Source: Leidyana gryllorum EB-2025a (lineage: Eukaryota; Protista; Apicomplexa). Taken from it: a stretch of 64,000 bases of DNA. The notes under the pieces are model-generated. The model did not search any database. It saw nothing but the letters and a program-made list of their open reading frames with translations, and was not told the DNA's origin. A program made the translations under genes and the position numbers. This document shows, piece by piece, positions 1 through 64,000 of the stretch. Location of the stretch: the NCBI GenBank assembly GCA_048772705.1, contig JBLWGC010000036.1:186001-250000 (forward strand), in the 5' to 3' direction. How positions within the stretch are numbered: the stretch's first letter is position 1; every line of letters begins with the position of its first letter.

Positions 1-3000
1 GGCCAGTCCTCAGAAGTTGCTGTCTGGGGTGCTATTGCTTCAGTTTCCGTGCACGGTGGTGGCGTGAGAGCCTCCAGGATCGGCGGCAGTCTCCAGAAAT
101 TGAATGAGTTGAACTGATGGGAAACCATGAAAGCAGACCAGCGACCTGATGGCTGGCGTGGAGAGGTTCCCTGGATCGCTCCGCTGACAAAAAACGCTTA
201 GCTGCTGGCACGACACCCGGAGCAGCGGCGTTCAATCTCGAATTCGTCCATGTAGTCTGGGCCCGTGAGTAGGAACGCCGAACGTGCGTTTGGTCACATC
301 TTTCAACCGATACGCAGTTTTCATCCTCATAGAGTGCTGCTCTTCATCGAGACGTCGATGGTACGTAGCCGAAGTCGAGACACAAGTATCCGGACTCTCC
401 TGGACCATTGGAGTGGGAAGCCCGTACTCCATCGGCGAACCCGCCTCCACCGCCTCTTGCCGCCGCTGCTGTTCCTCAACAGCTTGCCCCTGAAGACGAC
501 TCGCATGCCAGGCACTAGCGCGCTCGACTGGAGCTTCATTGGAGGGACCGGCTCGACCGTCATCTAAACCCGGACTGGGTTCATGCGGGTTCCGCCATCC
601 CTCCAGGAGCAACTGCCGAGGGGTACCAGGCGAGGTGGCATTCCTATTTGGAGCAACTTTTGTTCCGCCTTCCAGAGAGTGAAAGAAGTTTGCTGGGCGA
701 CTTCGCTCGTAGCTGGCCAGACGTGAAAGCCGCTTCCTCTCTTTGATCCAATCTTCGCGTCTCAGCGAGCGTTCCAAAGATCCCTCTCCAGCGCCGCCGC
801 TGCTACCCGGGTGTCCGTTCCTCACCTCGTCGTCGGCTATTATTTCTTCCCGACTGTGGGGGTTCAATGCGGGAAACATGTCAGTCGCCATCTCGGACAT
901 AGACTCATATCTGAGTAAATCAACAAAGTGTGGTGTGTGTCAGGCAACAATCACTCACGTCTTGGCGAATGTCTTGTTCACATGATGGACGTGTCCAGTG
1001 GGATCAATGATGAATATTCGAGCTTCGGGAATGCCCACGTGTACATATGCACGATGATCCTGCGTGTGAGTGAGATCAGAAATACCACCTCTTCGCTGCT
1101 TGTGAGGCTCACCGTGTCTCGGTTTCCGAAGCCAGCATAGAACGGGTTGTAGAAGGGTGGGAACAGACTGCGAATGTCTCTCAGTGCAGCAATTTTGAAC
1201 ACGTAAGGTTTGCGATCGATCACTTCTCGCTTGAAAGATGGGAACAAACGATCAGGTGATAGAATTAAGGGGCCATCTGACGATCGCGTGTGTGTGGTGG
1301 TGCCGCCTCCTCCTCATTCGTCTCACCTGGTAATTTATTCCTTTCGTTCTGAGTGAGACCGAATAGGTAGTCACGGGTTGAATCTGCTTGACCAATTGCC
1401 CGTGCAGTGAGATAGAGAATTTTGTAGTCATGCTTTCGTACAGAAGAGAACAAGTGGGCCACGCCTGGGTGGGACCAATCTTTGCCCACGATAGGCATAA
1501 GTTGGCCCCAGACATCGGATCGTGTGATCGTCCCGTCAACATCAGAAACGACAATTTTCGAGTTCCGAGGCCACAGATATATAGTTCCTGTCACAGTCTT
1601 AGTCCCCTGCAGGGCTGAGGACACCGAAAAGGTGATGGGATTCGGCCCCGGTTCCAAGTTTAGGGACGCCTGCAGCCAATTCTCTGTCACCGAGCCCCTC
1701 ATCCACTTACCAGCTGTTCGGGAGTTGGTTTCAGACTCTTCCGATAGCGTTTGATTCTGGTGGTGTTAGTCTGTTGGTCGTCCTCCAAGGCAACAATGCC
1801 CGCTGTGGCTGCCAATTTATTGGGATCTGCGGTGGAGGACGTTCCTGTTGATGTTCTGGCAATGACCAGACCGTCGCCGACCACCTTCCCGGCATTGGGA
1901 GCGACAGTGGACAGAGTGGCTCCGAGAACCGGTTCCACTGCCGAGAGCGCGTCCACTCTGCCGAACTGCGTTTCCTCCTCATGAGGTGTATAACAGCTCA
2001 GACGTGAGCACAGAGTTTGATACCCTTTCCATATAGTGTTCATATCCTCAGCACTGACCTGACGGGGTTGAGCGGGGATTGGTCGGCGGCGAGTGGGACT
2101 GTCTGATCGGGCTCGCTTGCGAGCAAAGTGAGGAACCTCGACGGGAGACAGAATATCTTGGGCTTGTCTGGTCAACTTGGTGATCGGGTTGCGTACATCT
2201 TTGAACTGCAGTTGCCCTCGCAAGAGAGTGATGAACGCGTCTTTGGATAAGGATTGATTGAAGATCAACCACGAACACAATAAGGGTAGAGCTGTCTTCG
2301 CCGGGAAGTAGGGGGCGTCACCGTCGAAGCGGAACACCAATGAGGGATTGAACCATAAGCTGGGCTCTGCCTGCGTAGAGGAATATCGACTTTGAGCCTC
2401 GAGAAACACTTACGTCGAACCTCTCCCAGGTGAGTAAATTGGCCTGGAATACATCTTTGTCGTGTTGAATGTCCTCGGGAGTTCCGTAGAGCAGATGACC
2501 ACAGAGAGAGACTTCCACGCGAGAGTTTGGCTGTGTCAGAACCGGGTTATCGGCGCCCTGTACGTTGGCAGCAAAGTCCCGACACAGCTGGGCAACACCG
2601 TCTTGACTTGTTACTGGCACAGACTCTGCACTGGTTTGAGCGGGTCTTTCCAGAGGAGCGGGGGGCTCGGAGGGGGGAGCCGAGGGAGGTAGAGCTAAGG
2701 GTGGCGCGGTTTTGGGGGGAGGCCCTTCGGCCAGCGAGGTGGCGACTCGAGGAGACATGAGTGGTGATAAGGTGTTGTTGAAGTAATCTTCATCTTCCTC
2801 CCCAGCCGCAGCGGCCTGTTGAGCGTCACGTTCGATCTCTTCAGGGGTCCGAGTGTCCTCTACGATGAAGTAAGCCTCTCCAGCGGACCCGAGAGTCATC
2901 TTCAGGTCGGTCTCCTGCCAGTTGACGGTGACATTTACTATCTTCTCGCGACTACGCAGCAACTTTGCCTTCCCAAATCGCACATGGAAAGGAGTACTCC

Positions 3001-3109
3001 GTAAGGTTCCATCTTCTTGAGGGACAACCAATATATCAATACATCCACTCAGTGTGGCCAAGTTGAAGTCGAAAGCTGATGAGACAGACGACACGATCTT
3101 AGAGAACAT
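1..3109 (-). CDS. PAH1: Lipin / Mg-dependent phosphatidate phosphatase, multi-exon, probably 3'-partial
   Basis: N-LIP ([22 protein letters not shown]) from ATG 3109; C-LIP with DVDGT catalytic motif (ORF 1265-1702) and YAGFGNR. Introns 1060-1112 and 911-958 join to [17 protein letters not shown] (ORF 232-900). Lipin-type tail motif [10 protein letters not shown] at 84-113, frame open to the window edge. Confidence 0.93.
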
Positions 3110-3170
3110 CTTCCCAGTTGCACCTGCACCTTCAGTACTATAAATCGGGGTCGTATTTTTTGCTTCCACT

Positions 3171-4356
3171 ATGACTGCAAAGTTGCTATGGGTTTGTGAT
3201 ATCCAAGTGAGTTCCCACTGCTGCTGACGAGTGTTCTGGGTAGAGCAAACTTGTCCCTGTTTTATATGACCACATCATTGCTGAGGAACGGATGCTCCAA
3301 TGTCTTAAACTATGCGCGAATGCAGCCGCCAAGTCGCCGCGAGGTAGCGCTCTTATCTGTTGCTCCACATCTCTTGTAATATAGAGTGGGGCGTCTTGGT
3401 GACGGAGCAGGTTCCCAGTAAACTTGGTCACACCATTCCAGCTGCCCTTGAAGTAGTCAAAGACATCTCTCCCCATAGTGTGAAGGAGAAGTCGAAATTC
3501 TCGGGCGCGGATGCTATTCTCGAATTCTCTAAAGAGCATCAGTCGCGATTTACGGAGCTGATTATTGTTGGAGCGGAGGCACATATCTGTGTTCTCAAGA
3601 CTGTCATGGATTTGCTGGGGAGGGCCGACCACAATTTCGATCACATCACTGTGCTCGAGGACGGGATTTATAGTATGGTACGCTCTGTCTATCTGAAAGG
3701 CTGTCAACTGCCACTGAAATCGTCCCAACCAGTCGCCGAAACATCGCACAATCGCCTTGGAGGCCCTTCATGAGCTGGACGCTAAGGTCAGGGTGGCCTC
3801 CTCCTCCCAGATCCAAGCAGGGTGGGGTGGACCGCCAGGCAAAGGGTACAAAGCAACTTGGATTGACACACCCGATCGTCTGTGCGTCTTCATTGACAAT
3901 GGGGACTCTGCTGTTACACTGAAATATGTCGTTCAATCCTTCTGCAAACTTCATGGTGGGTGCACGAACGAGCACTTGTCTTCTGCATCAAACATGTCGG
4001 GTTCAGGAATACCGCTGCTGGAGGCAGCTCAACTCAAACCACACCCAGACCGCGACGTGCTGGTTGTCTGTGGTAGGAGCCCTGCTCTGGAGCATTACTG
4101 GAAGGAGGTGGCTCTTGTGAAGGATTGTGGAGCGACAGTACCCGCTGGCGTCCATGCGCTCCCGTTGTCGCTGGAGTCCCTAATGTATATGCTGGTACCT
4201 AATGCTGCCGATCCGAAATTCAAGGTACGGCGGAACAGTTTCGGGAGAGACGATGTGAATGCTTGTTTAACAGCCTACACTGCAATTGGTCAAACAATGC
4301 AAGATAAGCGCAGTGCTATAGACGAGGAGGGATCATCAAAGTCGACCACTACATAG
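3171..4356 (+). CDS. Isochorismatase-family cysteine hydrolase (ISOC1/2-like) with C-terminal extension
   Basis: ATG 3171 gives MTAKLLWVCDIQ; spliced exons give TEQVPSKLGHT, KSKFS and GAEAHICVLKT (Asp-Lys-Cys triad motifs). Intron 3344-3384. Continues in frame into ORF 3757-4356. Confidence 0.85.
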
Positions 4357-4373
4357 AGGGTGGCTGTGTCTAT

Positions 4374-5267
4374 CTAGAGTTTGGTCTATATTGGGGTCAG
4401 TCGACAAAATGAAGCCGTTTCGGCTTTTCTTCCTCATGTACGCACAGGTGTGGGCAAATTATCTTCTTCAGCCAGCACAGCCGGGCGCTGCTGACTGCGG
4501 GATAGTAGGCCCGACGCCGCGGCATCGTCACCATAAACTCCGCCGCTGGTCAAATTGGCCTCCTCAGCTTGATTGGCACTGGCACGTCTCCGTATGATTC
4601 TTCTGATTAAGTTTGCCACCTTGATCATCAGTACAAATATCACAACCAAAGTCAATACACTGGTGATTCCCAACAAGATAGAGCTTAGGGTGTTGCCTCT
4701 CCTAGTTGGACATTGATTCTCAGGATAACACCGTTTGTCGAGGTCCAAACAGCAGGACATCCCAGTCATGCACTCTACTCCTCGACCAAACGGGCAGCAG
4801 GTGTGCTGCAGATGATCTCTGTATCGCTGAGGGAAGTCAGCTGCATCAGACGACGCTTGAACAATCGGGTTCGGAGCCACACAACATGCATCGCCCGAAT
4901 CCACTTTTTGTCCGCAGAGCTCGTCACTCCGGCAGCAGTTCTCACCGCATATCAGCGATTTGATATCACAGCACGTGAATTTGCATTGTCGGTGGTGATG
5001 ACACGTAACTGACGCATCACTGGGGGCCGTGTGATGGGCCAGAGAAACACTGACAGGAGGGCAACAGCAATCACGGCTACCCGGTACATCTGCCAGTGGG
5101 GCGTACGACTGAGCACATACTCCGCTGTTGCTCCCCAGCAGGCATTGATCAGTATTACCGCCAGTATCGCCGCCGCCACACGTGTCAGATAGCCTGCAGT
5201 CAATGCGGGCTTGGAAAAAGGTGTCGTCGGTGACCACCAGCGGCTTGGCTTGGTCCAATTTTTCCAT
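4374..5267 (-). CDS. Cysteine-rich single-pass membrane protein, unknown function
   Basis: ORF 4434-5267 has many CC/CCC doublets, a hydrophobic segment (ILLGITSVLTLVVIFVLMI) and a basic stop-transfer stretch. A terminal intron leads to TKL-stop at 4374. Confidence 0.65.
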
Positions 5268-5314
5268 CTTCTTCTCACTTTACACCAACTGGTGGGATTT
5301 CAATTTGTCTGTCA

Positions 5315-6442
5315 ATGAGCAAATCATGTCTCCGGGTAGCGACACTGGAGCAGAACCTGCAATGCATTAGAAACGAGTTCGAACTGCGTGGCAAGGGTAA
5401 AGCAGTCCAGCAGTGGATCGATCGAGAAAAGGAATTAGAGGCACTACAAGGCGATATTCGTCTGGCTCTAGTGCGAACCCCAGCTGTTGGTGATCTGCGG
5501 GAAGATGTACTCGGGGGCTGTACGATTGCCCCTCGAATACTCTATTATGTGAACGGCGTGGACAGGAAACTGTATCATGTGGTGAGTAGACCCCACGCAC
5601 ATACCCATAGTGCCTCAGGATCGAGGATTCTGCCTCACTTCAGTCTTTGTTCCATCGCGTTTCCGCAAAAACGGATACGGTCAGGAAATTAAGAGGCAGT
5701 TACACTGTCTGGGAAACGATCACAAATATGCATTCAGCATTCTCTACTCCGCCGTCGGAGAATTCTATGCTCCTCAATGGAAAACCTTCCCCGTCTTTGT
5801 GGCCTCGTGGCCCTCACAGATGACACAACTGCCACCCAACGTTCAAATGGTAGAGCAGGTCGACGACCTGATCACTATCGATCAATCTACCATGCGAGCG
5901 GAGATGCAAGAATTGGCAGAGCCAACCATTGTTCTTCCGTTCACGACCACCCAGTGAGTTCTCAGTATACGTTGGCTGCGTGTTATACTGTCGTGTCCAG
6001 GAGGAAATGGTGGCAAGTGCGACACCGTCGTGCCGCTCACCACCTGGGGAAGCGGATCAACGTCTTGTGGGGTGCAATGATTGCCGACGACACTATGGGA
6101 CCAGCCAAGTGTCCCTCCTTCATTGTTTGGTACCCTCACTGGTTCGAGGATTGTCTAGTTGTCCTTCGACTAAGACATAACCAAAAATCTATTCACGCAG
6201 AAGCATTGATTCTAGCAGCCAAATCCTACGCCAGCGAGCTCGGGTTGTCCAGGATCGATGCACGGGATCCCGATGGTCTCCTCAAGAACTTGACTTGCCG
6301 CCCGGAGAAGTACGAGGAAGATCTTGAGAATGGGGCGGCGTGGTCGTGGCACGAGGGCTGGAAGAAGGTGCTGCCAGCAGAGGAATCGGAGAGACTTGAT
6401 AGCGTGAAGTGGATGTGTAACGAGATGTACTGTTGGGCGTGA
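5315..6442 (+). CDS. GNAT acetyltransferase, LYC1-like lysine N-acetyltransferase
   Basis: Exons in ORFs 5315, 5610 and 5777. Acetyl-CoA motif A (SVFVPSRFRKNGYG) followed by FSILYSAVGEFYA..W, as in LYC1-like GNATs. Confidence 0.7.
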
Positions 6443-6451
6443 GAGCCAATT

Positions 6452-7946
6452 TTACGCTGTGACAACGTTTTGTGGTACTTGGACTCCATCTCCGACTCCA
6501 GCTGCACTGACACTGTTTTGTTGACCTTCAACTCCCGCTGCTGTAACACTGCCCACATCTGTCATCGTGCTGTTATCCCGAACACTGCGGGGCAACTCTC
6601 CCAACGGGAGTGCCCCGTTTTCCCAGGACGTTACCCAGGGTGCGTCTTCGCTTTTTCTCGATGCATTCTCAATAAAGTCTCCAATCGAGTTGAAGACATC
6701 AGGGAACATCAGATAGGCCGACGCTCCATGCCAGCCGCCTCGAATGGTACCAATGACTTTTCGCGACGATCGACACGCGTCGTATAGTTTTCTCACTCCT
6801 TGAATAGGAGTTCGAGTATCTCGATCACCTGCTATGATGAGTGTAGGTTTGGACACATTGCTCAATATCTCTTTGGTGTTAAAGTTGCTCGGCCCCACGA
6901 CTTGGAGGATCAGCCGACCCAGTTGATCCCCAAAGTCATCTCCTGGACAAGCTGCACTCCACGCGTTGGAGACGGGAGACTGCAAGATGAGCCCCGCCAG
7001 CCGATCGCGGGTCTCAGGGCAGCTTAAAAGGTGAGCGGCAGGGGCAGCTCCCAATGAGTGTCCCCAAACGAAGACTCTGTTCACGTCAATGAGCCCCTGT
7101 TGATTGCTCAGCAGATAGTTGGCCATATCTTCGGCGTCCTCGTACATTCGTGCTTCGGAGGCCTCGCCCTTCGAGGCACCGAACCCGCTGTAGTCAACGC
7201 ACATCACATTGAGACCCAACTTCTCGTGGAGGGACACCAACATCGGGAGATATTTGCCCGCATCTGTAAGACGAAACGACATAATTGATACTGAAGTACG
7301 ACTTACTCGCAGAGCGTCCCTGCAGATACAGGACGGTCGGGCGCCGTTCGCCGTCAGAGTGTCGTAAGAAAAGGCTGTGGCAAATGATTTCGGAATGAGG
7401 CCAGCGTCCCTCACCCTTTGAGAACAGAGCCTACTCTGTTGCGAAAGACAATGGGCTTGAAAGAATGGACCCCGTACTCAGCAGGGCTTCGCCAACCATT
7501 ACTGTTGGTCTCATATCCAACCCCCAAGTCTGGACAACCTGATGCCACAAATCCATATATGACAAGAGGCCACTGAGTGACTTACGATTAGTCTCGGGGT
7601 CCATCAAAGTCTTCTCTTCTGTCAAACGGACGTACCCGACCCCCGTAAGAATAACGCCAAGGGTACACAAGAATATACTTGCGAGCCCAGCAACAAACCG
7701 CCCGCCCTGGTGCGGCTGGTAGCATGCTGACCCGCCTCCACGTTTACCAACGGTGCGGAGGTCTGAGGTCGGAGTCAGAGGCTCAGGTCCCCCCAACTGA
7801 CACATGCTAGAGCCGTCTTCGAGGATTACCTCGGATAAGGAGGGAGTACTCTCGTTCCTGACCAGAGTCTCGCGGTCCAGCTTAACCTGCTCGGATGGGC
7901 GGGACCGCGCCTTGAGTCCTGACGGTCTCGGCGGTGTTGCACTCAT
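6452..7946 (-). CDS. Membrane-anchored alpha/beta hydrolase (ABHD12/13/17-like)
   Basis: N-terminal TM segment (ORF 7431-7946), DYSGFGAS, nucleophile elbow GHSLG, acid motif IAGDRD, and His in GGWH. Confidence 0.85.
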
Positions 7947-8046
7947 GGCACTACTAGGTGTAGCAGGAGTGGCGTTGGATGTTTAAACAACGATGGCGAC
8001 TGTCAAAAAATCAATTGGTGTGCATGCTTCCTTGAGCACGTTGAGA

Positions 8047-9773
8047 ATGAATCGATTCACGTTCTTTGGGGGTCCGAATCCCCATCTTGTAGCACTGCTA
8101 CGTCAAGGGAGCTCCACACGTGAGTTAGACTCAGTTTAGCATTTAGCGGCCGCCCTCAGCCAAGGCGCTAGACAGAATTCGGAACATTATCAAACCTCTT
8201 ATGCAAGAGCGAGCAGCGAAATTGGCTGAAATAAAGGCGGAAGAGGCTGTGCCCATCATGTCAGTGACCGCGAGACACATTCTCACAGGTACAAACGTTT
8301 CGCGCACATAATTGCGTAACACTCACAGGCATGAGAGGTGTTCCTAGTCTCCTCTGGGACCTGTCAGATGTCGATCCGATTCAGGGGATTCGGTATAGGG
8401 GGCATCAGCTGAAAGACTTGGTGGAGACATTGCCCAAGTTCAAAGGGGACGGTGCGTGCATCGATACAACTCTTGAACTCCCTTTCATACAGAGTTTCCA
8501 TCGGCCGAGAGCGTGTGGTGGTTATTGTTGACCGGCCAATACCCCACGGCTGAAGACTGTTTCATTCTACAGCGGGACTTATCCCATGCAGCATGGGATG
8601 AGATCACAGAACAAATTGTGATCACACTGGAGAGCCTTCCGGAAGACATGCATCCCATTACCCAGTTGGCCATTGGTGTGCTTGCTGCTCAGCCATCATC
8701 AAAATTGAGTCACGCTCAAGACGAAGGATCTACAACAAAAGAGAATACATGGGAGTTCGTATTGGCAGACAGTCTCAACTTGGTAAGACCTGTACGATTC
8801 CTTGCAATCAATCTTGGCTGGCCACAGTTAGCTCGACTACCCATTATGGCGGGTTACATATATCGTAGATTATACCAGCCGCAGCGCCTACATGGGTTCA
8901 AAGATGATGTACAGTCCTCAGCCGGTACAGACTTTGACTGGGCGGGCCGTCTTGCTTTCCTTATGACCGGCCATACTCGGCACAGTACTACAGCAGAACT
9001 TTTCCGCCTCTATGTTTTATTGCACGCCGACCACGAGGGGGGGAATGTGTCAGCTCATACAGCCAACGTTGTGGGGTCTGCGCTCTCTGATCCCTATTAC
9101 TCCTTTTCAGCCGCACTTTGTGGTCTGGCGGGTCCTCTGCATGGACTTGCCAATCAGGAAGCGCTAAAGTATCTGCAACATATAGAAGAACGTACGCAGG
9201 GAATTTCCGAAGATGCAGCCTTGCGGGAGCGCATCAGAGAGGTAGTCAAGGACGATCTAGGAAGGGGTAAGGTCATTCCTGGTTATGGACATGCAGTGCT
9301 CCGCACAATCGACCCTCGATTCACGCTTATGCGCAATTGGTCAGCCAAACACGCACCTAATGCTCGAATTGTGCGGTAAGTTCGACAATTGTCATTCAGT
9401 CAGTAGACACAATATCTGATACAGATTGAATCTAATTTGCGCCGAAGAGATCCCGAAAGTACTCATGGACAGTCCTAAGATCTCAAATCCTTGGCCAAAC
9501 ATTGACTGTGGAACCGGATCTGCGTTGTGGAATGTCGGGATACAACATCCCCAATTCTTCACTGCCCTTTTCGGGTTCAGCAGAGCCATCGGAATCACTG
9601 CGAGTTTGGGTGAGTCCAATTGAACGGAATGATATGAATGATGCTCCGCAGTTTGGGCTCGCATATTGAAAGAGCCATTGGAAAGACCGAAATCGGTGAC
9701 AATAGACCATCTCCAACAGCTCGTGACCGATGCCAAAGAGGCCGACGAGGTCAACGAGGATCAGCACGATTGA
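8047..9773 (+). CDS. CS: Citrate synthase, eukaryotic type
   Basis: GMRG..GIRYRG, HADHEGGNVSAH, LAGPLHGLANQE, PGYGHAVLR, NPWPNID and IERPKS across spliced exons. Catalytic His/His/Asp present; stop TGA at 9771-9773. Confidence 0.93.
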
Positions 9774-12035
9774 AGTGTCTGGCTAAGGCTTCTTCCATCG
9801 CTCGGAAATTGGATCCAACTGCGTGGAAAAGCCTGATATACTGCTCCACGAGGTGTTGAACCACCCGTTCCTGAGCGATTTGTAATACTATGGAGGCGCA
9901 ACGTGTTTCTTTACCTTCTGAGCTTGTCGATTGGCGATCGATGCTATGGACTTTTCCGTGTCAGCGCGTAGTTCTGGTTTAATCAACTCTTTGCACGATC
10001 TCTTATAGCCTGAGCTCAAAGCAATATTGACTGGGCACCTCTGTTCTCAGCCTACCTGCGAAGAGGGCGAGGCCCAAGACAGTTGGGCGAAATCGGTCCG
10101 ACCCTCCGATCGTGATGCGCTCAACGTACTGGCGGGTCTGGATAGTCTTGATGTGCTCATGCATCGTTGCGTCTGTACCCACTCCGTACTTGTCCATACG
10201 GGATATCAACTCCACCTCTGACAGGAGCTGTGGTGGGCTCGTAGTGCCAACATCGAGCGTCAGTTTCTCTGGAGCCATTACGGACCCGGCCACCAAAGTT
10301 GGTAGAGTCTTTTGATGCCACGCTTCATAAGACCCCCACACTTCGAGAAAGCCGGGGTCAGTGATCATGACACCTTTGGTCGAAAATACTTCGCAGTCAA
10401 CTGCCACTTCGATGTACGACTCCTTTCCTTGGGCATCTGGTGAGCAAACTGCCAGAAAGTGCAGCGTTATCATCTTATAGAGCTCCCATTCGCGCTCATT
10501 CTGGCACTCATGTCGCTCAGCGCACTTCACTGGGTGAATCGGGGGATGGGCGGCATCGTCGTTGGTGCCCCGGCGGGGCAGATCGTACGACTCGTCAATC
10601 AGTTTGCGAGCGTAAGCACCCCAAACGGACGAGCTTGTCTGCTCGTGGACTAGTGTCTTGGGATCCATCGATTTGGGGAACGAGTCCGTCTCTGTTCTGG
10701 GGTAGCTGAGAATGCCTCTGTTATACAAAGCTTCGGCTAAAGCCATAGTCTCATGTGCGGCAAACTTGAGCAGTCTGGCCGCATACTTTGTCATTGCGAT
10801 GGTGTCTGGGGACTGTTGGAGACGCCGTTTCAGCGAGCACTCACTCATAGGCACTGGTTTGCGGCGTTTGGTTGGTCGATCATCCACCTTCTGGACTTTC
10901 ACCATGGGATTCAAGAGGCATCTCTGGTACACCACCATACAGAATAGTCTGTCGAATACTCTGTGCCTCTTCCACAAGAACGGAATGCTCTCTCCGTTGT
11001 GTCTGAAGCCAAATGTTGGGTGCGCGGAGATCGGCGGCTCACTTGATCGTCAATGAAAGATAGAAGAAGTTCTCCGGCACAAAGGCCTGAATTGCCGCGT
11101 ACCGCGACACCACAAATCCGAGTGTGGGGAATTGGCACGGCCCGTAACTGATGACTTTAGTCGGCATATTGAACGCTTGCTTGAATCTCAAAGTCATCAA
11201 TCTTGTCAGAGAGACTCCCAGACGCAGGTCAAGTTCTTGTCGCGCATCGACTGCCTGCCGTGAGAGGAGGAGTTACTCGAACACACAGGGGCTCAACGTT
11301 TACTTCGGCTAAGGCAACATCCGGAGGATGTAAAGTGGCCATGGCATGGCGGATATCACTCGCTGCGGAGATGGGTGTGTAGCGGAGAAGCAATCGAGGC
11401 ACCCATACCCGTGACCGCCGAGAAAGTTGCCCGATGCACAGCTATGCGGGGCTTAACCTTCTGAACCACTTCTACGACTTCAAATGCAATGCCTTCACCC
11501 TCGCGATCGCAATCAAGCCACAAGATCAGGGCATCACATCTGTACTGCTCGTGTTGATAGGGAGCAACGCTTTCGATACTCACTGGCGTGCGTATTTCGT
11601 TAGATTAGTGGCTAAGTCCTTATTATCAGTCGATACCCGCTTGTGCACGGGGGCTGACAGCATCAATACCATGGAGCACAAAGGCCTTTGTCATACCAAC
11701 AAGCAACGAAGACGGGGGAAATGACATCCAGTTATCATATTCAGGTGCGAAAGCGATTTCCATCAAATGTCTGTGGAGTGCGTCGGTCAACCGATTCAGA
11801 TAACAGCCGAGTTACCCTCGTACGCTGGTGAATATCATTTCGGCGGGTAACCCTTGGACTTGACATTGGAATGCCGATACAGAATTAAACTTGGATGATG
11901 ACTGAAGCTGTCGGAACGTAGGCAATCTTCGCTATACTACTATCGTACCCGCTCCACTCGTTGCCCCTGGCTGAGTATGGACACGATCTGTTTTGCCACT
12001 GATGGTTTCTCTGCGACACTCAAGTACTTCAGCAT
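9751..12035 (-). CDS. TOP3: DNA topoisomerase III (type IA)
   Basis: Toprim [18 protein letters not shown], active-site [15 protein letters not shown] and GTDAT. Last exons read ..[19 protein letters not shown]-stop at 9751. Confidence 0.95.
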
Positions 12036-12136
12036 CCTGATGAGGACAAAACGTCTGCCCCTCAATTTCCGGCTCACAAATTTGTCAAGAGCATCTTTTC
12101 TGACTCCTCTAGACTGGTTGTCTCATCGCGTGCTCA

Positions 12137-12352
12137 TCCTCGTGCACAACCGCTGGCGTGAAGCAACTAAACAGCGTCAGTGTTTGCACACGAGGTATAC
12201 CAATTAGTCCTACTTCAACATGGATTCTCGTCTTGGGCGACTATGCATACGAATCGGACAAACACTCCTTCTCCATGCACCATTATTTCCTCGTGCACAA
12301 CCGCTGGGGTGAAGTAACTAAACAGCGTCAGCGTTTGCACACGAGGTATACC
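12137..12352. repeat. Two-copy 65-nt direct repeat (12137-12201 and 12288-12352), each folding as a hairpin
   Basis: Direct comparison gives 62/65 identity at a period of 151 nt. Terminal inverted arms are CCTCGTG/CACGAGG. Confidence 0.97.
12138..12267 (+). ncRNA. Putative box H/ACA snoRNA (copy 1)
   Basis: Hairpin-hinge-hairpin-tail layout of about 130 nt: hairpin 12138-12195 with internal pocket, H box ATACCA (ANANNA) at 12197-12202 located 14 nt from the upper stem, second hairpin GTCC..GGAC at 12207-12259, ACA at 12262-12264. G-U pairs favour the + strand. Confidence 0.6.
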
Positions 12353-12389
12353 GATCTTCGGCGCCCTTAGAGGAGATGGGGAGACAGCG
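12289..12389 (+). ncRNA. Putative box H/ACA-like snoRNA (copy 2, different 3' hairpin)
   Basis: Same 5' hairpin as copy 1, imperfect H box ATACCG at 12348-12353, short second hairpin TCTTC..GGAGA, ACA at 12384-12386. Confidence 0.42.
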
Positions 12390-12536
12390 TCACCCTGTCA
12401 TAGGAAAAGAGGCTCCACATCCCCTATGACATACTTATATTGCCAATATTGTATCATGCTTGTCAATGGGTAATCGTTTCTGAAAGATTGCGTTGTCGAT
12501 CGGTCTGCTCAGGGGGCTCTTTTGCTCGTAGACTAA

Positions 12537-15052
12537 TCAGAAATTAGCTCCACTGGTACTGAGGGTGGACCAAGGAAGCAACGCTCGGAGAAAAACCAAT
12601 GCAGCATTGCTGTTCACATTGAGAGTGCCTGTGCGCTGAGCAAAATCGCTCCACCACCTTTGCAAAGGTGTTCCCTCTGTGCTGCCCGTACTTCGCAAAT
12701 TGATTGCATTCGCTGTACCACTCGCTTCAGGGGCCGAGTTTAGGAGAACGGATGCGAGTACAGGTTTGCGCGCATCGAACTCGGAACTGCGCACCCCGGC
12801 GTATTGGACTGATATTGTGGGGAGCGCAAGAAATAGACCAACTTGTGCAGCCGTCCGGCAGAATGCTTGCGGGATGGTTGCAACCGGGTCTGATACGCCT
12901 AGACTCCTCATGTTGTGCGCTCGAACTTCAACACTTCCCAGCTTGCTTTCAAGCACCTGGAAGGTGTCAAGCATCTTGCAGGCTTGGCGCAGCCATGGTA
13001 GCAGCGGCAGCCACAATTCATGAGATTGCCTACAATAGGCGGCGACCAATTCTGAACGGCGGTTTTTGAAGAGGTCTGCCAATCCATTTGCTTCGGAGGC
13101 ACTCAGGGTGGGGAGGACAGACTTCAAATAGGCAGGTACATCTCCCGACGACTTCTTGTTCAACACGGCATACTGACGAATTTCCGACTGGAATGCCGGT
13201 TCTGAACGAAAGAGTGTGTGCCGGAGATCTGAAATTCTTGACTTACTGGCGCTCGAATCCACCACCTCCAGGAGAAGGGCGGGGAAGGCCGGGAATAACC
13301 AAATAGCTCTCATGAGGCTCAAGTGACAGTATTCGGTATTGAGTTGGCCATCCACTTTGCTCGAAGTCCATTCAGCAGCAGCGGGGGTCACAATGTCAGA
13401 GCTGTTGCAGTAGCAGTATGTTCGAGCGTCAAGTGTCGTAAAGCTGCGTTCAAACGAGTTCCGCATGAACGTCCAGAACTCAGCAGCTGTCACATTGGTC
13501 AAAGAGTCGCTGAAAGCCTTTTCGGTGGCGGTTCGGGGCGGCAGGGCTCTCAGAGCCCCCAGGGCCGCACTGAAGGCATACTGTGGGAAAGCAAAGTCCA
13601 ATCGCCAAGCGAATGGCACACTGGTGCAGTCGATGCGTAGATTGCGCTCCCCCATGAAGCCTGTGGCGTTCCCTTCCTGCTGATAACCCCAGGTCTCCGG
13701 AACGAACCGGTCTATGATAGTTAACAATTGGTCGGTTTCCCGCGCCCGAACTGCCGTGTCGGCGATGAACAGCAGGGCGTGTGAGACATCGTTAGATAGT
13801 GTCATGCACAGTAGTAACCGGAAAAGCTGATCATCAGTGTGTGACACCCGACTCATATTCTTACCGTCAAAGCAGTCGCCGGGCAGCCACGCTGAACCAA
13901 ACTCCAAGCATACATGTGCAACACTTTAATTAGTAGCAGATTACCCAAAGCCGGTGTCGCGAGAGCCGCCTTGACCTCCTCTCGACGCTCGCGATTGGCA
14001 AATTGCATTTCTCGTAAACTTTCAGTACGCAGATTCCAATCGACGTGCAGGTCATCTGCGATGGTGGCCAAGGCCGAAGCCACCTCCCGCTCGTCGATTC
14101 TGCTCAACATCATATGTGGTAAAGGGGGCTGGCAGTGGCCTCCAGCATTGTGCTGGTGAGGATTGAGCTTTGAGGGGTGGAAGTGGTAGGCCAGTGAGGT
14201 CTGCATAGCCCCAACAGCCTTCAGGATGTATTGAAAGGATGTCTCAAACTGATCCTGCTGAATGTAAGAATCAGCCAGGAACAGATTGGCCGAGGGGTGA
14301 AAGGGGTTGAGGTCGAACCGCGTGAACTCGTGCAGCATGTGTAAGTCTCCGCGAGCCACAATGTCTTCGAGCGGCTCAAAACTGCTCAAATATCGCTCAG
14401 TGGGGAAGATTCCCCATCGACCCTCACTGCCTTCAACGAGGCCCATAGTGAAATAGTTCTCTCCCCGAGGATCGAAATTGTCCCAGCGATGTCCAGCGGA
14501 GGCCTCCTCCCTCATCTTCAGCAGCTCGTTCTTGGGGCAGAGATACCCATGCCGCTGAGACACCATTGTTTTGAAGGCACGTTTCCGGGCACGTCTCTGT
14601 TGTACTTGGGATATCTTGGTCATCTCAACTTCCGGGTCAAAGCTGACCAGCTGGAAACTGAAGCACGTCCGCGCACTCGTGGTGGGACCGCCGTCCTCGG
14701 CGTTGTCCTCGCTCACTTCGTCTTCGAGTTGCTCGGATTCGACATTCTGCCCTTCTGCTGCACCCTCCTCGTTTACCCGCGCGACAATGTCAGCAGCGTC
14801 CTTGTCCAAGGCAGAGCGCGACTTGGTACCCGCACTGGGGACACTGCTCTGGTACGCCAGTACGACCTCTGGCTCACCATCGCTCTTGGACTCCTCATGC
14901 TCGACCTCGTCCTCGCCGTCGGCTTCTGAGTCACTAATAGCGAAAGGGTTTCTATGTGCTTGTACGCTACTAGCTTCTGATGCCTCACTGTCGCTCTCAG
15001 CGGCCTCCAAAACTTGGCCCTTACGGAGCAGTTTAACTTGGCGCGAAGCCAT
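12537..15052 (-). CDS. TCF25: TCF25 / Rqc1 ribosome quality-control protein
   Basis: Acidic N-terminus, then NPFHPSANLFLAD, HMYAWSLVQRGCPATAL, LLFIADTAVRA and FPQYAFSAALG, which follow TCF25/Rqc1 conserved blocks. Two large exons. Confidence 0.78.
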
Positions 15053-15089
15053 GAGGCTCTTTTTTCAACACAGCATGCATGTGTTCCAC

Positions 15090-16907
15090 ATGTCCGCCTT
15101 GCTTATATATGGATTCGTCGCCAGCGTTCTGCTTCGAACCGCTGGGGCAACAAACACCACCACAACCGTGACTGGTGAACGTGTGGTATTCAAAGAGCCT
15201 TCAGATTCAGTACACCGAGCCACCCCTGTACGCCATAGCAAAATCCCCCGGCCTGTCAACACCCACTCAGCTCGGCCACGCACGAAACTCCCCCAAAGCT
15301 CTGATTCACTCAGCGAGAGAGGGACTGGGGGAGTCATTGGACCTTCCAACGGGGACCTCGATGAAGTTGCTCAGACTGTCACACCCCACAGTGGGACGCT
15401 AAAAGGCACCGCATCTCTCACTTTCAGCACCTTCCCCAAATCCTGGGAAACCCCGCTCTCAAAACGCGACCATTTGCCCCTTGCACCGGCGGTCCGGGGA
15501 AGCTTAGCAAAACCCTTGTCACGACTAGCGCAGTCAGCATATCAAGCCATTGAAGCTGTTCCTCTCAGCCACGCTGTTCCCAAAATCGAGCCGACCGGTA
15601 GCGATGAAACTCCTGAAGAGTCGTCGGAGGACACCAAACCGGCTGACGACCCGTTCGAAGTTAAGGATGTTAGCGGATTCGTTGGGCACACTACAAAATG
15701 GTACCTTAACAAAGCCACAGAGAGGACAACCGTACCTTATGAAATAACACCTGAGGCAGCCGCCGACTTTGCACAGAAACAGAAAGTTGGATCTTTTGAC
15801 ACATACAATTTCCCTGGCTTCCCAGAATGGAAAGCTGTTTCCAGCTTCGCAAGTCTAATATCGAGGCTGGAACCGGTCGCTCAAGATCTCTCAGGGCCAG
15901 ACGACAGAGAAATCAGAAGTATTCCTGTGAATTACTGGGCAATCTTTCAGGCGTATCGCAAAACCTATGTGGATCATCAACATGCCGAATCCTTCATGCT
16001 TGGTAGGGAGATCACCGTATCCAAGTCCCGATCGAAGTTTGTTGTCCGGGGAAAGCGCTTCCAGCCAGCCCTGGTCAAAGACTTCATGCGGCTTGCGACC
16101 TTCCTCTCAGACGGAGGCCCCCGCTTTCAGCTGCTACTCACATGGGTCGATCTCGCGGTCATGAGTATGATACGCAAGCTCCAGGCGGAAACATTGGTAG
16201 CGAACAAAGATATGAGGAAGACTTCAATCAATATTTCGCCAGATGCATTACCCCGCTACACCCTGGGGTACACCTACTTGTTGCCCTTCACGGACAAAGT
16301 CAGCATTTGGTATACAAAGCTGCTAAACACACTCCCAGCGAAACTGGCAAAGCGACGCACAGTCGTGACTGGGTCAAGCTACAGTAAGTCAGAAAGTTGA
16401 TTGCAAATCCCATCTGTCTCAGTTTGTGATTCTGATCGCATCATACACACGTGGAAGGTCTATCCGTCTGGACAAGCCAACAATATCAAGCTCTCTGGAC
16501 TGGCCAAACATCTGAACGAGAAAGCCATGGTCCAATTATTCATTCTCAATTGCATCAGTCCACTCGCCCGCCATGAAGCCCATCAAATACTCATCAGCGA
16601 AATCGCCGCACTCCTCGGTGCTGGCATGAGAAGGACGGAAAATTGGGTACAACAACTTCAACCTCACTTCGACCCATTACCGGTGGATGGTGGGAACATT
16701 TGGCACTTCCTCGTCTGGACTGTCGCAACCAAAGATGGCATTAGGTGGAAGAACAAATTAGCAGAAAAGCTGTACTCCACAGTTCAATTGACCAACTGTT
16801 ATTTGAATTACAAGCTGAGAGATCGGGAAGGTGAACGGGCCAAAATGCCTTGTATGCCGCCGGAGGAGAGGCCGGACGAAGCGGCATCAGTTGACAATGC
16901 CCATTGA
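15090..16907 (+). CDS. Secreted protein of unknown function
   Basis: Signal-peptide-like MSALLIYGFVASVLLRTAGA (alternative ATG 15075), Ser/Thr/Pro-rich stalk, globular C-terminal half. An intron near 16384 joins to ORF 16401-16907. Confidence 0.65.
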
Positions 16908-16977
16908 TGTGAACAAAACCCGGTTGGGTTTTGTCAGCACACACCACACGTGTGTGTAAGAAGGAAGGGAGACAACG

Positions 16978-17800
16978 ATGGCTAGCGTTGAAGACGTGCG
17001 AAGGCACTACGAAAGGAAGATAGAGGAGGTTAAAAGGATGTACAAATTATTGGTGAGCTGATGGAGGTCCGCTTGTGACTACTGCAGAGCACAGAATGAA
17101 GAATTACTCCGTGAGAATCTGCGTTACCGAAGAAAACTGAGAACCATTCAAGATGCTCTCATGCTTCGAAACCATAATATAATAGCCAGGGAAGTTCTGA
17201 CAGATCATGTAGCCAGCAAAAGGCCCCCTTTCGTTCCGAAACTCCCTCCTGTTGAAGAATTGCGATTTGCTCCTTCCTGCACTTCTTTTCATACGGCTGC
17301 TGACTTATGCAACTCTCCCGACGCAGAGCCCGCAAACGAGGTTGAAGCTAATTTAAATGAAGCCGACGACGACTCAGCAGCCAAACGCTCGTCAGTCGGC
17401 TCCACGTCAACAAATGAAGGCGAGCATAAGGAACCTCCCTCATCGCCTCCTCCAGATCGTTACATGGAGGCCGTCCCATCCATCACAACACCCCGTCCAA
17501 CATTACCCGGCGACATGATGGCAGAGGACGAGCCTTATGTAGACATCGGAGGAAGTGCCCAAGTATGCGGACGCAAGCGTATGATGTCACCAAACTCATA
17601 CTCTTGCAATGTTACATCACGAGATCTCAGACCTCGAACTCATTTTGTTCGATACCAGCCAATCTCCCTCAGGTATTTCGCCAACCCCTTGCTTCCCATA
17701 GAGTCCCGCTTTCAGAACCAAACTACGACGCACGACGGCCAAACAGCAATTCGACCCCTTTGCCCTCTGTCGCTGGGATTGTCAACAGATAATACGTTAG
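16978..17800 (+). CDS. SGO1: Shugoshin-like protein
   Basis: N-terminal coiled coil (..KRMYKLL|NEELLRENLRYRRKL), disordered middle. Removing intron 17673-17715 gives VRYQPISLRTKLRR..DPF (SGO motif); stop at 17798-17800. Confidence 0.68.
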
Positions 17801-17830
17801 TGAAAACAAACAGAGCTAACAGTCGATCTA

Positions 17831-18385
17831 TCACTTGGTGCCGCTCTTGCGGTGGCATTCCGCTAAGCACGGCGAGTCCGGATTCTTGACAAAATACTTC
17901 TGATGGTAGTCCTCCGCTTCCCAGAACGTTGAGGCAGGACTGACTTTGGTCGCTACTTTCTTCTTGTTGGCAGTCTCCCACTCCGCGATCTTTTTCTCAG
18001 CGACAGCCTTCTGTGCGTCGCTGTGGTAGAAGATCTCCGTGCGATACTGAGATCCGATGTCCACCCCTTGTCGGTTTAGTTGAGTTGGATCGTGCATCTC
18101 GAAGAACTCATCGATGATGGCATCATAAGAGACTTGTTCGGGGTCGAATTCCACCTCACAGACTTCAGCGTGACCAGTCACATCTTTTTTGACTTCGGGG
18201 TAGGTCGGATGGTCAACATGACCGCCCATATATCCTACTCTGGTTGCAATAACACCCGGTGTAGTGCGAAACCACTCCTCAGTACCCCAGAAGCAGCCAG
18301 CTGCAAGCGTTGCAACTTCCTTGCCCATGGTTGGTGTTATGAAACACAATAGAGTGATGAGAGTTAGAAATATTGGTACCTCCAT
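17831..18385 (-). CDS. msrA: Peptide methionine sulfoxide reductase A
   Basis: GCFWG active site, GYMGG, TGHAE, HDPTQLNRQG.DIGSQYR and AEDYHQKY. Intronless. Confidence 0.96.
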   Translation of the reverse strand: MEVPIFLTLITLLCFITPTMGKEVATLAAGCFWGTEEWFRTTPGVIATRVGYMGGHVDHPTYPEVKKDVTGHAEVCEVEFDPEQVSYDAIIDEFFEMHDPTQLNRQGVDIGSQYRTEIFYHSDAQKAVAEKKIAEWETANKKKVATKVSPASTFWEAEDYHQKYFVKNPDSPCLAECHRKSGTK

Positions 18386-18480
18386 TTGTAATTGTGACCC
18401 AAAATGGACTCAACGTCGGTCGATACCTTGTAGAGGGTTGTTGGTACTTAGAGAGGCAGTGCTAGCGAAAATGGTGATTT

Positions 18481-21400
18481 ATGAAATTTGGTGTCAAACT
18501 TGAGACTTATGCCATTCCGGAGTGGTCTGACAAATATGTGCGATACAATGACTTGAAGAAGTTCCTCAAGCGTCAGAAAGCGAAGATTGAAGCGGCTACG
18601 GCGGGTGGATCTCGTAATGGTCTCGTGTCGGGAGTGTGGTGGCGTCGAGAGGAGAGTTCCGGGTGCGAGCAAGGTGAGTTTGGCGGAGGGGTTATGAGAC
18701 TGATGCAGCTGTGCGCGAGACGGCTTGCGAGAATTTCTCACAATTGCTGGAGGAGGAAGTAGCGAAAGTGGAAGAACACTTTGTATTCGAGTCGGCGTAA
18801 GGAACGTGATCTCTGTAAGTATCAATGAAGTAACAGTTTCTTAGATGATCGTCTGGCGGGCGTCAGTGCCGAGTTGAACATGCTTGATGTTGACACAGGG
18901 GAGCGTCACGGTTACTCTCGAAAGAAAGTGAGATCACAGGATATTTTGTTGTGGATGTCGACGCTTGCAGGAAAGGGCCAAAGAGGCCCATCTTATTCGA
19001 TTACAGCGAGCCATTGTGGCTCTATGGGATTGTTACGAGAAGCTGGACGGGTATGCACAATTGAACAACATGGCGGTGTACAAGATCCTCAAGAAGCGTG
19101 ACAAGGAGCTGAAAGTCAACAGGATGCAGCAGGATATGAAAATGTATCAGATTCGCTTTCTGGAGTTGAAACGACGCATTGATGTCAACGTAAGGGCTCT
19201 GCTGCTGGTTCTCGCAAAACATCGTCTCACTCCCTCCTCAGACGAAGATGAAGAAGCTGTATCTCCGAGCGTCTAATTCAGAAGAAGACTTTGATGGAAT
19301 GGAAATGTTGTCGGCGGCGGTTCAACGTCACTTCATGAATCAAGTGAGTAGCGGTTATCACGAATCTGCAGCACTTTGCCTCAGAATCGCCCGTCGGTCA
19401 CGTGGGTGGCCTTCTTTCTCGGCGTGTGTCTGATGTTACTGATCGACATGGCTGTTTGTGCCTTTGTTCCTGCGACTAATCCAGCCTATACTGCCGAGGC
19501 GATAGAGGCTGTGTTTCCGATTTACCGCCTGATTCTGATGGGTATTTTGCTGATCTGGGGACTTGCTTTTGATGTCTATGTGTTTGAGATCTTTGGCATC
19601 AATTATAAGTGAGGTTGTTAGGCTCCCCGACTCATGGATACCTCGGACTTTCCATCAGGTTTCTCTTGGATATCGACCCGCGGTCGGACCTCAAAGCTAC
19701 CCAACTGTTCATCACCGCGTCCAAATGCACAGCTTTCTGGATATTCGGCTTTGGCTTTATGTTCGTTGACTATCGTTTCGGTCTTGTCGGCGTACATGAT
19801 CGATACTGGATCCATCCGATTATCCAGATAGCGGGTCAGCTGCTGCTGTTTGTCAGCGGTAAACACGCCAAATTGAAACGTCAAATAGGGATGAATCTGT
19901 GGATAACAATGAAATGCGGCCTTCTTTTCATCCCGCATTTGACTCTGACACTGAATCTGATCGGTGATATCCTGACATCGTTGGCAAAGCCATTAGGTGA
20001 CCTGGAATACGCAGTGTGCTTTTACAGGTGTGTGTGTGTTTCTGATGGCCAGGTGTCAACTAATTTGTCTGTCTCCTCAGCACGGGGTTATGGCACGAGC
20101 AAGTGGCACATTGCTCTGCCGACCGATGGGCGGTTCCGCTGATGACTGCTATCCCTTTCTGGATTCGTTTCATGCAGTGTTTCAGCCGATATCGAGAAGG
20201 AGGGCCACGGAGAGCGGTACACATCGGGAATATGGGCAAGTATCTCATGTCCCTGGTGGTGGTCATTGCCACGAGTTCCAGCTGGGCCTCGCTGGATCTG
20301 TCGGTTTATGCGAAGAAACTGATCTTCGTTTTCTTTTACCTCGTCGCGTCGTTGTATAGCATGACGTGGGACTTTGTCTTTGATTGGGGTCTGGTTCCTG
20401 ATGCCGACAACTTTCTGAGGTGAGAGTGATTTGATGTCGGTGGTTTGAAATCACTCTTCCATCCATCCATACGACAGAGCGGAGCACAGCAGAATGTATC
20501 CGGAGTGGATTTACTACGCTATCGCGATGCTCAACTTGTTAGGCCGTCTGACTTGGGCTTTGACTCTGATCCCAATTGGTATCTCTGGTGATCAGGTTCT
20601 GAACATAACGCTGATTTATCTGGCGTTGGCAACCATAGAGATCACGCGTCGTTGTGGAGTAAGTGTGGCAAGTGTCTGATGCCTCTCACTCGCTCACAGT
20701 GGATCTTGTTGCGACTGGAGAATGAGCACATTACCAATAGCTCGCGGTACCGAGCGATGCTTTGGGTTCCCAGATTGACACTCGATTTCAACGACTCCCT
20801 TCCGGCTCTGGTGAACGATCGAGCATTGAATGAGGAGAGCTGGGCGCGGATTGCAGAGAAGAATCTGGGGCAAATAATCGACGAGGCTGAGAATGCCGCC
20901 ACAATGGATGATGACACGAGCAGTGCTCTGCGAGGACCAGAAACTGTAACGGATGGGCAGAACTCGGTTGCCACCCCAATGCTGATTAAGCGAGCGCAGC
21001 ATAGACTCTCTCGCAAGAAGCGATCGCGCAATCTGAACTTTTTGACTCTGGCAGCAGCCGCAAAGCGTCACATCAAGCGAGCGAACGCTGGCGGGCGTCG
21101 AGGTTCCCAAGCTTCTTCACGATCAGGGAGCTTTGGGTTGAGGCGGTGGAGACAGGGCAGTTTCAACAGTGTTGAATCCAGCGAAGAGAGTGTGGGCTTG
21201 GGTAAACGCCAGCTGTCACATGCCCAACGGGAGCCGCCTCTTCCGTTCGACCCGGTGGGCGGAATAAGTGGTGAACTTCGGGTGCTCGATGAAGACGGGC
21301 CTCTTGGCTACAGAGGAGGCATCGACCGACGTTTGCTGTCGCCAGCGGATCTGAGCGCAGTGTCGAGCCCTGGTGGTGTGATCATAATAAGTCGCAGTCG

Positions 21401-21587
21401 TCAGCATGTGGTGGCAACGGACGCCTGTGTGGATGACATGCAACAAGACATACTCAGTACTCGACAAATGGGTGGGGACTCGCTGGCGTCTGATACTGTA
21501 ACTTCTCCCAATTTTACAGAGGCCTCACTGACTCCCATACCCGACATTCGAGAGAACGGACTGCAACGATTGGGTAGAAGTCCATAG
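18481..21587 (+). CDS. SPX-EXS domain protein (XPR1/SYG1/PHO1 phosphate exporter family)
   Basis: SPX start MKFG..PEW..KY..Y..LKK and LN..AVYKILKK.DK. EXS motifs GDILTSL, PFWIRFMQC, WDFVFDWGL, R.TW and RLENEH. Long low-complexity tail. Confidence 0.92.
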
Positions 21588-21631
21588 TTAAGTGGGATTT
21601 GGATGTGTGTGCTATTCTAGTCTCTGCATCT

Positions 21632-23920
21632 CTCTATTCGTACAAGCGAACTGGGGCCGTGCTGTCCCACAAAGTGCGATACAAATCCACGTAGGGCCTA
21701 CTGGCCGAGACCTTGTAGGGCGTGGGATGCACCAAACGAAAATGGTCGGCGCGGAAACTCTTGAGGGAGTTTAAGCACGTTTTCCGGCATTGCTGGGGGG
21801 AGAAGAAGATTAATGGGCGGACGGGCGGTTGAATTGATACTCACCACCAGATACTGCAGGTGACTCTTGCCGTCATATATGCGTAGCTCGGTCATGTCTC
21901 TCTCGGTCTCACACTGATCAGAGGGTGCCGAACCGCTGGAATAATCTGTTATATGTTCGGAGTCGAGTATTTCGGGGGGCAGGAAGTTCTCCTCCGTGCA
22001 TCTACGCGCGGGTAACCCCCCGGCTCGCTGAGTCGCGGTGGCTGGTGATTTGGCGCTCTCAGTAGCGGATACAACGCTACTCGAAGGTCCCAGAATATGG
22101 CGTGTCGCTCGACCGTTCCGCCAGATACAACGCAACAAGCGCTCAACTCGCGCTGGACGGACGAAGCACCTCTTGGTGTCGTCCGTTATGTGTTGGCAAT
22201 ACACCTTGTCACCTGGCTCGGGTGCGTTCTGGCCGGCCAGTTCGATCAAGTCTAGTATAGGCGTCTCTTCTTTGTCGTACAATCGATAGATTTCCTTGCG
22301 ACAGGGCAGGGTCGTCTTTGAGATCTCGGCTGATATCTTCATTACCGGCTCTCCGTTAATCTCACACAACTTGTACACCATTCCCAACGCAGGTTGACTA
22401 TAGCAGGTCACCAAATGGGTGCCGATTCCGTAAGTGTCTATCGCATGCTCCTACGACCGGAAATATTGATGAGGGCGAAGATTGATGAAGGGAAAGCCCT
22501 GAGGGACAGAGAAAGGACTTACTTGTTGTTGCAAAGCGTGTAACACTGTTTCATTAATATTGTTCGAGGCCACAATTTTACAGGGCCGGAGGTCTTTGCC
22601 CATCTGCACCGAAATTGCGCCAACAACGAAAGACAAACTCACCAAATCTCCCATTGTATCAATGGTTTCGCGGGCGATAGTGGAGAGGTAAGCCAGATCA
22701 CCCGAGTCCAGGCGAATCCCTCCTGGCGAATACCCCCACTCTAATAAGGCAAGACTAACAAAGCAGAAGTTGGGAACTCCTGACACCATTACATCATACG
22801 TATCTACAAGCGCCAGGAAGGTATTCGGGAAGGCTTGCGCATATGCAATGAAAGCTGCAAGTTCTCCTTCATGACAGGACAGACATTTCGGATATTTTTG
22901 GATCAGCTCCTTCTTAATCTCCAACACGCGGTCCGCGAAAGAAATCTTGGGCGGTTCTACATGAGCCCCAGCTGCAGGCTCGAGATTCTTGTCATGAAGA
23001 TCCGAAAGATCTTTGAATGCCGTCACATAGGCATGAGCGTGCGTTCCTCGACACGGAAGACCGAAGAGGAAGGAAGCACGGACATTAGAGGTCGCGTCAA
23101 AGCCTCCAACAAAGGAATATCGGGACGCCGACATCCCTCCATCTGGACCCTGAGCTCGACGCAAACCGAATTCCAAGAGATTCTTGTCAAAGCCAGCAGC
23201 GATGCGGTATCTTGCGGCATTAGTTGCCATTAACGATGCAAAGTTCAACAGAGTCAAGACCGTTGTCTCCAAGAGTTGACATAATGCCACGGGACCTTCT
23301 ATACGTAAGAGTGGCTCGCGCGGGAATACCAGAGAGCCCTCCTTGATGGCTGAAAAGCGCGAGCACACACGTCAGAGTGCGAATTAGAAACAAACACGTA
23401 CCGTGAACAGTCAAGGCTGAGCAGTCCACCGTTCTCAGCCAGTCAAAAAATGCTGCATCACAGGTTGGCATAACCTCTCTGTTCGGCGGGGCAAAAAGAC
23501 GTTGATGTCGTTGCCAATGGCAGACGCGCCCTTACCGGAGGAAATGAATCTGAGCCTCGTCGAAACGAAAGGTGTTGATGAATCGGACAACATCATTGAC
23601 ACCACCAAGGACGGTGAATTCTCCCTTGAAAGGGTTTGTGCGGAAGAACACCTCGAAGACACTTGGCTGTTCGTGTTTGCCCGATTTCCAATAAGAGTAT
23701 GCCATGGTGATCTGATAGAAATCGGTCAAGGTAGCTTGAGTGTCCTGATTCCAAGGGATGCCGACGCGCTCATCGAGTTGGAATCGCTCCAGAAACTTGA
23801 GCTCTTGGCCTCTCTGATAAATCTCCAACTCAGCTTTCCTGTGAGGGGGCAAATACCAGCAGAGTGCTAGTCTTACTTGTACGCCTTCACATCTTCGGGG
23901 GCTTCCAGGCCTGGACGCAT
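21632..23920 (-). CDS. NAPRT: Nicotinate phosphoribosyltransferase
   Basis: LTDFYQITMAY, EFGLRRAQGPDGG, GTHAHA, LVDTYD, GIRLDSGDL, QPALGMVYKL and terminal PTPYKVS..LW..AP. Confidence 0.95.
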
Positions 23921-23950
23921 CGTGAGGCAAAAAAAAAGCGGCTTTAGGAA

Positions 23951-26900
23951 CTATCTATGTTTATATATTGACTCAGTCCTGTGGGCTGCAGACTCCCCCC
24001 AGCCTCCTTCTTTGGGTAGGGATACAGCCGCGTATCCGGCTCTCCACTACCCCCCAATGACACAACTCCATCTTGTGATGCCTGCTCTGCCGACTTCATC
24101 CGCTCCAGAAATGCAGAGATGTGTAGAATAAACGGCAGTCCGTACTTCTCTGTCTATAGAACATATTGACTACACGCACTGCCTCCAATCTCGGTCTTAC
24201 CTTAACTTTCGCGTTAAACCCGGCCAACTTCATCTCTCTCAACTCCGTCAACGTTCTGGGCAGCTCATCTGCCATTCTACGCAGTCCAGCGAGGTTGATA
24301 ATGGACCCTGCGTCGCGAAGCTGGAACTGAGCGACCATCTTCTTCCTCAACTCAGTCAGCTCAGAATACAACAAATCCTTCTGACTCAGTGTCAAATGCG
24401 TATCGTTGGGCGGAGGCGAGTTCTCCTTGGGACTCTCTTCCAACAGGTCGTCCAAATCCTCCAAGTCACCCCCCCCTCCTGCGAATGGCTGGGGGCATTG
24501 TTGCGTGGCCCACGTAGTCAGCGGCCGAGCCGGCGGGGGGGAGGACTGGATGCTAATGACCTCCTCCTGTGCCTTTTCGACCATTTGCGTCTTGGCGTAT
24601 CGAGTGGGAGCTGCCGTCGTGAACACTTTCGGCGACAATGACCGGGCGCGAGTGATGTCGGGCAAAACATTGGCCGCCTGCCGAGCGCAATCGCCCTCGA
24701 TAATATAAGAGGCCACGCCATTGCTGGGTAACCGCACAACGCGTTCTCCCAGAATCTACGCAGCACCGCGATTTGCGACCGAGTCGAATGCCCCTAACTC
24801 ACTTTGGTCGTTAGCATCTTATTCAAGAGGCGTACACAATCATCGGTGGTCCATTTGCGCTTCTTTAGCCATCCGAACGCCCCCAACTCTGTGAGTGTGG
24901 ATTCGTACAGAGGATATTTCTTGAACTTCAATCCCATCAAGATCGACTTGAGATCCAGAAGTGTCAAGCCGGGCGAATACCCGCCTTGATTCCGGAAAGT
25001 CCCCTGAAGTTCCCGAACAAAGCGCACTATTTCGGCCACTTCCGTCTTACAATCCCTCTTCTCTGACAGAAGGTGCACAACAGCGGTATCTGATCGACAT
25101 TGGAGACCATCACCACTTACCCATGGGCCCGGCTTGACTCCTCCGCTCGCAGTTGTCGCACCGCAAGGCGCACACTCCTTCGAACTTTTCTCCAAAGTGC
25201 TGTCATTGAGGTTGTTTTGGTGGAGTCTTTGCCGCCCGCTTACCTCCAGAAGCAGCGTCCGTCTGCAGGTGAATTGGTCCTCACAAAAGTTGAGCATTTC
25301 CAGGAGTGCCTTGGCCGACCGATCTTTCCTGTTCGAGGGAGGGCCGAGAGTAAATCCGATGGGGTGACCAGTTGAGTGACCTACGCTGCGGCGTCCTTGT
25401 CGGTTTGCGCATCGAGCCATTGGTGACGGCTTTTATCCTTTTGGTCGTAGTACATAATGCAGTACGACTCTAAGCCGTCTCGTCCGGCTCGTCCCGACTC
25501 CTGGTAGAAGTTCTCCACACATTTAGGCATTGCCAGATGGATGACGAATCGGACGTCTTTCTTGTTGATACCCATCCCGAAGGCAATGGTGGCGACCATC
25601 ACTTCGAACTCTTCCGCCATCCAGTCGCGTTGGACTTGTTCTCTGTCTTCAGCCTTCATACCGCCATGGTACATCCCGCTGCGGATTCCTCTCGAGTTCA
25701 TAACGTTTGCCGTCTCCTCCACATTGTTCCGCGAGAGACTGTCACTCAGCTTTCAGCTCACTCCACCCCAAAACGTCGCTCACCAATAGACGATGCCACA
25801 CTTATCGCGGAATTTGGAGCGGATCAGCGGTACAACTTCGTTCTCCAGGGCCTTTGGTCCTCTCTGTCTGACTTGGTACCTACCAGCGGCATCAGCAACG
25901 GTTACGATCGCAATATCGGCTCACTTGAGATTAGGCCGATCGAAGGAGCTGCGGAAGATCTGAGCGTTTCTCATCCCCAGTTGTGACACAACGTCTTCCA
26001 GAATGTCGACTGTTGCGCTGGCCGTTAGTGCCAGTATGGGGACACGAGGGTAGCCTGAGTTTCGCATTGGTGACCTGCCTGGCGACGTCCCGGGGGCTCA
26101 CGGTCGCGGAGATACTTCAACTTGGTGTAGTCCGGCCGGAAGTCATTTCCCCACTGTGAGACGCAATGCGCCTCGTCGATGACAAAACGACATAAACGTC
26201 CCGCCTGGTCGAGTCGATCAAATAATGACAGCAGAGTTTCGCTCGCCCCGATTTTCTCGGGTGTCACAAAGAGGAACTTGAGAGGAGCTGACATGTCAGG
26301 TTTCTCGCTGACGCAACTTGCTCGTTGCCGTTCGACCACTCACCATTCATTGTACACATTCTTCGTCTCCTCCCAGCTCAAGTTGCCCCCTAAGACCTGC
26401 GCGCGGACATTCAATCCGTAAACGGTGTCCGATTGGTCCTACAGGTTTTGTAGACACCTTTTGCACATAGACTACCTGCATGAGACTGACCAAAGGCATG
26501 ACCACTATGGTCACGCCCTCGTCCAGAATACCCGTCAAGTGGAAACACAACGACTTTCCACCGCCAGTGGGAAGCATAACAAAGACGTCGCACCCGCTGA
26601 GCGCAGCATTGATAACTTCTTTCTGTAGCATCTCATGTTCGAAAGCATAACTGCCCTACTTGAAGTGGTCTAAAGGATTCATTTCCGAATATGGTCATGT
26701 TCGTGGATTCCACCACATCATCCCATTCAAATTGATTGGTAAACCACGGCTCAGTGCCGTCACATAGATGACAATTAGGAAGATTAGACAGATCTTTCCG
26801 CAGATTCAAAAGTCGTCGCTTTTGCCCTCGACGACTCTTCATCGTGTGAACTTTCTCATCCACAATATCCTCCTCAACTCCACCGGTCGTGCTTGTGTCC

Positions 26901-27818
26901 ACACCACTCCTTGTCATACTCGACCACTCCTCGCGACCATAAGCCGTCCGCCCCAGTCTTCCCGGTCGCTCTGATGCCCCAAACGGTCGATGCGTCTCTT
27001 TGGAACCGAAACTCTCCGTTGTCGGCACGCTTTCGCGTACTGTCTCTTGCTCCGCCAAACCTTCACACGCATGAGCTCTCAACGCCTCTGGATGGAGAAG
27101 GGGTCGCGCGCGCTGTGAGGGCGCAGCCTGACACTTCCGGCTCGGAGCAAACAGATCCGAAATCTCAACCCTCTTGTCCACACATCCAGCAGCAAAGAGA
27201 TTAGTGGCGTTGGCCGGACCCAATACATTTGCTGGTGAGGGCACCATTCTTGGAGGCTCGTGGGCCAGACGCAAGGGGACCTCCTCCTCCAGCGACGGAA
27301 CCAGTTCCCCCGAGACGCGACTATATACACTGACGATGTGCTGCGCACCGAGTCACAAACTCGAAGGGGGTATCATTCACCTGCAAGTCTTGATGCGAAA
27401 TGCTCGGTACAATCCGTCCACCGACACTCGGCGGGGCAAAGGGGGTTGACAGGCAATACTGAGCAGCGGCATACGAGTTATTACTGACGGCCGCAAGCTC
27501 CTTAGACATTACATCTCGAAAAACGCTCAGGAAGTTGTTGATCAGGGGGGTCTGAGGGTCCCAAGGCGAAGTCGCATGTGTCTGGCGATGTGCCTCAGCG
27601 AGGGCGGGCAATGGGGCGTGTTTTGGACCACTACTAGTTAGCCGATTCTCCACATTGATAGCCACCACATTCGCTCTCTGCGGCGCCGTCTTACTTCTCG
27701 CGGTAGTAGACGCAGATCGCCCAGCAGCTCGAGCTTTGGGCTTCGACTTTGCCTTCGGTTTGAAGGTCTTGGAGGTCTGAGTCGTCAACCGTGGATTGGA
27801 CTTGGCTTTGGGGGGCAT
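23951..27818 (-). CDS. RECQ: RecQ-family DNA helicase (BLM/Sgs1-like) with RQC and HRDC domains
   Basis: FRPLQ, LPTGGGKSLC, DEAHCVSQWGNDFRPDY, ATIAFGMGINK, QESGRAGRDG, RQC CRR..LL, and an HRDC-like segment in ORF 24096-24737. Confidence 0.94.
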
Positions 27819-27841
27819 ATTTTTTTCCTCGAGTGACCAGT

Positions 27842-30703
27842 ATGGTACGGTGGTCGTACTGGAGCAGGAGGGCGGTGGTGTTCAGCTTGCGGCACAGTCG
27901 GTGGACGGGAGCTTTGCTATTCATATTCTTCGCCCTATGGAGAACTTTACGGCTCGATTTCAATGACAAGATATGGCGGGTTCACCCTGCAATGGGCACA
28001 ATGATGGATCGCGAAGTGTATCGATCCAGGCGCTTAATTAGCAATCTACCGGCTGTCATGTCCGTAGAAGCGGTCAAACACGGCTTGGGGCATGAACCTG
28101 TGGTATCGGATGAACTCTGGAGAGGTATATTGGATTTCAGCTTTCACAGTTGGAGCTTCTGCGCAAGTACCATACGTCTGTTATGGACTGTGTCTCGTTG
28201 TGTGTATCAGCTTGCGAACGCCATATATCCTATTCTGAGACCCATATTCGTTGGCTTCTGGGCTTTGCCACGCTTGACAAAAGTGTACTGCCTCGCACTG
28301 CTGACGTTGTCGTGCGTGACAGCAACGCTATGGCGAAAAGGCTATATTCAACGAGCGGGAGCACGACTGCGGGTGTGGCATATGCGCCTGGCTGATCTGG
28401 TTGCGAACTATGGGCCCTATGTCCTGTTCCTTGCGCTCATCTATCTTCCTCTCAAACAAGCGCTATCCTTACCTCATTTCCGTGTACTACACCAGAATCT
28501 GTTGTATTGCATAGCTATATCTTACTCGTTGATCACAAGTATCGGAATTGTAATATTACGACGTTTCCAAGAAATGCGGGTGGCATGTGGAATAATTGAG
28601 CCTCCCAAGAGTGTCGACGGTAGTCTTACACGTCGCACAGAGTTGGCACGGCGACAGATCCATAAGCTGCCTCCTGGAACTGATCTGAGCCGGCCGCCTA
28701 CAGGTGTGGTAGTTGCTTCAACGGTTCTGGGAATGACGACTCCCCGCGGGCTCACCAGTGCGGTCACCCGAGGATCAACCGTAGCCCCTCTGGAAGTCCG
28801 TAAGACCGTATTGCGCCAAGCGGTCGTTCACATTCTGACCTTTTGGGCAACTCTGACTTTGTATCATGCTCTGATGGTGATTCCCGAGAAGATGGTTGAG
28901 ATACTGCTCCGAGAGCCTTTGCCGATATTCTCGATATGGTCCATAGGAGCGAGTTACACGGACAGAGTGCGTAGACTCATCCTTACTCCCACGGCCGTGT
29001 TGGGTTACGATGAAATTATCTATCTGAAAGCGCCACAACACACTATCCCGAACGGCGTGGTTACTGGTATCATTGCCCCCCGGTTGGCCTGGGTGTTACT
29101 CACGTGTCACGAGATACTTACGTCGATTTTGGTGTTGTCGGTTCTTTTGCAGCATGATCGATTTGGAGATTGGATCCGTCGGATTGCAGTGGACTTCCTG
29201 GAATACGTGGTCTACAAATTGGGAGGACTCAAAGTAGTATTGGTGAACCGCGTGCGCCGCACAAAAGAGCGACAAATTGAGAAAGATTACATATTCGGTG
29301 ACACCGACTCCCCTTATATTGGCTATCTCTCGTCCAGAGGTGCAGGGGGTTCTGGAATGATTGTCGGAGATGAGGACGACGACAAGTACGCACGTTCAGT
29401 GCCGGCCTTCCCCACTGCACGAGACGGGCCCCAGGTGCCCAACATACCGCTATTCGATATCCAGGAAGGTGCATATTATCCGACACCCCTCTATCGTGCC
29501 AATTCCGACCAAACGCAGCCTTGGTTGGGTAAACTTCTAGACTTCTTCCGGAATCTCGGTGGACGACATGTGGAAAGATTCTTATTCCTCTTTGGTTTCT
29601 TACCAATTCAAAAGTTGAAGGAGATTGTGATCCATGCAGCCCCATTGTGTTTCTTACTCACTCCGAGCCTCATTTGTCGCCCAGCGTTCCTCATCATCGC
29701 CCTATTCTTGCCCATGCTCTATGGTCTCAAAGGACTGTATCGCAGGGCTCTCGAAAAAGCCGTATATTGGCAGACGTACTACACAGCTCTTATGCTCTTC
29801 ATCGCGGGGCTGGATATACTGGCCAGCTCCTCGCCCCTCGCGGCCTGGCTCGTTTTCGCCTTGAGACCAAAATTCGCTGCGGTGCTGCTACTACTATGGA
29901 TTTGCACAGAACCTGATGTGCTCGGAGTCTTTGTTGTGAACACTGCTTCACGGGTGTCGAAACACTCAGTTCAGGTCGCCTTGTCGGCGCGCCGATCCAC
30001 CACACAGCCAGCGGCCGACGCCCTCAAGATGGAACAGGAGAACTATCCCTGCCATAGTGCCCCCCCTATTGGCCCGCCGGAGCTCAGCGCCCTCGACAAG
30101 GTGAAACAAAGATTGGCTGACAAGGAAAAAACCAATCGGTCCGAAGCCAAGATTGAGGGGCGGAAACTGGATGACTTTTCAGATAAACCAACCCCAGAAG
30201 ACGAGGATAACGACTCATTGTTTCCGCCTCGCCTCTCACCTCCCAAGGACTCCTCATCACATTATAGTGATGTCGCAGCCTCCAAGAAGCCTATGATTGA
30301 CCAAACTCCCACCAGTAACACCGACACACACCCTGCTCCAACCACAAATCAAAAACCCACCAATCCGAGTGATCCAGAGTTTTCCGGTATGTGGGGACGT
30401 ACACGCCGAGCAGGGAGGGCGCGAGCGCCTCCTTCCGAGAGTGCTGGAGCTGGAGAAGACCCCGTCCGAGCGAAGTCCAAGGGAGAAGTCGAGGCAGGGA
30501 AGGAAGATCCAACTCGTCGCACAACCCGTCGCAAGGGAACCGATGTTTCGGCCACGAGTACGGCCACTATAACTAGTCGAAGAGAGTCATCTTTGTCAGG
30601 CAGTACAGCAGGTCTGAAGAAGCGTTCCCAGCCCAAAGCGTTACCGAGAAGGGAACTGCGGTCTCGCAGTCGCCCATCAGCAACGCCCCCAGCAGTAGCC
30701 TAG
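27842..30703 (+). CDS. Large intronless multi-pass membrane protein with TB2/DP1/HVA22 (REEP)-like segment and disordered tail
   Basis: ORF of about 950 codons with many hydrophobic helices. LFLPMLYGLKGL..YWQTYY..AWL..PKF..LLWI resembles the REEP/HVA22 pattern. Start codon uncertain. Confidence 0.7.
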   Translation: MVRWSYWSRRAVVFSLRHSRWTGALLFIFFALWRTLRLDFNDKIWRVHPAMGTMMDREVYRSRRLISNLPAVMSVEAVKHGLGHEPVVSDELWRGILDFSFHSWSFCASTIRLLWTVSRCVYQLANAIYPILRPIFVGFWALPRLTKVYCLALLTLSCVTATLWRKGYIQRAGARLRVWHMRLADLVANYGPYVLFLALIYLPLKQALSLPHFRVLHQNLLYCIAISYSLITSIGIVILRRFQEMRVACGIIEPPKSVDGSLTRRTELARRQIHKLPPGTDLSRPPTGVVVASTVLGMTTPRGLTSAVTRGSTVAPLEVRKTVLRQAVVHILTFWATLTLYHALMVIPEKMVEILLREPLPIFSIWSIGASYTDRVRRLILTPTAVLGYDEIIYLKAPQHTIPNGVVTGIIAPRLAWVLLTCHEILTSILVLSVLLQHDRFGDWIRRIAVDFLEYVVYKLGGLKVVLVNRVRRTKERQIEKDYIFGDTDSPYIGYLSSRGAGGSGMIVGDEDDDKYARSVPAFPTARDGPQVPNIPLFDIQEGAYYPTPLYRANSDQTQPWLGKLLDFFRNLGGRHVERFLFLFGFLPIQKLKEIVIHAAPLCFLLTPSLICRPAFLIIALFLPMLYGLKGLYRRALEKAVYWQTYYTALMLFIAGLDILASSSPLAAWLVFALRPKFAAVLLLLWICTEPDVLGVFVVNTASRVSKHSVQVALSARRSTTQPAADALKMEQENYPCHSAPPIGPPELSALDKVKQRLADKEKTNRSEAKIEGRKLDDFSDKPTPEDEDNDSLFPPRLSPPKDSSSHYSDVAASKKPMIDQTPTSNTDTHPAPTTNQKPTNPSDPEFSGMWGRTRRAGRARAPPSESAGAGEDPVRAKSKGEVEAGKEDPTRRTTRRKGTDVSATSTATITSRRESSLSGSTAGLKKRSQPKALPRRELRSRSRPSATPPAVA

Positions 30704-31611
30704 AGGTCATCCGCTTGAGTGCAAAGAATGGGTCAGGGGACTGTAAAAGCGACTTTGACTTTCTATATGTAAAATCACCCCCTCCCAAGCCGAGAGACCA
30801 CTGACTGTGTTAGCTAGCAAGGAGCCCACTCTAAAGAAGCAGTCACTGTAAGGCTGCTTGTGACACACTGAAGGAAGACCGACTGTGTGGCGGCGGGCCT
30901 GGACATGTGAGAGCCAAAAGCCCGAAGACGCCAGATGACAAGTCTGCCTTCCTCTGAGCTCGAAGGTGCTGAAACCGAGCCAACTGAGCTCCACCTTGTG
31001 GCAGATCGTTCAGCTTCTCGACCCACGCCAGCTTGACGCTGCTTCCAAATGCGATCTGGCCTGTCGATGTATCGCCGACCCAGACAACTCCGAATGTGCT
31101 TCTTTGAGCAAGCCGAAGACGAAGTGGTTTGCAAGAACGCATTTGCGGGGATCGCCAATCCACGTCTCACCCAAGCATACAAAGTGTCCAATCCTCAGTA
31201 GAGTTCCTGCTTTCCAGGTAAGCGACAGCAACAGAATCTGTTTCCGGACGACGCTCAACTATCAGTCACAAATCTCGGTGACCAGTTCGAATTTCCGTTG
31301 CTCAAATCACTGTGCCTCCCTTAGACGAACACCTGTCCGAGTAGCTGAGTGCTGTCACACACGTGCGATTTCCATTGAGAAGCACAGGCGAGAACGTAAC
31401 AATGGCCGCGAACCGCCCACTAATCATTGTACATATCCAGTGGTGGGGCAGCTGAATTGTTGCACACCAGCTTTCTGTGAATTCTTTCCGGCAGAGCCCG
31501 CCTTCATCAACAGCACCGCCCCGAAAGGCCGACTCAGTCGATTTTCACTGGCAAAACCGACTATATAACGAGGCTCACAATCGTCTCCTCTTTGTGGATG
31601 TATCAGCCGCT

Positions 31612-34600
31612 TTACTGGCTCTGCATCTCCAAGTCATCCCAGTCCAGCACATCTGTTGCTTCCTTAGAGAAATCACTGAGGCCTGATGATGAAGTATTGG
31701 ACTCATCAGCTTCAGCTTCCGCCCCAGGGAAGACCGTTGATGTTGTGGTTAGCTGAAGTTGGATCGGTTTGATTGGGGCTGCGAGGTCCCGATCGCTCAA
31801 GGGATTTTCAGCCGCATAACTCTTGGCTTCCTCAATGATGGCGGAGGCAATGGCTAGTCTTCTTCTACGTGTGAGGGATAAGGAGTCCTGATGTGTTCCT
31901 GTAGCCGGGAGCTCAAAAGGATACATGATCTCCAAGGCCTGATCGAGTTCCACTGGGTCCGCTTCCATGACGGATCCGATAGTCATGAATCCGGCGGCTC
32001 GAAGGCACTGGGCACGTTGGCCCACCTACGCATCGCTTATCCAATCAAAAACGTGGAGACACTCACTCGTAGCATCGGCAATACTTGCAACCGGGCCGTC
32101 AGCTCATCTTCTTCCGGCTTATACTCCGCCTCAGTCAGCAAAGCAGCCGCATGTTTGAACAACGCGCTAAGAGTGCCCAGTTCAAGTGTGGCAGTTGCTA
32201 GAGCGAGGGAGTTGGCCATAAAGCCGACATCTCTCTTCAAGTTGTGGATGTCTTTAGGGCTGAGGTCGTAGCTGCATGGAGAAAGATGTGGCAACATCAA
32301 TCCCGAACGATAGCTTACACATGTACGATTTTCTGTAGAGGATTGTGTAACTCGAGCAGCTCGTATAACAGAACCGCTACATAGAAACGGGCGTGTGCCC
32401 ATACTGAGCGTCTGATCATGAGCCCTGTGGGCGACATCTCCCCACTAAAGACAGCCTGATACACTTCCGTGATATCGGCTATCGGCATCTCCTTCAGCTC
32501 GAACTACAGAGCGTCTATGGTCACTGCCGCACACACTCACCTTTCTGCACAGACGCACATCCAGACCACACTGTTGCGCCACACAGCTGACCGTCTCTCC
32601 GCTTGTGACGGGCTGGCTCAGAAAGCTTCGCAATACATTCCATTGGACTGCGAGCCCAGTTGTATTAGAGCGACTCTTGAAAATTGTCAGGGGTATGCAC
32701 AAGTAGAATATGTGGAGGAGCGAGTGGAGGTGTAAGCCGCGCCAAAAGATGTTGAGCACATCACTGAGGGATTCGAGGGCGTCCGGCAGCCTTAATCCAG
32801 AACCAATGACAGCTCGTCCGAGTGGCGAAAGTATAAACTGTCCATTCGGTAGTGGTGTGTGTGGTATCAGTGTCTCTTGCGGGCTGATCTGTGGCAGTGG
32901 TTGGCCCAAAATCCTGGCATTAGACAAGTTTGAGATGTCAGCTGTTTGATCTGCACTGCTGTGGCTCACATATTGTGTACGAGCTCCCAGTGGGTTTTGG
33001 GATGCACGCCTAACGACTGGAGGTATACGCGGGCGTAGCCACTGAATGCCATCGAGTCCGGAGAGTCCTCATCACGGAACATTCCCGTTGGTGTGCACAA
33101 TATCAGAGGACTGGTCACTATTGGGGCCAGCATGCTCGATCCAAAGGATTCGATAGGATTGGCAGATTGGGAAGCAGGTTGCAGGGGCCACACGCATTGG
33201 AAGTGAAAAAGTCCGCGGAGGGCAATGTCTACGTAAGACTTGAATGCGTCCACCGGATGCTGGAGTCCAGCCAAAGTGCCCTGTTTCAGTTCATCAAAGA
33301 GGGCCACACCATCCCAGGTCGGATACAAGACGAACATTTCGAGTACCAAGCGGGCCAACAGCGGACCTCTCAATGCCGACGTACAGGTCAGATCGGGAGA
33401 AGAAATCATAGCGGAGAAGTGACTCTCGAAATCGATCCCTTTGACATTCGGAGGAATCAATATGACCTCTCCTTTGTTACCACTTCGGCCCGCCCTTCCA
33501 GCCATCTGGTGGAACTGCACCCGATTGTGCAAATCACGTTCACTGAGTCGCATTATAACTCGAGAGACGGGTAAATTGACTCCCATTGCCAACGTTGATG
33601 TCGATGCCAACACTCGCAACGTCCCAGAACAATACGCTCCTTCAATCAACCGACGTTCTCCGGGACTCAAACCTGATGACCGCCGTTTAATGTCAGCTCG
33701 CCAATTGTAGAAAAGAACTTACCACCATGATGATAGGCCACACCCGCCAGCAAGGCGCGTCTCAGCAGAGGATTCAACTCGGCTGGAGCGACTACTCGTG
33801 CCAATTGTTGGACCAACTCGACCCTGCGGGGACAATGCAGGCAATTGTTCAGCCTATCTAAAGCCCCGATGTCCCCGTTGTCCATCTTGATCTGGACTTC
33901 AAACAATGCTAATTGACAGACGAGGGTCGCCACGAGTGCCGCAGTGCGCTCAGCGGTATTGCGGGTCGGACAGAATATTAGTACATTCTCCGGGGCTCCT
34001 TCTGGCTGAACACATTGACGCCAAATTTCGTAGCTCAACGCCCCAAGGCTTTCAGGGTCCCGGACGACTACTTCGGAATCCATTCCGATGCCGAGATCCT
34101 CAATCGATTGCCCAATGTTTGTGGGCAATGGGGAGACGTCCAGGGTGAAGGTGAATTGCATCGGTGGGAGTGTGGTCAGATAGCTCCATTCCTGGCTCCC
34201 ATGAGGGTCGTATGTCTTCATCTCTCTTCCATTCCGCAAACTCCAAGTCAAGTCCCTCGGTCGTTCGAAGGCCTTGTAGGGCACAGCGTTTAGCCATCGG
34301 GCCAGCTATGTCCTCGTGTTGGTGCACAGACGGTCTGAACTATCATTCCCACCTCGTCCATATTGCTCAGAGTTGCGGACAGACACACCATCTGAATTGG
34401 GCGTCTCTGTTGTCGTTGTTGGTATTTGTTGATCATCACGATTTTGCTCAATAAGACTTCAATCAGATACCCTCTGAGGCGGCGGTACACATTCGGAATG
34501 GTTCAGACCTCTCGTTAGAGGCTCACCGATTGGGGTCAGATATCTCGTGCGCCTCATCAACTACGATCACACCAAGTCTATCCATTGGATGAGGTTCGTT

Positions 34601-36897
34601 GAGAGAGTACGGCTGAATGGTACTCTTTATCTCCGTGACGAGTTCAGAATCATCTTTCCCGGTGTGAGACAGAAATTCAGAGAGCGGTCTCGCCATCAAC
34701 AGCCGATTGATTAGACTATTCGCCTTCTCCACCGTGCAGATGGAGACGTCCATTGTCGGCGTCCATGAGCCCACAGAGGTCATGCCGCCATAAAAGGCAC
34801 CCAAGCGACAGCCCAGAGCCGCAGGCAGAGCATTCCGTGTCTTGGAGCCCATCTCATCATCTTGGAGATCTTCCGAAGGCTCTAAAGTACGCCAGTTATC
34901 GACGAACTTGGAGCGCCAGCCCTGATATTTCTCCTCACAGATTGCGACATGTGGAAAAATGGCAATCCCGCTACGCCCCGCATAGCAAAGCTCACGGAGG
35001 ATTATCAAGTCGGCGACGAGAGTTTTTCCTCCAGAGGTGGGGGCAGCGTAGACGACGTTTCGGCCTACGTCGCCCGTCTGGCCTTCCTCAGCGGCGAAGA
35101 CGAGTTGCAGTACCTCCTTTTGCCAATCGAAGAGAGTTTTTATGTTGGCTGTGGCAGCGAAACTCCTGAGGTCAGAAGAGGTGGACAGGTTGAGGGAAGT
35201 GTGACCTCACTCCCCAACAGCCCTTGGAAGGGGACAGAAGTTTAAGAGATCCAAGTCATCGCTGTTTCCCCGGCAATACTCAATTAGAGCTGAGGAGTTG
35301 TTGGAGATGAGGGAACTTTTGGGGCCGAGTTCTAAACAGAAAGATGAGAGGTGATGGATGCCTCGTCGGCAGGTGTCGACGTACTCTCGACCCCGTTTTT
35401 TTCCAGTATGGCTTGATCGCGTGCAAATACTCGAAAGCCGGCGGGTTTGGCGAAGACTCTCCCGTGTAGGCTAACATAGACCGTATTGTTATTATTGGTG
35501 ACCTTCTTCTTGTCCTCCAGTGACCGCCAGATTCCGACTCTCCGATGAACAATGTCCTTTTTGCTCACTTGATCGCGGTCTACCGCATGTACCTTGGGCT
35601 TGGTGGGCAGCTGACGACGCTTACGCATGAAACCTATATCGGTTTTTTCTGATAGGCTTCATGGAGACTGTTGAAAATGGTTTCGAGGGTATACTGAGAA
35701 AATGGTCGTGTGGGAATGAATGTTCGAACGACATACCTTTTGGGCTGCCGAACACGATTGGTGGCGATCTGGATGAACGAGAAGCAGTGCCTGTCTGTTG
35801 GACGTCTAGATGACAGATGACTCCCTCTACAGTCATACCTGTAAGTGGGTTTGATCAAAGACGCATTTGTTGTCAACTCTCCTAAGCTGGGACCTCGCCA
35901 GTTCATCTCGGGAGGGAGTACCTATTGGGTGGGACTTTGTGTGAAGAAAGCTGTGACAGATCAAACAACTCACAGAATCTAAAGTGCCCAATAACGTTCG
36001 CGGGTCTTTGATGGTACTGTCACTGGTCCGAGCCCAAGTGCGTAACTTGAGCACCAGTTCATCGTCGACTTCCGTTTTTGCTTCGCCCATGAATCCCAGA
36101 GTAGACGTCGTTGGATTATTATTGCTGCTGGCGGCCGCTGGAGTGTCATCCAACAAGTCTTTGTGCTCGACTTTGGCCGCTTTCATGACATTCTTCGGGG
36201 TGGGGGAATCCGCCGCTCCGATTAAATCCATCGGCAAGCAACCCGGGCTTCCCGCAGCGGTATTTTTCACTATAGGCGGTACGGTCACAGGCGGGCTCGA
36301 GCTTGCCGCCTTGAGAGGTACCGATGGGGAGGCGGCTTGAGATGAGAGCGGTACTTGTGACCGACTGGGAGGGGACGCCACAGGGTTCAGGGAGGCCTCG
36401 GTGGCTGCCACACAATTGCGTTTCACGAGCGCCTTGGTCGGGGGGACGAGGATGCGCAGGTGTATGAGTGGCGACCCGACGCAGGGAATGTCCAATTCGT
36501 GACACGGTACGAAAACGGTGTGAGTTCCGCGTTGCATTGCGGTCGAGATCATTGCTTGTGGGACAGCCTCCCGAATATATTGTGGGAGGCTCTCCACAAT
36601 TCGTCGTAGAGTCGTAGTATTGTTATTGGGGGCTGAGTCAATGGAGGTGCTGCGCATCCCATTCGGGGCGACCACGCAATAATTACCCATTTCAACCCGC
36701 GGGGGCCCAGACATCCGGTTTCGGTAGTCAATGATGTCGTATTTGATCGCCATTCCCCCCATGGGCCCGAACGATGCAGCAAGCAGAGAATTCACATCAC
36801 CGCCGTCTGCTCCCACCGTATGCCGGCTCAGCTGCTCTTCCAATGTCTCCTTCGCCCTGGTGAAGATGGTGGCGAACCCCCGACCCAGCTGCTCCAT
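31612..36897 (-). CDS. HELQ: HELQ/POLQ-type Ski2-like SF2 DNA helicase without polymerase domain, long N-terminal extension
   Basis: LFDWQ, APTSGGKT, VVDEAH, RGYLIEVLLSK, LSATL, LIFCPTR, GVAYHH, STLAMGVNLP, QMAGRAGR and C-terminal RAQCLRAAGF. The join of the 35.3-36.9 kb exons is partly inferred. Confidence 0.85.
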
Positions 36898-36933
36898 CCC
36901 CGCGAAATTGACCGAGAAAAATTGTGCTGAGAT

Positions 36934-39150
36934 ATGGGTGATGTCTCAGCCCCATCTCCTGGAGCCCTTCTAGGAAGAAGACGGGGAACCAGCACTGCAG
37001 AGAAGAGACGAAGACCGCGATCGAAAGGCTCTCCTCCGCCCCCTCAAGTCAACAAGGTTCCCCCGGCTGCGGAAGAAGGCCATCTAGTGGATAGCTGTAG
37101 CGCTGCCGGGAGTCTCGTCGAGGTTACTCCCTCCCCTGAAGTCACAGACAGTCCCACGGCTGCCTCATGCGAGGCGTTAGATGAGACATTAGCGTTTGGT
37201 ACACCTCAAGACTTAACATATCTACTCAGTCTCGAGGGTTATGTCGGTGCGATACGGCTGAAAGACGGTCTGTTTCTCGGAGACCAACTCGCAGCAATTG
37301 ACCAAGATTTCTTCAATGCTAATCTGGTACTGTATGTTATAAACTGTAGCGGCGACGAGATTGCAAACCACTTCGAGGGACAATGTATCAACGGACAACC
37401 GATAACCTATCTGACTTTCAACTGGCGTGATGCCGATGGTGAGGTAAGCACAATAACAGCTTGCGCTGATTATCACCTCTGAGAGGGACACACACACACA
37501 CAGAGAATACTGACACCGAGAGGCAACTCGCTAAGACGCATCTGCAACGTCATCGACACGGCCGAGGCAACTGGAGCCAGTTGTTTGGTGCATTCCAAGT
37601 TTGGCAAGTCCCGTGCTGTCTGCAGTGTCTGTGGCTACTTGATGATTCGGTGAGTCACCATACCATAAACTCCCTTAATCCCCCACCCCTCCCCGGGCGT
37701 CAATCTCTGTGTCTCGACATCGATCGTGCTCGACAGCTATCGTTGGTCTGCGGCTAAAGCATTGGAGTTTCTGATCACTCGCCGACCGGATCTCACACTA
37801 AGGCGGAGCTTCGTCCGTCAAATACTGGCTCTCGAGAAGAGACTCTCGAAAGAGTCCGATCTACGAATATCAAACAACTGGGATGGTGAGCTCCCTCGAC
37901 ACTGTTTGCCCACTTCCGCGCGCGCAGAGTTTGTCAGCAAGTTTCCCGAAGATGAGCTGCTTTTGCGTAACACTTTCAAGAATTCTCACGTCAACGAAGC
38001 CTCTGCCACATTGGCGCAATGCAATGGTCCGAAACAGGGTGGTCGGAACGGCACAAATAATGCCTCGCTCGGTGAAACTCGGGTACAATGGAGATCCACT
38101 GAGTTCATCGAAGAGTCCTACAAAGGTCCACCCCCGCGGATTGGAGCACCTCCCCCACTCAAATCGAATTTGAAGCACAGGCGACCCAAGGCCAGCCGCC
38201 GAAGAGCGACCGCGTTGGAGGATTCTCAGATTGTCGCTGCCCCCACTCGCAGCGCTGTCAAACCGGATGATAAAAGAGGACGAAGAAATCAAAGCGAAAA
38301 GAAGAAGACAAGGTCCCTGAGCCCACCCCAGGAGACACGAGTTATCGCATCGATCGTCAGTGTCCCGGAGGCTCCAGCTCGACGCACTATAGCCAATGTG
38401 GCCGAACTGCGGCACATTGGCCCGCAGACGGAGATGCGCAGAACGACTACACAAGCTGTGCCAGCTCCCTCCTCCTCTCATGACACCCCTCCCCATTGGG
38501 TTACGGCAACAGCCGCTGATCCGTTAATCGCTCGAGTCGACGCCAATCTCACTGGTCGCCACATACGACGCTATGCTTCGGCGACGGACTCCTATCGGAC
38601 CTCGAACGTCCAAAGATCGGATGTCCCCACGGTTCAACCCACACGGATCCGGTGGCCGCACACGATCAGAGGAAGTGTGCCTCCTTTGCCCGTTGGCTAC
38701 CCGCCAATGCCCCCCCATAGTTATCAGACCACAGCTGCCTATTGTACCCCTCCTATGCAGGTTGCGCCTGAGTATCAGTCATCTCAGCGTCTCCCGATGC
38801 CTCCGGCCATCGCGGAGTCGCCTCTTGCTCTCCAGCAACACGGGTACGTCCATTGCCTCCTCCTCACTTCCGGAACGCTTTTTGATGTCAGAGACAAAAG
38901 GGTTAGGGTGCATTCGGAACGACGACCTCTCTCACACGAGCCCGGCCTCCCTGGTGGCAGTCAGCGTCGATCTGTGAGCCCCCATAGGCTGCTACAACCA
39001 TCTCCTCTACACAAGCTGGATCAGATGAATCAACTAAATCGGCAACAACAGAGTCGTTTCGCAGCACAGAATTCCTACATTCGACCCTTTTTTGTCCGAG
39101 CAGACAATCAACCACCCAAGTGGGGGAGGCTCAATCCTCATATAGCCTAA
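36934..39150 (+). CDS. Dual-specificity phosphatase-like protein, catalytic Cys replaced by Ser
   Basis: GLFLGD..A, VINCS, then exon 37504-37649 reading CLVHSKFGKSRAVCSVCGYLM, then YRWSAAKALEFL..RRPDL..F..Q. Long disordered C-terminus. Confidence 0.85.
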
Positions 39151-39210
39151 ATCGCGCAGTGCTTCCAACTCTAACTTCTCCGCCCCTAAAGTGGAGAAGC
39201 AATGTTGAAC

Positions 39211-42200
39211 TCACTCGCGATCGATCCAGCAGTTGTCACTCACCAACACTGTGCCCTCGTCCGGCACCGAGTCTGAGCTGCCAGGTGGATGAGCAGCACT
39301 TGACAGGAGGGAAGCCCCAGCGGTTATTTCCTTGGGCGCGAGCGGTGTGGCTGGATGGTCTCCACCCTCTTGGGTATTTTGTCCACTCAATAATGCATCA
39401 CCGCATTTCACCAACAACTCCTGCACCTCCCGGACTGATGCCATCCGATACTTTGCGCGACTCAATCGGCCAGACACACTGAGACAACCGAGTTGACAAG
39501 TGACGACAAGAGACCTGGACTCACGTGACACTGAAGAAGTTGTCAGAATCTCGGGCTGTTGGTGACGCTGCATCCGATACCGCCAACGCTACCAGGTCTC
39601 TACTACTACCAGAGAAAGACTTCATGACTGGTGGAGGGTCTGTCATACTCTCCAAGAGAGAGTATATATTCTCGTCCGAGCTCGGATATGTACCCAAACA
39701 GGCCACAAAGTCATACCACTCTCGTCCGGTCTCCTGAAGTATGCGGTCGAGAACTTGGCGGAGTAATTTCTCGCGCGAGCACGACGCCGGTCGGATTTCT
39801 ATCGACTTGGAGTTCAAACTGACATCAACTGACCCTTGGGGTACATTCGCCAAGGGCCCCGCCCACAAATGTACCAGCAGCTCGCGCGCGTGTGCTTGAC
39901 TCACATCGTCCTGCAAGTCTTCCCAATGCCACGTTATCGCCGCAGCAGTTGTGTCGATATAGCTGCCAGGCGACCGACGTTGCACCCACTCCACGATTTT
40001 GTGCACTTCGGGCATCCACGACTTGGCTTCCAGATCCAGCCGTTCCGGGACCACCAAGTCCACCCAGTGACCCTCCAGATCTCTGAAGGAGGCGCGAAGT
40101 GGGAAAACAAAGCCGCCTTTACGCCTCACTGCCCCACCTGAAGGCACATCCTTTGCTCGCCACCAACACTGCTGGAATTCCACCGAAGAGTTTATCCATC
40201 ACAGCTGGCGACGCAGCAGATGATATGATAAGTGTAGTGGTGCTGCAGGCAGCGAGCCGTTTCAATGCTTGGTGAACGTGCTGTGGGATCTGCACCAGAC
40301 TCTTGAATTGCTTCATGGCCAAACCTCGTTGCCCTTTGGACGGCACCATACAATCGATCAACTCCACCATAATAAGTCGAGAGCCGGCTTTTTGCATAGA
40401 CTCCACAAACTGATCCGAGTTCAGCAGCGGCGGGATCGCAGCCCGGACTTCTTCACCCTCTTCACAAGCGTCAAACAGTGTATCCAGGAAACTCTCAGCC
40501 CACTTCTGACTCGTGTGTGTCATCACATGCCGGAAGCAGTAACTGGGAGGGAAGATATGCACAGCATTGTTCAGAAGAGGGAAGATCTCACTCGTGCCGG
40601 CTTCGGCGCTCGTCGGGAGACATACTGAGTGCCTCTTTCAGCACTGTTGCGGACTCGTCCAGGTTCCACGGGTTCAGTCGCAGCGCCCCCGCGCCGAGAG
40701 ATTGCGAGGCGCCAGCGAACTCGGACAAAACCAATACCCCATGACGACCTTTCTATCTCGGCAGTTTGGAGGGTATCGCGGCGGGCGACGCGCTCACCTG
40801 GGCAACAACGTACTCAAAGGCCACCAGATTCATCCCATCACGCAGAGAAGTGATAAAGGCGACATCTGAGGCTCTGTACAGCGCCACAAGCTGAGGAAAG
40901 GCAAGGGATTGATCGAGATAGTGGATAGGCTGGAACCCCAAACCACCACGCCGTCCATTGATTTTGCCAACCATTTCGTGGACCTGTGACACGTCACATT
41001 GAGGCCAACAATTGATCAGTTGCGCACCGCAGATTTGAGACGCTGATATTCCGGAACGTCAGATCGACTGGGAACCGCAAGCTGGACTAAAACACACTTT
41101 GCTCGCCATTCCGGATACAACTCCAGAAAGCGATCGAAAGCATTGAGCTTATGCGGGATGCCTTTCATATAGTCCAATCGATCGACACCCAGGATGACTT
41201 TCCTGGACTCGCCAAACTGTCTCCGAAGCCGAGCCACATGCGCTTTCACATCATCATCTTTGATCATGTTCACAAACTGCAACGGCTCTATGCCAATGGG
41301 GATCGAGGCGCACTTGACAACACCTCCGCCGATTGGGGTTGCATCGATACCGTCCGCTGCACCTTCCAGACCGAGTAGATAGCGACAGCTCTGCATGAAA
41401 TGGCGTTGGTAGTCGTACACGTGAAAGGCCAACAGGTTGGCTGCCAACAGCCCAGTTAGAATCTCCGTGCGGAACGGAAGCATCCGAAACACCTCGTGTG
41501 CTGCAAACCAAAACAAACGACACCCAGTCTCTGTCAACACGTAACATCACTCACTCGGCCACGGGGTGTGCAGAAACCATCCAATACGGAGATGAGGACA
41601 CCGATCCCTCAACATACGCGGCACCAACATGAGGTGATAGTCATGAACCCAGATGTAGGGCTTGTCATCTCTAACGACATAAACATTGCCGAATACCAGT
41701 ACATCACCTAATCAGAATGCCTACTCTGGATACTGTTCGCAAGCTTTAATAATAGCATCAGTAAACATCTCATTGGCTTTGAGGTAGTACGAGAACTCCT
41801 CGTGCACCGTGTCCACGCTGCCCACGTCCATCGGAGGGGGCACATAGTGGAACAACGGCCACAGTATATTGTTGCAGAAACCATTATAGAAGTACTCAAT
41901 GGTCTCTGGCGCCAGGTATGACACCGCAACGAAGGGACACTCCACTCACTCTGATCTAGGAAAACTGGATAAGAACCCTCCTCTTGACATCGCTTGAGCA
42001 CCGCGGGCTGCAACGCAACATCGATCTCTCCACCCGGCCATCCCATCCACAGACAGTCTATGCCACTAACGCCCCTTAGCGCCGACACCAAACCACCCGA
42101 ACTCCGCGACACTGCGAATTCCCCATCAGGCTTAACTGTAACCGTAATCGGCAATCTGTTAGCCACCACGATGGCCCGGGTATCGCTATCATTATAAATG

Positions 42201-42271
42201 TTAGTCCACCTCGACAATTCTTACTGCTTCGATGGAAGCTTAACCACTGACTGTGTGAGATTGTCCGACAT
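39211..42271 (-). CDS. TPS1: Trehalose-6-phosphate synthase with C-terminal phosphatase-like domain
   Basis: [59 protein letters not shown] and RDGMNLV. TPP-like domain at 39.2-40.5 kb. Confidence 0.94.
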
Positions 42272-42302
42272 GTCTTTCAATCTATTTTTGCACTATCGCC
42301 AC

Positions 42303-45300
42303 TCATTCCTCTGTTTCCAGGATGTCTGCATACAGAGGCAGTAAATAACGCTGGCAAAATGCGAAGAACGCTGCGTGACGAGTCAAATTCTCTTCTTCAA
42401 TCTTAGCACTAATTGGACCTTTGTTCGGAATAGTTGCACGAGTCGCCACCAGCTGGAAAACACTGTCTTTCCCGCCATCCAGCCACCTCTTTCTCACCAA
42501 TGTAAGGACGATCGTGTATCCAATATCGTCCAGGAGACGATCCCACCAGGCATAATCTAGTTGATTGACGCTTGTGCCGCTGGGAGTTGTATGACTACGT
42601 GAGAACTTGAGCCATATCTTCTCAAACTAACAGGGAACAGAGATGGCACGATCAAACAGTAACCGACACGTACCCAATCATTCATCGCCATCGTCTGAAA
42701 AATGGACGGCAACTCGAGACGCATCAAGAATCGACAGTAACCAATCTGCGTCAATGGAACGCTGGCCCGTCCATCTGCCTTCTTGTGGTACTCAGCCATC
42801 GTCATCGCTTTGAAAATCTTCTCCATCATCTCGCGACACCTATGACAAAGATTGAAACGTCAGCAAGCCGCTCAAACTAACCAGGGCAAAGTGCCTATCG
42901 TTCTGCGCAAGAATACAATGTCGCCAAAGGACGCGGCACGCCACAACTTCTTGGCAGAAGCCACAATCTGGGCACTCAGATCTTCAATGGGATCCAGCTT
43001 GAGCCGCTTAACAACATCACCCTCGAGTCCTGGCTTCTTGTCTCCTGGTTTGCCCCCTTTGCCAGTCGCAGCTGCTTGGGTCGGAGGCAAGGGCGCCAGA
43101 TCGCCTCTTTCACAGCGGATACGACGCTTTAAAATCAATGCTCCCACAGGAGTGTGCAACACATGAGTGTCTATTGCTCCGGTGGTTTGATCACCGCGGC
43201 TAAGAATGATCCGAGCTTTGTTGTGACTTTCCTTCTTCTGCGTCAGGAATTGTTGGGCCACTGACTCTATCTTTTCCTCCGCTTCTTTCATCGACACCAC
43301 AGCACCAGGAGTACTCAAAGCCTGATCAGACCAAATCGAGAGTAACATCTGACGCAACTCATTCGCTGCATCTCGTTTTCGACTTAGGGTCTTGATTAGA
43401 TCATCGCGATCTTTATCTGTAGTGGGGACCAAAGGATCCAGCCCATCGACTGTACCTCCCCGATCACTGAGCCCAGCGCAATCTTCCAGTGTAACTTCTC
43501 TCGGGGGGAATTGAATGACACTTTCGGTGAAGTTGTTCCACACTCTCCACAAGTTCTTTGACAGCCGGAGAAACTCACTTTCTCTCTCGCTGAGTTGTCG
43601 CTCACGCCATCTGGCTTCCGCCTCCAAAGTTTTCAGCTCGTGGTTCTCCAACATACGATGCAGATGCTGGCCAACGTACTCTGCCATGATGGGTCGATAC
43701 AGTCTGATCATTTCTTCCACAACTGTTGTATAATGGCGCACAGCTTCACCGATCGTCTTGCAGCGACCGCTTTGCAATTCTCGCACGACCTCCAGTAGCT
43801 TCGCGCACTTGACCTCGGCCATTTTGGCCAGGTGACCCCTCAGTGTTTCCAGCGCCTTTCCTCCTCTGCCTTCCATCTTCCTAGCAAGTCTCCAGTTTTC
43901 CGATCGCAGCTCTATTATACTCTGCTTCACTTTCATCAACTCCCGTTGCAAAAGAGTTGCTTGCTCGTCATAGTAGCCTCCTCCCCCCGCATATGCACCC
44001 ACATGATCGTCCAATCCGCTTCTCTTGAGAACCACTCCCGCTGGATTCTGCTGGAAGAGCTCCACAGCTGACTGACATGTGGACCGCCTGTGAAGGTTTA
44101 TACAGATAGCATTGTTATACGGGAACTTACATTGTCTTCCAAAAGTCTTGGAGCTCTCCTACTGTCATATTCTCCACGTCCGCCTCCTTGTCTCGAATCT
44201 GTTGGATACCTCGCACAACAGCCTCTCTAGCCGCCACAGTTGCCAGATGCCTTTTCAGATTACATCCGGGTCCATGACGTGCTTTTCGATCATTCAAGAG
44301 TGGTCGAAGTACATGGAGCCAGGGAATCAAGCTCGTATACCATTTAACAGCGTCAGTCAGCCCCTTGACAGAAACCTTAAAAGGACAATTGCGAAGTGGT
44401 CTCCCGTCGACCGTGACGCTGATAGATGCTGTAAGTAAGTCTTCAGGGACCCACTTTGCCTCCAACAAAGAGTCACGAGTGACAGCCCCACCCTGAGCGT
44501 ACATCTTGGCTGAGAACTCACGCAATTCTGCTACAAGATGCTCACTCTCTCGGGCTTCTCGATCGAACTGTCGGCGGTGTCGCAGCAGAAGCTCCATGTC
44601 GTGGATCGATAAAGGCAAAGAGTACGTAATAGTCGCTCGGTAAGGATTCTCGGGGCCTTCGCCCCTCCACTGCAGACTGGTGTCGCCGGCTTTGGCGTTT
44701 TTGCTCAGAGCCACTTGAAGAATGTTGTCACGGACTCGCACCCTACCTCCCTTGCTGTCCTTGAGGATAATTTCCACCTCCGTCTCTTGATTCTCAGCTA
44801 ACTTGCGACGGTCCTCGACTTCGCGTTGTAATCGTTGCAGACGCTCTCGACTGAACGCATCGGGTTGGAAACCCGGAGCACTGAAAAGACCGAACTGGGT
44901 GTAACCCACTTCGGGATTGTCCAAGTCATGTTGCCAAATGTCAAGACACTCTTGAAATAGCTCCAGGACTTCTGTAGAGACGAAGGCAACAGGAGAAGTC
45001 AGCATCACCAGACTGCTGGCTTGAGGATCAACAGGGCCCGGATGGAAAAGGGGACTGAAGGGGGACGCGGCGATGGGCAACCCATTCACGAGAATCTCCA
45101 GGGAGTAACGTCCGGCGCTGTGAGCAGAGATCAACGGTCCATCAGCTTCACTCACCGAGGAACCTCATACTGAACTTCGTAAATGCCGTTTTTGTTGTCG
45201 GTCACTTGCCAAGCCACATCGGGGCTCTCCACCCGTTCGACTTTCCATCTTTCAACCTCTCCCCGCTCACCACCAAGATTGATCTCTTTCGACCAGGTGA

Positions 45301-45850
45301 ATATCGGACCACCTTCACCGAGATGGAAACCTTTGGCACTCAGAAAGTAGAACCGTACAAATACTAAGGCTCCTCCATGAAGTATACGTCGGCTGCGCAC
45401 GTCGAAAGCTGTGACCTCGAATCGATGTTCTGCAACTACGCTTCCTCCTCTCAATCCTTCACCAGTGGCTATGCAGTGACTCGGCGACACGATCTCCAGC
45501 ACTTGGCTGGTGAACAGTAATCGAGCAGATTGGCCCCGCGGAGCCGTGGGTTGCGTTGAGAATGCGTCCTCGCCCACTTCTAACTTATCGGCAGCGGCTT
45601 CAATCGGCTCCTCAACAGGCTGAACTGTCTCATCATCAGAATGATCGAACACCTCGAAATCTAATCCGTCTTCTAACGATTTGTTGTCAGGTGCTTTCTG
45701 TGGCGTGCCTGAGAGTCTCGGGATGAAAATACGCAGCGATGATGGGTCCGCCTGTGCATCCGACGAGCTGGAGGATTGCGATGGCGTCTCACGCGGCACA
45801 GAGAGCGTAATTGGCTGCAATTCCCCCTCCATGGGTGAGTGTGTCTCCAT
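42303..45850 (-). CDS. Large filamin/ABP280-repeat and coiled-coil protein
   Basis: PSHCIATGEGL..F.V.A.D..GG, VTDNKNGIYEVQY, GRYSLEILVNGLPIAASPF and a second repeat end VDGRPLRNCPFKV. Coiled-coil in ORF 42872-44065. Start approximate. Confidence 0.7.
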
Positions 45851-45960
45851 GTGTGCGATACTGACTGGGAGTGTGTGCAAGATTCCTTATAACTAGTGCC
45901 ATTGACTGATTGATAGTTAGAAGCAGGGGGCATGGATACAGGATCAAGGACACAGAAACT

Positions 45961-47201
45961 TCACCGGCGGCTAGATTTCGCTCGCTTGGAGCCGCTCTTT
46001 CGACTTCGAGTCTTGACCACAGTGGGAGTGCCGATGAGAGGTGACGCTTGGAGACCAGAGCTGAAAGCCACTGGCGAAACACTGGGGGACGCCATCATCC
46101 CGACGGATGAATACTCATGAGCTGGAATAAAGGATTTATTGCCAAGAATTGAAGCTTGTTTTATACCAATCGGGTGAGATGGAGACACATTGAGTGCCCG
46201 AGCTGGGCCGGTCAGCACATCAGTGGTCACACCAGATCGCCATTGAACACCAGCCCCTGCTATCCCAGACCCTATCAGTGGCGAAGTAATCGAGGGGCTG
46301 CCGTGGAGTACGGAGTTATGATAGACTGAATGGTTGCTGTGGTATACTCCTGGTGATGGCGCACCAGCTACTCCCACGAGACCCTCAACTCGGCGGAAAG
46401 GGATCTGCGTCAGTTGTTCAGCAGTCAGATGCGGATTTAAGGACCGGAGATACGTGTTGTACTGAACTGCATCGAGCTCAATGCGATGATGCTTCTCGTC
46501 AACAAGGCCTCGGGACCGGATAGGTAGGTCAACAATTTTAGCCACCGGAACAATAACTTCTACGACATCGGCCGAATACTCGGTGACAGCGACGGGCACA
46601 CGTTCCCTGCTTTGAACGAATTCAGGTCGCACAGTCTGTTGAACGAGGACCGGGTGTTCTTCTTGAACATAACGAGGAATTGTAATCTCCTTTTCGACCC
46701 GATAGGGCTTGGGGACTTCTATAACCTGATTAGGGAAGGTTAGTCGAAGGGCTTGGAGATCCGACTCACCTGACCAGGGACTTCCACTATCTTCTCGACA
46801 ACACGGGTTTCAATTCTGGGGATGCGTTCAATTATCTCTTTGGGGACATCAACCACTTGCGGAATATCTACATAGCGAATATCTTCTTGTACTTGAGGCA
46901 CCTGTGTGAACAGTTAAGAAGTTCAATGAAGTTTTCGTACCTCCACGACGCGGTCGACATACTCCACTTGAGGCACTTCGACCGTCTTATCGACATATTT
47001 ATACTCAATCTTTGGCACACGCTTGACGATCTCGACAACTTCCCGTTTGGGCACTTGCCGGATCACCTCTTCAATTACGGGAACTTCGACATATCGTACT
47101 GGTTCGTGGGTGGGCACGTTGCCCAACAATTCCTCTCTGAGAACTACAGAAGATACTTTTCGCTCGGTTTCTTGCCGATGACCACCATATGCACTCGACA
47201 T
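45961..47201 (-). CDS. Alveolin / inner membrane complex (IMCp) protein
   Basis: V/E/P/K-rich repeats such as YVEVPVIEEVIRQVPKREVVEIVKRVPK, VDKTVEVPQVEYVDRVVEV and EKIVEVP, typical of alveolate alveolins (IMC7/IMC12-like by recollection). Confidence 0.9.
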
Positions 47202-47265
47202 GGCCAGCAGCAATTGGACTTTTTTTGTAACACTAAGCTGGAATCAGCACTCTCTAAAATGTGCA

Positions 47266-48613
47266 TCACCGTGTGGGATCCTTCATACTGGCCCTCTTCA
47301 GAAGGTAATTTCTCTGTCTTCCCAAGCGGGACTTGAGACGTTGGTACTTCTCGCGAGTCATCTTGAGGGACAGCTCGGTTGCTCCTCTCCGGAAGATTGA
47401 ACGCATCCGATCCTGCAGTGCGACTGCGGCGCTGGGGATGGCAGCACGGCGAAGACTTCCGCTTGATTCTGCTAGAGCTTCTGCCGTGGCGACTGCCGTA
47501 TCGGCCTCTTCTCTATAGACGACTTTACCCAATCGGAAAGACTTAACTTCGCCGCGCCTCCGCGACTCATCCCAAAACTCTTTCAGCAAGCGCCTATACT
47601 CTTCTCTGGCTTCGGTCTTCTCTTGTTCATCTTTGATCTCGGCCAAATACTCATGGATTCGCTCGAACTCCTTTTGCACCTCCTTGCGTCTGCGGTGTTT
47701 CTCGACTTCCTCCTCATGGGCTTTCCGACGGGCTTCTTTGGTGCGCTCCTTTGAGGTTTTGCCAATGGGTTTGACTTCACCCAACGGCTTGGGATCGAAT
47801 TCATCGTCCTCCTTCTCCTCGACGGGATCTGAGGATCCCTGCTCTGCTTTGACTTGGACGGCGTCTTCTGGTTTCACAGAGGACTTCAATGTGGGCAGTA
47901 CCCGAGCCAAGAAGTCCTCGGGGTCTTCGGGGAGATGCTGCGATTCTTTCACAAGGCGGAACAGTGCGAACTGTTCTGGCTCTTCCAGAGAATCGACAAT
48001 ATCCTCAGGGAATATATTCATGAGGAACGATGTTACGGGCTTTATGGTATCAAACAATATCTCTTCGCCACTTCGCTCCTCACTGGCTTTGGCAGCCTGA
48101 GAGAGTAAAACCTGTTTCCATTGTTCCACATCCGGATTTAAGGACTGTCCAGGCTTAGCCACCACCACTTTGGGCACTTCAGCGAAGACTTTGGGAGCTT
48201 TCTGGACTTTGCGCTTCTTGGACGGAGGTTCCTGTTTGTCGTCATCCCACAAATCGAAAGGCTTCTTTCCCTCTTTGGCAGACTGCAACAAGAAAGAAAG
48301 AGTGAATTGGTGTCATCAAGAAGAGATTACTCACCTCTTTCTGCTTCTGCAAGGTGGCTTTCCGAGCCTCGACGAATTGCTGCTCCTTCTGGAGTTGCTT
48401 TGTGGTCTTAGAATGTCCCCGGACGAGAGCAGCCACCTTCTTCTCTTGCCTCTTGCTCAACTTGCCCGAGGTATCGACTGTGAACAAGTCTTCCTCCGCC
48501 TTTGATTGCAGCTGAGATGCCACGCGACGGCGTTCCACACTCTCCGTGTGCGCTTTGATCACATCCTCGACCTCTGCCTTCCTCCACTTGCCCTTCCGTG
48601 ACTTGACAGCCAT
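47266..48613 (-). CDS. NOP53: Ribosome biogenesis protein Nop53 (GLTSCR2)
   Basis: N-terminal SRKGKWRK, arch-interacting motif LFTVD, charged middle region, C-terminal GSLRR..LQDRMRSIFRRG. Confidence 0.82.
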
Positions 48614-48648
48614 AGTCAAGTCTAAATTTTTTGTCCTGGTGCGAGGCG

Positions 48649-50158
48649 ATGGGGAGCGATGTCAACAGTTCTCAGGAGCTTTCTTTGATCTTCCGCACGA
48701 AGCTCACAGCTCCCGAGTATCAATTAGCTGACGCCGGTCCATATGTCATACCTGCGAGTAGCGCGAGAGAGGACCTTGACATAGTGAGTGCACTAATAGA
48801 ATTTTGAGTCTCAAAACTCCTGCACAGTTATTGAAGGGTTTGCTAGAGCTTGAGGTTGAGAGACCCGTCTTTGACTTTCGGGTTAATAACTTACCAGTCA
48901 GACTCCCATTGGCACAGTGAGTAGACCACATTCTGATCTAACCTCACTTCATTTTGTCGCCGGCCGCAGACTCCTTCAGGAAAATGAGTTGTCCACCGAG
49001 CTCACCATTGAGGTGGATTACTTCCTCTTGTGGACTTCCAACGAGCCCCAAGTGATCCAAGATACGCCATCGCCAGTAATTGACATGGCCAAGATTGACG
49101 GAAAGCTCCTTATGCTGTGTGCCAATGGAAGTATGCTGTTGCGAGATCACGGCAACACTAACGAGAAGGACAACAGCGTCTTACAACAATGGACACTGCC
49201 CAGCGACACACCGCTTTGCCTTTTGCCCAGCCATCCTGGTGGAGCACAGTATATCCTGTCGAAAGCCGGAGAGATATATAGTGTGGACACCACCAAAGCT
49301 ACAGAGCCTCACGAGTGCTTCAACGTCGTGACGGAGTCGCCTTTTACAGTTGCTGCTGTCAACAGTGACCGGTCCATGATGGCATTGGGATGCAACAATG
49401 GCGACATAGTAATGGTGCGGCTGGAAGCGTTGTGGAAGGAGGGCGCAGGCAAAGCGCGAGTCAAAGCTAACAAGAAACGTGCAGCAGACGGTTCCCCGCC
49501 GGGCGGCAAAACGGTCGAAACTCTAAGTGTTGCGAGAGTCATCGCGCAGGCGCACATTGAGAGCGTCACCGGTCTGGCGTTTTATGAAAATGTGGAAAGT
49601 AGAACCTTCTATCTATTGTCGGCTGGGCTTGACAAGGCTGTGAGAGTTTGGGACTATCTGGACGGTACCAAGGAGCACGGATTCGACACCCCTGCAGCTG
49701 TGACCAGTCTGGTCTGTGCTGGCGAGTCCTCCTCCTCCTCGATCATCACTGGACACATCGATGGACGAGTCAGGTTATGGAATTTGCAGAACATCACGAT
49801 GCCCAGTGGCAACATGGTGCTGGTTGCATCCTGGGCTGCCCATTCACGAGTCGTTCATCGTTTGCAGCCACACTGCGAAGACGCCTCCATAGTCGCGAGT
49901 GCGTCCAATGACCAGAAGGTTTCCGTCATTGACTTGACTGCCCGTAACATTCCGCTGTGTATGGTGAGTGGGGTTTCAGACCAATCGGCTTCTTTATATA
50001 CACATCACCTTCTCCTTTTTCAGCAAGCAGTGCCTCACCATCTCAAATATCGACGACAAGAGTTGCCTGTCATACCATCAGCCACCTTGTGGTGGACATC
50101 TCGCAGACTGCTTGTGGGAACATCACACTGTAACTTGCTCGAGTTCAATTACGCTTGA
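48649..50158 (+). CDS. WDR12: Ytm1/WDR12: NLE ubiquitin-like domain plus WD40 repeats
   Basis: Spliced N-terminus reads FRTKL..YVIP..LLKGLL..FDFRVN..VRLPL..LSTELTIEVDY (NLE domain). WD repeats SAGLDKAVRVWD and TGHIDGRVRLWN. Confidence 0.8.
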
Positions 50159-50181
50159 ATGTTGTTGTTAACTATTGGGGA

Positions 50182-52274
50182 ATGAACTGCTGGATCAATG
50201 ATAAGGCTGGGCAACTGGATCGACAATTTGGAGCGAGCAACCGCGTGCGGTAACTGCGCGTCTCCATTGGGATCGGAAGATCTTTTCGAGTGCTGTGCCG
50301 ATGTGATGATACTGACAGCCACCCCTCATTACCAGCATTTGTGTGGAACGCCACTGTCAGATCTATTGGAAGGATAACGATCACAACGGTCTGGGGCTGC
50401 AGGCAGGGCGGTGGGTCAACAATCCATTCTGTTGCTGTAAGCAAGATGCTCAGACCGTTATCGCATAGCTGTAGCATAATCTCGTCATCAGATGTTCGTC
50501 CTGTCAGTTCTTTCACATAGCAGACTGTACCGGGTGTGGCAACCACTAGAAACATTGGCTTAAATTTTGCGTCTTGAAAGGATGGTCCTCAATAAATGCA
50601 CTCCGCCATTGCTGGATATACCGCTATGCTTCGATGACTTGCCTTTCACCGTCACATACAGCCTCGTTGACAAAATTGCAGCAGACAGTTCGCTCGTCCT
50701 CTATGCTTGCTGGAGTGTCGAGGAGGAAGGAGACGAGGGATACAAAATCCCATCAATTGTCACTCAACAGGAAGATGTTGCTGTCTTGACCGCCTTAGTG
50801 GAGCGAACGGAGTTTAAGGGGGCCGCTGGCAAGATTGAGATTGACAGACGCGACAATAAGACTCGTGTTGGTCTCGTGGGCTTCGGGGATGCTTCTCGTT
50901 TCCGTCGAGAGAACATCTTTGCGACTGCAGAAGGAGTGGGGGAGAAAGTGAAGCAGGCGCGAGCCACACGGTGTACCATTGTGCTCGATGAAACAATGAC
51001 CCACGGCGACATTCAGACTCTCATTTGGCGCTTGGGATGTGCACTGAGAGCTGACAGTACTTACAAGAGCTCTAAGCCTAAGACACCTAACCCGCTAACC
51101 CACATCGATGTTCTGTGCTCCTTGTCGGACAAAGAATTTGAGACTGTGAAGAGGAGAGCACTCGCTCAGACCTACGGATCTGCTCTGTCGATGACATTGT
51201 GTGATGCGCCCCCCAACTATTGCAATTGCATCACCTTCTCTCAGGCTATCGAAAGGTGTTTCGCTAAGACGCCAAATGTTACTGTCACAATTCTGGACGA
51301 AGCAGAGTGTGAGAAGCTCGGCATGGGCGCCTTCCTGGGTGTGGCTCAGGGTAGCTACCACGGAGCTCGTCTCGTGCACGTCACCTACAAGAAGGGCGAG
51401 GCCAAGAAGAAAACCGCCTTTGTGGGCAAAGGCATCACCCTCGACACAGGAGGAGTGCAAATTAAATCAGGCGACGGTATGCTCCAAATGAAGGTAGGCC
51501 GTTCGCATCACCCCGCCGTCTCTATTTGTTTAACGTTTACAGTGCGACAAGGGTGGTGCCTCCGCAGTGATGGGCACCGCTTTGACCGTTGCACACCTCC
51601 AGCCGGCCGATGTGGAGTGCCACTTCATCGCTATGGTGTGCGACAACAGTGTCAGCGACAGATCTATGTACCCTCGTGACATTCTCACTGCCTCCAATGG
51701 CAAAACGATCGAGATCTCACACACGGATGCGGAAGGCCGTCTCGCTCTGGCTGACGGCCTCGTGTACGCAGAGAAACAACTGGGCGGACCGGGAGCGGGC
51801 ACCATCGTGGACATCGCAACCCTAACCGGGGCTGCTTTGGTCGGTTTGGGGACTGAAATGGGTTTGGTCTACTCAAACAATGACGCTACCCGGGACCTCA
51901 TCATCAAGAGGTAAGACGAGTCTTCACAAGTTGTCCTCCCACACTTGTCACAGTGCCAACCAACATGGAGAGCCAGCGTGGCCAATCCCGATCTGGCCCA
52001 GATACAGAAAGTCCCTCAAGTCGGACATTGCTGATATCAAGAACTCCCGACCACCGCCGGGATATGGAAACTCCATTGTGGCTGCCACATTCCTGGAAGA
52101 GTTTGTGGATGCAAAGGTGAGGGCCGTGACGACCACATTGGGACCGACCTGTTTGATCTACAGACTCCATGGGTCCACATCGATGCCGCTGGACCTCTGT
52201 GGAACTTTGAGCACCATCGAGCGACTGGTTGGGGAATCGGACTTCTCTCAGATTTCGCTATGGCACAGCCTTAG
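50182..52274 (+). CDS. LAP: M17 leucyl aminopeptidase
   Basis: VGKGITLDTGG.QIK, MK|CDKGG, HTDAEGRLALAD, DIATLTGA, LKSDIADIKN and WVHIDAAG; stop at 52272-52274. 5' exons uncertain. Confidence 0.92.
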
Positions 52275-52351
52275 GCACAAATGTCTCGAGCAAAGACTGT
52301 ACCTCGGGACACACAATAGTTTCACCTTTTTGGTGTCTCGTTTCTTTCCTC

Positions 52352-52769
52352 ATGATGCAACCGGCATTTCCTGTCTCCGTAACTCAGCGGCCCATCCGTC
52401 TACGCCGAACGATTGTTGCCCCCCCAAGGCCGAACGACTTGTTGCCTCCCGCAAGGCCGAGCGACTTGGTGCCTCCCCAAGGCCTCCCCAGCTGTCGTTG
52501 GCCAAATACAAAGTGTCTGAGGAGGGTATGGCGGCCCTATCCAAGTTGTCTCCATCACGTTGCAGAATCATCACTGCACCGCCTGCGCGAACCAACACAC
52601 ACTTTGGACAACCAATCAGCTGCGAACTACAGATACTGGTGAACTCGAAGATGTGATCACAAATCGATCAGTCACTCACTCATTGGCGGTGTGGGTACCG
52701 ACCGAGCTGTCGGTTCGGGATCGGGTCGTGCGTTCCCGGAGTGTGCTTTCACAAAGAGTGTGCGGGTGA
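52352..52769 (+). CDS. Small two-exon orphan protein (about 125 aa) with Pro-rich repeat and four-Cys cluster
   Basis: ATG 52352 follows a T-rich spacer. A 40-nt GT-AG intron at 52526-52565 joins two ORFs in frame (CRWPNTKCLRR|NHHCTAC) and fills the gap between neighbouring genes. Confidence 0.5.
52405..52484. repeat. Short tandem repeat with a 26-27 nt unit (CAAGGCCGARCGACTTGKTGCCTCCC)
   Basis: Units at 52425-52451 and 52452-52477 with partial flanking copies. Confidence 0.85.
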
Positions 52770-52822
52770 TCGAGCTGCCAAGCTTTTATGTACGTTTCTT
52801 TTGTTTCTACTTTGCCCCCGGT

Positions 52823-54997
52823 ATGAGTTCAAGGTTCATCTTCTTAGTCACCACGATCCTCAACTCAGTGAGGGGGGAAAGACTATGCTTGTGGTTCTAT
52901 AACGGATTAGGGGGTCACCTGGCGGACATTGACTCTGGAGATTGTCTGGAGCAGTGCACGAGCACCCGGTATGGTGTGGGAGCTACCGCGCTCACCATTG
53001 ATTTCGGCTGGGTGACTGACGAATGTGACTCCAATCTGGTTGTAAGCATGGGGAACACGGTTGCAAAAACCTCGTATGAGAGCTGGATGCTGGACGACAG
53101 CGTGGCTCTCGATGCTGCCGCCGTTCTCAACACCAAAGCAACTTTGATACGTTCGGGTGACATAGAATTTGGCTTCGGACTCAACCGGACGAGAGATGAT
53201 CGACTCGGTACACTATTGGGAGCGAATTTGTTGTATGAGGGCGAACGAGTATTCGAAGCCTATCATATAGAAAATGTGTACTTGAAGGGCAGAGTTCGAA
53301 AGATAGCTTTCATTGGAATAATCGACAGTTTGGTACGTGAATCTCTGTACCCGCCCGCATTGGCAGGCTATGACCTGAGCCCCCCGGTGGAAACCGCCAA
53401 CCGAATTGCAGAGGATATCTCCGAAGCACACGCTCCCGATTTGATCATTTTACTCGTCGACACCGACGAAGTGCTCCAAGGATTGAGTCCCAAAATTCAC
53501 GCGATCGTGGGAGGACCAGATCGAGGAGACCCATGGGGCCGTCTTCCATCTGGTGTCAGGATGCCAGCGGATTTGGCTGGGAACCTCGCGCTCCTGAGGA
53601 TCGACGCGTATGGGCCTGCAAGAAATGAAAATGCCTCTGCCAAAGATAATTACGACCACCGAAACCGTTCAATTGAGGGGTTCACGACATTGGAAACACA
53701 GGGACGGAAATTGCGGTCGGCAGCGAAAGATCTCCCTACGACAACAGTGCATCTCTCGCCGTCAGCCGGTGCAACGGCCTACTTTTTAGAGACCACCGCT
53801 TTGGTTCGAAATCATTGGGTGGCCCTCCGATATGAGAGCGGCCACAACGAATGGACGTACAACCGGTCTCCCATGCTGCTGAGCAGCACTTATGCAACGA
53901 GAGCTAAGAATTTTGTTCGTGCAGTGTGGGCATCGCTGCAAGGCTCGGACGAAGAGCTGGCGCGCAGTGATGACTTTTGGGGCTACAAGGATACGGATTT
54001 CATTCTGAATGCGTTGTATGCTGATGCTCTGCTGGATGCAGCGACGAGACTGGGAGAGCCCACGGCGACTATGGCTTTGGCTGGGGGCTGCTTCCTCACT
54101 CGCCCCGCTTCCCTCCAGCATCATCAGGGGGTTCTAACCAAACGGATGTTCCGAGACACCTTCTTCAAGGGAAGTAGGGTAGTGGCCGTTGACCTTACGG
54201 GCCATCAAATCAGACGACACTTACTACGGCCCCGGGACTGTCCCTCTCTCGGAGCCGGATTTCACTGGATCTCCCGTTTAATGATCCCTTTGGGTGCCCG
54301 ACTTTGCTGGGCAACCACAGAGCTCGGCGAGGAATTCGACTGCGACTCCATCAATTTGTCCGCCACATACCGTGTTTTACTCAGTACGCCTGGGTACCAA
54401 CAATACAGTCTCCAGGAGGGAAGCAACCCCCGACACATTGACGTCTTTGATTACAACCTGGTTATTGACTATGTCAAACAACAAGCTGGTAAAAACAATG
54501 GAGTCCTTCCCAGACCCCATGAGCGACAATACTATGGAATCAACGATTATCGGTCTAAAACCAAACTAAGTCTGATCAACTATGGCTATACACATAATGC
54601 GCTGACGATACAAGCCACCATTAGCACGGAACATGACATGTTAAACGGTCCATTTAGTCTAAGATGGTGGTTCCCTACATTTTCAAGGGTAACTCGTCAA
54701 CAAGTAAACACGTTATCGGTCACGAAAACACAGCCGTACACCGTGAATATCTCAATCCCGAGTGTTCCTTTTGAGGCGGAAAGTTTGTACGTGTCTCTGG
54801 TGACGGAACGCTTCGGGGTGGACAATCTACCCTTCGGAGGCGTACTCGCTGAGTTGAATTTGACTAATGAGGGGGGAAACGAAGAGACTCCGATCAAAGG
54901 TGATGGTGATGGTGATGGTGGCACCTCGGTGTACAACACCGCATACTATTTGCTGATACTGTCTCTGCTATTGCTGTTCATACTCACTTTGGTCTGA
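52823..54997 (+). CDS. 5'-nucleotidase/apyrase-like surface protein, probably catalytically inactive
   Basis: Signal peptide MSSRFIFLVTTILNSVRG; metallophosphoesterase-like blocks LLGANL, KIAFIGI, DLIILL and AIVGG; 5'-NT C-domain-like NALYADAL and VDLTGHQI; hydrophobic C-terminus (TM or GPI). Intronless. Confidence 0.68.
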   Translation: MSSRFIFLVTTILNSVRGERLCLWFYNGLGGHLADIDSGDCLEQCTSTRYGVGATALTIDFGWVTDECDSNLVVSMGNTVAKTSYESWMLDDSVALDAAAVLNTKATLIRSGDIEFGFGLNRTRDDRLGTLLGANLLYEGERVFEAYHIENVYLKGRVRKIAFIGIIDSLVRESLYPPALAGYDLSPPVETANRIAEDISEAHAPDLIILLVDTDEVLQGLSPKIHAIVGGPDRGDPWGRLPSGVRMPADLAGNLALLRIDAYGPARNENASAKDNYDHRNRSIEGFTTLETQGRKLRSAAKDLPTTTVHLSPSAGATAYFLETTALVRNHWVALRYESGHNEWTYNRSPMLLSSTYATRAKNFVRAVWASLQGSDEELARSDDFWGYKDTDFILNALYADALLDAATRLGEPTATMALAGGCFLTRPASLQHHQGVLTKRMFRDTFFKGSRVVAVDLTGHQIRRHLLRPRDCPSLGAGFHWISRLMIPLGARLCWATTELGEEFDCDSINLSATYRVLLSTPGYQQYSLQEGSNPRHIDVFDYNLVIDYVKQQAGKNNGVLPRPHERQYYGINDYRSKTKLSLINYGYTHNALTIQATISTEHDMLNGPFSLRWWFPTFSRVTRQQVNTLSVTKTQPYTVNISIPSVPFEAESLYVSLVTERFGVDNLPFGGVLAELNLTNEGGNEETPIKGDGDGDGGTSVYNTAYYLLILSLLLLFILTLV

Positions 54998-55022
54998 GCA
55001 GTGGCTTTCACTTCACATTCGC

Positions 55023-55025
<3 letters not shown>

Positions 55026-55062
<37 letters not shown>
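55026..55062. repeat. (CA)n microsatellite, about 18 units
   Basis: Perfect CA run between two convergent genes. Confidence 0.98.
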
Positions 55063-55065
<3 letters not shown>

Positions 55066-55154
55066 TATCCCACCCTGCATGTGATGGACAACATTACCTT
55101 TCAATCAATGACTGTGCGCTGAACTTAGTTCCGTGTAACTTTAGGTTTGATTAT

Positions 55155-55850
55155 TCAAAGAACATCATCGGCCATATATGCCAGCTTGACAAGTTCTTGC
55201 CACACTTCCTCCATCAAGGCTTCGAACACCATGGCTGCCATGTCTCCACCAGTGGGGCCGTTTGCGTCGTCATTCTTTGTGGGTTCAGCGGTGACTGTGT
55301 CTTCATCCTTGCTGCCCTCTTCTTCTTCTTCCCCCTCGTCTTCATCTACCACCTCATCACAGTCGTCTAGTGCCCACTCTTCGACGAAATCGTCCCATTC
55401 GTCTTCATCGAACCAGTCGAGGATTCCGGCAAAGGATTCGTCCTCTTCTGCTTCGGGGGCGGGGAGGGCTCCCTGGGTGAGCCGGGTGGTGGTGGAGTCT
55501 TTGTCTTTGTGGAAGACGTGGTTGATGGACCAATCTGTGTCCCCAAAAGTGCAGCTAGGATGAGTGAGTATTTTGGATACCAAACTCTTGATGAGACTAT
55601 GTGCACTGTGGCCACTGAGCGTGGGGGCAAACAAACGAGATAGCTCTTCCTGTTGAGTTAATTTGGGGCATCGGTCGAGGTCGGGATGATATAGAGTGTG
55701 TAATGGAGGATTGTAACCCAAAAGGCGTTGAGGCTTCTGATAGCTAGCTATTCGGTGCGCAAGGAGTTTGCCTAAGCCATGGAGGTGTACGGGAGCGGTA
55801 GCCACCAGCAGGGGGGCGAGAGCCATATACTTCAGTAAGCGACGCGCCAT
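55155..55850 (-). CDS. Acidic secreted protein of unknown function
   Basis: 231-aa intronless ORF with a hydrophobic N-terminus and an Asp/Glu-rich tract. Confidence 0.65.
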   Translation of the reverse strand: MARRLLKYMALAPLLVATAPVHLHGLGKLLAHRIASYQKPQRLLGYNPPLHTLYHPDLDRCPKLTQQEELSRLFAPTLSGHSAHSLIKSLVSKILTHPSCTFGDTDWSINHVFHKDKDSTTTRLTQGALPAPEAEEDESFAGILDWFDEDEWDDFVEEWALDDCDEVVDEDEGEEEEEGSKDEDTVTAEPTKNDDANGPTGGDMAAMVFEALMEEVWQELVKLAYMADDVL

Positions 55851-55883
55851 TTATGACACATTAAGGGCATGCAAAAAACTAGT

Positions 55884-57640
55884 ATGAGGAAGCGACACCA
55901 GAAGCGCGGTCATGCGTCCAGGTCCGAGGAGGAGATAGAGGACGATACCGGAAGCGAGTTTCTGGCCTCTGTGAGTGTCCGAATGTCCACTTTGACTGTG
56001 AGTGCCTACAGGCTTCGGAGGAACAGCTTAACGCACCCATTGACCACGGGAAGAACAAATGGTCGACGTTCCGCACTCGGTTGATGTGAGTATCGCGGCT
56101 TCCACTGAACGTTGGAGAGTATATGTGTGCAATTATTGCAGTTGGACGCTCGTCCTTATCTTCAGTTTCTTCCTCATCCTTGCGGCGGGTCATTTTTACT
56201 GTGGTCTGCTGGTTATGGTGAGCGCGTGTCCCATATGAGGGGTCGGTCAATATTCTTCCCCACACACTGTCAGGCCATTATGATTGCGTCATATCGGGAG
56301 ATTATATATCTGAAGCGTAATGCGGAGAAGGAAAAGCGACTCCCGCTATTCTTCGTACAAAGGTGAGTGTGAAAGCACAAATGTGCACTATGTATCCACA
56401 GATACTACTGGTTCGTCCTCACTATCTTTGGATCGCTATACGGCTATATGCTCCCGTTTGCCCAAGTATTCCACAAACCGCCCGGGTGGATGTATTGGAT
56501 CGTGGAGAACCACACTCTTGTTACCTACATGGGGGCGCTTTTAGGATTTTTAGTCTTTGTTCTCAGTCTGCGACGGTAAGGTCTCGTTCTGACTCTGGGG
56601 AATGATAGTAAATGGCCTCTCGCAGATTCTCCATCAAGTACCAATTCGCGCAGTTATCACTGCTGCTTCTGACATGTATCATTGTCGTAGCGCAGGGAAC
56701 CGCGCAGATCAAGAATATATCGTTCGGGCTCATTTGGTTCATCATCCCTTCGACTTCAGTCATTGCAAATGATATATCTGCCTACCTATGTGGAATGGCT
56801 TGGGGCAAAACCAAGCTGATCCCCCGCATCTCTCCTAAGAAAACTGTCGAGGGTTTCTTCGGAGCGTCAGTGGTAACCTTCGTGTGGGCACTGCTCTTGA
56901 TGGAGCTGCTGGGCCACTTCAAAGTCTTGATTTGCCCAGAGACTCATTTGACAATAGTTCCTTTCGCCATGTGGAAGGATGCCCAGTGCCCCACTCCGGA
57001 AATCTTCCAACTGCACACAGTCCCGTCTCCACAATGGATGCGCTCCCTCGGTACGTTTTCTTCTCTGCTGCGCAATATTCAATCGATTTTCCACAAATCT
57101 TCCTTTACCACCAAAACATGTATGAATAACGCCCGAAATCCGCAGGTTTGCCTCAGGAGCTGATGTATCGCCCCAGCTGGATTCATGCCTTCATTCTCGC
57201 GGCCTTCGCCTCTTTCGTGGCTCCTCTCGGAGGTTTCCTCGCCTCAGCTTTCAAGCGGGCCCTGAACGTTAAGGGTAAGAAGAAGTCGTCCCCGTCCAAG
57301 TCGTCTTTGTTCATCAGATTTTGCCTCATACATTCCCGGACACGGAGGAGTAACCGATCGGTTCGATTGTCAGCTGATGATGGGAATGTTTACGTACGTC
57401 TATCTGAGGAGGTGAGTCAGAGATCACTGATTTGGTGCTGATTAGCGTTTGCAATAATGCAGTTTTGTTTTGAGAACAAGTCGGGGAATACCCGCTCTGA
57501 CACGACTACTCGCTATGGAATCGGGCGATAGAGTGACCTTCTTCAAAGAACTCGCCACTGAGATGGCCTCCATGCTTCCGGCTGGCGAGTTCGCCGCAAT
57601 CCAAGAGGTGTTCTGCTCACAGACGACGTTGGGTCTGTGA
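55884..57640 (+). CDS. CDS1: CDP-diacylglycerol synthase (phosphatidate cytidylyltransferase)
   Basis: [41 protein letters not shown] and spliced [17 protein letters not shown]; stop at 57638-57640. Alternative ATG at 55869. Confidence 0.95.
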
Positions 57641-58045
57641 CGTCATCCAAGAGATCAAAGCTGTGCAGGTCGGTTACGAAGCTGTCTTCCACACCCTTCC
57701 GAGGCCGTCGGCTACGCAGTCGAGGGGCGAGCGGAGGGTGCCACTTTGGCGGTATCTGCATCGCAAAAGTTGGCGATACCTCCCAACAACGCTTCTTCTT
57801 GGCCACGAAGCGCCTCCATATCAGCCAAAGCTCCAACATAGTCACAGCAATCAGAAAATATGTGGTGCAGTCATAATGTGGCCGCAGAATCGCCGGAGCT
57901 GGACCACTTGAGATCGATCATCACCATCTCTCACCTGTCTCAACACAGATCCCATGCCAGCACACGCTGGTGGCTCGAGTCCGTAGAGAAGAATGTCTCA
58001 TTGGTGTTTGGGTGCACTATCTTCGCCAACAGTTCGCGCTCATCA

Positions 58046-60982
58046 CTAGAAACAGTACACCTCCCACTTGGGGACCAGCGCAAGCACCACACGAAGCGCA
58101 CGCAGCCCGCTCTACAATGAAGCGACTCATCCGAGCCACACTCACCAACCGAGACAGCACCAATATATCACCCTGTTTCACATCGACGGACATCATCTCC
58201 TGCGGGCACATTGCATGACGACATCAGTCAATAAATCACAAAACTCCTCACCTGTCCGCGAGCAATAATGTCGAGAGATGCATCAGTCTGGTTGTGACGT
58301 TCGGCCGCCTGCTCCACCACAACGCGCGCCCATCCAGCCAGTACCAACAGTATACAGGGGTCTCCAAAGCGTGGCATGGGGTCCTTCGAGCTCTGTCCGC
58401 ACAGCTCAGTCGGGACCAGAACCAATTGGGCGCTGTCGAGTGGGGGTAAATGGGGACCTCCAACAGACTTCCACGCCGGAAGGGCAGATATTTTGGGACT
58501 CTCAGCCAGAGCTTTAATTGTCATGTCATACAAATCTTGAATGTACGGCGGAAACTCCTCCGGCAACTCTCGACCGAGACTGTCCTTGAAACTCCACATG
58601 TCGTGATTCCTATCATAACGCTGCCGCCACGCAGCTGAATACCCTTCTGGCCGCTGCGAAGGCCCAGAAATCGGTAAAGCTGTCCAATTGCACAGAAACA
58701 TACCTCATTGTTGGTCATCAACTCGCACACCTGTTCGCTTCGCAGCCTCCCGATCAAGCCTTGCACACAGCTCATCGGTACAAAAGCGGAGCAGTGCAAA
58801 GCACCTTTCATCACAACCGTCGACTGTGGGCACCGTGAAAAGATAGAGAAGGGGGACAAAAGCTCTTACCGAAGCTGTTGTGGGACTTGTAACTCTCAAT
58901 GGCTCGGCGGGGTGGAAATGCCCATCCAAAAAGTTCTCGAGTGGCAATCCCACAAAGTCTGCCTCAGCACACGGATTGGAGTCCTTGAGGGAGCATTTCT
59001 CTGTCTCTGGATTCAGAATGGCCCAGCTGATGGGACGTAAACTTCTCTGCAAAGGTTTCAGGCGATGTCGCGGCAGATTCCATAGTTTGTGCTGCCCCGA
59101 CATTTGCACCGGGACGACCAGTGTCCGGGGAGCTTTGCATATGAAGACATAGGGACTGTCGTTGACCTCGCGAGTGCTGACAAAGCAATGTTTGTCGCGA
59201 GTAAATCTGCCCTGCTTAATCAGATCCGGTAGATCCTTCATCTCGACACAATCAATCAGATCAACACAACCCAATAACGCAGACGTGGGCCAGAAAGGAG
59301 GCATTGGTGGATGCTCTTTCCCATACACATGCGAGTAATGCTCCACCATTTGAGCGAGCGCATCAGGCTCTGGTTCCTTGGAGGCCGCATGGATCCATAG
59401 GCGTCCGCGGTAGTCTGTTCGCCACACCCGCCCCTCCACCCTCTTGAAGCCATAGCACATCAGCGAAGCCCAAGGCTGGTGAAGTGTCAGACACACGCCG
59501 TCATCAGTTTCATCGTCATAGTCGGGAGACACATAACCCGTGTCAATGGGTTTCGACTCATACTTCAACGCTGTCGCAATCGCGGTGTCGTCGTTGTCCA
59601 TCAAAAGTTCGTCACCCTCCGAACCTTCGGCATCGTCATCAATGTCCTTCTCCAATTCTTTCCGTCTGATAAGCCGTAAACGTCTTTCAGCCTTCGGGCC
59701 AACTCCTTCTGCCGCATCTATCTTCTTCGGGCTCTGTACTTTGGCCGACCACTTGGGAGCTGCTGGCTGTGAGGCTCTCTTTTGTGCCTGTGCGTCCTAC
59801 GCACAGAGATTTTTATTGTCTCCGATCCGCATAACCTTACCTCTGTCTTCAACAGACCCTTGTACAGATCGGCAGTAGTGCCTGTCAAACTGGGACGGGC
59901 CTCAATACTGAAATGCTCCCAGCTGATATTCGCTTCTTCCTCCTGGTGGGGGGCAGATTTCTGATTGGGGGAAAGACCATCACGACCCGGCTGCGCAGCA
60001 CTGCATTGTTGAGCTTCGTCAGCCAAGAAGTCGTGCAATTCGACTTTCATTGTATTGGCAAACTCTTTCTGCACATCTGACATGTGCATTGTCTGATGCT
60101 CGATGTCAATTGTCAGTTTGCCAAGATCTCGGTGACCGAATTCTGACTTATGCTCTTCGGCAGCCGCCAGTTGTCGAGCCCGATTCCTTTGGGCCTCGGA
60201 AATCCATGGATTATTACTTTCAGCATAAAAGTCGGTCTCCATATCGTGCACCTGCATCCTACGAGCAGCGTCTGTATCATACTGGACGAGCCGGAGTGTG
60301 GTTTCTTTGGCTTTGGTGAAGCCTTCCAGCGATTTATAATCATCCGGCGTGCCATCATTGCAGCCACAGAACAAGCAAGCCCCCTTGCCTTCTTGCTCAC
60401 ATTGAATTTTGCCACATCGTATGCAATTAGTGATAAACTTGTGCTCCTGACCGTTACAGAGACACAATATTCGTGCACGACCCTTCTTCTTCTTGTTGGT
60501 TGTGGCGAAAACAGGAGCACGAGCGCGTGCGGGGGCGACAAGCTCACCCAATACGCCATCATCACTTGATTCGTCTGCTGCTAGTGCGGTGGGAGGTCCA
60601 TTATCGGGCACATCCTCAACTATTTCGGCGTCGGAAGACACGGGGCTGGCTGCTTGGTTGGTGTTGTCCTCCCACTCATCCTTGTCCTCCTCAAGATGTG
60701 TCTCTTTGTGTGTGGATGCTTTAAATTGGGCGAAGAGCTCGGTCGCAAATTGCCGTGCCACCACGAAAGCATCTTCTCGCGGGCTGAACGACGAAAGGAA
60801 GTCTGTTAGCTCATCTGGGTCTTCAAAGGTCAAGACGTGGGATATAACTTGCTCATCGATCGAATTAGCCGGTTGACACAATACCTAGCATGTGTAGCAC
60901 GTTCAACACAACAACTATGCTAGAGAGACTGACTGACCTTGACCAAGTTATGACGCACCCATTCTGTGGAGTTGGCAAACAT
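58046..60982 (-). CDS. TRIP4: ASC-1/TRIP4 (Rqt4): PWI-like, zf-C2HC5 and ASCH domains, plus a C-terminal AlkB-like extension
   Basis: zf-C2HC5 CLCNGQEH..NCIRCGKIQCEQEG.GACLFCG. Intron 59797-59840 joins in frame to ASCH (CLTLHQPWASL..KRVEGR.W..RGRLWIHA). Further in-frame exons continue to about 58.05 kb; 3' end approximate. Confidence 0.88.
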
Positions 60983-60997
60983 TCAAGACTTTTTTTC

Positions 60998-63900
60998 TCA
61001 TAGGCTTTGCCGTACATATCGTCCTGTTCGCTCTGTGGTGCGAATGATTTCCCTACGTTGCGTCAGGTATGTCTTGGCACACCGATAAACTGCCTTACCG
61101 AGTAGTCTCGAAATCCATAAAGACTTGAGCGGCCCGTTGCAGCTGCTCCGGATCCAAAAATGTAGGTCGACCACGTTCGAGTTGTGTGTCCGGCTCTCCA
61201 TTCTCGTCCAAGTATGGCATGGGGGCAAAATTGCTTCTGTCACCCGATACATGGAGTAGAAAGCACAGGTAGGGGAGTACGAATAAGCCGTTGCCGTTTC
61301 CGCAGCGGCTAGCGTGTAAGGCTGTCTCTCCCAGTCCGACTAGCCGGAATTGTAGACATGTGACTGTTCCGCAGTTCAAACAAAGCGCTTGCTCGCACGG
61401 TGTTTGATGACACTGCCGCTGGGTTTGACATCAAAATCAATGATTAGACACCTTACCTCTGCACACCTGCGTTTATACTGATTACGCACGAGATCGTAAA
61501 AGGCGTGGGGCAAGAATGTCCCAATCGACAGATGTTCAACTTGATCTTGTCTTGACTTTGGTGGTCGATCGGGCAGCAGGTCTGAGACCTGTTGACCTTC
61601 CGGATACGAGCAGGGTGCTCGGAAACATGAACGACTCAAATTCTGCAAGTACAAGCGATGAAACACTCAGTGTGCCGTCTCCGGGACCTACCGTGATGGT
61701 GGGATTCAGTATGTCTTCGGTCCATAGGAGATTTACAATTTGGTGGAAGTTGGAAATGTAGTTGGGGTTGTCATGTGGAGGTAGACCCAAGGCAGATCGC
61801 AACGTATCACGATGTTTGGTTGTATTTTCGGTGGAGGGGTAGGCGAGGCGGTTGGACGCCACTTCGTTGAATTTCCAAATTGACGTGAGTGAAGCAGCGA
61901 CAAACTGCAGTAAGTCAATCTGGGCTGACGCTATGAGTGGACTGATGACAGAGCGGAATCGTTCGGCACTGCCTAACTTGGCGTCGTTGCCACCGCATCG
62001 CTCACAGATGGATGACCACAAAGTCTTCCAGTATGCCTCGGGTGAGAGTGTATTGAGTGCTGCAGCGGTGCGCACGTCTTCGTGCGCGGCGACAACATCA
62101 AACGGTTGCGGACATCTGTCGAGAAACTTGCTGACAGATTCCCAAATGTGTCCGCGATAAAAGTCTCCTTTGGGGCATAGGCTTCCCCACCTCTCATACC
62201 GCTCACCACCTGTGCTTTTCGCGTAGGGTGCGATCGCTTTCATCACTTTCGATTCGGGCCACTCCATAGCAACAGAGTGTAACTCTTCTACGCTTGTCCG
62301 ATATTCGAGCATATCGTTTTCACCGGCAGCTTCTCGGTACTTTACCAAACCGTCAGCTAATTTCTGAATCAGAGTGTCGTCACCTCGCAACATGGTGGAT
62401 GCACTCCGTTTCCGACTGTTTGGAACCACCTTTTCGCCGTCTGACATCATATTGGGTTCCTCCGCGACTCTGCGAAGGAGCAACTTGCGCCAGTCGAGCC
62501 AGTCGAGCTCGGCTGCTAGAGATCGGAGACTCGCATTAACTCCGCATGGGAGAACGGCGTGATCTTGAAGGCCAAAAATGGATAAGAAATCACAGATTAC
62601 GTCGTGTGAGAGTTGTTCCCGCTCCTCTCGTCGGCTTCGCAACAGCTGCTTCAGGTCTTGCATCACAGCAGTGTTGATGACCTGGGCCGTCGTCAAAGCG
62701 CACAACAACTCAATGACAGACTTCAAGCTATTCATGATCCAGGGCAAACGGCCAGTCAGAGGGGCAGTATTGAGTGGATTGCTGGATACATTTAGGGGAG
62801 CATCGGCCGATTGGCTCATTCCGACCTGACCCGTGGACGCAAAACTGGCCAGGAATATTCTGAGCCAGATGATCTTTGCATCAACAAACCACGGAGAATT
62901 GCCCAGAAGGTCATTGAAACTCCCGGTATTCGAGGAGTCTAACCATGAATGGGGATAAAGGAAAGCTCTCGGATTAGTCTCGATCAAAGTCTGCACCAAT
63001 GGCTTTGGTGGCGTCTTGATTATTGCGAGCCTCAACAACGATACAAATAGGGGTCGCGTGGCATCTGCTGACTGCAATTGGAGGAAACACAGCGGTTTGT
63101 ACCGCGCTACGCGCAGCAGTTCCTGATAACACCCATAAAAGAGCGGAGAGTCTCCAGCTTTCATCGCCGCATTTGCCCGCTCGGCAGCAATATCCCGCAC
63201 AACTTCGTCAGGCCATGCCAACCGTCGCCACGAAGCGGTCCACCTCCGCATCAGAGACCGTATGGCCTCGTGCACGGAGGTCGGAAGTCGGAAGGCCACT
63301 ACTTTCTGGGTAGTACGGGCCGCCCCGTCTTGGCTTCCCTCATTGTTGCGGGCCGATACCAAAGGAGAAGACGCAACGCTGGATGTCGCCAGCCGATTGA
63401 CTTCGTTCACAGTGTCGGCAGCAGCTGCAATCGCTGCAGTGGGCCCCCCGTCCATCGCAGCTCGCGCAGCAGCGTTGGTGACGGTTCGGGCGACCAACTC
63501 ATAAGCCGGAACTTCATGACCGGTTCGACCATCGCCCTCAAAGTTAAGAAGCTCTTCTCTCATACGTGCGAAACTGAGATCTCCCAAATAGTCATTCACC
63601 TCATCCTCGCTCAGATACGGGACGTTGTCATCCTCCAAAGACTCGGACGAGTCAGAGTCTTCCCTCGAAGATCCTTCAGACTCGCTCGAGTCGCCATTAT
63701 TAGTGTCATCGGGTGCTCCCACGGTGTTGGCTCCCTCATCAGCTGTCTCATTGTTCTGCGTATGATCGCCATCTTCTTCCTCCTCCTCGTCGTCGTCCTC
63801 TTCTTCCTCTTCGTCTTCAATTGCCTCAGCTGCGTACATCACAATGGGATTATCGGGGTGGTGCAGGACGATTCTGGCTACGAGATTGACATTGTCTTCT

Positions 63901-64000
63901 GCCTCCTGAGTCTCTGCAGCACCCTGCTCTCCCGGATTGTCCGCGACCGGCTCATAAATGAGGGCCAACCCGTTCTCTGCCCCGTCGACCGCGGGAGTCT
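60998..64000 (-). CDS. UBR1/2/3-type (N-degron) E3 ubiquitin ligase, C-terminal part, 5'-partial
   Basis: C-terminal exons contain LP..FYDL, NCGTVTC..HASRCGNGNGLF and PYLDENGEPD..LERGRP..L (PRT6/UBR C-terminal signature). Frame is open to the window edge. Confidence 0.8.

Follow-up and report, generated by a model that had tools for sequence, protein, structure and literature searches.

In the window, by which we mean the whole stretch of DNA that was analysed (64 kb, G000:C36:186001-250000 in assembly coordinates), the gap between the TOP3 gene and a Tcf25-like gene contains a 68-nt block in two copies, and judging from its sequence we lean towards reading this duplicated block as an H/ACA-type pseudouridylation guide module, encoded on the + strand and directed to U802 of the LSU rRNA of the same organism. 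The duplicated hairpin itself is a genuine feature that chance does not explain and that occurs at this locus alone, whereas the transcription of the module, the strand that is transcribed, its assembly into an RNP, and the modification of U802 are inferred.

The locus and the duplicated block

The assembly that holds the window is eukaryotic and consists of 15.5 Mb in 237 contigs, and a dyskerin DKCLD domain is encoded in this genome. The features of the gap are collected in Table 1. TOP3, whose nearest relative in a library of 1.8 billion proteins was a sequence of 50% identity from the EukProt transcriptome GHVP01, runs leftwards from its start at the left edge of the gap and any + strand RNA from the gap would diverge from it, which as a layout agrees with the preliminary description of this DNA, where a + strand RNA was placed head-to-head with TOP3. 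A gap of 500 nt is unusual considering that many adjacent ORFs in the mechanical ORF list are spaced by 10-80 nt.

Table 1. Features of the TOP3/Tcf25-like gap, and the other loci of the window that match the strict H/ACA criteria (positions are those of the window)
Feature	Position	Strand	Remarks
Gap (~500 nt)	12036-12536		between two - strand genes, TOP3 and Tcf25-like
TOP3 start codon, left border of gap	12035-12033	-	Topoisom_bac 1.9e-58 in downstream exon
Tcf25-like stop codon, right border of gap	12537-12539	-	
Upstream hairpin	12089-12135	+	dG -11.5, z -1.7; 9/200 shuffles as good
Module copy 1	12137-12204	+	hairpin 12138-12195, box AUACCA 12197-12202
Candidate 3' hairpin of copy 1	12207-12264	+	GUCC/GGAC lower stem, irregular upper stem, ACA 12262-12264
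Module copy 2	12288-12355	+	hairpin 12289-12346, AUACCG 12348-12353
Candidate 3' hairpin of copy 2	12378-12431	+	GGGGA/UCCCC lower stem, ACA 12429-12431
Other strict matches	~23200-23290 (+), ~54330-54411 (-), ~30190-30273 (-), ~26370-26452 (+), ~27740-27817 (+)		targets LSU U2484, U2190, U2778, U2976, U1803

A repeat search showed that the two copies of the block form a direct repeat, 151 nt apart, in which 94% of the 68 nt are identical and four positions differ. Further copies were not found in the whole 15.5-Mb genome at E<=10 and the flanking parts are single-copy, and a MITE or other dispersed repeat, which had been named beforehand as the finding that would speak against the guide reading, was therefore rejected, as the only two copies genome-wide are the local ones. 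An exact 20-mer scan of metagenome contigs also gave no match to the module.

In both copies the hairpin is made of a 7-bp lower stem (CCUCGUG/CACGAGG), a 6x6 internal loop (CACAAC/UUUGCA), an 8-bp upper stem (CGCUGGCG/CGUCAGUG), and a 16-nt apical loop, and AUA is found 14 nt past the upper stem. The stems, the pocket, and the ATACCA at 14 nt from the upper stem had been described earlier and were reproduced here both in the sequence and in the fold. When compared to shuffles, the hairpin of copy 1 (dG -26.3 kcal/mol) had a z of -3.97 and that of copy 2 (dG -25.0 kcal/mol) a z of -3.64; in the MFE fold three pocket positions pair with each other (CAA/UUG). Of the four differences between the copies, one lies in the apical loop (1 of its 16 positions), and from this the neutral divergence between the copies is only about 6%. 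Another turns a G-U pair into G-C in copy 2 (12181 T vs 12332 C), as had been observed before, the third changes an upper-stem C-G pair to a G.G mismatch in copy 2, and the fourth, which was missed when the differences were earlier counted as three, is an A to G change in the box of copy 2. The box of copy 1, AUACCA, fits ANANNA and the box of copy 2 is thus AUACCG, in which the AUA is kept and the sixth A is lost, and which is outside ANANNA. The edges of the block are close to those of the motif, as it starts 1 nt 5' of the lower stem and ends 2 nt 3' of the box.

Complementarity of the pocket to LSU rRNA

The rRNAs of this organism were located by pattern and by cmscan, the LSU rRNA at L011:5309-8537(-) and the 5.8S and SSU rRNAs on L015. 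A conserved LSU stretch had been expected as the target in the preliminary description and it is present in the organism's own LSU rRNA as GACGUGCAAAUCGUUCGUC. When the LSU, SSU, 5.8S, and 5S rRNAs were scanned in a snoGPS-like manner with the + strand pocket, there was a single match in all four, at LSU U802, with only Watson-Crick pairs and no G-U. Upstream of U802 the duplex comprises 6 Watson-Crick pairs, which become 7 when the first pair of the lower stem is opened, and downstream it comprises 3 (GUU/AAC), and U802 is the predicted target of both copies. The earlier prediction that the pocket selects the U after GCAAA is thus upheld by a unique 7+3 Watson-Crick match at U802, but the 3' side of this match is only 3 bp long. 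Among 2000 shuffled pockets, 1% reached at least 9 Watson-Crick pairs. According to published work, guided pseudouridylation needs at least 8 bp (PMC6049503), and the U802 duplex (7+3 bp) is above this value.

If the module is such a guide, the hairpin would open a 6x6 pocket between the 7-bp lower stem and the 8-bp upper stem, and the 3' strand of the pocket, UUUGCA(C), would pair with LSU GUGCAAA while the 5' strand, AAC, would pair with GUU. U802 and C803 would then stay unpaired where the upper stem begins, at 14-15 nt from the box AUA(CCA), and the box would anchor dyskerin/Cbf5, which would then convert U802 to pseudouridine.

With loose H/ACA-like criteria 280 matches were found in 128 kb, that is, on both strands of the 64-kb window, and because they are this numerous loose matches carry no meaning. 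With strict criteria (upper stem of at least 6 bp, lower stem of at least 6 bp, and no G-U), which were set after the candidate had been seen, five other loci with at least 9 bp were found on both strands of the 64-kb window, one of which reaches at least 10 bp, and the chance of such a match in a 500-nt gap is roughly 0.01-0.04. All five were counted as background. The one at 23281 falls in an apparent ORF on the - strand, and the contexts of U2484 and U2190 resemble what we take to be known yeast pseudouridine sites.

U802 was placed on the yeast rRNA with a yeast sequence that was cross-checked on the base identities at seven listed yeast modification sites. We take G722 of this organism to be yeast Gm805, and with the resulting offset of 83 nt and no indels U802 would presumably correspond to U885 of the yeast 25S rRNA, which lies in the loop of helix 35. 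Between 776 and 960 no pseudouridine is listed in the yeast modification table and U885 is thus not a known one, which is why the predicted site would be lineage-specific, and this lowers the prior for the guide reading somewhat. Orthology of the module to snR80, the guide for 25S pseudouridine 776, was rejected because the equivalent of U802, yeast U885, is about 109 nt away from it.

Other RNA genes of the genome

A snoRNA cluster at G000:C51:233437-233930 on the - strand (L016 ~1222-1890) contains an snR34/U65 orthologue followed by U18 and three U14 copies, and it was used as a control from within the genome. The Rfam scores of all members of this cluster are below the gathering thresholds. 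The snR34/U65 orthologue (L016 ~1750-1890, -) has two hairpins with AUACUA between them and ACA at the end. When the scanner was applied to it, the 3' pocket was assigned to LSU U2753 (GGC-U-CUUCC, 4+5 bp, ACA) and the 5' pocket to LSU U2699 (CUGGC-U-UGUGGCAG, 6+7 bp, H box AUACUA). These two sites lie 54 nt apart and this is what we take, from the yeast and E. coli numbering, to be the spacing of yeast pseudouridines 2826 and 2880 that are guided by snR34. The genome has canonical H/ACA RNAs plus dyskerin, and guide duplexes of 9-13 bp are normal in it. The hinge, size, and layout of copy 1 closely parallel those of the snR34/U65 control. The U14 copies of the array are 89-98% identical to each other and this identity stops at the edges of the mature RNAs, the spacers being unalignable; by analogy with this behaviour, the sharply bounded 68-nt block suggests a functional RNA unit.

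The rDNA and snRNA loci gave some further observations. In G000:C157 (L011 1-10000, L012 10001-14291) one rDNA unit lies between the 5S rRNA and about 19 dense tRNA genes, and this tRNA cluster recurs at the opposite end of the contig. The SSU of this unit is represented by its 3' part only, from about model position 1190, and the sequence upstream of GGUGGUGCAUGGCCG does not resemble rRNA and has a high GC content; an insertion, truncation of this copy, or misassembly could account for it. In G000:C73 (L015 1-7459) SSU plus 5.8S occurs twice in full, once at 457-2234 (+) and once, inverted, at 3431-5209 (-). Short fragments of the LSU 5' end separate the two copies, 5S and the 3' half of an LSU are located further out, and this arrangement is either palindromic rDNA or an assembly artefact. 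There are 11 U2-like loci, for example C211:8480-8672(-) and C230:1500674-1500867(-), and 8 U6 loci, for example C215:4773-4876(-). Two of the U2 copies were read and proved very dissimilar, and the region that recognises the branch point appears unusual in both, with UUUGUAUUU in place of GUAGUA.

Other hairpins in the gap and the architecture of the module

The gap had been described as a cluster of five meaningful hairpins, but it is the duplicated hairpin alone that is statistically strong, the others having z values of -1.7, -2.1, and -1.35. The upstream hairpin is indistinguishable from chance. The candidate 3' hairpin of copy 1 (12205-12261) has a dG of -13.5 and a z of -2.1, and copy 1 as a whole is laid out as a 58-nt hairpin, AUACCA, a 4-nt hinge, a 53-nt hairpin, and ACA 2 nt past the stem. 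Copy 2 has 24 extra nt in its hinge, and the H/ACA-like fold of its 3' part (12376-12426, z -1.35) is no better than that of shuffles. The perfect 9-bp stem that had been reported at 12396-12404/12423-12431 is indeed present with a z of -2.9; the ACA of copy 2 is within its 3' arm, and it competes with the H/ACA-like fold of this 3' part and would bury the ACA. In the alternative, non-significant fold of the 3' part of copy 2 the ACA is 14 nt from an upper stem.

Neither for the 3' pockets nor for the upstream hairpin was a convincing target found in LSU, SSU, 5.8S, 5S, U2, and U6, and when U2 and U6 were scanned with the 3' pockets one weak U2b match with two G-U pairs was obtained (copy 1 3' hairpin). 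The parts downstream of the two modules have no residual similarity to each other (p = 0.6), and since the neutral divergence is merely about 6% they are not diverged homologues. Donor loci for the 3' hairpins were not found in the genome, where both 3' parts are single-copy. It was proposed in the preliminary description that the copies share only the 5' hairpin and the hinge and that this arose by modular hairpin shuffling. The first part of this proposal agrees with our data, as the repeat is confined to the hairpin plus the box, but the second part is not supported: each 3' part occurs once in the genome, the two show no relation, and there is thus no donor module. Only the hairpin-plus-box module was copied or homogenised.

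As to how the guide may be built, one tentative model sees in copy 1 the start of a canonical double-hairpin snoRNA of 131 nt (12137-12267) and in copy 2 a partial duplicate that covers the 5' half of this RNA, and the borders of the block also fit such a partial duplication. Another model, likewise doubtful, is that there are two single-hairpin AUA-box units of about 66 nt each. By this single-hairpin model, which we put forward with reserve, a self-contained module would have been duplicated in a probable alveolate that also has canonical double-hairpin RNAs. A single-hairpin unit would explain why the conservation ends right after the box and why the sixth position of the box is free, and, as the unit would end 3 nt past the AUA, the A to G change in the box would be in a free tail.

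Strand and other classes of RNA

The folding energy does not separate the + strand from the - strand. The - strand hairpins have dG values of -23.3 and -25.7 kcal/mol, z values of -2.55 and -4.06, and an 11-bp lower stem, and on this strand the 9-bp stem grows to 12 bp, at about 105 nt beyond the Tcf25-like stop. One G-U pair that copy 1 and copy 2 have in common would read as C.A, a mismatch, in a - strand RNA. An H/ACA reading of the - strand was rejected because a box follows one copy only and because the best target, SSU U519 (3+6), needs a G-U.

When Rfam was searched nothing was found at gathering score across the window, and the H/ACA families gave no match at E<=10 over 11800-12700. 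This empty result carries little weight because Rfam also misses the snR34/U65 orthologue of this genome. The C/D matches from Rfam at the locus were weak only (E 1.1 and 4.3). A box C/D RNA would be expected to have at least 10-12 nt antisense to rRNA; in 11850-12560 the longest complementarity to rRNA was 10 nt, and shuffled sequences gave more matches of this kind. The box C/D reading of the gap, with UGAUGA at 12038 and CUGA at 12100, was rejected as it has neither a terminal stem nor antisense beyond chance; this pair of boxes (12038-12103, + strand) adjoins the TOP3 start. A C-box-like AUGAUGA that is directly followed by CUGA was also seen at 11889-11927 (+), inside or antisense to the first TOP3 intron, and this is the weak match to SNORD101 (E 1.1). 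No known regulatory family matched at the locus, and as for a promoter motif common to the gap and the C51 snoRNA cluster there was one shared 8-mer, which is within chance expectation.

Alternative explanations

The preliminary description had seen in the gap two complete double-hairpin H/ACA snoRNAs (~12137-12267 and 12288-12434) with a shared 5' hairpin and hinge and shuffled 3' hairpins, which is a sub-case of the guide reading and which we now regard as improbable. What holds of it is the geometry of the duplicated 5' hairpin, and it is also true that the layout of copy 1 mirrors that of an snR34/U65-like RNA, that the 20-nt spacer before copy 2 resembles the spacers of the C51 cluster, and that the alternative 3' fold of copy 2 puts the ACA at 14 nt from the upper stem. 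However, the H box of copy 2 is broken (AUACCG) and is followed by a hinge with 24 extra nt, the 3' hairpins are weak, that of copy 2 having a z of -1.35 and a competing 9-bp stem that buries its ACA, and neither 3' pocket has an rRNA target, the one match in U2/U6 being weak with two G-U pairs. Moreover, the 3' halves are unique and without residual homology to each other, and a divergence of about 6% cannot have erased such homology.

It is unlikely, though it has to be weighed seriously, that the hairpins are structured elements unrelated to pseudouridylation (for example hairpins in a Tcf25-like 3' UTR on the - strand or in the promoter or 5' leader of TOP3, or an inverted repeat to which a protein binds) and that the box and the rRNA match are coincidental. 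Both flanking genes are on the - strand and - strand transcripts may span the gap, where the hairpins fold about as well and the 9-bp stem reaches 12 bp at about 105 nt past the Tcf25-like stop; in addition, loose H/ACA-like matches are common by chance and the site is not a known pseudouridine in yeast. A coincidence of this kind would have a joint chance of about 0.002 per strand, the product of about 0.2 for a correctly spaced ANA box and about 0.01 for a Watson-Crick match to rRNA of at least 9 bp, and it would have to be reconciled with the G-U pair that is kept in both copies and becomes C.A on the - strand. There is also neither a shared promoter motif nor a match to a known regulatory family in favour of it, and the sharp borders of the block fit the snoRNA arrays of this genome. 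Less weight still is given to a recent neutral segmental duplication of a fortuitous 68-nt hairpin with no RNA function in either copy, which we consider quite improbable. There are only two copies, 151 nt apart and 94% identical, the A to G change in the box and the G.G mismatch, which make up two of the four differences, would seem to be harmful, and the fact that four substitutions spare the pocket, the lower stem, and the AUA is not significant (about 0.11), all of which a neutral duplication would accommodate. Nevertheless, random breakpoints falling 1 nt from the lower stem on one side and 2 nt from the box on the other would be an unlikely coincidence, and the z of about -4 for the hairpin, its specific rRNA match, and the way in which the 500-nt gap stands out among neighbouring ORF spacings of 10-80 nt argue against it as well.

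Relation to known H/ACA RNAs and significance

The duplicated block, read as an H/ACA guide module, is like the canonical box H/ACA snoRNAs, with snR34/U65 as the control, in having a pocketed hairpin and, in copy 1, an ANANNA-type box at 14-15 nt from the top of the pocket, and also in the 4-nt hinge, the candidate second hairpin of about 53 nt, the ACA near the stem, and the bipartite pairing to rRNA of 9-13 bp, the box being AUACCA here and AUACUA in the control. It is unlike them in that there is no homology to an Rfam H/ACA family, its second hairpins are weak and have no target, the H box of copy 2 has lost the sixth A, the duplication is restricted to the 5' half, and the target is not a conserved pseudouridine site. 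Yeast snR80 is, like the module proposed here, a guide for LSU domain II, but its target, pseudouridine 776, differs from U885, the yeast equivalent of U802. Single-hairpin H/ACA-like RNAs have been described in trypanosomatids, where they have an AGA box, and in Entamoeba histolytica (PMC2613932; PMC3542256), and such forms have not been reported in Plasmodium falciparum (PMC3542256). The module resembles these RNAs in that one guide hairpin is combined with a 3' ANA box in about 65-70 nt, whereas it differs from them in that the box is AUA and not ACA or AGA and in that a canonical double-hairpin RNA is used in this genome as well.

The machinery and the logic of the proposed module would be those of standard H/ACA RNAs, and no long-standing question is opened by it. 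If the single-hairpin reading is true, the helix-35 loop of the LSU, which is close to the exit tunnel, would carry a pseudouridine specific to this lineage, and guide hairpins would behave as evolutionary units that are copied independently. A duplication that is limited to the hairpin and its box offers, on a small scale, a natural experiment on the copying of one H/ACA hairpin as an independent module, and perhaps on its functioning as one. If the guide is real, it would add both a guide and a lineage-specific site, the equivalent of yeast U885, to the snoRNA catalogue of a little-studied protist.
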